A stretch of DNA of 63,956 nt, the filler included, from Intoshia linei (Eukaryota; Animalia; Orthonectida), in the NCBI GenBank assembly GCA_001642005.1. It is 6 parts of 6 records of this genome, joined end to end, with 100 filler letters (N's around TTAATTAATTAA, not from the genome) between each part and the next. Parts side by side here need not be neighbours in the genome. Positions count along the whole stretch, not along the records: positions 58,700 to 62,511 come from LWCA01002173.1; 5 more parts are not named here. One strand, 5' to 3'. The notes below the pieces were generated by a model. That model ran no database searches. It was given only the letters and a program-made list of their open reading frames with translations, and was not told where the DNA came from. The position numbers were made by a program, and so were the translations under genes. Below, piece by piece: positions 1 through 63,956 of this stretch. The number at the start of each line of letters is the position of its first letter. Position 1 is the stretch's first letter.

Positions 1-468
1 ATTGAAATTTTTTATGTGTGTTAACATGATACAACTCTACCACCTGTAAATTTTATGAAATTCTAGTGCTGTTTTCAAAAAAAAAAAAAGGGAATTTGGA
101 GTTTTGGCCATAAAGGTATAATTTTTTTAAATTTAAATTTATGATAATGTTTATGATTTTAAAATCAGCATCAGCGTATATATTTTTTAAATTCTCCAAC
201 TTATTTAATTTTCAAAAAGAGGGACAACAGGAATTTTTGACCCTTAAGATGTGAAATTGGGAGGTTGAAATTTATCTTATTTGAAAATTGGGATGTATAA
301 TAATACATCCCGTAAAAAAGTGTAGTTACAGTGTATATGTTAATGTATATGTACTGTAGTTGAAATGTGGTCTTTAAAAAATTCTAAGAGTGCTAGTTAT
401 TTCAATAAAGTAGGACACACACACAGACAGACAAACAAAAATCGCGTCGCATTTTATATAAGTTAGGA
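1..468 (-). mobile_element. Non-autonomous Helitron-like repeat (family A)
   Basis: End reads ATCCTAACTTATATAA...CGCGATTTTTG followed by a (TGTC/TG)n microsatellite on the minus strand. Body shared with ~9 other copies in the window. Classification is inference. Confidence 0.6.
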
Positions 469-1504
469 TTATTTTTAATCTATAGTGGAGCATTAATTTT
501 ATATTTATTTTGAGATTATTAGAAAAAATTTTTTTTTAACGAATCAATAGTATATTTTTAGATTGGTGTGTCGCGAAAATTTTTCAGATTGAAATGTGTG
601 TCGCCAACCAAAATGGGTTGGAAAGCACTGACTTAGACTAAGTAATACTTACTCTTAGTATGCATTAAATATTATTGCTTGTATTTACCATTTTAGTGTA
701 TAAATTTCAAATTTATAAATTTAAATTTTGAAATTGATTGTTTACATTGTAAATTTTACAACATGTCACATTCCATTTAGATAATTAACCGTCTATTTTT
801 GCGCATTAGATAACATTTTTCTATCTTTATCTCTTTTAAATAAAATAATTGTATATTTTTAATTAGATTAAACTCAATGCAATGATATAAAAATTAAATT
901 TTTTTGGTTGGTTTTATCAATAGTTGAACAAAAAAATTATTTTTATTATTTCTCAATAATTATTGATAATAGGCTAATTTTTGTTCAAATTTATCAAATT
1001 TTCTTTTATTGTTTGCATAGATATAATTATAAATACATACAATTTGGAAACTTAATAAACACAATTAATATTTAAAATGCACTCCAAAAATAATAATTGT
1101 TAATTATTTAAATGGAATTTTGACACTTATATATTTAAAAAAAGCAATCAAATTTACAAGCCAAAATAGAGTTTCATCAAATTAAATTGTTTTATGGTGT
1201 ATTCACGATATTTGTGCGGCCCGCAAAATAATGATACGTGGTCAATGGGGCCCGCATATCAATAAGTTTTCCCACCACTAGACCTGCTTTGCTTACTGCC
1301 TGAAAAAATACTTACTGCTACAGTGGTTTCTGTACAATATGAATGTCAAGGGACCGGATATTGAGAATATTCATAATAGAGTTGGTTCTACAATATGAAT
1401 TAAGAATGAAGTGAATATTAACACAAATATATAAGTATTTATTTTTGCAATGGAAAATAGTTTGTAATTTTGTTGCTATTTTTACTTTTTTCTTTTTTTA
1501 TAAG

Positions 1505-1877
1505 ATCAATAAGTTCCAACACTTTTGGAAGTTTATGGGAAATATTGGCACAAAAATACTTTTGGAGTGTTTTAGCAGCGTTGTATGCATCGTAATATGT
1601 ACTGTAAATATTCTTCATCTGCTTATAACCCTAGTTGTATTTCATTTAATTTAGGATTCGTGATCCTGTACAACTAAAAACTTATTTATTCATACAATTC
1701 AAAGAAAAGAAAATTTTAAAGTTATCATATTATGATAATTTTCAATCTCAAAATCTTTTATCTTTACGGCCAAAATCACAAATTAGCCTGTATGTAACAA
1801 AAATGTGGGACAACCATCCTTTAATGATACAACTTGCTTCTATTTTTTTTAAAAATAAATTCCTAAATGGATACTGA
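1505..1877 (+). CDS. Possible last two exons of an unidentified gene (1505-1582, 1655-1877)
   Basis: AG/GT boundaries with matching phase join to give SISSNTFGSLWEILAQKYFWSVLAAL|IRDPVQLKTYLF...NKFLNGY*. No family recognised. Confidence 0.25.
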
Positions 1878-3889
1878 TTTATTTTCACTTTTGGCAGATT
1901 TTTCATAATTAATATTTAAAATTTCATGTGAACCAATAAAAATTAAGAATTCTTCCTTTTTCCTTCCTTCAATAAAATCTTTTTATGACATTTATGACAT
2001 ACATACAGTGTATGTGTGTAAATATTTATTGGGATAACTGATATCACATACATTTAAAAAATAAAAATGCCAAGTCAGTTTTAATTAGCACATAAAGTAG
2101 GATACATTTCAAACTCAAAAATTAGCACTTTCATGGCGAAAACCAAAATTTACACTTTATTATAGAAAAGAGAATAGATTGTTTAAAACCTATATTTTGG
2201 AAAGTTTTAAAATTATGAGCAATATCATCAATTGCTTTTTATTGTTTTTTAGTTAGTCTTTAATTTTGATTTAATTTTTCAAGGAAAAAAGCACATTTTT
2301 ACATGTATACTCTACAAAAAAAAATAAAAAAAACGTAGACGGTAAGAGACCAAATTAATAATATCATAACCATGAAAAATACATTACGAAAACCTACAAT
2401 ATTCTGAATATGCCATATGTTACTTTGATGTGTAGTTTGCGTAACATCAACGTTATTCATCTTTTAATTTTTGTGTTTATTTTATTTTTTTGAAAAACGC
2501 TATTAGCAGCTGCTTTTTATTTCAACAGCAGCGCTGTTTGCTATAATCAGCTCATAGCTTCTATAAATAGCAAATCAGCCACCCCTGCGTATTACTATAA
2601 TTTGACAACATATTGACTGGTAGATAGAATGATTGCATCGTTATTGTGATAAGTTATCAGTGATAACTCATTCAATTCAAAATATTTAATATTTTGCTGG
2701 TTTAAACAAATTATATTTAATTTCATAAGGTATATTGTATTTTTTATGATGAATATGCAAATATACAAAATGTTTAGTTTACAGTCATTTCATTTTTTAT
2801 TTATTTTAGCCGACCCCAAAAACCATGGTATATATAACAATAATGGCTGTAGGGAATTATATATATTTTACATACAATAATTGCCAATATACATTAAAAA
2901 AATATAATTTAATAAATTTGACCGACTCTCAAGAACCCTGTTAAATGTTTTTTTTGTATAATTTGTCATCTCTATAAATTTTTGAAATAAATATGTATAC
3001 ACCAGTTATTCCCAACTATTTTTTCTACATTATCCATATTATAGTACTTATTTTGATATTACCCACAATATTTTTTTAACTGAATATTGAATGGTCACTG
3101 ACCATTAGTCAGGTTTTTAGAATAAGAGCCATATAGATTTTTTAATAATTTAATTAAAATTTTAAAAAAACTAATTTTACAAACTACATAATAAACAACA
3201 TAGAAACTACTGTAGTAAAATAATTCCTGCTTTTTTTTAAAATTGTAGAAAGAATATTTAAATTTTCATTTTTAAAAAACGAGAGTAAATTTTGTTTTTG
3301 CCGGTAAAGATGCAAATTTCTGAAATAAAATATATCTTACTCGCTGTACCAGAAATAAACTTAACTAGAATTTGTGTTTTTAACTATTTTTTTACCCCAA
3401 GGAAACATGAAATATAAAAAATTGATGAAAAAATTATAGGATTTAGTAAAATCGTGTTTTCAAAAAAACATTGGAAAACGGTTATTTTTCCCCTATGGAT
3501 TGATAAAATTGGATTTTTTATTCTGTGGATGGATTAAGTGGATTTTTTTCGTAAGGTTTCGTAAAATCGGATTTTTCACTGAAGGTTTGAAATGGTATTT
3601 TTTCTTACATTTTATTAATGGTGGGATTTTTGAAATAATAATGTAACGGTTGTCTAGGCTTTAGGATAATCAACATCTAGAAACTATAATAAATATTACT
3701 TAACGAATTATTCCGTTAACGAGAAATTAGACTGTATTACATAATTATTATTAAAAAAAAATATTTATGTACATTTAAAAATTTATTTACAATGAAATAT
3801 ACATGATGCGAAATATTTTGCATTTGAAAATAATAACAGAAACTACATTTTAATGATATTATCAAACGTCTTTATATTTCGATTTTGAG

Positions 3890-5232
3890 TTACATGTAGG
3901 TTGTATCAACTCTTTTCGATTCATCTTTTATTTATTACATTTTCATCTTTTTTTAAGCTAAAAGATAATTTGTTCTGTGATATGCATTCAGTTTCAGGTT
4001 GAATCTCATTATTAACAATAATTATTTCATTTTGATCTACAGTAATTACTTTTTCATTTATTGAACATTCTAAATGTTTAAATTTAATCTTAATAATACA
4101 TATGATAATGATATGTTAATAATAATTATTATTAACTAGTATATATGTTGATATTTTCTACATTACTTACAAATTAGTTTTAAATCACTTACCCTTTTGG
4201 TCGTGATTTGATGTTCAATGTATAAAAATGAATATTACTAGAATTAAAAAAATAATTCAACTAATAATTATTTATAGTTAATATACTGGTAAATAAACAC
4301 TAAGTTCAGTAATCAGTTTATTAAATTAATGATAATGGCATGTATAAATTATCCAAAATAAAATACAAATAACCTTTATTAGAGATTTGTAATACATTAT
4401 CTGCATCTTTGGATATATCTATTGTACAATCTTCATGGACTAAAAAAATGATAAAAAATATTTACAGAATATTTTTACCAACATCATTATCAAAATTTTC
4501 ATTCCGACTAATGTCATAATATTGATAAACCTTATCATTCAAAGAAGGTTCAAGTTGAGGTTTAATCATATGATTTAATTTAAACTTTTTCAAATAATGA
4601 GGAGGTATGGGTGGTGGATCATGTAATGAATTAAGATACCAAAACGAGGATCCCGTATAATTGAAAGGTTTACTTCTTTCAAAATAATCATTAGAAGTTA
4701 AATTGTGTCTAATAGAATTATGTAAGCTAATTCGTTTTTTAGGTTGACTAAAATAGACAAAATTTTTCTCTATCCATTTACAAATATCTTTAATTTGTAA
4801 CTTATTAGATTCATTGAGATACAATGCCAAGCAAATTAAATTGCTATATGTTAAATCTGGTTTACGATGAGTTTTCGGGTCCCGGAATAATTCATTGTCG
4901 TCTTGATTGGTGATGAGTGTAGCTGGTCTAAATGAATACATCCAAGACATGTCAGACAGTTCTTGTGGTTCGCTGGCCCGACGAGTTGGTTTTTGCTTTT
5001 TTGTTTTGATGACAACCTCTGGAGAGATTTTAATAATTTTATAATTACTTTGCGTCGTTTGTAAAGTTTCAATGTCCCGTCTGATGGGAGAACAGGATTT
5101 TCTTTTGCACAGTGTATATATTTTGGTTTTATTTTTTCCCAAGATTTTAATAGTTTCTTTAAAATCTCTGCATTTCTTTGTTTCCAATTCATGTCCAATT
5201 TCACCAGAAAGATTCCCTGATTTTGGATTCAT
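3890..5232 (-). CDS. Forkhead-box transcription factor (FoxM/FoxN-like), multi-exon
   Basis: ORF 4462-5232 contains a forkhead domain (KPDLTYSNLICLAL...IKDICKWIEKNFVYF...NSIRHNLT...SFW), preceded by ELSDMSWM, similar to the LTxxxWL motif of FoxM/N/J. A ~38-bp GT-AG intron near 4441-4478 leads to further exons (VHEDCTIDISK..., ECSINEK...DTTYM*), stop at ~3890. The 3' exons are less certain. Confidence 0.85.
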
Positions 5233-5799
5233 CCACTGTTAATAGAATATCTGCAATAAACTTAAAATATGACAGAATAAAATTTGATTTTCTTGATATG
5301 TTGTAAACAAGTTTCTTTTAATATCATTTAATTATTAAAATTTTTCTTGATATCATTTCCACAGCAAACATTACACATTATTCAGTTAATAATTTGAAAT
5401 GTTACAAATCGTTACTTATATATTAAATACAAATCGTTGCGAAATAGTATTCATAAACAAATAATTTTAGAAATTAGAATTTTACATTATTTCATCTTTG
5501 TTGTTGGAAACGTAAAATTTACATTGTAAATATTTCAACCGGATACAATAAATGTTCGTTTTTTGCAGACGGTAACTAAACAAAATATATCAAAAAGTAT
5601 GAAAATACAGAAAATGTATTTTATTTCTGTAAAAATATTAAACATGATACCAAATTGGTATCAATATGTGTATTGCTCATGTTGGTTGGCACTAGTGATT
5701 GTGAATTCCCGGGAAATTGAAAATTTTTATTTATATATATTAACTTATATAATATTCTACACATTTATATTTATAATTAAAAAAATTCTGATGGAATGA

Positions 5800-6600
5800 A
5801 TTAATGAATGTATATAGGTTTTCACCTATATGTCTTCATTAGAAATGTGTAGACCAGTGGTTTTCAACCTTTTTGTATTCGCTACCCCCTGGTTGAAAAA
5901 CACTGGTGTAGACGTACAATGCACATTTTTTTTAAAATTGTACGATAAATAATTACATTTTCAATTTTTATTTTAATCGAAATATTTGAAAATTATTGGT
6001 TGATAATATATTAAAAATTATTTTTCACCGGGAATGCGTAGATTTTTGGGGTTGAAATTTTGTATTTATATCAACTGGAATAAGCTCTATCAGAATAATC
6101 TTTTTTTTTAATTTTCGAACCGTTAATTATTTTACATTTTTTGTTTTAATTAAATATTTCGGAAAAAAAATATATGAATTTTAGGAATGAATATGAATCC
6201 TAAAATGCTTTTTTGACCGTGAAGTCGTCACTTATTCGCATTAAAATTTTTTGAAATTTTAGGGCTGTTTTCATTAAAAAAAGAAGGCTAATTTGTGGTT
6301 TTGGCCCTGAAGATAAAATTTTTTTTAATTCTGCAACTCGTTTGATTTTCAAAAAAAGGGACAACTGGGATTTTTGACCCGTAAGATGTGAAATTGGGAG
6401 GTTGAAATTTATCTTATTATACGTGGTTTTTGACCCTTAAGATGTGAAATTGGGAGGTTGAAATTTATCTTATTATACGCGTAAAAAGCTATAATTGAAA
6501 TGTGGTCTTTAAAAAATTCTAAGACTGGTAGTTATGTAAATAAAGCGTAACACAGACACACACAAACTAAAATCGCGTAGCATATTATATAAGTTAAGAT
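5800..6600 (-). mobile_element. Family A Helitron-like repeat copy
   Basis: Same sequence as 1-468 and 51185-51793. Contains an internal ~53-bp tandem duplication at ~6371-6480. Confidence 0.65.
5855..5905. mobile_element. 51-bp hAT (Charlie/Buster-type) micro-MITE
   Basis: TIR CAGTGGTTTTCAACC...GGTTGAAAAACACTG with perfect 8-bp TSD GTGTAGAC. Confidence 0.9.
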
Positions 6601-8073
6601 AATCATATTTTTATAGTAATAACAAACATAAATCAAATACAAATATGTCTCATTTTTTTTCGGGAAATCCCGGGAATTTTGTCCCGGTTTTTTTCCTGGC
6701 ACAATCACTAGTTGGCAAAATTGAAGGAGCTAATAGAGTTGCCAGAAAATAAGATCTTATCTCAGCATTAATAATTTATTTATTATTATTTGAATAGATT
6801 TTTTATGGCAATGATGTTTAAATTAAATTAAATTGAAAATGTGATACAATAATTGAAATTTTTTAGAGTTACACCTTTTGTGTTGTCAATTTTAAGAATT
6901 TATCTAAGAGTTTAAACTTTAGACTCTAACCCTTAGACTAAGGTTTTGGATAAAACAATTTAATTAATTTAATTTTAATGAAATATCTAAATTAATTATT
7001 TAGTCTTGTTATGGGATTTTTTAACAAAATAGAGACTCACAAAACATAAAACTAAACTAAATTGAGTTAATGTCGTTCTCTTGACTTAGCATTTTAAATT
7101 TAATACACACAATTATGATTTTAACTTATGATATTTAAGAATATAATTTTTTTAATGTTTAATTTTGAAAAATGAGACACCTATTTTACAAAAATTCCGA
7201 CACGCCCTCCCCCCAAAGGAGGCACGGTACGATATGTTCGACAATGCTCTAATGGTTGGTAAAATTAGATTTTTCTAATAAATACAAATAAAAGGAAATT
7301 GTTCACTAAAGAGATAAGGATTGGTAAAACTTTATTTTTTATTGTAGGGTTGGAATAAAATTTTTTCTCATAAGATTTGGTAAAATTGGATTTTTTATTT
7401 TTGGGTTGGATTAAGTGAATTTTTCTTATCAGGTATGAGAAAATCGGAATTTTTAAAAAAATATTGTAAAACTGGGATTTTTTATTAACATATTAAAAAA
7501 GTAAATATTATTATATTTTATTAATGCCGGGATAAAAGTGGAATTTTTAAATAATAATGTAGCGGTGGTCTAGGCTTTGGGATTAAATTCCGACATCTGG
7601 CAACACTGGAAGCTAAGCGAAACGATCAAATGATCTACCTCCTACAAGGTTTAATTGTGTTTTGGTAATTGCGTACAAAGCTTTAAGATAATAAAATAGT
7701 TCATTTTAGAAAAAAAGTGACTATTTTTCTTAAAAATTTGCACTAATATTTTTTTGTATCTTTACAATATTTAAAATTTAAATTATATCAAACCAATTTG
7801 GTTTATGCAATTTACAGATCTTCTTCTAGACATGAACCGCGTAGTTGAAGTATGCTAAACAAAATCAAGTATCATCGTTTCCGATTAAAATAAATCGTAC
7901 AGTATTCAATACTGAGTATTGTACTGTATTTTTAAATCGCATGTGTATCTGACGTATTATCAACGAATAGTAAATTTGTTTCATTACAATAATCATTTGA
8001 AGCAAACTTTGTAAAGAGTGATAATAAAAATATTTGCACGTTATAAAGAAAATGTGCAAAAATTAATTTTGAA

Positions 8074-9548
8074 ATGGACAAATTACAATTTAATTCTGAT
8101 TTAATAACTTATCACAAAATTGAATTGGATATTCCTATTCTACCCCACAATTTAACCAATATTAAAAAATCGTTGTACAACTACACTACTAAAAATATCC
8201 TCTTTAAATATTCAAATAGGTATATTTTTTAATCTAAAATGTTATTTTATTCTACAACTGATTTATGTATCTGTCTTTTCAATTTTATTGAAAATCGGTC
8301 AATTTATTAACTTTGAAAATTAATTATCGATTTACCGGTTTAATTTCGATTATCGGGCACGTCAATATAATTGTTAACTTCCGATCTACATAATTACGGG
8401 CTAGGGATAACCTTCAATAACATTATACGGCTTTTTAACCTAAATATTATTACTTGCATTTCCGTTTGTCATAATTTTATGAAATTGCCTAATCACCGAA
8501 AAAGTTGAATTTACCAACCTTTCAACCTCCATGGTACTAACCATTTGCCTGAAATAGCTTTTATTTTATTTACAGTTGCATTGTTATTTTTTTTGAAATT
8601 TACATCTAATATAATTAGTAGTACGGATTTTAGTTGTGGTAAGTGATTAATATTCACAATGTCTCTATTTATTACATTTTACTCAAAATTATACAAAGTA
8701 GTCTGAACGTATCAAATAATGCAATATTTTACCTTAATATATCATTTGATGAATATAAACATATGATTATATAGATTCCAAGGTTTTCCAATAAAATTGT
8801 GGAAAATTAAACGTTTACGTCAACCTCCATCCTTTGAAGAAAATTCCAGCTTAATATTTATAAAATGCAAATGTACAATAAACGTGTTTAATATCACTTT
8901 ACCTCAAGACGAAGAACCAATATTTCTAAACGCTATTCTAAACCAGCCAAACTGTATAATTTCTGAAAACGTTGAGGCCAATGTCCAAAATATTCCAAAA
9001 TCCTGTAAAATTAACGACATTATCAAAATAAAAATTTTAAGTGTCCACTCAAAAAATAACTCGTTAATCTTTATTGCTGATTTTGAAAAAGTTTATAGGT
9101 AACAATATTTTGTAATTTAATTTTTTATAAAATACACTCTAGAGTAGTTCTCAAACTTTTATACCATCCCCTTTTAGAAAAATTTAGATTATATAAAATC
9201 TTCTTGTTTTACACAACGAAAACAATTTCTGAATTTATTTTATACACATTTAAGTTGATTACGGTATCCGTACATGATAAATTGAAAAATTTGAAGGTCC
9301 AGAGCTTGAAAAACGTTTAATCTGATGTAGATAATTTTTTCAATTTATATTCATAATCACTTATAAATAATGTTATAATTAGTAAAAATGAATCTAATGT
9401 GGACATTGATGGTACATACGTTGACACAGTTGCTGTTTCTAATACAGATTCGGGTTTTTCTGAAATTTATTCAAAATGTAAAAAGCGAAAAAGACAAGAT
9501 TCAATCACTAAATCTAAATCCAAAATTGCTAAAATTAAAAATTTGTAA
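8074..9548 (+). CDS. POLR1F: RNA polymerase I subunit RPA43-like (3 exons: ~8074-8219, 8775-9098, 9383-9548)
   Basis: Spliced product MDKLQ...IELDIPILPHNLTNIKKSL...LFKYSNRFQGFPIKLWKIK...SLIFIKCKCTINVF...INDIIKIKILSV, with a Lys-rich tail. Matches the RPA43 pattern (LLRYSESLxGVPIAY, OB fold, basic C-terminus). Confidence 0.65.
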
Positions 9549-9598
9549 CAAATTTATTAAATTTATACAAAAAATAACACGTTATTTTAGTATTGTAT

Positions 9599-12488
9599 TC
9601 ATAATTCGGTTATGGTGGAAGTTGATGATTTTGTTTTGGAACTTTTTTTAGATTTTGATTCTAATTTATCATCACGTCGTTTTCTAGATAAACGTCGCAT
9701 GCATCTCGGACATTGTTCAACAGTTTTGTCGTAACAGTACCTAAAAAATTTAATTATAATTGTAATATTTGCATAAATTCTATTTTAACCCTTTCACTGT
9801 CTGTGTATTCTATACTATACACAGCAATTTCATTTCACACGTCTGTGTATTCTATGATATACACAGCATAATTTTGAAAAACGTTATTCTTGTATTTTCA
9901 ACATTTTCACATAGGTAATTTAAAAATAATGAGTTTAAATTAAAGCATAAATTCCTGACGTGTGATGATGCATCATAAAATAGTATCAGACAGTGAAAAG
10001 GTTAAATAGTGATTCTCAATCAAGAATTCACCAATAAAGTGGCAAGATTAATCTTATCTTCTTAATTCAAAATTTAATACAGGATTCAGTGACGACTCGT
10101 AGCTACTCACTTTAAGATTGATACAAACTACGTATTACCCTTCAGAAAAACTTAAGAAATGTGATGGAGGTTACCAAATATTGATAAAAAAATATATAGT
10201 AAGTTTGGTTGTTTTTCAATAACGATAAATTTCTACCAGGGTAAAATAAGTATTATTCTTGTCACCTTGGTGATTTCAGAAATATTTTTCATATATTACT
10301 ACTTTTTGAGATACTGCTACTCGAATTTTTCAAAAAAATATCGGAAAAGGATTTTTCCTCTTAACTTGAAGCTTGATCAAATTGGATTAAGATGTTTTCC
10401 CCACAAGATTTTTTTGTAAAATCTAATTTTTCAAAAAAATATTGGAAAAAGGGAATTTTTACATAAAGGGTTTGAAATGGTATTTTTTATTAAAAATTAT
10501 TAAATTTTATTAATGTTGGTATAAAAGTTGGATTTTTTAAATAATAATGTAGCGGTTGTTTAGATTATAGGATAAAATCCCAACATCTGGCAACTCTGTA
10601 ATAATGCACTTTACAAAAATAGATTAATTTTTGAATTTTACCAGCAATGCTAGTAACACCTTTGCGCATTAACTATTAATTTAACAGCATTTTTAGAAAG
10701 TTAAATGTAATGTAAATTTCAAAAAAAATTATATTTTTCACGATCAATATACATTTAATTTAAATTTAAAAAAAGATCCATTACAAAAGGGCATAATTTT
10801 GAATTAATTTTTTTCTGAAAAATATAAAAAAGAGCAAATTCGTATGAGGGTAAAATATAAATATAAATCTATCATAAACAAAAAAATTTACGTGTGATAT
10901 AAACTATAACATTTTTCACAAGAAGTGACATCATCACCAAACGGATAAATAATTTCTTCGCTACTGCAAATTTCGCAAACGTACCCTTTTCCCTTACAAA
11001 GCTAAGAAAATTGAAAAAGAATATATAAAAAATTACTAGACAATCAACTTTAATATGTTTGATGAATTTGTCAAATATACCTTCTAAAAAAGGCTCTAAA
11101 ATATTATATTTCGTATCAATGATATCAATCATGGTGTAGTTGTAAGGATCATCGACAAAATGTTGTCTCGAATCAAGCAGGTGTAGAATATTTTCAGAAA
11201 TCGCAGAATCACATTCTAATAAATACCGTTTCATTTGCAAAATTTTAATTCTCATTTCCCTAATATGACCCAAAGAATGAACAAAAGAGAATAACATGGG
11301 ATTAACAAGTCTAATGTCTATAATCGGTTTCTTGCTCATAAATTTTAGAAAACTAAAAGACCATCTGCAAACTGGTTTGGGAGTAAAATCCCACCCGCTC
11401 AAGACTCTGGCTGGAATAATAGCTTTATCGTTCCAATGACAATTGTAGCAAAAATATTTTCCAGAATAATCGCATTGAATGGGAAGAGAATTTGAATTAT
11501 AATCGATTCTTTTTTTACATTCATAGCATTGATAATTTTGAGACCGCAAACTATATTCAGGGAATATTTTATAAATATACGTGGGATTTTTTCCAATTTC
11601 AATTCGAGGACAAGAACGGAATATATTAACAAGACAATTTTTATGACAACTGAATCCACATGCTGTACATTCGTAAAGTGTATCAAACATTCTCCAAATG
11701 TGCTTAACGCAGGAATCACAGTAGATAGTACGGTTTTTACATTTAATTTTCATTAAATGGCCATTAATCGACTGTACATCTTGATGTTCATATTCATTCA
11801 TTTCACTTTTTAAATGGGCTTTACGAAGTCTCAACTGAACAATTTTGTTGACTAGGTACGTGTGATGTTCAGTGCCAGCTGTGTATTGTATAATAAGATG
11901 TTGGAATTTTTTAATAGCAATTTGGATGTTGTCGAGTTTGAGGCATGGGATATTTATGAAATTATTGTAATAGTGATTTTCATGCAAAACCAAGTCACTT
12001 TTTTTTAATTTATTTCGTTTACATTCTGCATAAAAGGTCATCTGGTCGTTTAGTGGTTTCTCCATTTTAGTTTTGGTAATTTTCATATTTTTCGGTAGTA
12101 GTAAACTTCCCAGTTTGATGATAGAGTTGAATACACCAGATTTCGGTACAGATGAATCGTCGTAAGAGTGACTAGTTTTGAATTTATCAAGATATGTGGA
12201 AAATTTTACGTTTGAATTACTTGGGCCAATTTCGGAACAACTTTTACTGTGTCTAATTTTTTTCTTTATAGGCAAATCGTTACAATTTGTTGGACAAGAA
12301 AAGTGAAAACCGTCTGGAATGGAATCAAATTCACCCAATGATTTATCTGAATCTTTGGATTCAATCAAGTTACCACTTATATTTACATGAGCAAATTTAG
12401 TTGTAATTTTCAATTCTTTTTTCGTTACATCTCGTACTGGTATTACATTTTCTCCATTATTCATTTCAATTATGGCTATATCTTTCAT
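9599..12488 (-). CDS. DEF8: DEF8 homolog (C1 domain + Rubicon-homology zinc domain)
   Basis: C1 domain (HLMK...YCDSCVKHIW...CTACGFSCHKNC) and RH domain (QCYEC...CDYSGKYFCYNCHWNDKAIIPARVLSGWDF). After a short intron near 11003-11038: LCKGKGYVCEIC...CEKCYSLYH. Final exon ~9599-9740: CYDKTVEQCPRC...TEL*. Confidence 0.9.
9789..10001. mobile_element. piggyBac-like MITE in DEF8 intron
   Basis: TTAA on both sides, TIR CCCTTTCACTGTCTG / CAGACAGTGAAAAGG, internal 28-bp direct repeat. Confidence 0.85.
10300..10598 (-). repeat. Unclassified DNA-transposon-like repeat (family B, terminus CAGAGTTGCCAGATGT)
   Basis: Related copies at ~3400-3682, 7250-7608, 45826-46250 and 55790-55880. Body built of degenerate ~39-bp subrepeats. 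Confidence 0.55.
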
Positions 12489-12630
12489 CTCTATAGAAAA
12501 ATTATTATTTAGCGCAAAATTGGCAAAATCAGAATTAGATTGCTGTTGTTACTTAAAAATTTTAATTTAGAAATCACATATACACCTCAGCAACAAGTTT
12601 AGTTTATTTTTTTTATTCTACTTACCTAAA

Positions 12631-15600
12631 ATGGGTGTACCTAACTTATGCATAAATTTTAAAAATAATGTTAACCCTGAAACTGCTTACAATGAAGGAT
12701 ATATTGATGTTTGCCCGCAGGCTGTTATAACTTTGTCATCATGTAAAGTCGGTAATTTATTATTCTGTACTTTTTATATGTAAATATTTTCGAAATTATT
12801 AATTAAACTACATTTTATATATGTTATTTTCTTATTTGAAGGCTCATTAGTATTGAATTTTAATCTTTACTAATCACTAAATCTAAGAGCTATCATTTTG
12901 TTATAAACCCCGCATTTTAGTTTAAGATTACATTTTATATTATTACTAATACAAATTTACTAATAACGTATTAGTATCCACTCTAGGTAAATTAAACATT
13001 CGCAGGTGGAATTCAACCTTAGTTTCCTTATAATTTCTATTAGACTTTTATTTTAATCCCAAAAAAAGGTATAAATTACAAGTTAATCTTAACTATCTTC
13101 CTTTTTTATAAAATTATGGTATCTGTGATATCGAAAAGTAACCTTTATTTAAAGTTTTTGATTTTTTCGTGTACCATTTTTGGTCCATATGGACAACGTT
13201 GGGAATCAGTGATCTAAGATGATAACTGCCTTAATTAGTTTTCAGTAGAACTGGTGATGATAATCATATAAATTTGAAACAAAAATGTATTCAAATAAAT
13301 AAGATAATTTTTTTTGTCGATGAGAAAATCTTACTCTCAGTGTTCACTTTCAATCTTGACTTATATTTTGAAAAATTTTATGTATGTACTCAAGTTTTGA
13401 TAATTGTTTAGATTTTGGTGCTGATAAACTGTTACACGATAGTATAGATTCATACTGGCAATCTAATGGATCTACTCCACACAACATAACAATTAGATTT
13501 TCTCGAAAAACGACTTTAGAAAGACTTTATCTTTATACAAATTCAAAGACCGACGAAAGTTATTCTCCTCAAAAGTAATTGAACAGTATTGATTGAAAGA
13601 TTAGTAAAAAGTAATGTGATATGACCGTTCCTCCTGAAACAAGTTTGGGAGCTACTCCTTTAAAGGATTGATAATAGTGAATAGTAGTATTTTTAAGTTA
13701 GATTTTCAACGTGAACATATTTTTTTGGTATAATAAAAATGTGCCATCGGAAGAGCTAGGCGCTTTTTGTACGTAGTACATAACAGTCAACGTAGTGAAT
13801 TTATGTCTTAGTAATAAAAAATATTCTACTAAATTTATCGTGCAATTTTTAAGTCTGTATAAACAAATTAGTCTGTATCATTAAATATTTTCAATTGTGA
13901 CGTAATGTTTGTATTTTAATAATAATAATTCTAAAAATTTTCAAAAAATGTTCCACCCTAGTTACTAGAGCCTAGTATACATATTATATATCATTGAAAT
14001 CAGCTTTAAATTATCTAGATTCTAGAAGATGGTATTATTTTTATGCAGATCAATTTTTCAGTGTTGACTAGTGTAATATTCTTACTTATATAAAATTAAA
14101 TATCTGTGTTACCATGTATTTAAAATATTAACAATTATTAGAATTAAAAAAACACAATTTCTAATATAGTAATTTGCAGGTGATGTTTATATCCAAGTTT
14201 TATTTTCCAAAATTGAGTCCTTCAGCGTCAAAAATCAAATTTGCCATTTTTTTATATAGAAAACAACCAAAAATTTAAAAAACAATAAATTCTGGGATAG
14301 TTATTAAATTCATATGCATTATCATGGATGGCAACCTCAACAAAATGAATTTCCAAGATCAGAACCCAGATTAGCTTTTTTTAAAAATGAAAATAGTCAT
14401 AGAATTTTAATCTGACAAAGTGACGCCTTCATGGTCAAAAAATCACTTTACTATTAATTTTTTTATTTCGAAACTATTTTATTAACACTATCGTGTGGTA
14501 ACATTTGAAATTTGTTAGCATTTCTATATTTTCAACTACTGCATATGCCATATGAAGCATATAACACGCATAGTGTTAACAGTATACGGCACCTTATAAC
14601 AAGATGGGGAACATGCGACCTTCACATAAAAATAGGTCATTTATTATTTGTAAATTAATTTAAATTTTCAATATATATTTAGTAGTATATAGAATTATTA
14701 ATTTGACCTTATCACTATTTGAATATTTTAGTAAAAATTAAATTTTATTATAATGTTTATAAATATATATTAATCCTTTACTTATATAAAATTGCGTGTC
14801 CGTTGAAATGATGGTAAAATCACACGATCATAGTTAATATTAATTTTAATATATGATAATATTTGATCGTAGATCTACAGACTTAAGTTAAAACTGAAAT
14901 ATTAAGATACCATATTATACCTACAAACCATATTACAAAACAATTAGAAATATTCTGTTGTGTTCACACCGGAGAATATTTTTTTATTCAATTCAATTAT
15001 AAGTTCTAATATTAGTATATTTTTACGATCTTTTGATTTACTATATTTTGATTTACGATCTTATTTATGCAATAATGTTTATAAAATTTTCATATATCCG
15101 AAATTTGAATGTCGATAAAAACCATAAAAATCGAGCTAGAACCAAATTTTAAAAATTGAATTGCATAGTTAAGTGTGGGTGTTGATACTATAAAATATAA
15201 ACCATGACAACTTACCACAATGTTATTTTTGCAAAAAATAAAGTTACCTTTAAATATTTCTATATTATTTTCAAAAAGATATTTCAAATGATGAGCGCAA
15301 CTCGGATAAGTATCATTAGATATTTTTAATTGCGACATAATGCTTCTATTTTAAAAATACACATATTGATTACTAACCGCCCATTAAATTATAAAAATTT
15401 AAAAAAAGTGTGACACCCTAGTATGCATTTTAAAGTGAATATGAATTTATTCAAAAAATACTCAATTGAAATTATGGTTTTATTGTTAATTTTCAAATGC
15501 TTAATTAAGTAACTTTGACGATCTCAATTGAGATAATGAGATACATCATTCTGCTCCAAATTTAATATACTACCTTTTCTAATATTCATATTTTATAAGT

Positions 15601-17179
15601 AAAATTGTGTGTTGTCTAGTGTTATTCATGGTTACAATTTTAACATTAGTTGTACAATGTACACTGTACACTTACTCCATTATTATTGTTTTTTATTTCG
15701 TTTAATTAATTAAAACCGTTATTTTAATAATGGTTTGATTAAAAAATTTTTTTGTCAAAATTAATGAAACATTTTACGGCGCACCAAATATCTAAAAAAA
15801 TTTATATACGCCATTTTTTATGAAATTTATTCTATAATTTTATTACAAAGTTTAATAAACAATATAGTCATAATTTGAACTTTTCTGTACGGTTATTTTG
15901 ATCTTTATTTGGTTAGTTTAGTTTATCATTAAAATTATATGAAGTATACACATTGAAATCAATAACCTCGTATTTTTTTGTTTAATTAAAGTTTTTATTC
16001 AATTTTTCAATTATAGCTAAAAATCTTGTGATACACGGTATGAGAACAACTGCTTTAAGGTGCTGTGCACTGTAAAACAAAAAAATTTTAAAATAATTTA
16101 ACCTTAATACTCTTAGTGTGACCATATGGTCACACAACATTGCAATTATAAAAACACGTATCAAATTGAAAGAAAGTTAATTAAATATGAAAAATTACAT
16201 TAATTAGTATATAATATAACATATTATACCTACTTACCTACATTTATATTTAAATCCCACCATTTTAACTAAAAATCTAAATTTTACCAATCCTTATGGG
16301 ATAACCCACTTTTACCAACATTTAATGGAAAAATCAAGTTTTACCTATCCTTAAGGGAATAATCCACTTTTACCAACCTTTTATGTGAAAAAGAAAATAT
16401 AAACAGCGTGCTTGAAGGGGTGAATTTTCTGAAACAGGCATGCACAAAGAAAGGTAAACAGTGTATAATTAAAACAATTATGACTGATGACAATTATGGA
16501 AACCCTTGCTAGTTCCACCATATGGATTAATTGTTGGTTTCACGTGAAAACTGATTGAATCTGATGCTTCTGGGATAACTTGTTTATCACTAATCTTTCT
16601 ATTTGAGAACTACTTTTGTTTTGTTTGTGATATTGAGTTTTTATGGGATACTCCGCAATTCTGTAAAACTGGAATTTTCTCTAAAGGCCCTTTAGTAAAG
16701 GGTTTTTAAAACCGAATTTTTCCTTTAAAGGTTGTTAAAACTGAATTTTTCATTTTAGTGATGGTAAATTTTGATTTTTAGTAAAAATGGTTGGATTTAA
16801 GTAAAAATAGTTGGATTTAAGTAGACACCCATTAATAACAATAAATATTGTTTATGTAAATGTATTAAAATATAATATAAAATGTATACATAATATTTTT
16901 AGACTTATTATAAGAATTGGCAACGATTTTAGCGATCTAGTTGATGTTTCCGAAGTTATGATTGCGAATCCACGAGGGTGGATAATGATTCCTCTTCAAT
17001 ATCAAAAAAATTTACCAGTTAATGTTTTTTTATTACAAATTTCTATTGTTCAAAACTATCAAAATGGACGTGATTCTCATGTTAGAGGAATAAAATTAAT
17101 GTCCAAATGTTACAATTCAAACACACGAATGTTTAAATTCAGTACACCTTATATGCAACAATTTTCAAGTTTGCGGTGA
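12631..17179 (+). CDS. ANAPC10: Anaphase-promoting complex subunit 10 (exons ~12631-12751, 13412-13574, 16903-17179)
   Basis: Spliced: ...QAVITLSSCKVDFGADKLLHDSIDSYWQSNGSTPHNI...DESYSPQKLIIRIGND...QNYQNGRDSHVRGIK...FSSLR*. DOC domain with C-terminal (I/L)R tail. Confidence 0.95.
13660..13795 (+). repeat. Dispersed repeat (family C), possible TTAA-flanked transposon end
   Basis: TTAAAGGATTGATAATAGTGAATAGTAG...GTACGTAGTACATAACAGT, also at ~36325-36445 and inverted at ~48343-48473. Confidence 0.55.
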
Positions 17180-18543
17180 ATACTACAAAATTTAAAGTCA
17201 TAAATTTTGTATACATTTTTGTTAATAAATATTATAATTTAATTAAAAAAAATTTACAGGTGGTACAGTTGTATCCTGTCAACACACACAAAAAATTTCA
17301 ATTCGAATAAGTGACGACTTCACGGACAAAAAAGAATTTTAGTATCATATAATTTTTTCCGAAATATCTCTTGCATTGATGGATAACGTTGTGCCGACGT
17401 GCAGAAACTTTAAAAATTTTGAAAATAGAGTTTTGACTAAATTTAATAATTTTGTTTAAAAAATTTCACAATTTTAGATAATTAATGTATCGATTTAAAT
17501 GTTGTTCTACATTTAAAAATATTAATTGAATCTTATTCAGTTTTCATATAATTAATTTGGTTATATGAGTAAGTAATACTTTTATTCTGTTTATTTAAAT
17601 AATACATTGATATTCTACGCCCTTGTGCACTTTGTAAACTTTTTAGATTTCATGTTTGCTAATGAAAACGATAAATGTTGGCTCATGGCCTATCAGAAAT
17701 TCAACAATATTGAAATTATGACCACTATAATGTACAGTAAAGCTATATTTTGTAATTGTAATTTTAAATAAAATTTGAATAATTTTCAGTACATGATATT
17801 TAATATATCACTGCATAACGGTGTCTATAAATAGTTTGAAAAAACGAAGAGTAATGTTTAAATAATGTGTAATAATTTATTACTAATAAAATATGTAATT
17901 ATCCATTGAAATATTTAACATCTATACAGATATTTAATTTCTAGTCACAATTGTTTTTGGAGTTGATTACGTCATGTTTAAATACCTTGCTACAATAAAA
18001 TAAAATATTTAAACAATTTGACTTTGAAAGCTAATTTTTAGAACGCAAGCTATTATTATAGAATAATTATATATTTGAATCTACACAATTTTAGTTAAAT
18101 GTGACATTAACGTAAATTGTGATTCACATTATTGACACGAATCACTTAGTTTGTGATGTTTGCATTCATAAAAATATGCCTTGTGCAATGTAAAATATAC
18201 AACTTCACTACTGTACATTCGTTAGACGTTAAAATTAAAGTTAAAATGTTTGTACCTAAAAACATGAAAAATATTCATTTAACCATTCTATTTAAACGAT
18301 TAATCAAATGTTAAATATTTTGTATTAATCTAATGACAATTAACATGTAAATTCACTTCGATTTAGTTCCCAGTTTACTTCCCAGACTATTATAATATTT
18401 ACTATTATATTACTATTACTATTATATATTATAATATTATAAATTTAAAAGTGGGTCATACCTTGTACTGAAATAATTTGATTGACATGTTTTATATATC
18501 TAAAATTTTACATTAAATAATTCATCGTAGCATATTGAGTATA

Positions 18544-21500
18544 ATGATTATTGGATGCAATCACTATAAAAAAAACATGTATCTATTATTTGTATTTTTT
18601 CTTGTAGTTTTAAATGCGACGCAATGTTGCGCCAATGATGCAATAACCGAACACGAAGAAAATGAACCCGTTTGAAATTATTATTTTTAAAATTGTTTTC
18701 TTATTTAAAATTTATACAATTTTAAGCTTTATCGAAAAATTTAGATTGGAGATATGGATCAAAGATTTTTCAAGATAAATACCCATGTAATCACTGAAAT
18801 GCTTTTGATTGGATTTGTCATTTTCATAATAATTCTGAGAATTAGTTGATTATATTTTTAATTTTGTTATTTCAATTTTTTAGTTTTCCATTCTTTTGAT
18901 GGGTTGGGTTTAGTTCTTCCAGAATCTGCTATTCTTATTATTGTCGGATTAATCAGTGGAACAATATTGTATTATATGGAAAAAATTGATCATTATCATA
19001 TTCAATACGAAATGAGTGCTCGTATTTTCTTTAAATATCTCTTGCCACCTATAATTTTGGAAGCCGGTTTCATGTAATTTGTTTATATTCATTTTTTATT
19101 TAGGTTATTTTATGCCGATTCGTTCCTTTATCAATAACTTGAGGTCCATTTTTCTTTTTTCAGTTATTGGAACTATCTGGAATATTGCTGCGATTGGTGG
19201 GACGCTTATTTTGCTTAAACTTGAAACTGATGTTATTGGAGCTTTTACCTTTGCTACTCTTATTTCTGCTGTTGATCCTATTGCTGTTTTGTCTGTTTTT
19301 GAAGAAATACACGTCAATAAAATTCTCTATATCGTCATTTTTGGTGAAAGTCTTTTTAATGATGCTGTTACAGTGGTATTTATTTTTTTTAATTTTTTGT
19401 GTTTTTTTTGTCTTATTAATTTTCATTTCATCTGTCACTATAATGTAATAAATGTATTTAATTTGCTGTTTTATAATTAATGAAAAAATTTACACAAAGT
19501 AGACTTAGATTTTATGTTAACGTCCGTGTAAAGTTTCTTTTAAGGGATTAATCATAGTGTTTATCATAGTAGAAATTACCACTAACAATTTTACATACAA
19601 TTAAAAATTTCATTTTTAATTATCCCACAATTTAAATTTATCAAAATTATTATTTATTTTACATTTATTTATTTATTTTATTTCAATTATTTTACCAATG
19701 CGCCATATGTTGGCCACCCCTGTTTTAGGGGCTTATTTTTCATTTTCTGGATGGTTTCGGATTTTTTAGGTTCGGCTCGGATTGTACTTTTGTAATGTTT
19801 AGTGGTAAAATTAAAAAATATTAATTTTTAAGGTGAAAAAAATGGAAGATCTTAAATCAGCAGTTTTCAACCTTTTTTTGTTGACGACCCCTTATAAACA
19901 TACATAATTTCAGAAACCCAAAAATTTTTTATTCCAAACATTATATCAATTTACATAATTAAACAAAATATTTACAAAATTTTCAAATTCTCTCTAACTC
20001 CCGATTGAAAAACACTGGCTTAAAGGTTAATACTGTTTTTGAGATTGAAAAAAATTTGACAATTAGCAAAATTTGTAAATAATAAAATGAAATTTCTGAA
20101 ACTATGAAATAAGAAAATTATGAAATGGTCTCATCCTATTGTCAATATAGCAGAGATATGGTTAATAGTAACTTTTGTTTGTCTACAAATATACCAATAC
20201 TGTATTTTTAATAATGTATATCAAATTTTTATGGATTATGCATCTTTTAAAGAAAATTTTTTTGTCTATTTTATTTTTGGGTTATCGAGCGTAGAAATTT
20301 CGGATCTCGTCTAAGCAAACCAATTAAATGGTATATAAATTATTATAAAATTATCAGCATCATTATGAATACTTAATAATAAACTGTATTACATATTACT
20401 ATACAAATGTATATTAATTAAATGTATTATATGTAATACATTAATTATCCTATAAAAATGGCAATTTAAAAATTGATTTGACAAAATGAAATAATCTGAC
20501 AATAAAAATAAAAATTTTTTTTTAAAATCATCAATTCATATATGAAATGTTTGTGATTGGATATGTGTAAAGCTTACAGTTTCTTGTGCAATGCAATAAA
20601 AAATTAGTGTTGGAATTCAGGTTATTGTGAAAAATAGACTTGTAAATGTATCATAAAGTAACTTTTACAAATTATAATAATTAAAAAATGAAATCTTATT
20701 TCAGAAAAGTTTTAGTAACAAATAGGGGTGTCGTGTGAATCACACGGTGTGATGAACAGAAATGGTTAAATACAGAAAACGGCTAAATATGCATGATGGA
20801 ATATGTAATTAATGATATTTATTATTATGGAATAAAATAATTCATTTCTTTAATATCTGTGGTAGTACATTTCATTATTATTACAGTTTATTCCCTATAA
20901 GAATATAATAACAATGCTCACGATGATAATAACTCTATAATTATATCCTAGCTCTCTTTAAATAACCGGCGTATCTGCTATCCGAAACATGTTTAAATTC
21001 AAGATTTAACGGTTATTAAACATTGATATTCTAAATAACATCATTTAAAATTATTACCGATTAGTGGTTCTAAGATTAATTTAAATTGAATATATCTTAT
21101 GGTTCAATTATTATAATTTTATATTTTAATTTCAATATATTTTAATCTATAATGGTTGAAATTTACGTTTAGAATAAAATAAAATTTAGGTTTCATATAA
21201 TATGCTGGTGACATGGGTAGAACATAGTGCGGATCTCACATATATTCATTATATATGGGGTATTGGTTTCTTCTTTATTGGAAGTATTTTTGGAATAATT
21301 GTTGGAATTGTGATCGGATTGATTGCTGCGTTCATAACCAAATTTACTGGAGTAATATCGATATTGGAAGGAGTCATTGTTTTACTTTTCCCTTATTCTG
21401 CCTATATTTTAGCCGAATTTTGTGGATTTTCAAGTATTTTGGCGTATGTTTTTATTTGTTGTGTATTTAGTTAATTATAATTGTCTAGAACAGGGTTTTC

Positions 21501-24500
21501 AACTTTTAAAATAATTATTATATTATCCGTGATTTTTATAGTCAATCCTTGGATAACATTGCCTACCTCGTTAAACCCTGATCTAGAATGTTGATAATAT
21601 GAGTATATTTGTTGTTATTTATAGATGTGTTTTTTGTGCAATGACAATGAAACCTTATGTTGAATGCAATTTATCTAATGAAAGCATCATGTCTTTGAGA
21701 GTATTTATTCGAATGATTTCTTCAATGAGTGAATCCATTATTTTTGTATATATCGGTTTGTCCACCATCAATCCAAAACTTCATGAATTTGATTGGACAT
21801 TTATAATTATCAGCTTGGTGGCTTGCATATTTTTTAGAATTATAGGTAATAATTAAAATTGTAAAATTGTAAAATTTTATGTCTGATTAATGTGATTTCG
21901 ATTGAGCTGGAAAATGTATTATAATGATAGAGAAAAACGATAGTAGCTAGAGTTATAACAATAAAATTATAGTAATAGTTGTGTAGATCAACCATATGTG
22001 ACCACAGGCAGAGACATTTTAAGGCAATATGGGCTGTAGCCCAGTGTCACTCATTAAAAAAGGCCCCAAATTAATAAAATACTTTACATTTAAATCTTAA
22101 AAATAGGCCCCCAATTATTAAAAAATACTTCATTTATATCTTAAGAAACAGTTTATAAGTTTTGAAGTGTGGGAATTCAAATAGCTAGAAAGAAAATTGT
22201 TTAAAGAATCAAAGTTGTGGTAATTATTCAATTTAAAATATATTCTACAATGTTCATCATATAATATTGACATAAAAACTGTTTCACATGATAATATTAA
22301 ACATTAAAAATTTTCATTAACCTTAAGTAAATATTCAAAAAAGAAAGTATATAAGTTGTAAAGTAGTAATAAAAGTTACTAGAAACCTACATAATATCTT
22401 TTAATGCTTTTATTAATACTCTATGAAATAAGACTCTAAGTCTCCAACACACAGTATGCCCTGTTTTCTAAAAAGGGACCCTAAAATTTTTTATCGCTTC
22501 GCTCAAAACTTTTCAAAACTTTAAAAGGCATCCGGCCCTTTGCTTAGCCCTGAGCAACGAAGTGGCTTAAGACGGCTCTGACCACAAACAGATCAGATCC
22601 TACCTTAACCGAACCCTCTTCAGAGGTTTTTGACTAAATTTTTGACTCATTTTTCAATATTTTAATAAAAGTCGTTTAGATATGTTTTTTAGATACGATG
22701 TAAAAAATTTTAATATTTTTTAAATTGTAGTTCGCCTAATTTTGATAACCGCTATATTTATATTTCCCATTAAATTTTTTATATTTAAGTCAAAATTTAA
22801 GTAGCTCCCTACTACATCATTATCAATAAAGAAGCGATGATATATTCGGATGCTATTTACTATAAAATAATGTGCAATTATAAAAAATTTTTAAAATTGT
22901 ACTGTTAATTTATAATTTTACTACCTATCAATAATAATTTATTTATTATTAAATTTGACACATTACAAATGTTTTTTAATTTAGGAGTCATTATTCTATC
23001 ATCATTTGACAATATTTGGCGAGTAAAAAAATTCAATTTTGGAGATCAGTTCATTATGTGCTTTGGTGGTCTGCGTGGAGGTAATTTACAATTAATTTGT
23101 TTTATCTATATTTTAGCTATTGCTTTTGCTTTGGTAAAAATAATGAATGACAAATATTTTCCCCATAAACATGTCTATTTTACAGCCACCGTCATCATTA
23201 TCTTAATAACCATTTTTATTATGGTAATTTTATGTAGTATACGATATATTACTGGTTTTTGAGTAACGGATATTTTAAATTTTTTAATTGATGACAACAT
23301 GTTGTAAAATGTATAATATTCCTTTGTGATTCTTAAAATGGATCAGTCTAATTTTTGGGGTCACATGTAATTTACTAAAACATTACTTATTTTATTTACA
23401 AAATTGTAATGTAAAATTCACAATATAACTAAACGTTTGATTCTAAACTAAGTATTATAATCAACAAATTCATCATAATTATACATGCTAATTATTATTT
23501 ATTATAATATATCCATTTATATTCACTTTAATTAATTTAACGAAATGTGTTATTAATTATATTCTTATTTACGTAGGGTACAACCATACGACCTTTGGTG
23601 AATAAACTTGGCGTTCAAAAGCAAATGCCTTCTAAATACCATTTAACCAACAAATCAATTAATTGGGTTAAAAATTTTATTAATTTTACATTGTATGTAC
23701 ATACTATAATACTGAATATTTATTATTATTAGTACGGAGATGGATTCATTAGAGTTGTTTAAAAGAATTTTAATTTTATGTAAATTTAAATTATGCCTTA
23801 TGAATAAATTTAACTCTAACAATGATTTGCTTGATGACAATTAACAATTATTAATAATTAACACTTTATGTGACACTTTATAAGATTAAAATTTTAATAA
23901 TTTAATAAAATTAAACAATAAATAATCATCCTAATAAATACGTATACCGTAAAATAATTTACAATTAAGACATTGGACAATACCATGCTAGCCATGGAAG
24001 GCATCCTTGGCACATCTGGATTACACGGCGTCAGACAAAAGTAAATCAAGAATAATTAAATACACCATATAAATCAGCCATGTTAATGTAACATAAATTA
24101 ATAATTATGAAAAGGGTTAAGAATATTTCTTCAACGAGGTAGCTTCCAAAATTTCATATTAACGCATTAAACACATTTAAATTGAATGTTAATTAAAATT
24201 TAATGAACATTCAACTTTTTTTTGTTGTAATACATAGTACATATATTTGTTATAAAATAATAATTACTGTAATACAATACAATGTAGTGTATTATATAAT
24301 AATAATTCAGTTAAAAATAATCATCAAATTGATGTGAAATCATATATAAATTCTAAATTGGTTTAAAATTTAAAGTCTCAAGTTTAGACTTCAACAGTTT
24401 AACATGGCCATTTATTCATGGAGTTGAAAATTAAATATAAATTAACCTGTGAATTTAGATTTCGAAGTTTTAATACTAATTATATGAGCAGAATATTGAT

Positions 24501-24690
24501 TAGAAATAATCGAATTACTTCACCTTTAATGAAAACCCTAAGACACGTTGAAAACATCAATTCTCAAATTGTTTGCGAAAGTGCCTTAACTTTGAGCAAG
24601 TTTTAATTTACATTACAATTTTATATACTTTTTTTAGAATTATTGTAGACGTCGATCGATTTACCAATGATGATAATGTAATTTTAATAT
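18544..24690 (+). CDS. Sodium/hydrogen exchanger (SLC9A, plasma-membrane NHE type), >=10 exons; 3' end uncertain
   Basis: Signal-peptide-like first exon, then LPESAILIIVG, FFKYLLPPIILEAGYFMP, LISAVDPIAVLSVFEE, IFGESLFNDAVTV, GGLRGAIAFAL, GTTIRPLV, LDNTMLAMEGILG. All are canonical CPA1/NHE motifs. Confidence 0.93.
19858..20018. mobile_element. hAT MITE in NHE intron
   Basis: CAGCAGTTTTCAACC...GATTGAAAAACACTG with degenerate TSD TCTTAAAT/GCTTAAAG. Confidence 0.6.
22009..22580. mobile_element. hAT-like MITE in NHE intron
   Basis: TIR CAGAGACATTTTAAG...CTTAAGACGGCTCTG, flanks ACCACAGG/ACCACAAA. A related end lies at ~59840-59891. Confidence 0.6.
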
Positions 24691-25162
24691 ACTTTTGTAT
24701 TAATGAATAAGACATGTACGTTAGGGCTCCCATTTTTAAATTTTGAGCATTTGATGCCCAATTAGAACTGAATGTGTGTATTTTTAAAATCCAAAAAATT
24801 ATTTCGCAATCAATAACATTTAATCCTATCTATTCAAGGTGCGTTTGTCATTTGAAATATATCAATAAAGATACTATGAAAAAATTAATACTCAATTGAT
24901 TCGAGAGGAATAGTATATATTAAGACGTATCCATCGTTATGGATAATTAACCCTACGTCAATAATGATTTTAAAATATTTTTATTGTGAACTATTGTTAA
25001 AAATACATAAACAAACAGATTTAGAACTAATTGTTCTTGATTTTTAGATGCGTGACACCCTAGTGTACGTAATATATTTCATTGTTTTATAATAATTTAC
25101 AATATAATGTTTACAATATACATGTATATTTATAATATATATGTATTTGTAATACTTGTTAT

Positions 25163-25764
25163 CAGGGATTGGAAATAATTGATTGCAATCAATTATTTTG
25201 TCTAAATCAGTTAATTGTTTGCTAAATATTAATTTTTTAATTAATTAAATTTTTTTATGTAGTTGAAAAATTACAATATTAAAGTTCAAGTTGACACTGT
25301 CAACACTCGTTGTAGCGTATCACAGTCCCACCATGTTTTATTTATTTCCAGAAACAATTTTATTTCCAAATTCGAAGAAAGAAATAAAATAGATATGAAA
25401 ATATTTTCTAAATACTATTTTGCAAATAAAATATAATGCAACTAAAATAGTTTGACACTGTATAATAAAATATTAACAACTTTTCATTATTCTATGCAAT
25501 TTTAGAAAAATAGAAACGCGTTTGTCATCAGAAAAATGATGTATTTAACCTACTAGCTGGACTTTTATGTACTTCGAACAAATAGCATCCTAGTATTTAT
25601 TATAACCATATAAAAGTTTTTTAAAAATGATTATGATATTGTTATTAATCTTCAATTAATTGAAATTTTTTATTTTTTATGAAGCAATTAATTGGAAAAT
25701 ATTTTTTCATTTTTCAATTAATTCAAAAAATTAAATTGGTGCAATCAATTAATTCCAATCCCTG
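25163..25764. mobile_element. hAT-like MITE
   Basis: ~30-bp TIR CAGGGATTGGAAATAATTGATTGCA...TGCAATCAATTAATTCCAATCCCTG, flanks CTTGTTAT/TTTGTTAG. Confidence 0.7.
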
Positions 25765-26049
25765 TTTGTTAGTATTATAATTATAAACATGATATGATTA
25801 ATTTAATATATTATTTAATTTAGGATGATTTGTTTTTCAAAAAAGGTAAAAATTTTAGAAATTATATCTGTAGAATTTGATGATTTAGTATATTAATTTA
25901 ATATGGTGAATCAACTATTAATTGATTTATCGAGATCAGGCAGTTAAATTTTTTTAATTTTTAAAACCTCAATTCTTTCATAAGGATTTATTAAATCATG
26001 GCTGTTGAGAGGGTATAGGTCACAGATCACAAGGGTCTAATATTCTAAA

Positions 26050-26650
26050 TACAGTCTAAGTCCTATTTAACGAATTTCAAAATTTTGACAAACCAAAAAT
26101 TCCGTTAACTAAAATTTTACTCTTAAAATATGTTTTCTTACTTTATAATAAATTATACGACGCATATCAATACTAGATGACATTTTTTATTCAGTGGAAG
26201 CTTGGAATAGAGTTAGTGTCACAATAATAACGAATTGCTTTAGGAATACCAAACTTTTTCCTATAAACCGTTCAAATGATCTATCTGACGATATTACTAT
26301 TGAAGAAACTATTTTGAAGGAAAAATTAGTTCAATTAAAATCTTACAATTTTATGACGTTTTGGAATTATCTGAATTAAAAATAAAAGAGCAGAATAATT
26401 ATAATTGTAAAGAATTAGAAAAGTTAACAGTAGAATAAATCAAAGAAGAGCCTAAGAAAGATAATATAGTATGTGAAGATATAACATATCCAGAGTTATT
26501 AGAATATCTAAGTTTAATTGAAAAAATAAGTCATGACCTCAAGGATCTCTTCATCGGCTCTAATTGATATTTATACCCTTGAAAAAAAATGTCACAAGAT
26601 TATCTCAAATAAAAAAACCAAACCAAAATATTCCAATATTTTCAAAAATA
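26050..26650 (+). mobile_element. Degenerate pogo/Tigger-like DNA transposon relic
   Basis: Peptide EAWNRVSVTIITNCFRNT matches the C-terminal AWxxVxxxTIxNCF motif of Tigger/CENP-B DDE transposases. It is preceded by a TA-CAGT terminus at ~26050, and the frame is broken. Confidence 0.6.
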
Positions 26651-26838
26651 TTATAAATTTATCAATAAAAAATATTAAATGTATATAATTTTTTAAATTT
26701 CAGTAACTAGAATTAACATTTTATAAATTTTATTTTATNNNNNNNNNNNNNNNNNNNNNNNNNNNNNNNNNNNNNNNNNNNNTTAATTAATTAANNNNNN
26801 NNNNNNNNNNNNNNNNNNNNNNNNNNNNNNNNNNNNNN

Positions 26839-27526
26839 CCACCGCTCCAGTTTGAGAACCAGTGAATATGCTAATTTATTTAAATTAGTCCAGAGAAGAT
26901 ATCCTTACAAATTTATCCCAATCAGCACAACAAGGTGGCTAGTACGCGGAAAAGCCATAAATGTAATAATAACACAGTGGAGCACCTTAAAAGACTATTT
27001 TCAATTATGTATATCAAATCGTTCAAACTTGTCAGTTGCTGAGAATCTTGTAAGCTTATACAATCACGTGAATTTTGCGTATNTTTTATTCCTTAAGCCG
27101 ATTCTTTTTGAATTCGAATCCATGAACCGCAAGTTTCAATCTGAGAAAGCAGATCATTGCCGACTTTTGGTGGAGTTAAATAATTTTGTTAAACAAGTAA
27201 TGTCCCGAATTATAAAAATAGAACATAATAATATGGCAGTTGATTTTGAAAATGAACATGTGTTCAAAGACTTTGATGATGTAGATAGATATTATATTCT
27301 CTGTCTGGAAAACAATTTAAAAAGGGCGTGTGTATTAACTGAGATGCAACTGAAAGAAAAAATATCATCGGCTGTCGGTCAAATTACAGAAATGCACTGT
27401 GACAGTTTCTACAGAAAAATGCTTCCATATCTAACGAGATGTGAACTGAGAGAAATTATTGTAGAATTAAACCGTGTATACAGTCTGATACACATTTTAT
27501 TTAGTATTAACAATCAAGTGAATTAA
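26839..27526 (+). mobile_element. hAT-superfamily transposase fragment
   Basis: TTRWLVRGKAINVIITQWSTLKDYF...FLKPILFEFESMNRKFQSE is the hAT TRW motif and downstream helical region. It begins at a gap edge and the C-terminal part degenerates. Confidence 0.7.
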
Positions 27527-28033
27527 AAGAATCAAAAAGAATTAAAGAAATCATTTTAAAAAAAAAAGTGAAATTTAATTAATGTAACATGTAGCATTAA
27601 ACCAGGTCTTAATTTATTTTATAAATTCTGCCGAATATGAGAATTTAGTGCATTCAAATACATTTAAGGAGTAAATGTATTAACCTTAAAGTATTCTTAA
27701 ACTAGTCAAGAGGTATAACTTATACCGTATAAGGTTTTGTAATATCGATTAAAAAAGAAACGCAGTGAAATGCAAGAATAACTTGGTGTATAGCTATATA
27801 AAATCATACCAGTATGAATTCAAATTAAAATGCACATTAGGGGTGTCCCAAAATTTTATAAATTTGGTCCAAATACTGATAAAGTTGCGTGTGATAGTTT
27901 TATGATAATCGTGAAAAAGTATAAAAAATCACATCCCTAATGCACATTTTAGACGGTTGTTGAGAAACAACACAATTGCTCAGACATTGAAATATCGAAT
28001 ATATAAAATTATAATTTACTGTTAATAAAAAAC

Positions 28034-28139
28034 CTGTAATAGAAAATGACACAGCTACATTGTGAGTTTTGTAGTGGTTTGATAGATCCATAATAGAATC
28101 ACACATTTTTAAGCATTCTGGACAAACGAATCCTTCCAT
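28034..28139 (-). CDS. First exon of an EEA1/Rabenosyn-5-like gene (Rab5-binding C2H2 zinc finger)
   Basis: MEGFVCPECLKMCDSIMDLSNHYKTH matches EGFxCPxC...LxxHYxxxH of the EEA1/RBSN N-terminus. A GT donor follows ...ITG. Downstream exons not found. Confidence 0.6.
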
Positions 28140-28198
28140 CGCACATTCAAAATACTCCAATTTGGATTTCAAATAAAATAAAATTTATTACACAAAAC

Positions 28199-29753
28199 AT
28201 GGAAACGAATAAACTACAAGTTAATTTATTTAAATTCTAAAAATGTGCTTGAATAAGTAAATTTTTTATTCAATTGTTTCCTTAATAAATTTTGTAGAGT
28301 TCGTTGCAATTCAAATGAAAATAACGGGATTGTACCAATAATATTTAATATAGATGGCTCAGCCCTCGAGGATGTAAAATGGAAGAATCAATTACAAGAT
28401 AAATTGAAATTAATTAATGCTCCTTTGTTGGTTTTTTCTATTATTTCTCTTTTTACTTCTGGATTTAAGGGTACACTTTACATGTATTTATTTATTAATC
28501 GGATTGTATATTTTTGATGCATCATTTGTTATTTCAATGTGCAGAAATTCGATATAATATTTTCAATTTACAATCATTTGACATGAATTGTCTCTAAATT
28601 ACAAGTAATTTTATATTTTTCAGACGTCTTTGTATTTATTCAAGAATCTGAAGAAAAAAGCATTGAATACTATGAAAGTTTTATTTTCTCTAAAAATTGC
28701 ATACAATCTGGCAAACAAATTATACACTGGGTGACCATACCAAATTCTGAAATTGAAACATCTATAATTCACAATTTACACCAAATTCAACACGTCCAAT
28801 GTGAAGCATATTTGATTTTACCAAATGATATTTTTATCACTGGCGAAATCAATTCATTCATTGACAATTATATTGCACACAGATCTGATTTTCACATTTT
28901 AACTACTTCTAATGCGTCTATTCAGTCTTTGATGAAAAAAGTGGATCCAAAAGATTTTATATCACTGTTTGTCTCAAAAGACGGGGCAATTCTTTCTCTT
29001 TACAATGGATTCGATGTCCAATCCGATAAAGATGCTTATGCTTGTAAGTTGAATCTTTACAACACTGGGGTATTTATTTTGAAAAGAAATACCTTAACCG
29101 ATTGTTTATTTGACAAAACCATCAAAATACACAAAAATAATATTTTGAAGCTCATGCTTTCGATCAAAAAAAGGAAAACCACTGGTATGTCTAGATTTTG
29201 GAAAGTATGCATTGTATTTTAAACATTAGAATCAAAGATGTATCACAATTCTTCTAATTTCCAAGACTCAGTTGACACGTCTGTACATTGTCGCTACTTT
29301 GATACAGATGAATTTAATGTTAGATGCAATAACCTGATTAATATACTCGAATGCAATAAAAGGGTTTTTAATTTAATTTTTTTAAAGTTTCATAATATTA
29401 GGCTTTGAATAACCTTTCAAAATTGGAAAATTCGCCAATTATTACTGCAAAAGGTATTAAAAAGTCACTAATTGAGAATAATTTTACTGCCAACTCTGAT
29501 AAAAAGAACAAAATTATAATAATAGAAAGTTCTATCGGAAAAAATTGCATACTTACCGGAAATATTAAAATCGTCAATTCCATCATTTGTGATAATGTCG
29601 AAATTACTTCAAAGTAAAGTTGATTAATATTTATTATATTTGTATCCTAGTTCTAAAATAACCAATTGTTATGTACATGAAAATTCCAAAATTACCCAAG
29701 ATGTAGATCTTCAAACTCATATTTATCATTGTCAAAAAGCCAAAAAAAAATAA
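28199..29753 (+). CDS. EIF2B3: Translation initiation factor eIF2B gamma subunit-like
   Basis: N-terminal nucleotidyltransferase-like region (LINAPLLVFSIISLFTSGFKDVFV...YLILPNDIFITGEINSFIDNYIAHRSD), then RCNNLINILECNK and hexapeptide LbH repeats (SSIGKNCILTGNIKIVNSIICDNVEI...ITNC). Several short introns. Start codon approximate. Confidence 0.75.
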
Positions 29754-29779
29754 AATGTATTATACAAAACTTTACAAAT

Positions 29780-32443
29780 CTAATCAGATGATGTTACTGA
29801 TTCAGAATCTGATAATGCTGTTCTTTTTTTAGTTTTTATTTCAATATCAGAGTTCTAAATATAACTTATAATAATATTGATAGTTTAGGTTTACCTCAGA
29901 TAACGAATCATTTACTTTATTTTTAATACTTTCTAGTGCATCGTTATCCTCACTTGTGTAATCGTCGTCTATGAAATCGTCTAAAAAATTACTCAATTTA
30001 AAATTTTTTAAAATTAAATTAATAAAAACCAACCTTGTTTAGATTTCTTTGTCTTTGAGGTTTCAAGGTAAGTATCACCACTTTCTAAAAACTGACGAGC
30101 CATTTTTTTCTTAGATCTATCATATTTTTCGGGTTGTCTGGATTTATTTGCATTACGAAGAATTTCATATTCCTCCTAAAAAATTGTTTTAATTTTTTGC
30201 ATTTTTGATTTAATCTTATCCTAACTTATATAATATGCTACGCGATTTTTGTTTCTGTGTGTGTTACGCTTTATTTAAATACCAGTCTACCAGTCTTAGC
30301 ATTTTTTAAAGACCACATTTCAATTACAGTTTTTCGGGAGTATAAATAATTAAATATATATTTCACAACTTACGGGTTAAAAAATCACTGTTGTTCCTCT
30401 TTTTGAAAATCAAACGAGTTGGAGAATTTAAAATCATATATACGCTGATGCGGATTTTAAAACCATAAACATAATCATAAATTTAAATTTAAAAAAATTA
30501 TATCTTCATGGCCAAAACCACAAATTGCCCTTCTTTTTTTAATAAAAACAGCTCTAGAATTTCAAAAAGTTTACAGGTGGTACAATTGTATCCTGTTAAC
30601 ACATAAAAAATTTCAATCCGAATAAGTGACGACTTTACGGTCAAAAAAGCATTTTAGTATTGATATATATTTTTTCATAAATATTTTATTATAACAAAAA
30701 ATGTGAAATAATTAACGGTCCGAAAATTAAAAAAAAAAATTATTCTTGATAGGTTTATTCCAGTTGATATAAATACAAAATTTTTTAAACACAAAAAAAC
30801 ACAATTGGATTTTTTACTTTGTTATACACAATATACATGTATATGTTATGACATAATAGCACTCTTTCGTAACAATAAGGATCTTCATGATACATTTAAC
30901 GCAAAATAGTTACGAACGTCAAGAATATAATTTTTTGAATGCATAATTTAGAAAAATGAGGCCCTCTCGAAGAACTGCACCGGGTATTACCACAATGTTA
31001 TTTTTTATATTGCATAAATTGATTCATTAGTAAAGATAAATTTTGGATGTAAAATTATTCAATATTTATTGCTCTATATAGTCAATTTAAAAGATTTCCA
31101 ACACCCTATTGATCATATCTACTAAAACTACTTACTAAAAATCCAGTTTTATCTACCTTAAAAAGAAAAATTCAGTTTTACAGTAGTTTTGGCTTTACAT
31201 TTAAATTGTAAAAAATAATATTTCTAAAAATACCTTCATTTTCTCAGCCCTTTCAAATTCAGGATTTGAACCAACAACATTCAAGACCTTCATTTTTTGT
31301 TGTTTCTTCGACCTATCTGCAATGGAAATAGCTTTTCTATAAGTGAACGAATCTGTAGAGTGAGGCCTAAAATTTAACTTTCTTTTCAAAACTCGCTGTG
31401 CTGTGAGGCCTTCACCATTTTGGATATAAATGTAACAATTATCAACTTGCAATGGCATGTCATGTACTTCAAAAATTTCGCTACCGATATGAAGAGTAGA
31501 GGAATTATCAGACCATTTTACAACTTTTGCATTGCTTTCCATTTCATATTTCGCATTTGGATTTTTGCGCCAACGGATAGTATTTTCAACTTTTAATTTT
31601 ATTTTAGCACAACCCTCGTCATTCGTTAATTCGTTTTCATCAACCTCATTTACATAAGTGTATGCGTCAAATGGTCTATATTATCATTATTAAAAATAAT
31701 AATTATGTTACTTTGTTTCGATTCCAAGAAAAGCTGGTAATTTTATAACATATAAATTATTTCCATAGTCCGGTTTAATACGAGGTATGGTAGTGTTTAT
31801 ATCTTTTATTTTTGTGGTTTCTAGAAAAATATTACAAACATCAATAGAATATCGAAATCATAACATTTAAACCTAGAAAAAATATAAAACTCAAAATTGT
31901 CATCTTTTTTGTGCAACCATCTGAATTTAACATTAAATACAATGACATGCAGAGTTTTGACCATTAAAAGGTAAAAGTTTTGTAAAAAATATTCCCAAAA
32001 ATAAATTCAAAATATCAATACCCTCGCATTCTTCTTCAGATGAACTGAAATAGTGTTTTAAAGCTTCATGGGTATCATTTTCAGCCAATTTGTCTGACTC
32101 TACACATGCATTTTCGTCTTGTTCCTTTGTAGTGTCATTTTCACTTTGAGAATCTTGAGAGTTCTCCTTGTTTACATTGATATTTTCATTTTCAGGAAAA
32201 CTTTCCTCTTCCACCACTTTAAACTGTATATCTTGATCAAAATTTACTTTATCACAATCTTGTTCCGTTTCATTCACTTTAACTTCATGTTCACTTTCAG
32301 ACGAAGTAACATTTAACTCTTCATCTAAAGTCATATTTACTCCATTTTTGAACTCTTCCAAATCACTACATAAGCCTAGATGTTAATGAAAAAATTTTTT
32401 AATTTAATTTACTGGATTCATCTGATGTAGTGTTTATAGACAT
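29780..32443 (-). CDS. LEO1: RNA polymerase-associated protein LEO1 (Paf1 complex)
   Basis: Acidic N-terminus, then KLPAFLGIETKPFD...KLKVENTIRWR...ESNAKVVKWSDNSSTLHIGSE...LNFRPHSTDSFT, and an acidic/serine-rich C-terminus. Confidence 0.93.
30217..30790 (+). mobile_element. Family A Helitron-like repeat in LEO1 intron
   Basis: Begins ATCCTAACTTATATAATATGCTACGCGATTTTTG...TGTGTG, homologous to the other copies. Confidence 0.65.
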
Positions 32444-32681
32444 TCTAAATTTTAGGATGCATACATAATTTTTAGTTTATTTTATAAATCGTCATGAAAC
32501 TTTATCAACTTATTTTACTAGTGTTATCGGTACAGTAAGTGACACTTACTAAGTGTACTGTGTATTAATTAACACATTGTGCATTGCACAAATATATATT
32601 TTTATATCCTGGACTCATGTCAGTAAAGTTATTGTAATTGTTAAAATAAATTTTATTTATAAATTTATTCTTAAAGTTTGC

Positions 32682-35600
32682 ATGTCCAATATTATTTCAG
32701 GAAATTATGATGTATTATGAAATTATTATATTTCTATTTTTAAAATGTTTAGAAGATTGAACTGTATTCAAATAATCATGAAAGAGAAGTGTTTATTTAT
32801 TTTACATTAATTAATGATATCAATATTGTTTTCGAGAATCCCGAACGAGTTAATGTCGATAAGAGGAAATAAGATGATGAAAAATTTAATAAAGTTTTTA
32901 ATTTACAAGTAACTTAAAATAGGAATACTAAGTGGTATAAATAGACCCTGCATCTGAAAAATTGAATTTTTGAAATAATTACCAATCATGGATCCCCCTA
33001 AAAATATTACATTTCAACTTTTATTATGTAAAATTTTAAATCATGTTTTTTAACTGAATTATTGTACTATTAGATTGGAAGATAGAGCAGAGCTTTATGC
33101 AATAATCATGGCAATTAATTCTCTCGAAGGCTTATTTGTACGAGATTTATTGGACACTAAAGAGTAATTTATATTTTTTTCAATGTGAATATAACTTTAA
33201 ACGTTATTATGTAAACCAGCGTTTAAAAAATGCTTAAAAAATTTTTAACAATTAAAAGTCAATTTATTACGTTTTTTTCAATTTTTTATAATGTGACCAA
33301 GTAATCGCGCTTTACAATTTTTCGTCATTCGCGACAAATTTTATAATTTAATACCGGGCCGCTGTGAATTTTTTTTACTTAAGAAAATTTTCCATAAAAT
33401 CTGGCTTCTCCATCTGTTGTTCCTGATGGGTGCAATTAAATTAAATTAATCATTTAAGTTTTGTTTTTGGTAAACAACATTTATTATCAACATTTGCATA
33501 ATTAAATTTTCTAATTTTAACATTAGATATACATTTAATTGCAACAAACTATTACAACAAATAAAAATTGCATTTAATCAAGTAAAATGTGATGAACTTC
33601 CAACAATACAACACTTTATCGAATCCAACGAAGTAATTTCATAATTACACAGCAATAAACTGAAAATTATGTTCGGGATCTCTAAATTATTTTTAGAATA
33701 TGTTAATATACGTGGTAGAAACCTACTCATCAATTTTTAGAAAAATTTATCGTGCAGGATAGAAGCTACAATGATCTAAAGTAGTGATTTTTTGGTTACA
33801 TTTGGGTCAAATGGAATAAACTGTATCAGAATAATCTTTCTTTTTTTAATTTTCGGGTCGTTAATTGGTTCAACTTTTTGTTTTAGTAAAATAGTTTCGA
33901 AATAATAAAAATTGATACTAAAGTGCTTTTTTGATAGTGAAGGCGTTACTTTGTCAGATTGAAATTTTTGGTGTATATTAACAGGATATAATTGTATCAT
34001 CTCTTATTTTTTTAAATTCTAGGGCTGTTTTCATTTTAAAAAAAAGGGGTCATCTGGGTTTTAATCGTAAAAATTATCTTTGAGGTTGCCATTTATGAGA
34101 ATGCTTATCATTTTAAAAACTACCTTAGAGATTATTTTTTATAAAATTTTAGGACATGTGTCATTTTAAAACAAAGGGTAATTTTGGGTTTTGATCATGA
34201 AGGCATGCGTTTATAAGGTTAAGATTTAAGACCATGTTAATCATTTTAAAACGCGTTCCAGAATGTATGTCTTATTAAATTTTTGGGCTGATTTTATTTT
34301 TAAATAAAAGAGCGAATTGGGTTTTTGGCCCTGAAAGACTCAAATTCGGAAATTGAAAAATAGATATAAACACGTCCTGGGAAAAACTGTATTAGAAATG
34401 GGGTTTTTTAATTCTACGACTGTCAATTTTTTGAATAGACGATAACACAGACAGAAACACAAATATTCAATTTCATATAAGTAAATTAGACAACATAAAA
34501 CATATAAGTAATAAAACCTTCAAATTCAGAACTGGTTCATGGTCCGCTTAATAATTTGTTAGTGCAGCGGTTCTCAACATACTTCACAGTTGGTACCACT
34601 AAACGAGAAAAAAAATTTGCCACACTATAATAATTTAAATGCGTTGTAACTATGACACCATACCAATTAAAAGAAATTATTGTAAAAATGTTAAAACTTG
34701 ATTTGACCGAAAATGAATATCTGAAAAATCTTTAATGATTGAACTGACGAAATAGGGACGTACAGATATTTACTATGCAACCTTAAAATTGCAGAGACAA
34801 TGAAATGGACGTAAATACATAAGGAACTAAGTACATTATATGTATATTATTACAAATTAATTTTTATTTTCTATTATTTTTGGAATTTAAAACATATCTA
34901 TAATTTATGAGTCATAGTATCAGACGAGCCGGTATATGCAAATGAATTTCTTGCACCCTTTAGGGATCCCAGTACCCCATTTGAGAACCACTGCGCTAGT
35001 GTATATCTGTGTTATTATATAATTAGATGAGATGTACAGCTGCGATTCATAGAATAAGTGAAGATAAACCTAGTAGTTGTAAAAAAACAAAATTACCAAG
35101 TGGACGACAAATTTCAGAAATTGTATCGGTATCTCTACTTATAATTTTTATAGATTTCAATTTAGACATTTATTACAATAACCGATAGATTATGTTTGAC
35201 GGAGGTTTACGTTGAAAGTGTAACCTTTTAATATATATTTACTTTATATTTGTTTAGTTATTATTGGATGTAAATACGTTGATAAATGTATTTAAAATGC
35301 TTAACATACCATTAGAATTTGAAGTTATTGTTATTGTCCAAAAATAGTAATTTTTATTATTTACTTTATCTCAAGCTATTTTTCTCAGTGATATTTTACA
35401 TCTCGTCTAGGATTCGATTGTATCCGTTATGAAAAAAATTAAAAATTACACACATTTTACTGAGTTTTGAACCGACCAACAAGTAGATGTTGAGAGCACA
35501 TTTTAAAAATATATACCCAGTATTGGTTATTTGTCTAACACACGATCATAGTTTAGTAAAATATACATGTTTTAGTGCAGTATCCAAATATGATCTAAGG

Positions 35601-36007
35601 TTGGAGTATATACAATTAATATTATACATTCAATGGGCTCCAAAAATATTTATTTTCATATCCCTCTGGTTTGTGTGAACCACTTTGGATGTCCTGATTT
35701 AAGTTTTACATGTTAACGAAAATTTACTAAAAATTAAAATTTCCTATTAATTGCTTGAAATTTGAGTTTAAGTAATAAACTCACTTTTTTTTCGTGTCCT
35801 GTCAAATTAATTTGTTTGGTACATGTATTTCTAATATTTTGTAGGTACTTTGGAGTTTGTTTAACAATAAATAATAATTAAATTAGTCACGATATACTTA
35901 AAGGAATGAAAGTGGATGAAAAATTGGATACGACTTTGGTCAGAGAAATGAGCACAAAAATGGCAATTGCACATTCAAATTTTGACAGATGGCTAGAAAC
36001 ACCATAA
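32682..36007 (+). CDS. VPS28: ESCRT-I subunit VPS28 (about 8 small exons, none in the ORF track)
   Basis: Exons read KIELYSNNHERE | LEDRAELYAIIMAINSLEGLFVRDLLDTKE | YTFNCNKLLQQIKIAF... | MRCTAAIHRISEDKP | TFITITDRLCL | ...PLEFEVIVIVQK | HDILKGMKVDEKLDTTLVREMSTKMAIAHSNFDRWL. These are colinear with the VPS28 consensus. Confidence 0.88.
34565..34993. mobile_element. hAT MITE in VPS28 intron
   Basis: CAGCGGTTCTCAAC...TTTGAGAACCACTG, flanks TGTTAGTG/CGCTAGTG. Confidence 0.65.
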
Positions 36008-37132
36008 AAGTGTTTGTATTGAATTGTAATAAATATAATAAATTGTTTGTTTTTTGATGTACAACGAATTTATTACAAGTACAGTCAAACCTGGTCAATA
36101 TGAACAGCTCTGTACCAGTTTACGACGCCGTTCAGATTAACAAAATTTATTTTTTAATATTTATTAAAAAACTAATATTAACAAGGCTATGTTGTTAATT
36201 TTCTGTCTTAATATCTTATGAATGATAAAGTGTTTTTTAAGGAAGTGAGATGATAATTACACAATTTTGATTGTCAAATATTGCTGTACGGACAGAAAAA
36301 TACAGCATTGCTGGTATCACTTCTGATAATAGTGAATAGTAGGATTTTTAAGTTAGATTTTCAACGTGATTTATTTTTTTGATATAATAAAAATATGCCC
36401 TCGCCAGAGTTAGGTGCTGTTTGTACGTAGTACATAACAGTCAACCTAGTAATTATTATAATTAAATTTACATATTTAAAGTACAATAGATGATAATAAT
36501 AGTAATAATGAGCAAACTTTATAATGTACTGAAGTTGAAAGTAAATTCACATTTTATCAAATATGACATAGCAACATATGATACAATACAGACGTATTAG
36601 ATATGGATGCCTCGTACTTGATATGAAGCGATCTTACATGTGTTTGAAAATACATGGGTATAAAATTTATAAATATCAATACAAAGTTTCGTCGTAACTA
36701 GAATATATAAAACTGCTATTTGATGGTGAATCTTGAGAGACTGAAACTCTATATTTCAGTCTTCGCTGGTATTTCTCGTTGGAATCCCGTCTTTTCCTCA
36801 ACTTCTTGGGATCTACAGATGTTTTAGGATGTTTTTACATCTCTCCTGTCAGGGCGATACACCTTGAAATACAATAATTAAAACATAAATTCGAAAATTA
36901 TTGATAGTAATTTAGTAACACAAATTTCTTCACAAATAAGAGACAAATTTTGTATTGTTGTACATATCATATCCTAAGACTACATAAGTAGGAGGAACCC
37001 CTGTACGTGCAAATGTGGTAGATCGTAAACCCNNNNNNNNNNNNNNNNNNNNNNNNNNNNNNNNNNNNNNNNNNNNTTAATTAATTAANNNNNNNNNNNN
37101 NNNNNNNNNNNNNNNNNNNNNNNNNNNNNNNN

Positions 37133-37582
37133 AAAACCTTTTTGAGATTCTTTAAAATCATACCATTCATTTTCCCCATCTTTTCCAGTAAACGTACAAT
37201 TTGTATGATAGATTCGTCAGTTTCAGTCATATGTTCACTAATATATATTTCTCGTCTAATTCTATACCACTAATTTCGTCAAAATCATCATCTACATTAT
37301 CTTGAAATAAATTGTCCATAAAAGTAATTAGAAAATTCAATTGATAATTCAATATTATAATCCTGTTGAATAGAGAGCAATACGAAAAACAGCAAAAAAA
37401 TAAATTTATTGTGAATTAGTATTAATATTAATTTGATAATAAAAAGTTAATCTGACACATTTATAATTTACATAACATTGTATTTCATAGCTCATATCAT
37501 AAAATTTATAAATGGTACAAAATTATAGGCTAACTAAATTTCATTGAATAAAATCGACACTGTGAGAGCACTAAAGGGTTAA
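37133..37582 (-). mobile_element. piggyBac-like element end with decayed transposase N-terminus
   Basis: Terminus TTAA-CCCTTTAGTGCTCTC on the minus strand (37582 inward), followed by an acidic, frameshifted peptide ending FTGKDGENEW (GKDGxxW of piggyBac transposases). Cut by the gap. Confidence 0.5.
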
Positions 37583-38386
37583 CAGCAGACAACTATATTT
37601 AAAAATCAAAATAAATAATTTTTAAAATTTGACAAAAAAAGTTCCATTTTCTAAAGTTCATTTTCCGGGTAAAACTGAACAAGCCCTTTTTATAATTTAT
37701 AACTAGAGCCATGCATAAAGCATAATGACTAGGTTACGCAAGATTTTGATTATGCTCTTAAAGAAGTTTGCATCATTGTGAATTACATAATTGTGTTTAT
37801 TTGTTTACATTTTATTTTATTTTGAATTTATTTATTGTTGCTTAACGACTTTAGAGCATAATAAGAGTATAATGTTTGAATGGCTCTAATTATTATACTC
37901 CTCTCACTCAGTTCAAAGAGCTGGTAGTTTTTTCAGAGATCGTATTCAAAAGTTATTCCGCTGTTAAAATTCTAGATATTTACATGACTACTTTAACCCA
38001 AATGAACTTATTTTTCGTAAGATGTACGTTAGGATGTTGCCTTTTTTTAAATCAAAAATACACGGTGAGAAATATACACTTAAGAGTCGTTGTACAGTTT
38101 TTTAAGCATAATAATTGAAAATTTCCGGTCTCCCAGCAAATTAGTTATTAATAATAAATCACTTAATTTGATTTAATTGTTGTTACAATAGTTTTTATTT
38201 GTATATGTATATGGCGTCAGCACTAATAAAAATTGTCTTACAAAATAATTGTTAGGGTTGTACAATACTAATGGTTTATAAATAAGAGGATAGTGGCCAT
38301 GATTTATGGAACGTAATCATAAATACATTTACTAATGGATCATATTATTAATATTGTATTATTTAAGACAACGTAATATTGTGTGA

Positions 38387-40295
38387 TTAACTAACTAAAA
38401 CAGCACCCAGTCCATGGTTGGATGCGTCTGTTTCTAAAACGAATTCTTGAGTAAAATCGGGTGCACAAACAATAGGGGATGAAGTCAGTATGCTTTTCAA
38501 TTTCATAAAGGCTGACTCACATTTTTGATACCAATTGAACTTACATCCTTTTAATAAAAGCATACGAATTGGAGAGCTTATAGTTGAATAATTATGTATG
38601 AAGCGTTGTAAATAGTTACACATACCCAAAAATCGCCTTACTTCAGTTATGTTTTTTGGTGGCAACAAATTTTTAATAGTAGATACCTTATCACGGTCCA
38701 TTCTAATACCATTTTGATCTATCAGATGTCCCAGAAATTTAACTTCATTAACATCAATTTTGCATTTCGATGGTTTTAATGTCAAACCGGCATTTTTTAG
38801 ACATTCGAATAATTTACTTAAATCCTCAAAATGGCCTTGGCGTGTCTTACTGCATACCAGAATATCGTCCATGTAACAATGTACATTTTCAACGTTATGA
38901 GTAATCGCGTTCATTATCCTTTGGCATGTTGCGGGAGCATTCTGGAGACCAAATGGCATTACATTGAAATGATATAATTGTCGACCAACAGCAAAATCCG
39001 TCTTGTGCTTATCTTTAGGTTTTAATGGTATCTGCCAGAATCCGCTGGACAAATCGAATACTGAGAAAAACTTTTTTTATGCAATGAATCCAATAGTGTG
39101 TTGATGAATTATAAGATATGTATCGGATTTTGTGATACTATTCAATTTACGGAAATCGATAACTAAACTTTGTGTACCATTTTTCTTTGGTACAAAGAAA
39201 TATGGTGATCTAAAATTACTATTCGACGGTTCGATGATTTTATTAGTAATCATATTCCGAATTTAATCATTAAATTCTGACTTTAAATGAGGCGGTATAG
39301 GATAGATAGGACCTAATTTTAAATGAGTATCATTTGTGTCAATAGCATGATAATGATGACTAATCAAGCCGGGTGTATCTGAGAATATAGCTTTATATTT
39401 TTCTAATAATTTTGTATAGAATTTATTACACTCAGACGATTTAAAAGGTACATTAAAATTTAATTGTTTATCTTCAAATATATTATTTATGTTAGTTTTA
39501 TAATAATCGCCCAATTTTATCAGTTTAAATTCTCTGGTCAGTTCGTATCCTATAATATTACTATAATCAGTTATAAATAATTTTAAAGGTTTGATACATA
39601 TTAAAATAAAACCGTGGTTTGTTATGGTAGAATTATAACCTCTAATATCCATATCATCTTGGTAGATTCTAAAATTCGAAAACCATCGTAAATTAATTTA
39701 ACGTTAATTTTTGCACCCGTATCAACCATGAAAGTTAATTTAATTACCTTATTTTCATTTGATATGGACAATTCTGCTTTTAGGGAATCGTTCGAGTTAA
39801 TACAATTTAAAGATTTTTTTCCACATTTGGAGATTTACTTTCACCTCCCATGTTTGTAACCTCAAAAAATTTTGCATATTCAAAAATCTCTGTTGGGATT
39901 GTACTGTTTTGATGGATAAGCTCGCGTTGTAGCTTTTTGGAATTACATCCGTACAAAAGTTGATCTGCTACAATCATATCGTGTACTTTGTAATCACAAT
40001 TTCGAGCAATTTGTCGAAGTCTATATACATAGTCTGTCATGCTTTCATCAAAATTTCTGAACGTTTTCTTTACTGGTATACGTTACAATAAGCTGTTTTT
40101 ATTGCTATTAACAGCTCTCAACTTTTGTCCGATTAGATTTTTGAGAAGACGGATCTTATCTTGAACTTCAACTTTATTGCTACCATTCAATAAAATATAA
40201 AATTCCTCGAAATCGTCCAGCCACGATTGATGTTCTGTATTTAAATCACTTTTTTCATTGTATAGGTATTTTGGTTTGTTCAAATAATTGTTCAT
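38387..40295 (-). mobile_element. Degenerate Ty3/Gypsy LTR retrotransposon (gag-protease-RT-partial RNase H)
   Basis: gag pieces at 40083-40295 and 39807-40040, protease FMVDTGA (~39715-39735), RT (VIDFRKLN, SSGFWQIPL, VMPFGLQNAPAT, YMDD), RNase H start ETDASNHGLGAVL. Multiple stops and frameshifts. No integrase or clear LTRs seen. Confidence 0.92.
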
Positions 40296-41850
40296 AAATG
40301 TAATGAAGTATTTTATAAACGTATAGTTAAACTTTTAATTTAAAGAAATATGTTAACACATGTATATGTTAAATAAAAATGAAGATAAGTTTTGTAAGAG
40401 AACTATAGTGTGTAACCACACTACACACATATTTTTTAAATCGCCCCCTTCCACACTTCAAAATAAACATCACAAATTTTTAGACTGATAAAATTTATTA
40501 TAGTGAGTCTTTTCATATACTTGTTAGTAACACGTTGTTACTGTTACTCAATTTTTTAAAGAATCCACCCATAGAATAGATAATTATAATTATCTTAAAA
40601 AAAATGTGATGCTTTTTTGTTTTTTTAGTATACAATATAAGGAAAGACTTTAACATTTTAATCAAATGACGAACAATAATTTTTGACTTTAAAAAAAATT
40701 TTATTAGATTATGTATTTTGTGAAATAAAATAGAAAAATCACCTAAATTAGAAATTGACCCACAGTTGAGTATCCCTGAGCTAGACCAATTATTTCCAGC
40801 ACCCTGTAAAAAATATAAAAATTACAGTAGAATCCGCTTATATTGTATACGGATTTAGTGATCAGCCGCTTATTATAAGCCTTATAATGATCAAAATTAA
40901 GAATCCCGTACATTTTGATAAAAATGTATGAAATTTAATCTGCTTATAGTGATCAATTTTAAAATTTAATTTTTTTTATTATTGAATATTAATTGAATGT
41001 GTATAACTGAAATGTACACATTTCATGGGCAAGTCGTAAAATCTACATAATTTTTAATTGTTTATTAGTTAATCGTAAATTAGTTTAATTCAATGTTTGT
41101 TAAAAATTTGCTTGTAAAATACATCGTTTTCTTTCAACAAATTGAATAGTCTCATTGATATTGTTAAAACTTCTGAAAAAAAAACAACGACTAAGACTAG
41201 TATAGAATATTATGCTACTAAAATTTACGATGTAGTTAAAATCAGAGATTTAGAAAAACTAATTAAAAGGTGTAATTGTGAAAGTATATTAGTTAATATA
41301 TAATGTTTTACGCTAACCGGTATTTGGGAAATGTTGGTTTATGGTGGTCCACAAAACTTTCTAGAATAAAATATGATCCACAGCGAAAAAAAGGTTGAGA
41401 AACACTGGTCTATATGACACTGCCATGTATACCGAAAAAGTTTAGGGTTTATTTTTCATTTTGGGGTGGACTCCAGCTTGGTAGGTCCGGCATTTCTGCA
41501 TTTCATTCATGGAAACATTAACATTATTAGTAATAAAATTCCGAGAAACATCGGTTGAGCAGTACTAGATTACATTATAAAAATGTAATGGTACAGTATA
41601 AAAGCATTTCTAAATCGCAGAACGGCAAAAATTGACAAAAATTTCTCAAATTCTGATTTATGCAGAGATTAACTCCGAATACAATCCCTCATTATATTAA
41701 TACATGTATTACAAAAGATACCTACTTAATGTCATAGTGTTCCTCTAAGCTAGGGGCCCTCAACCTTTTTACCAACAACAAACATTAACGTAAACAACGA
41801 CTGTTATAAAATTTTTAATGTAACGTAGACAATTTACAGGTATACACAGG

Positions 41851-44800
41851 TTAAAATTTAAATTCTTTATATTTTTTTGAACCTGAATGCTTTTTCTAAA
41901 TTAATAAATTAATGAAAACAAATTATTAAGTAACCTTTTGAGACTTGTCCAATTGAGAAGTCTCCGAAACGTTTCCATATCCTTTAGTAATATCTCTAAA
42001 ATCTTCATCAATTTCATCTGGAACAACGGATTCGTCTCTCTTAATCTAAATTTGATTTATTATACGTTTAGCCAAGGAAAAGTTAGAATTACTCTAGACA
42101 AATCATAGGCTCGACTGGATCCCATCAAATCCTGTCCTACAGATGTAGTTTTTTCAGGTATAGTTCGATATAAAGTAGTGGGAGTTTCGGACATTTCCAT
42201 TGCTTCTTCAATTTTACGTTTCCTAAGTTCAATAACATCAGGAGTTTGTAATCCACCTCCAATTGCCAGATCGCTAGGTGTAGCAATACCAGTTGGTAAT
42301 GGAGCTGCTGGAGTAGATATTCCGTCGGTATGTATATCTTCTGGTAGTGGTGGTTCAAGTTCTTCCTCAGATTCCGATTCAGACTCTGACATCAGCTCAC
42401 CCCATAATGGAGTGCTAGTATCTGTACTTTCAATATTTTGTAAAATGGGGGCGCCCATAGGTCTATTTCGAAAAATGTTTGACAAACCAAATACATCTCC
42501 GTATAACGGTCTTCCCATTTCATCAACAGGTGGTTTTCCCCACTGGCCAGGCAAAAAACCAAAAGAGCAACCCTAATTTGAAATATAAACTTTGATAGAC
42601 CTCAAGAAAAAATTGAATATAAAAACAAAACAGAATACATTCTTAGAGTCAATGCAAATGAAGTTCATATTTAAATTTCAAATAATTTCATTTCATTTTA
42701 TTGAATTCAAATTTAAATTGTTCTTTAATTATTGTCATTTAGTTAGTGAAATGGTATAGATCAGCGTTGGTCCACTGTCGGTTCGAGAATATAACCCACC
42801 ATTCAAAAATAAATTTAAGCTACGATCCTCACTAATTCGAAAAAGTTAAAAATTTAACAAACGCTGTCCTAGATAATGAATGATTTTAGTCAAACATTTA
42901 TTGGTTTCGTGTATATAATTAGTCATTATTATGGCATGTTTTTTAATAACCTAGAAAAATTAAAAAAATAAGGTAACGTCTAATTTTTAACAACTTTTAT
43001 AAATTTTATTTATCTGCAATTTACCCCTGCAGAAACAAAGTTTTCATAATATAAAATTAAAAAAAAGTTTCAAAAATTAAAATTTTGTTAGCCTGTAAAA
43101 ATGAGTTATTATTAGTTATTAATGAGTAATCAATTTTATATAAAAATATATTATAATTTTTATATAAATTAAACTAGATCAATAAAACTTATCACGATTT
43201 ATGAATATAAAATTTACTAAACTAACAAACTGTAAGTACATGAATACTAAAACTATTTTTGACAAAGTTTACAATAAAATGCAAAATATAATATAAATCA
43301 AAAAACCTCTGGAATAGGATAATTCAATCCTGGAATTTTAAGACCTTTATAGTTTGGAGGAGGACCATACCTTTGCATTGCAATAAGCCATGGTGGAGGT
43401 ATTTTGTAACGATCCTAAGAAAATTGTAAAAAAATAAAAACTGATAACCTGTCCGGTTGGCATTCCTAGAGAAATTTTCAACTCATCAGAAAGTTCACCA
43501 GGTTTTCTGTCTCGTAGATTTGTCTCAAATTCTTTTCCTTCGTAATAAATTTCGCCAAATCTGGAGACTTTTGGTTTTTTTTGAAATTTAAAAAACGCAT
43601 CATGTAATTTTTGATAATCTATATCAATTTTTCCAGTTTTGGGGCGAATTCTTTCTCTCATTTTGGCTTTTAGAGATCTATGATCCTCCTAAAAAATAAA
43701 ATATTGATTATTGCAACTAACGCTTCTATAAAGCAGTATCATCCGCTGCGAACCATAAAAATTGAAAAAAGTTATACAGTATATAACATTTCAATTAGTA
43801 ATTAGTCAGTTACATCAGATATTTATTGTATGAAAACCACCTACTCTTTTATTTTAAATTTTTCAGTTTTTCCAAATTATAAAATAGTGAAGATTTCAAA
43901 TAAACACACAAAAGACATAAAATGCTTATTATTTTGATATTTGCTTGTACGCCCAACGAAAAAAAAGCTGAGAAACACTTTTCTTAAGATTGCTGATACG
44001 GATTGATTGAATATTTTGATATGAATGTTAACCCTATTGTGATTTAGTTTCATTCATCACCCAAAAAATTTTTTCACCCGTCACGGTTTAAATTATTCTA
44101 AATAAACTTCTAAACTACTCTGAATCTAAACGCCTTAAAGCAGTGATTCCCAATTCAAAAAGAGTAAGGACCCCATTTCAAAATATTTATTTTTTATCAC
44201 ACCAAATGGAACATGAAATATAAAAAATTTATGAAAAAATGAATGGGTTTTTCTCATAAGATTTTGTAAAATCGTTTTTCATAAAAATATCAAAAAAAAG
44301 TCGATTTTTCCCTGGATGTTTGAAATAGTATTTTTTATTAACACTTACGGGCCGTAAGTTACGGCATTGGAAATTTTATTAATGATGGAATAAAAGTGGG
44401 CTTTTTCCGTATGTCCGTATGTGTCCGTGGGTCATATGCCTATAATTGCATTGAGATAAATTTCAAACAAAACAAATCTCGAAATTCTGTATAAATGTAT
44501 TTTCATATTTTATCTCACGGACCCCAGAAATATAATTTTGGACCCTAAATGATCCCAATATAAAACCACTCCCTTAAAGATAGCATCGAATGCAACTAAT
44601 AATTATTTAATGTCAAATTCTTCGTTTGTATATTGAAATGAAAATAAAAGTATAATTTTTAGAGGACATTTTAACATTAAAAAGCTATTTACTGTTACTA
44701 TTAAAATATAATACCTTATCTTGTAATGCTTGGCGCATTTCCATTATACCGGTTCCAGCAATACACTCAGGCAGGGAATAAGGTTTCTTCTCGTACCCCA

Positions 44801-47800
44801 TTTTTCCGGCTAAATACTTTCGTTTAGAACACCAATGTCTCGGTATTGGCACACTATTTGGATATGATTTGAGTTGCATCAAAAATACAGGATTTGGGCT
44901 ATTAACATCATGATACTCCACCAATTCTGGCCTATCAGCAATCTAAACATTCCAAAAATAAATCAATAAATGCAAATATAAAATTCCGTATTATTTATTT
45001 ATTCTTTACATTTGTATTTTTAAAAATTTAATTCAATCAAAATTTGTAATAAATTCTAGTTAATAATAATTTATATTTAATTTAAATAAATAATAATAAT
45101 AGATTATATTACACTTTTTAAATCAGCAATAGACATGCGACTTTGCCTTTTAAATTGTCTTTTAGTGAGTTTTTTATCCTCACAATCAGCATCAACATTT
45201 TCTTCTTTATCAACCTTTTAATAAACCTTTAAAAAACAAATATAATACGTAATAACCAGGGGTACCCACACTTTATTCACGACGCACCGGTAATAAATTG
45301 TAAAATTTATCGCGGACAATTAAAGAGAAATTACTAGACAATATTAAAAAAAATAATATAAAAAGTAATAAATTGATTGTTAATTAGTGAAAAACTTTTC
45401 ACAATTATTTCGTGGACCAGTAAAAAATTGGCTAACGCTGCGTAAAACTATAAACGAAAAAAATCGCACCCAAATCAGCCACATAATGGAACTGATATAA
45501 AAAATCCCACAAATAATTATTTAATATTAATCAATTGAAAAAAATGACACCCAAGATTGGTAAAAACAAATAAACAGTTAGAATGATAGCAAGTGTATTT
45601 TATGAGTTAATTTATATTTTTTAACATTTCCACTACTCTAATCAATTGGACGAAAAAAATTTAATTTAAAAGTAATGTTAGTTTGATTTAAAAGGAGTCA
45701 GGTAAAATTATTAAAACGTGTTAAAAACGTTTAGTCTCCATCATCAAGCGTGTTACCAGCATTTCTGATTTTATTACTAGTAAAATTAGAAATTTTTTTT
45801 TATTTGTGTAATGTACATAATTTCATAGTTGCCAGATGTTTAGATTTTATCCCAAAACCAACACTACCGTTAAATTATTATTTCAAAAACTCTAATTTTA
45901 TCCACCACCAATAAAATTTAATAAACAATACAATTTCAAGCTATTAAAAATTTATATAATATCTATAATATTATATAATATGTAAAAATTTCCTACTTCC
46001 GATGATATAAACAAACTCTTAATCCAACCACACAAAAAAATCTAATTATATCAATCATTAAGCTTAACTTAAATTAAAATCTCTTTTCCTATATTTTTTT
46101 CAAAAATTCGATTTTACCAAACCTAGTAACTAGACTAGAAACTAAACTATCTATAATAACTATAACTATAACTATAAATCCTAAACTAGAAAAAACTATT
46201 TAGCCAATTACAAAATACTAAACTAAAATTTTACCAAACATAAAGGAAAAATCTTTTTTTCGAGTATTTAGTTCTAAGGCTTAAAAATTTCAAAAACTGA
46301 CAAGTGTGATTGTAATCGGTTTACATTTTACAAATTACTCATATATATTAGAAATGATTGGTGCACCCAAGCTTCAATATATGATACTATTGCAATTTGA
46401 TACAAAATTTACCGGTTCAACTTCAATTTTTTCAGGCATAACATTTTCCGAAATTTTAGCTTTCTCCAAAACTTGAACTTGTTCCATTATTGGTAATACC
46501 TTGTTACCCTTCACAGTCTAAAATATTAAACTGATAAATAGAACAAACAAACGCACTTCAAATTTATCAATTGTATTTTCAAAACATTTAAAATGCCCAT
46601 CAAATTCAATGATTTCAGCTTCATATCTAAATACGAATTAATTAAAAAAATTTAAATCGTAAATACCTTGTTAATTAAAAATTAATGACATGAACAATTT
46701 TAAGTTAATATAAATAAATAAATTTTTTACTCAATTTTAATGTCCGGTATTTTATTTTCATCGTTATCGGTTTTTTTCTCTGCCAATTCCAAATCTTGTT
46801 TATACAACTCAACATTAATTTTAAAAATTTTATTTTTTTTACGATTAAGTCTACGTCGTCTATTTTTATTTTTAATACTAACTTTAATTGTGGTTCCATT
46901 ATTCAAAATACCATTTTTATGACTTTTACTGATTGGCACATGTTCCTGTGATGAAATATTCACATTTTGTGTCAAATCATCTTCTTTCTTCTCTAAAGTT
47001 TCGCCTATTGATTCTTTTTCATTTTTACTAACTTTATCAAATAACATTTCCGTGTCATCTTTATTTTCATCACTGATATTCACATTATTACTGTCCATAT
47101 CAACATTCATTTGGTTCTCGTTTTCGTTTTCAGTTACAATGTTTTCAATGGTATTCGTATTGTCAGTATCCACGTCAATTTGCATCTGATTTTCATTCAA
47201 ATTTTTAGGTTCTGACTCAATCACCTCTTTTCTATTAGATGTTTCATCCTCGCCAACAATATTTTTAAAACTATCATCTAAATCATTCAAATTTTTTGGA
47301 ATCAACTTTTCAGCTTCCACGACTGATTGGTTATTTTCATCTAAATCATTCAAATTTTTTGGAATCAACTTTTCAGCTTCTACGACTGATTGGTTATTTT
47401 CATCTAATGCAACTAATATAAAATAAAAACTAAAAATTTAAAAAAATATTACCTCCCTCGTTAGAACTAAATAAGAGCTACAAATAAAATTACTTTAATA
47501 AATAAAAATAAATATGTACCGACTTCATGTGACCAAATAGTCTAGTAACCAATGTTTGTTTTTTACCTAATTAATAATGCAATGAGATATATTTATGTTA
47601 TTCATCAAGTATAATTTAATGTAATGGTTCCTAAACGGGGTTAGAATGTTTTAGGGGATAATAAATATTTCAATATTTTATTAATCAAAAGTTTCCGGAA
47701 GAATAAATTTTAAACACTATACAAGTAAGACTAGGTTAAATACAAAACCAACTTTTATTATACACGTAAAATGTAAATGTAACACTAAAACGTCAATTAA

Positions 47801-47900
47801 ATTTACCAATCGGTGATAATCCAGCATTCTTCAATTGAGACTTTAGCTCCGTTACCGGCATTTTCATCAATTTTTTATCTAAATCTTTTTCCGGCAACAT
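41851..47900 (-). CDS. SF3B2: Splicing factor 3B subunit 2 (SAP145)
   Basis: N-terminal SAP domain (MPVTELKSQLKNAGLSPIGKKQTLVTRL), RMSIADLK, VEYHDV...VPIPRHWCSKRKYL, RPKTGKIDIDYQKLHDAFFKFQ, PPPWLIAMQRYGPPP, GQWGKPPVDEMGRPLYGDVFG, terminal KYKEFKF*. Confidence 0.96.
44141..44571. mobile_element. hAT MITE in SF3B2 intron
   Basis: CAGTGATTCCCAA...AAAACCACTC with perfect 8-bp TSD CCTTAAAG. Confidence 0.7.
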
Positions 47901-48282
47901 TACATATATTTTATCAAATTAAAATTAATGTTAAATTTGGTTTAATAAATATCAATGACAATTTAAATTAAAATTTATTTATCAATATAAACTTTATTTT
48001 ATTATAAGGTTACCATGAATCATGCACCAAGATTCTTGAATTGAAATAAAATTTATTATAATTTATAAATAAACATAAATAACAACTAAATCTTAGTCTT
48101 ACTAAGATTATATATTATATTTATGTTTACTAAGACTAAAACTTAGTTGTAGACTGCACTTACCAATACAATACTAAACTTAGTCTAAGTTACAGAGTTT
48201 ATCGACTGTTGATAACCAAAATCAACATAAAATAAACATCATTATATAAACGCGCAATTTTAATTTATTTTTCAAATTTGAA

Positions 48283-49933
48283 ATGGAGACAGAAGATTTT
48301 ATTGTACCTGGTAATAATTTCAATACTTTTTATACAATTAGATTACTGTTATGTACTACGTACAAATAGAATCTAGCTCTGTCGAGGGCACATTTTTAAT
48401 AATACTTAAAAAATAAATTCACGTTGAAAATCTAACTTAAAAATCCTACTATTCATTATTATCAATCCTTTAACCCTGCAACACACATACGTAGCATCCT
48501 AACTTATATAATATGCTACGCGATTTTTGTTTGTGTGTGTGTGTTCAGCTTTATTTAAATAACTACCCGTCTTAGAATTTTATAAAGTCGAAATTTCAAT
48601 TACATTTTTTTTTGGTACATATAATAAGATAAAAATCAACCTCCCTACGCTGAAGCGACAACTTTAAAAGCGTAAACGTTATCATAAATTTAAATTTAAA
48701 AAAATTATATCTTCAGGGCCAAATTACTCTTCTTTTTTTAATGAAAACAGTCCTTAAAATTAAAAATGTAAATATTGATCCTACAATTTCAAAAAAAATG
48801 TGCACTGAACGTCTACACATTTCCAATAAAGAAATATGGGTGAAAATCTATATAATTTATTCCTTCGGAATTTTTTTCATTGCTACGCAATTTTTAAAAT
48901 TTTAAATTCTTATTTTCAAAACATTTTGAATAAAATTTAAATAGAAACGAAACTGAAACAACCTTGTTAATATCATTTTTATATTTATTACAATCCTTGG
49001 CAATGTAGGTAAAATTCGACTGAAATATATTTATAAAGTGAAGATTCGGTTAATTATTGATACATAATTGGTATTTTTAAGTATTTATATAATTGGTACT
49101 GAATATATCTTATCACATTGAATAATAAGTAAGGATGTATCTTTTTTTATGTTTCAAATGTAAAATCATGTAAATGTTATTTGGTCGGTATACAACTTGT
49201 GTTTGTGGAATTTATGTTGGTTTTTCATAAATTGACTAATTATAATTTTATAACATTGATTTAGGTTTTATTATGGTATATTTAGAATACGAACCTATTT
49301 ACGTTCAACCTATCGAAGAAATTTTTGAACAAGAAAAGAATGAATTGAAACCCCGTCTTATTATTAATCGCATTGTCAATGTTAATTTTAAATCGTATGC
49401 TGGGACCAAAATTTTAGGTCCATTTCACAAGGTAATATATGATTTAAATGGGATTGTACAAAATATTTTAATTTCATGAAATAAAGTATTTGGTGTATTT
49501 TGAGTGTCAAGTAAAACAAACATTTCACTGAGTTATCTCACAAAGTTAAATGTCACCAAACTTTTTTCCGTATTTTGATGGCTACTAGCAAGTCGTAAAA
49601 TGTTGGTAGTGTCATATCCTGATCCGGTTCGATACGGACCATTTTCAGTCAATTCAGTTGTAAAAAACTATGTTTAAAATGAAATTAATATAAGAAATGA
49701 TTTATAACACGTAATTATACAAAATAATTTTCATTTAGTACTTTACTGCAATTGTTGGACCGAACGGTAGTGGAAAATCAAATATTATTGATGCTATGCT
49801 TTTTGTGTTTGGTTTTAGAGCTAAAACTATTAGATCGAATAAACTCACCAATCTAATTCATAACAGTGCAGAATACCCAGATCTAGATTTTGCTACAGTT
49901 TGTATCAATTTTCAAAAAATTATTGACACTGGG
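48283..49933 (+). CDS. SMC4: Condensin subunit SMC4, 5' exons only (48283-48310, ~49285-49431, 49739-49933)
   Basis: PRLIINRIVNVNFKSYAGTKILGPFHK|YFTAIVGPNGSGKSNIIDAMLFVFGFRAKTIRSNKLTNLIHNS is the SMC4 N-terminal head with Walker A. The remainder is not seen. Confidence 0.9.
48496..48900 (+). mobile_element. Family A Helitron-like repeat in SMC4 intron 1
   Basis: Same terminus and body as the other copies, internally deleted. Confidence 0.6.
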
Positions 49934-50584
49934 GTAATCTTTTAATTATTTATGTTAAAATTCATGGATGTCTTGTTATACTATCTGTACATTTTTACAT
50001 TATAAATAATTTAAATAGTCAGATTCGTCAATAATGAATTGTTTCAATTGTCAAAAATTTATGTAAAATTGTGACTACGCTATTGTATTATAATTAATTT
50101 TATTAATCATATTATCAAACGTTTTAAAGCAGCATATAATCCAGAATTGAACCCTGTAGAGTGGTATTTTAATATGATAGAATCATACAGAACTCAAAAA
50201 TTTGAATCCTTCTGGTGATTTGAAGCTGCTGAGATTGAATTAAACACTCTAGGGAAATTGAATTGGTAAATTTAGTGGATCCATCAATAATTCGAATTTA
50301 TTACTGCGATTTAACTTTTGTCTATTTTTTAAAAAATTATGGTTAATTATGGCCTGAATCTCCGCGTATTTTTATTGAAAGTTAATAATCATCTTGTTTT
50401 GGTATCTGAGTCAGACAGATCAAATTATCTATTTTTTGTTTATTATATGTTAAAATTAGGAGCATATTTTTATTTATTTCAACTACTACTGTATTCAATG
50501 CAGAATCTATCGTACCGTGGGCCACGGCCCTATTCGGCAGGACATTTACTAAATTTTTAGAATCTGTTTCGTTTTCCATATTAA

Positions 50585-51084
50585 CCCTAATACTCCCAGT
50601 GTGACCATATGGTCACACAACATTACAATTATAAAAACACGTATCAAATTGAAACAAAGTTAATTAAATATGAAAAATTAAATTAATTAGTATATTATAT
50701 AACATTCGAGTATATTAGTTATGATTTTTGACCGATTAGCCTCCTGTGTCACTGACAGTGGGCCAAAATGATTTTCCAAAGCAAAAAAAAATTCACTGAA
50801 AAAATTTTTTATATTTTTTTTTGTTAAAGTGTGATAACTGAATTTAATTGAATACCATATGATGAAATAATTAGGTATATTGACGATACGGTTTTATATA
50901 TACACGCTTTTGTTTGCCTTATTCTCCCAATGTGAACATATGGAATGTGAAATAACTCCATAACTACAATTGGTAATTACCTAAAATCTCATATGGTGAA
51001 AAATAGGCAAGTATGTATTAACTTCCCAATTTTTTGGAAAAATCGAAGCCAAAAAATTGGAAAAATTTGTCTGGGAGTATTAGG
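50585..51084. mobile_element. piggyBac-like MITE
   Basis: TTAA-CCCTAATACTCCCAG...CTGGGAGTATTAGG(gap), with subterminal palindrome GTGTGACCATATGGTCACAC. A truncated copy lies at ~16098-16225. Confidence 0.8.
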
Positions 51085-51184
51085 NNNNNNNNNNNNNNNN
51101 NNNNNNNNNNNNNNNNNNNNNNNNNNNNTTAATTAATTAANNNNNNNNNNNNNNNNNNNNNNNNNNNNNNNNNNNNNNNNNNNN

Positions 51185-51793
51185 TTTCTAGGGTTGAAAT
51201 TTTGTATTTATATCAACTGGAATAAGCTCTATCAGAATCTTTTTTTTCTTTTTTTTAATTTTTGGACCGTTAATTATTTCACATTTTTTGTTTTAATAAA
51301 AAAAATACTACAGAAAAAAATATAGGAATACTAAAATGCTTTTTTGACCGTGAAGTCGTCACTTATTTAAATTAAAATTTTTTATGTGTGTTAACAGGAT
51401 ACAACTGTACCACCTGTAAAATTTGTGAAATTCTAGGGCTGTTTTCATTAAAAAAAAAAAAAGTAATTTGGAGTTTTGGCTCTAAAAATATAATTGTTTT
51501 AAATTTAAATTTATGATAATGTTTATGATTTTAAAATCCTTATCAGCGTCTATATTTTTTTAAATTATCCAACTTGTTTGATTATCAAAGGACGGACAAC
51601 TGGGGTTTTTGACCCGTAAGATATGAAATTGGGAGGTTGAAATTATGTTTGCGCACACCCCGAAAAAAACTGTATTTGAAATGTGGACTTTATATAATTC
51701 TAAGACAGGTAGTTATTTAACTACAGTGTAACACACGTACAGACAGACACACACACAAACAAAAATCGCGTAGCATATTATATAAGTTAGGAT
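51185..51793 (-). mobile_element. Family A Helitron-like repeat
   Basis: Homologous to 1-468. Confidence 0.65.
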
Positions 51794-52141
51794 AAATTTT
51801 GGGATAGTTTTTAAAATCATATATATTATCATAAATCAAAAAAAAACCCCAAAAATGCATTTTTACGCATAAACCCAGAGTATTTTTTTTTTTAAATTTT
51901 ATAAAAAAATATTTTTTTAAATTCTCAGAAACAAAATCGAATTTTAGATATCTTTTTGAAAAACACGATTTTATCAAATCTTATCAGAAAAATCTCTTAT
52001 TCCAACCTCAAAATAAAAATCAAATTTTAATTTACATTTAAGCATTAAGTTAAGGGAAAATTCCATTTTGTAATATTTTTTTGAAAAACCTATTTTACCA
52101 AGTTATTTCGATTTATGAAAAAAACTTTAATTTTTTCATAA

Positions 52142-52800
52142 ATCCTTACTTATATAATAATTTTTGTTGGTGTATGTGTGTTCCCCTTTATTTAAATAAC
52201 TACCCGTCTTAAAATTTTATAAAGTCCACATTTCAATTAAAGTTTTTTTTGGGAGTGTTTACAAAATAAATTTCAACCTCCCAAACTCACATCTTACCGG
52301 TCAAAAACCCCAATTTTCCTTTTTTTTAAAAATCGAACAAGTTAGAGAATTTCAAAATAATAATAAAAAAAATAAATATATACGCTGATACGGATTTTAA
52401 AATCATAACAATTATCATAAATTTAAATTTAAAAAAATTATATCATCAAAGCCAAAACCCCAAATTACCCTTATTTTTTTAATGAAAACAGCTCTAAAAT
52501 TTAAAAAAAATTACAGGATGTACAGTTGTATCCTGTTAACACACATATCAAATTTCAATCCGAATAAGTGATGACTTCACGGTCAAAAAAGCATTTTAGT
52601 ATTCATATATTTTTTTCTGAAATATTTTATTAAAACAAAAAATGTGAATAATTTAAGGTACGAAAATTAAAAAAAAAATTATGCTTATAGAGCTTATTCC
52701 AATTGATATAAATACAAAATTCCAACCCCTGAAATCTACGCATTCCTGGTGAAAAATAATTTTTAATATATTATCAACTAATATTGTTCAAATATTTCGA
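52142..52800 (+). mobile_element. Family A Helitron-like repeat
   Basis: Inverted relative to 51185-51793. Confidence 0.65.
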
Positions 52801-53182
52801 CATTCGATTGCAATTTAATTAATTTAACCATAAAAAAGTAGTACTTCAATTTTAGTTTATTTTAAGTCAAATTTAAAGCCAAAATTTGACAAATGACATA
52901 TCTATGATTGCAAAATAATTGGTTTGGGTTAATTTTAATTCAATTTTATTCAATTTTATTTAATTTTATTGTGATTCTAAATTATCAACTCTTGGAAGCC
53001 GATTTGTTCTTTCGAATTTTTATTTTATGCACAAACAAATAATTTATACTTATTTACTACATTGTTTAATTAAAAGTATTCGAGAAATAATAATTTACAA
53101 CTTTTAATTTGCTAATTTAGAAATACAATTTGATATTCGTGTGTCAATTAAAATTTAGTTTGAAGCTAGTCTAATAATATAA

Positions 53183-55723
53183 ATGAACGGATATATACCA
53201 GAACCTGAAAATAATGAATTACCCATGAATGATTTAGGAAAATATATAAATGCTATCGAAATTTCTGATGACATTGATGAAGAAACAGCGAAAGAAATAA
53301 AGCCGTCATGTTCGATAGACCCAACTGGTGTGTCGAAACAAACAGTGGTTAAAAATAGAAATTATTATCAAAATGTAATAAAATTGGTTAACGCAGTTTT
53401 AAAAACTGAAATTGAAACAGAAAAAATTGAGAGTATACCAATTGTTGAAATATTGGACCCACCAAAAGACATTATGAATCCCAAAAAATTTGAATGTATT
53501 AATCTCTTAAAATTTAGGGAATTAAAAAAAGAGTTTAAATTACATTTCACTATTCCTAGCTGTTTTGATGACCCCAGCGGTAGGAAATCGAGACCAATAT
53601 ATGTGAATTGCATAAAGTCCCAACGGATTAATCTCGATGGTTTCAAGAATATACATCCTATCGATGCATTTTCTACTGGTTTTAAAAATACAAATTCATA
53701 CTTAAAGGATCGTACGTATGATAAGCATGTTCCACAACATGTGTTAAAGGCAATAGAAAAGCTTTCCGAATCATGTTACAAATCTATCGATGATTTTTTT
53801 GATCATGCTACAAAGGATATATTGTTTAAAGTAGAACCTCGTTATTTCAACGATGTTGCCAATAAAATTTTTTCAATAGAGGAATTTAGAGGTATTATCT
53901 TGTCAAATGCAAAAAAAATGGTAAGCTTGATTCACAAAAAGGGCTGCATTGAAAAGTACAGTTTTTTATCTGCTAAATTGTTTAAATATGTGTATATAAA
54001 TTCATCAAATAATCAATATTTATCTCTCATCTTAAAGAAAATTATCAAAACTATACATGAAACTGTTAAATATGCAACGGGTGACAAATCAGAATTAAAT
54101 CTAGATTGTGATGAAGTAGAATGGAATTTAGATTTAGGGCTCGATGAGTGTCAATTTCATCGTCGTTTTATCGGCAATATTGTTTTTTCATCATTTCTCA
54201 TTAAACATGATATTATTCATATCATGCATGTAAAGACTATTTTGGATTTATTTATAAATGTAAAAGATGTAATGGAAAAACACTTAGAATATTTGGTTCT
54301 AATGATAACCATTTCTGGTAAGAAAATTGCAGGCTTGCAAAATTATTACAATGAAAAATGTACAGATCCTTTATATCTTGACGATTATATAGTTAAAATT
54401 GATGCTTTGAGTAAAGAGATTGAATTGTCACCTAAAGTTTCTAGTTTAATATCAGACCTCATATCTTTAAAGAATAGAAATTGGGAGCCAAAAATTAATT
54501 CAGAAGTGAATCAAGATTTTTCTAGTCATAAGAAAAAAATGTTCATGGAGGATAGGAAATCTAATTCAGAATTTAGAGGGAATAGACATTGTTTTAACAA
54601 TCACAATAAAATAATTAAAAAGGCTCTAGAAAAAAGTTTAAACCCATTTGCTATGAATAGGGATAAAAATTCCTCTAGCTTTGAAAGAAGTAAAAAACCT
54701 ATTAAAATTAAAAATAAATCAGGTAAATTAACAATCGGTGAGTATTGTTTGGATATTCAGGATTATGTATCAAATAATATTGAATTCACATCCATTATGA
54801 ATATATGTAAAGGTATCCCACCTGCCTATCTAAAGGAAATTTTCGAAACTATCATTACGAAATATCTAGAAGATTCAAAAGTAACTCCAGTCAAAATGGT
54901 AACAGAACTCTTTATCCAATTAAAACCAAGTTTAAATTTTAAATCCAGTGATATAATGTCATGTCTTCAGATAATTTTCAAGGAAATACATGACACTATT
55001 AGTGATTGTCCTAATATTGTCAAACATTTAGCCTATATTATCAATTTTGCCGAGAAGGTTTTAACTAATAATCAAATTAACAAATTATTTAAATGTGTCG
55101 AGGAAGATTTTAGACGTGAATTTTTCCTTCAAATGATTAAATACTTGAAAGAAGATTTGGTAAAAATTATGTACACTATTTTTAATTTTGAACTTAGGAA
55201 CTTTATATTACTTTAAAAAAGGTGATATGTTCTGCAATTCGTATTTTGACACTTAAAAAGTTTATTGACTTGTTAGTTGATAATTCACTTTTCGAAGTTA
55301 TTCTATTTTCCATAATTTGGAATTTATGCGAGCTATCCAAAAATATAACCACTCAATTAATTGATGTAATTTTAGTTATAAGTTATAATTTATATGCTTG
55401 ATAATGATAATTTGTTTTTATTTTATTTGTTTAGCATGTTAAAAATAACTCTTTTGAAAGATATAGCGGGTTAATTGGAAATAGACGTAATTTTTTTTAC
55501 TATTTAATATATTTAAAAATTAGTTCACTCAAAATTACCTGCATATACAACTACAAATGTTAAAAAAATTTTATCTGTAGATTCAAAATTGCTGTATGCA
55601 TTGGTACGAATTATTAGTGGTTATAAAAATTTGGATCAAATTTTATCCGAAAATTTACGACTTGTGTTGGATCCTAAATCTATGAAAGAGCTCAAAATTC
55701 CTGCATCGCGACATAAGAAATAA
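53183..55723 (+). CDS. Divergent eIF4G-like protein (MIF4G + MA3-like domains)
   Basis: MIF4G features: DILFKVEPRYFNDV, RRFIGNIVFSSFL, LEYLVLMITISGKKI, LSPKVSSLISDLISLKNRNW. MA3-like region follows (DTISDCPNIVKHLA). Three further small exons end at TAA 55721-55723. Confidence 0.75.
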
Positions 55724-55887
55724 ATAAATAAGTGTTCAAAGTCATTGTGTGTATTTATGTTAATAAACCAATTTTCATTACATGTTTTTCAGAGTTGACA
55801 GATGTTGGGAATTTATCCCTAAGCCTCAACGACCGCTACATTTATTTCTAAAAATCCCAAACTTAATAAAATTTAATACAATATCAT

Positions 55888-56770
55888 ACTTACCTAAAAT
55901 TAAATATCTGTATGTTACCGTATATTTTAAAAATTAACAGTCGTAGAATTTCACAAATCCTAATTTCTAATACAGCTGTTCAGGGGTAATGTTTATATCC
56001 AAGTTTCATTTTCTTAAATTCAGTCCTTCAGGGTCAAAAACTCATTTTCCCCTTTAAAAATAAAATCAACCCCAAAATTTAAAAAATAAATAATTTCTGA
56101 GATGCTTTTTAAAAATCATTGCCACTATCGTAAATATCAGCCTCAGAAACGCACAAGTTTATGGCCAAAACCGCAAATTACTCTTATATTTAACAAATAA
56201 AAATGTCCTAAGAATTTATAAAACATTAATACTAGGAATATTTTTAAAATCATAAGTATCATCATAAATCACAACCTCAAAAAGTGTATTTTCACGATCA
56301 AAACCCGATATTACCTTTTTTTAAAAAATCAAAATACAAATTCAAAATGTAGTCCCAGAATTTTAAAAATTTTACAGTTGATACAGTCATCTCTAGTTAA
56401 CACACAGAAAAATTTTTAATCCCACAAAGTGACGCCTTCATGATCAAAAAAGTACTTTGGTATTCATTTTTTTTATTTGGTAACTTATTAAAACAAATAA
56501 TTTGAAATAATTAATTGTCCTAGAATTTAAATAAATGATTCTTCTTATACAGCTCATTCAATTTGATATAAATACTGAATTTTAACCCCAGAAATCAACG
56601 CATTCTGGGTTAAAAATAATTCTTAATATCAACCAATATTTTTCAAATATTTCGATTAAAATAAAAATTGAAAATGTAAATTGATCCTACAATATCAAAA
56701 AAATGTGCATTTAACGTCTACACATTTTCAATACAGAAATACTTGTTCAAATCTTATTAATTGATTTCTT
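55888..56770 (+). mobile_element. Longer variant of the family A repeat
   Basis: Begins TACTTACCTAAAATTAAATATCTG. Related to ~14082-14480 and, inverted, ~33740-34485. Confidence 0.55.
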
Positions 56771-57831
56771 CCGTTTTTTTTTCAATTTTTCATTTTTTTT
56801 ATTTTCCGGGGGTCTGTAGCTGATTAGGTTCGGCTTCGATGTTAAACATACGTTTTTTTAGCCCAAAAATCAAATTTTTACAAAAATTCTTAAAATTAAA
56901 AATAAACTGTCAACACACAGATTAGCAAAATTTTTAATTTTTGTTTGTTCTAATCAAACTGGATTATCTAGTAACAGGATTGTAATTTAAAATGTAAAGT
57001 TCACATTGATGCATCATCAGTGGTGATTCACCACAGATATAGTGATTAACAGTGTTAAATTAAGCAGATTAAAATTTAATTTAAAACAACATTGGAAACT
57101 ACAATTAATTATCCTAAAATTAAATTGACAAAAACACAAAATTTAAAAATAAATTAAATATGAACATAATGAATTGATAATAAATAATTTCAATTAAAAT
57201 TGCAATAAATTCATCTGAGAAAACTCTACTTGACGGGAATAATTGAATAAAACAAATATTCCATCTTATCGAAATTATACTACACTATACTTAAATCTTT
57301 AAAAAAACTAAATGCACGTTTAATCTACTGGGATAAAAATTCAATTTTTAACATAACAAATTATTGCCATTATTTGACATCAACTTTATTGTGTAATATA
57401 TTATCGTCAATTGCATTACATTTTTATTTGTACCAATTTATATCAAAATTTAAATATCAAAATTGAAACAAGTTTTAACAAATTTTAACAAGATTACGAG
57501 CTGACAGGTTTCTTGATTAACTAATACACAAATGTAAATATTAAATTGGACAATTGCAACTTGCAACGCACTAACGATAATCTATAGCGCTTATTGTTAT
57601 CATTATTTTATACTGGAAATCTCTCCCATAGTTTTGAGAACTTGGTTACATTATAAACATTGGAAACTCAACATTTTTCATTTTAAATTTATATTAAGTG
57701 TTGTATTTTTTTTATATTTATATCTTAAAACTGTACAGTTTTATTAGCAAAAAATTTATTTTATTATTTAATTTATAGGTAAGCGTTTAAATTTGATGAA
57801 AATCTCAATTATTTCTATATCTATTTTTTAG

Positions 57832-58599
57832 ACATATCAACTTATCCCCAGATGGCTCAGATGCCGAATTCATCGTAAGAAATAGTATTTACTGTAATAA
57901 CTTGTTTTTAGTTACACTGGTGTGAATCAGAGCAATAATGGCAATGTAATTAGTTATCAGTGTATGTCTATAAAATAAAATTTAGATTAATGCTAATTAT
58001 GTAATGAACGGCTTTCCACATCAGTCTACAATTGCACAATTACCAATGCGTGACCCTAATGAACCGATAAAAAAACTCAGGTTCTTTAATGAACAAGGTG
58101 TAGATGTAATGGAAGAAGTCAGAAAAAATAATGATGTTAAGAAAGATATTAAGAAGGTAGAAAAAAAAGAAATCCAATTTAACATAACTCCAACTACTGT
58201 ATCTGATGAAACACTTAAATCTCGAAATAATTTTAAAAATTTAATTAAGAAACTTGCACTGTCTGTGAGCACAAATATAAATGTAGAAAATGAAGCTGTA
58301 AAGGAACCAATTAAAGATGTTGAACACGTTGAAAAAATTCAAGTGGTTAAAGAACCAGAAAAAGTTTTGGAGCTAATAAAAATTGAATTTATTGACTGGT
58401 CAAAATTTATAGAATTGAAAAATACGTTTAAACAACATTTTATTTTGCCTGCCTTTTTTGATCGGTACCTTTACATGAAAGCGGGAGAAATGTTAGAAAA
58501 ATACAAAAGTTCCCATTCCATTCGTCATAGAGAGGGCGTCAGAAATATATACCGCACTGATTCATTGACCACAGACTATAAAAATTCATTTGCATATCC
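57832..58599 (+). CDS. Second eIF4G-like paralog, N-terminal part, truncated by gap
   Basis: Colinear with the N-terminus of ORF 53183: MNG..PMxD; IxPTxVSxxTxxxRN; KFxELKxxFKxHFxxPxxFD; GxxNIxxxDxxxTxxKN. Small upstream exons lie near 57832-57874 and 57912-57945. Confidence 0.6.
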
Positions 58600-58699
58600 N
58601 NNNNNNNNNNNNNNNNNNNNNNNNNNNNNNNNNNNNNNNNNNNTTAATTAATTAANNNNNNNNNNNNNNNNNNNNNNNNNNNNNNNNNNNNNNNNNNNN

Positions 58700-59829
58700 A
58701 TATGAAAATGTAAATTCGAATACAAATTGTAATAAGAAAATTGGGTCAAAATTATAAAAAAACGTGTTAAATTCATATTTCACCACTTTAATTTAGGAAT
58801 TAAGACACAAAAAAATACCACGTTAATTAAATTTCACAAAAAATTTTTGACAATTTTTTACAAATGTTGTTTTTTTACTTTTTTTTAAGAGAAATCAGAT
58901 ATATTATTAAAATTGATATCATTCTCAATTGACATTAAGCAAAGCACATTCAAACGAGGTTGAGCTAAGCAATTTCAAAGTTCATATTTAATTATTTTTA
59001 GTTTAGAAAATCTTCAAACTTCAATAAACTTCAAAACTTATCAACTGATTCTTAAAATATAAATTTGAAAAATTTGTTAGTAAAATAGGGTCTCTTTTTA
59101 CAATAAATGTGAAATACTTTTATTTATTTAGATATTTTTTTTTAAGATATAAATGTAAAAAATTTTTTATTAATTTAANATTTTTAGTTACATAATTTTT
59201 TTCATCAGTTACAATTTTTTTATTATATAGGATAAACCACTTTACTAATAACGTTTTATTTTATTTTTTTACTTATTTGTATATTTATTTAAAAAATTAG
59301 ATATGATTTTAAAGTTATTTGTATAGTAAATACATTTTGTATTAAATCTGATATGAAAATGTAAATTTGAATACAAATTGTAATAAGAAAATTGAGTCAA
59401 AATTATAAAAAAACGTGTTAAATTCATATTTCACCACTTCAATTCAGGAATTAAGACACAAAAAAATACCACGTTAATTGAATTTCACAAAAAATTTTTG
59501 ACAATTTTTTACAATTGTTGTTTTTTTACTTATTTTTAAGAGAAATCAGATATATTATTAAAATTGATATCATTCTCAATTGACATTAAGCAAAGCACAT
59601 TCAAACGAGGTTGAGCTAAGCAATTTCAAAGTTCATTTTTAATTATTTTTAGTTTAGAAAATCTTCAAACTTCAATAAACTTCAAAACTTATCAACTGAT
59701 TCTTAAAATATAAATTTGAAAAATTTGTTAGTAAAATAGGGTCTCTTTTTACAATAAATGTGAAATACTTTTATTTATTTAGATATTTTTTTTTAAGATA
59801 TAAATGTAAAAAATTTTTTATTAATTTAA
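58700..59829. repeat. ~480-bp near-identical direct duplication (58700-59178 / 59351-59829)
   Basis: Copies differ by only a few substitutions. Adjacent to a gap and a single N at 59179. Confidence 0.85.
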
Positions 59830-61269
59830 GGTTGTTTTTAATGAGGGCCCTGGGCTTCAGCCCATATTGCCTATACTTTAAAACGGCTCTGACTAGATTG
59901 TTTCAAAAAATAGAAATTATGCGAGTTTTTATTAGCTTTAGTAAAAATTAAGTTAGTATTTATATTTAGAGTACTATGTGACTTTTATTTTTTCAAAAAA
60001 TTGGTTGTCGAGTTGCGCACTGCAAATAAATATTTTTTTAAAAAATATTGAAAAATAGTTTATTATCTGAATTTTTATTGGTTGATATATCAAAATTATT
60101 AACAAATATGAATTTTACACGCAAATTTATTTTTTTTATGACTTATTTTTGAGTGAAACAGAAAAAGATGTATAACTGAAATATATATACTTATTATTAT
60201 TATTAAAAATAATTAAACTAATTATAAATTAAAGCAGTAACATGCAAAAATAAACTTTTGTGTATATTTAATGTATATATAACTTTATTATTGCATTTAT
60301 TTATAAAGATTGATTAATAAGTCGCTAATTACTAAAGTTTGTATTCATAGGGGTGCACTGTATTATCTTTTTAAAACTTAATTTTATATTAGTTACTATT
60401 TACTTATTTTCTTATAAATTGTTTAAAAAATACGCAATCAAACACTCTACCGACGCATAAATGCTGATTTAATAATAATTTTGATTTATATGAAAAACTT
60501 TAATATAACTAATTTCTTAAAAATTAATAATTAATTGTTATAAGGTTTATTCATAACTGAAATTTATTATATAAAATAATATTATATTGTTTGATTATTT
60601 TAATTTTGAAGTGCTTTGCCCGAGATTTTTTTAAATTTTTTTTGCATTATTGATTTAGATATTATAGAATTTAACCCTTTTTTTATTGTACGTATGTGTA
60701 ATTTTGTATTTTCTTTAAAAGGTGTAAAATTGTTCTATAATTTTTGGTCAAATATTCTGTTATTTATAATGTGAATAAAATTCATTACCTACAAATACGG
60801 TTAATAGTACATTTATTAAAACAGGTTTATTATAATATGCAATTATGTACAGATAAAAATATAAAAAATATTAATTTAAAAAATGGTTGAGTTTAGCCAA
60901 TGCTCTAAGTGTTTTGCTTTTCAATACTTTTGACATATTTGATTGTGGCAGAATCTTGATAATTTGTGTTTCTCACGTGCCTTTGAAATTATTTATTATA
61001 AAAATTATTAAAAATATATTAAATAAATATCTTGATTTCATAATTATAATCATCTGAATATAATCTATTTTTTATTAATTGATTTGTCAATTCAACACTT
61101 TTTTTAAATTCTAGGGCTGTTTTTATTTTAAAACAAATGGTAATGTTGGTTGTGATTGTGAAAATTATCTTTTTTGATGTTTCTATTTATCATAATGTTA
61201 ATTATCATTTTTGTAAAATTACGTGCAAATTATATTAAATTTTAGTTTAATCATGCGAAAGTTAATTTA

Positions 61270-62511
61270 AAAAAAATAAATTTTACGCAATGGATAAACC
61301 ATACAAAAAAAATATTTTATTTCTAATTTTTATAATCGAATAATTGCAAAATAATGAAGACGAAAATCTTATTTATTATAGGCTAAAATTGACAAAATAG
61401 TTTTTTTGATATGTATTAATTCATTATTAACAAAATTTAAGATTCTATATATAAAATGTTTTGATAGCCCAAAAAGTTACATTTATTATATAAATTATGT
61501 AAGTTAATTACACTATATTTTTTATTTTAGTTGAAAATTGTATACAATATAAAAAAAACAGTAAACTTGTATGTCTTATATGTAAATTAGGATATTTAAA
61601 GAATTCTTCAGGCTATAAATGTGAAGGTAAAAATTAATATATTTTAACTATATAACAAATGGTAAAAAAGCATATAGATTATTTAGATAACATAATACTT
61701 TTGAATATCTTAAAATTTTAATTTAATTTAATAAATATTATATATAAATATCATCTCTCTTCATTATAACAATTTTTTTAATAACTTAACGACTGATTAT
61801 AGTAACATTTAGCTATTATGATTACTTTTCAAAAAATATGATATGTAGACTAGACATGACTAATTCTATAATAAGTTAACTATAAATGCCTGTATGTTGG
61901 AACAATGAGAAAATAAATATGAAATAGTGTAGTCATTTCAAAATTTGTCAAAACTTTAAAAGACATACGCTAATTTAGAAGCTTTATTTTATACATATAA
62001 TACATAGTTATAACATATTTGTCGCAATAAATTTGCCATTTAAATATAGTATTTTTTGAGGCATCTCATAGTTCTGTTATTATTTTTATTATTTTTTGTG
62101 CATAAATTAGCNAAAAAAATAAATTTTACGCAATGGATAAACCATACAAAAAAAATATTTTATTTCTAATTTTTATAATCGAATAATTGCAAAATAATGA
62201 AGACGAAAATCTTATTTATTATAGGCTAAAATTGACAAAATAGTTTTTTTGATATGTATTAATTCATTATTAACAAAATTTAAGATTCTATATAAAAAAT
62301 GTTTTGATAGCCCAAAAAGTTACATTTATTATATAATTTATGTAAGTTAATTACACTATATTTTTTATTTTAGTTGAAAATTGTATATTATATCGAAGAA
62401 ACAGTAAACTTGTATGTCTTATATGTAACTTAGGATATTTAATGAATTCTTCAGGTGATAAATGTGAAGGTAAAAATTAATATATTTTAACTATATAACA
62501 AATGGTAAAAA
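61270..62511. repeat. ~400-bp direct duplication carrying the Cys-rich exon (61270-61668 / 62113-62511)
   Basis: Direct alignment by eye, with an offset of 843 bp. Confidence 0.9.
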
Positions 62512-63956
62512 NNNNNNNNNNNNNNNNNNNNNNNNNNNNNNNNNNNNNNNNNNNNTTAATTAATTAANNNNNNNNNNNNNNNNNNNNNNNNNNNNNNNNN
62601 NNNNNNNNNNNTGCAAGTATTAGAACGTTTTAAAACATTTTTACTATAAGGAAAAATAAAGTATAGATTTTTCACATCATTTAAAATTACTTTATTATCA
62701 TCATAGTTTAAATTTTCACAAGTTGAAATACGAGAAGAACAAATATTATTATATTTATATTTAACTAGCTTGGCAGTTTTGTATTACGTACAAACAGCAC
62801 CTAGCTCTTTCAAAAACACTCTTTTATTATAATAAAAAAATTTGTAGTTTAGATATAGATTTTGATAGTAATTAAACTTTTTGATAGCCCAGACGATTGC
62901 AAAAAATTCTGAATTTACGGTGCTGTATCGTATATGTGTTGTATTAAAAGTTTTACTTAAGTATGTTATGACGTGGTTGCCTTTCCGTAAGGTTGCTCTC
63001 ATACCTTGATGTGACGCATCGGTCTATCATCGCACTATATTAAGCTTAAAGTTCAATTCGAGAAATCTACGCATTCTCGATGAAAAATAAGTTTTAATAT
63101 ATTATCAACTAATATTTTTCAAATATATATATAAATTGAAAGTGTAAATATTATCCTACAATTTTAAAAAAAATGTGCAGTAAACGTTTACAAATTTCCA
63201 GTAAAGTAATATAAGTAAAAATTTATGTAATTTCTTTTTTCGCAATTTTTAAATTGTAAATTTTTATTTCAAAATATTTAAATTTGTCAATAAACGTTAT
63301 TTATTCGTTTAGAATGTCCACGCGAAGATTCTACAACATATTGCGACGGAACATCTGATTTAATAGGTAAAAAATTATAAATTTTTGATTACAGCATAAC
63401 CACCTGGGATGTTTTAACAACGTTACGAGATAAAATATTAAATTTATGAAATGCGTTATTTTTTTTAACTTACTTGTAAACTACTAAAAAAATGATAAAA
63501 ACATAATATAAAATATATAAAAATTCACAAAATATGTCGTATTTATTTAATTAACAGCCATAATTTGCTTAAATATCAAATTCCAATAATTTAACCGGTT
63601 TTAACTTTTTTTTTTGCACTGCAAACGATATTAGCTTAAAATTTACTGCATTTCAAAAAAGCCAATGAGTTAATATAATAGTTTTAAATCATATTTATGA
63701 TTCGTTATAATAATTTATAGTTGATAAAATTTTTTATTCAGATTCCACCGGAGTTATAACTGACTGTGCTATTTGTAACAGTGATAATGGTTTAAAGGGT
63801 CTTGTTTCTAAATTTGGTTATAATATATCGAAGCTAGTAAAGTATGTAAAGCTTATTAGCTTTTGTATAATGTCATGTAAAAAAACAATCAAAATATTTA
63901 AAGCAGAGGTGCAAAATTTGCAGTTGTACGGCAGAATGCGACGTGAGGGCGTTTAT
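61531..63956 (+). CDS. Cysteine-rich CxxC (furin-like/VSP-like) repeat protein, partial; exons 61531-61626, 62374-62469, 63313-63366, 63742-~63836, ~63908-end
   Basis: AG..GT-bounded exons (the first three phase 1-1) read ENCIQYKKNSKLVCLICKLGYLKNSSGYKCE, ENCILYRRNSKLVCLICNLGYLMNSSGDKCE, CPREDSTTYCDGTSDLI, STGVITDCAICNSDNG, CKICSCTAECDVRAF. The NC...CxxCxxGY...C spacing is typical of furin-like cysteine-rich repeats. Confidence 0.6.
62784..63030 (-). mobile_element. Ty3/Gypsy RNase H fragment
   Basis: DASHQGMRATLR...VITYLSKTF...RYSTVNSEFFAIVWAIKKFNYY is the Gypsy RNase H motif. Confidence 0.75.

What the first reader, a model, noticed from the sequence alone, without database searches (positions are those of the whole stretch)
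61270..62511. Duplicated Cys-rich exon cassette with hyper-divergent coding sequence and near-identical introns
Seen in sequence: two 96-bp phase 1-1 exons (61531-61626, 62374-62469) encode ENCIQYKKNSKLVCLICKLGYLKNSSGYKCE and ENCILYRRNSKLVCLICNLGYLMNSSGDKCE. They differ at 9 nt: CAA>TTA, AAA>CGA, AAA>AGA, AAA>AAC, AAG>ATG, GGC>GGT, TAT>GAT. That is 6 amino-acid changes and 1 silent codon, with all Cys and GY conserved. About 260 bp upstream plus ~43 bp downstream of intron differ at only 2 nt. Exon divergence far above intron divergence is the reverse of the normal pattern. Inference: diversifying selection or targeted diversification on a modular extracellular repeat, as in an allorecognition or variant surface antigen system, possibly with cassette or mutually exclusive splicing. 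More copies could be collapsed in the adjoining gap at 62512-62611. The exons are absent from the ORF track.
Basis: partly seen in the sequence, partly recalled or inferred. Interest (0 to 1): 0.85.

Follow-up and report, generated by a model that had tools for sequence, protein, structure and literature searches.

The report
Variable cysteine-rich exon, near-identical introns
Two near-identical 399-base stretches in a very AT-rich eukaryotic genome differ almost only inside a 96-base cysteine-rich exon-like segment, which probably marks a multi-copy family with a variable exon core, but the side-by-side placement of the two copies may be an assembly artefact and positive selection is not shown.

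Summary
Copies 61270-61668 and 62113-62511 align without gaps and differ at 11 bases. Nine differences lie in the 96-nt exon-like segment and two in 303 nt of flank (p about 7e-5).

- Copy B is a 399-nt island between a single N (62112) and the terminal gap, and its homology starts exactly at the N. Tandem adjacency is therefore unproven. It could be a haplotype or a mis-scaffolded paralog.
- Nei-Gojobori dN/dS is about 0.55, not above 1. Synonymous sites are also far more diverged than the introns. Point-mutation positive selection after a recent duplication does not explain the pattern. Older exon cores inside homogenised flanks fit better.
- Contigs of one related public sample show that most of the region is multi-copy. 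Several contigs match both flanks but not the exon core 61543-61618. One contig shows a tandem cassette with a period of about 157 nt.

No homolog, Pfam family, transcript or organism identity could be obtained. The closest known phenomenon is the "unusual conservation" gene families, such as the Hessian fly SSSGPs. This is a moderately interesting lead that needs long reads and RNA data.

The parts
61270..61530 (+). Upstream intron-like flank of copy A. It ends in a pyrimidine-rich tract plus AG.
   Evidence: It differs from 62113-62373 at 2 of 261 nt (61452, 61494). In sample X1, 6 to 10 distinct contigs cover 61417-61505.
61531..61626 (+). Exon-like segment A. It is 96 nt with a symmetric phase: 2 nt completing a codon, 31 codons, then 1 nt. 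It carries 4 Cys in the pattern C-x10-C-x2-C-x2-GY-x8-C.
   Evidence: It is the only AG..GT-bounded open segment with at least 3 Cys on either strand of the piece. The chance rate for such a segment is 1.25%. X2 contig record 15 matches 61566-61626 and stops exactly at the predicted donor.
61543..61618 (+). Variable core of the exon.
   Evidence: All 9 A/B exon differences lie at 61545-61614. X1 contigs align up to 61528, 61541 or 61542 and resume at 61619, 61625 or 61627 (joints).
61627..61668 (+). Downstream intron-like flank of copy A, with a GTAAAA donor.
   Evidence: It is identical to 62470-62511 over 42 nt.
62112..62112 (.). Single-N assembly join, marking the left limit of copy B.
   Evidence: Homology starts at 62113, and the bases to the left of the N do not match those to the left of 61270.
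62113..62373 (+). Upstream intron-like flank of copy B.
62374..62469 (+). Exon-like segment B.
   Evidence: It differs from A at 9 nt and 6 residues, with no stop, no indel and all Cys kept.
62470..62511 (+). Downstream flank of copy B, cut off by the end of the piece (gap).

Best explanation
The segment is most likely a real coding exon. It would be a 32-residue, four-cysteine module resembling a furin-like or VSP-like CXXC repeat. The exon with its flanking intron sequence forms a cassette that exists in many copies in this AT-rich eukaryote.

Across copies the non-coding flanks and the first and last few codons stay nearly identical, while the roughly 76-nt exon core differs strongly. Synonymous sites in the core are as diverged as replacement sites, and both far exceed the introns. 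The cores are therefore older lineages than the flanks.

The inferred mechanism is concerted evolution. Gene conversion or unequal crossing-over homogenises the unit, and either the exchange tracts stop at the core or selection keeps the cores distinct.

The two copies in the window are two members of this family. Copy B is a separately assembled 399-nt island, and its true position is unknown: a tandem neighbour, another locus or the other haplotype.

Shown: the divergence pattern, the island structure, and the multi-copy status with non-aligning cores in another sample. Inferred: that the segment is coding, the homogenisation mechanism, and the protein class.
For: - Divergence contrast: 9/96 against 2/303, p = 7e-5.
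- Synonymous sites: 2.5 differences in 17 sites against 2/303 in the flanks, p = 0.013. dN/dS is 0.55.
- Exon-like features are rare by chance, at 1.25% of simulations.
- The frame, all 4 Cys and the GY survive 9 substitutions. Under random substitution this happens about 9.5% of the time.
- Sample X1 lays 398 contigs on 59830-62111, most of them 85-95% alike. Up to 11 distinct contigs cover a single place, so most of the region is multi-copy.
- Five joints bracket the exon: 61528>61625, 61541>61627, 61542>61619, 61490>61615 and 61541>61692.
- One X1 contig goes from 61656 through three letters back to 61503. This is a tandem cassette with a period of about 157 nt and an intron of about 61 nt (table 5c).
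- An X2 contig matches 61566-61626, ends exactly at the predicted donor and then runs on unlike sequence (table 8).
- The ESM Atlas gives weak leads for both exons to VSP, Furin-like_2 and GF_recep_IV clusters, at scores 0.82-0.90.
Against: - There is no transcript evidence. No listed run is on record as RNA.
- No homolog was found. Pfam gave nothing at E up to 10. The search of 1.84 billion representatives gave only a spurious repeat peptide. The word-indexed search gave nothing, and neither did PDB sequences.
- No second exon of the gene is visible in 2.8 kb upstream.
- The family-level evidence comes from summary tables of short contigs of one sample. I could not read those contigs.
- 'Between: not known' joints could also mean that the exon is absent.
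- Two other bins of the stretch have even lower depth than the exon bin.
- The dN/dS rests on 9 differences.
Confidence: 0.45

Rival explanations
1. False exon gain. Copies A and B are the two haplotypes of one single-copy exon. The assembler could not merge the bubble because the alleles differ at 9 sites in 70 nt. The scaffolder then placed the alternative 399-nt contig beside the main contig with a single N. The polymorphism in the exon would be real and strongly elevated, but there would be no tandem duplication.
For: - Copy B is bounded by N 62112 and the terminal gap, and its homology starts exactly at the N.
- The same picture occurs at the other end of the piece. Island 58700-59178 is bounded by the gap and N 59179, and it duplicates 59351-59829 inside the main contig with 8/479 differences. 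Each island copies a part of the main contig near the end beside which it was placed.
- Published surveys find that false heterotype duplications arise where haplotypes are more divergent than elsewhere, are separated by assembly gaps, and create false exon gains (PMC9516828).
Against: - Sample X1 shows many more than two variants of the flanks, with 6 to 11 contigs per place, so paralogs exist.
- It also contains a contig with a tandem cassette junction.
- Depth per copy in the source reads could not be measured.
Confidence: 0.27
2. These are two physically adjacent tandem cassette exons of one gene. They duplicated recently and were then driven apart by diversifying selection on amino-acid changes. 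They are used as cassette or mutually exclusive exons of a surface or allorecognition protein.
For: - The two exons have the same length and a symmetric phase. Splicing one cassette to the next would keep the frame, because the G that ends one exon and the TT that starts the next form a Val codon.
- Tandem cassette junctions exist in sample X1.
- The changes are mostly replacements at non-Cys positions.
Against: - dN/dS is 0.55. It is not above 1, nor significantly different from 1.
- The synonymous excess over the introns (p = 0.013) is not explained by selection on protein sequence after a recent duplication.
- Adjacency is unproven because of the N.
- The sequence upstream of copy A shows no further unit.
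- No RNA data are available.
Confidence: 0.13
3. This is a non-coding repeat family, either dispersed or satellite-like, with a variable internal segment. The open frame with four TGT codons and the splice-like edges are chance features of 81% A+T DNA.
For: - Most of 59830-62111 is repetitive in X1, not only the cassette.
- With loose criteria (any AG..GT, open, at least 4 Cys), 30% of simulated sequences give a hit.
- The differences show no excess at third codon positions (3:4:2 over positions 1, 2 and 3).
- There is no homolog in any library.
Against: - With realistic splice criteria the chance rate is 1.25%.
- The variable core coincides with the open frame, and its limits fall next to the predicted splice sites.
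- A contig of another run breaks exactly at the predicted donor.
- The frame and the Cys survive 9 changes without indels.
Confidence: 0.12
4. The exon differences are consensus or gap-filling errors, for example a chimeric consensus of reads from several copies.
For: Copy B lies in a gap-adjacent island, where local assembly is least reliable.
Against: - There are nine substitutions with no indel, confined to 70 nt, and they preserve the frame and the Cys.
- The flank state of copy B at 61452 (A) is the one carried by all 6 X1 contigs covering that place, so at least that variant is real.
Confidence: 0.03

Closest known systems
Hessian fly SSSGP gene families ('unusual conservation'; PMC2955719)
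   Same: Paralogs have highly conserved non-coding parts, including the intron. Their coding segment is highly diversified. The published explanation combines diversification with concerted homogenisation of the non-coding parts.
   Different: - In the SSSGPs the variable part is the mature-peptide region of small two-exon genes with a conserved signal-peptide region. Here it is an internal symmetric 96-nt module exon.
- Strong positive selection was shown there and is not shown here.
- No signal peptide, tandem gene cluster or expression data are available here.
- The organism is unknown.
Hypervariable Cys-rich secreted peptide families with conserved pre-pro regions (mussel MgCRP-I, PMC4558851; conotoxins, from established knowledge)
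   Same: There is an invariant cysteine framework, and the residues between the cysteines are hypervariable (abstract).
   Different: Those are short secreted peptides with one Cys-rich domain. Here the unit looks like a repeatable internal module. No pre-pro region was seen.
Furin-like / VSP-type CXXC cysteine-rich repeats (Pfam PF15913, PF03302, PF14843)
   Same: The exon has a CXXC followed by G-Y, an even number of Cys per module, and a lysine/asparagine-rich composition. These families are the weak nearest clusters in the ESM Atlas for both exons.
   Different: No Pfam match appears even at E up to 10. The module is 32 residues with 4 Cys, and the one-exon-per-module layout is not documented for these families in my sources.
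False heterotype duplications / false exon gains in draft assemblies (PMC9516828)
   Same: The duplicate is separated from its partner by an assembly gap. The duplicated part holds an unusually divergent stretch. The result would be annotated as an extra exon.
   Different: Read-depth and k-mer tests that define such artefacts could not be run. Another sample shows real multi-copy status.
Aphid cassette effector families built from miniature exons (PMC7495047)
   Same: The genes are large, lie in AT-rich genomes, and are assembled from many tiny exons separated by long introns. Members share conserved and divergent cassettes.
   Different: Those exons are mostly 15 bp or smaller and not Cys-rich. 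The conserved part there is the signal-peptide cassette.

Membership tests
Furin-like / VSP-type CXXC repeat proteins (PF15913, PF03302, PF14843) | Significant match to the family profile | tested here: not met
   hmmscan of both exon peptides against Pfam-A gave 0 families at E up to 10. The only support is weak feature-space leads at 0.82-0.90.
Furin-like / VSP-type CXXC repeat proteins (PF15913, PF03302, PF14843) | CXXC motif with a following G-[YF] and conserved, even-numbered Cys per module | tested here: met
   The pattern is C-x10-C-x2-C-x2-GY-x8-C, and all of it is conserved between the copies. The consensus used for comparison is from memory.
Furin-like / VSP-type CXXC repeat proteins (PF15913, PF03302, PF14843) | Many modules in one secreted or membrane-anchored polypeptide (signal peptide, TM or anchor) | not testable with these tools
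   Only one exon type is present in the 3.8-kb piece. No full gene or cDNA is available.
'Unusual conservation' effector/toxin-type gene families (SSSGP-like) | Non-coding parts more conserved than the coding part among copies | tested here: met
   Divergence is 0.66% in the flanks against 9.4% in the exon, p = 7e-5. In X1 contigs the flanks align but the core does not.
'Unusual conservation' effector/toxin-type gene families (SSSGP-like) | dN/dS above 1 in the variable region | tested here: not met
   The Nei-Gojobori dN/dS is 0.55 (Nd 6.5 of N 76, Sd 2.5 of S 17), with p = 0.62. This is one pair only and has low power.
'Unusual conservation' effector/toxin-type gene families (SSSGP-like) | Conserved signal-peptide region and expression in a secretory tissue | not testable with these tools
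   There is no 5' exon in the piece and no RNA run.
Tandem cassette / mutually exclusive exon array (Dscam-like) | Two or more adjacent homologous exons of equal length and phase in one gene | tested here: inconclusive
   Length and phase are equal. Adjacency depends on a single-N join, and copy B is an island. A tandem junction was seen in one X1 contig.
Tandem cassette / mutually exclusive exon array (Dscam-like) | Transcripts that include one or a subset of the exons | not testable with these tools
   No RNA run holds the stretch.
False heterotype duplication (assembly artefact) | [quoted passage not shown] | tested here: met
   The N lies at 62112, homology starts at 62113, and there is no match to the left. 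The left end of the piece has the same layout.
False heterotype duplication (assembly artefact) | Each copy at haploid read depth, with haplotype-specific k-mers | not testable with these tools

The most novel reading that the evidence does not exclude
The genome carries arrays of symmetric 96-nt cassette exons. Their introns are kept near-identical by concerted evolution, while each exon core is a distinct, old variant. Transcripts would combine these cassettes by skipping or mutually exclusive use. This would diversify a Cys-rich surface or secreted protein, making a Dscam-like combinatorial system built on a CXXC repeat module.
Probability: 0.1. Interest if true: 0.8.

Novelty: new member of a known kind. 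Interest (0 to 1): 0.42.

Why it matters
Coding segments that diverge faster than their own introns are rare. They usually mark genes in an arms race, such as effectors, toxins, surface antigens and recognition molecules. They also mark loci where concerted evolution and diversification act side by side. If the family is confirmed, it would give a compact cassette in which the boundary between homogenised and variable sequence lies within a few codons of the splice sites. That boundary is useful for studying how conversion tracts or selection shape such genes. If the pair turns out to be two haplotypes, it is a clear case of a false exon gain. It would still flag an unusually polymorphic exon.

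Tried and rejected
- Ciliate code (TAA/TAG read as Gln): this gives no longer meaningful frame around the exon, so a spliced exon remains the better model.
- tRNA and Rfam scans of the piece found nothing, so no RNA gene explains the conserved flanks.
- Pfam with both exon peptides found nothing at E up to 10.
- Profile search of 1.84 billion representatives gave a single hit, P0001 (E 1.9e-5). It is a 73-aa peptide made of 24-aa tandem repeats from a single ENA contig. The match is 11/19 identities counted three times, so I treat it as chance.
- The word-indexed protein search with the open run through the exon found no candidate. That tool sees only proteins of 24-75 aa for this query, so longer relatives were not tested.
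- PDB sequences gave nothing.
- DNA pattern scans:
  - Metagenome contigs gave one hit, L001, which is a 30% GC contig with no further similarity. I treat it as chance.
  - Viral contigs gave nothing.
  - Prokaryotic genome contigs, scanned in the hope of host contamination that would name the organism, gave nothing.
- The organism could not be identified, because run metadata are coded.
Each exon was searched alone by reference.

Full report
**What is in the sequence**

The piece 58700-62511 has 19% G+C and contains two single-N joins, at 59179 and 62112. The repeat finder reports a 300-nt direct repeat with a start-to-start spacing of 843. Extended, 61270-61668 and 62113-62511 align over 399 nt without gaps and differ at 11 positions.

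- Nine differences lie at 61545-61614, inside the 96-nt segment 61531-61626 (partner 62374-62469).
- Two lie in the 261-nt upstream flank.
- None lies in the 42-nt downstream flank.

Both segments are open. Each encodes 31 residues with four conserved Cys in the pattern C-x10-C-x2-C-x2-GY-x8-C, and six residues differ. Each is preceded by a pyrimidine-rich tract ending in AG and followed by GTAAAA. The segment starts with two bases of a split codon and ends with one, so splicing one such exon to the next would keep the frame.

**Is it more than chance?**

- The contrast of 9/96 against 2/303 has Fisher p = 7e-5.
- In permutations, 9 or more of 11 differences fall in this window with P = 7.5e-5, and in any 96-nt window with P = 0.0019.
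- An AG/GTA-bounded open segment of 90-150 nt with a pyrimidine tract and at least 4 Cys arises in 1.25% of Markov simulations of the 2.9-kb unique part. With loose criteria the rate is 30%.
- It is the only such segment on either strand of the piece.
- Nine random substitutions would leave the frame open and all four Cys intact about 9.5% of the time.

Together these make a coding exon likely, but they do not prove it.

**Selection**

Counting by Nei-Gojobori pathways gives these values:

| Class | Differences | Sites |
|---|---|---|
| Synonymous | 2.5 | 17 |
| Nonsynonymous | 6.5 | 76 |

This gives dS 0.16, dN 0.09 and dN/dS 0.55, with p = 0.62 for nonsynonymous against synonymous. The differences fall 3:4:2 over codon positions 1, 2 and 3. 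So the data show no excess of replacements.

The more telling result is that synonymous sites are themselves far more diverged than the flanks (p = 0.013). If the two units had duplicated recently, as the 0.66% flank divergence implies, and the exon had then been driven apart by selection on the protein, the silent sites should look like the introns. They do not.

Two explanations remain. The exon cores may be older than their flanks, with the flanks homogenised or the cores exchanged as blocks. Alternatively, mutation may be locally elevated in the core.

**Assembly context**

Homology of copy B starts at the first base after the N at 62112. The bases to the left of 62112 and to the left of 61270 do not match. 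Copy B ends at the terminal gap. It is therefore a 399-nt island contig.

The other end of the piece has the mirror image. Island 58700-59178 lies between the gap and the N at 59179. It duplicates 59351-59829 inside the main contig, with 8/479 evenly spread differences. Each island copies a part of the main contig close to the end beside which it was placed.

This layout is expected when a scaffolder must place an unmerged bubble or a near-identical paralog. Surveys of draft assemblies describe exactly such heterotype false duplications. They occur at unusually divergent haplotype stretches, are separated by gaps, and produce false exon gains (PMC9516828). Some assemblers, from my memory and untested here, write a single N where the distance estimate is negative and no overlap is found.

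Tandem adjacency of the two exons is therefore not established. There is also an ascertainment effect: assemblers create such islands precisely where two versions differ most.

**Evidence from other data**

One small DNA study was found (coded X1-X3, contigs only) and was laid on 59830-62111.

- X1 placed 398 contigs. Of these, 32 were at least 99% alike and most were 85-95% alike.
- Up to 11 distinct contigs cover a single place, so most of the 2.3-kb stretch, not just the cassette, is multi-copy in that genome.
- Around the exon, five contigs align to the flanks and break at the core: 61528>61625, 61541>61627, 61542>61619, 61490>61615 and 61541>61692. The unaligned interval coincides with the interval that holds all the A/B differences.
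- Mean depth drops from about 110-117 in the two bins before the exon to 6.3 in the bin 61524-61600. Two other bins of the stretch are even lower, so depth alone is weak evidence.
- One X1 contig runs from 61656 through three letters back to 61503. That is a tandem cassette junction with a period of about 157 nt and an intron of about 61 nt built from the same conserved flanks.
- An X2 contig matches 61566-61626 with four differences. It stops exactly at the predicted donor and continues with 183 unlike letters.
- The copy-B state at 61452 is the one carried by all six X1 contigs there.

These are summary tables.

**Identity of the protein and organism**

No identification was obtained.

- Pfam gave nothing.
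- The search of 1.84 billion representatives gave only a chance hit amplified by repeats.
- The word-indexed search gave nothing within its length window.
- PDB sequences gave nothing.
- Rfam and tRNA scans gave nothing.
- The ESM Atlas puts both exon peptides nearest to clusters carrying VSP, Furin-like_2 and GF_recep_IV domains, at 0.82-0.90. By the tool's own calibration this is only a lead.
- Reading with the ciliate code does not extend the frame.
- DNA pattern scans of metagenome, viral and prokaryotic collections gave nothing related.

**Best reading**

My best reading (confidence about 0.45) is a real Cys-rich module exon that belongs to a multi-copy cassette family. The flanks and terminal codons are kept nearly identical by concerted evolution, and the roughly 76-nt cores are distinct, older variants. 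The two copies in the window are two members of that family whose true relative position is unknown.

The main rival (about 0.27) is a haplotype pair of a single exon, that is, a false exon gain. A non-coding repeat with a chance frame (about 0.12) and consensus error (about 0.03) remain possible.

**Comparison with known systems**

The pattern works like the 'unusual conservation' families of the Hessian fly. There, promoters, UTRs, signal-peptide regions and introns are conserved, the mature coding region is diversified, and the explanation combines positive selection with concerted homogenisation (PMC2955719). It also resembles hypervariable Cys-framework peptide families such as mussel MgCRP-I (PMC4558851).

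It differs in that the variable part is an internal, symmetric, repeatable module rather than a terminal mature-peptide region. Positive selection is also not demonstrated here. Membership in the furin-like/VSP repeat families fails the profile test and rests only on motif resemblance.

**Verdict**

It is overstated on selection and on the tandem arrangement. This is a worthwhile lead, not a discovery. Long reads and RNA data from the organism would settle it quickly.

Noticed in passing
window 58700-59178 and 59351-59829: A second gap-adjacent duplication. A 479-nt island lies between the piece's left gap and the single N at 59179. It copies an interior part of the main contig (spacing 651) with 8 evenly spread differences (1.7%). 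It serves as a baseline for duplicate or allelic divergence and as a sign of assembly redundancy.
   Followed up: partly
window 59845-59891: A short, relatively GC-rich element (47% GC in a 19% GC background) is extremely abundant in sample X1, with summed contig depth of about 1335. It is also present in X2. Contigs diverge on both sides of it, so it is probably the core of a high-copy mobile or repeated element. There is no tRNA or Rfam match.
   Followed up: partly
window 61099-61137: A second very high-copy 39-nt element (depth about 1338 in X1, 24 contigs; also in X2 and X3) has unrelated sequence on both sides in those contigs.
   Followed up: no
window 60847-60996: This stretch is matched by contigs of X2 and X3, which hold almost nothing else of the region. 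It has about 32% GC, above background. It could be a conserved element or an exon of something else, but no convincing frame was seen in six-frame translation.
   Followed up: partly
window 59703-59839: A degenerate 46-nt tandem repeat of about 3 copies (67% matches) lies immediately upstream of the GC-rich high-copy element.
   Followed up: no
window 61115-61165: A short open stretch after an AG contains three Cys codons (C-x11-C-x-C). It overlaps the high-copy element and is followed by a stop with no good donor. It is probably not an exon.
   Followed up: partly
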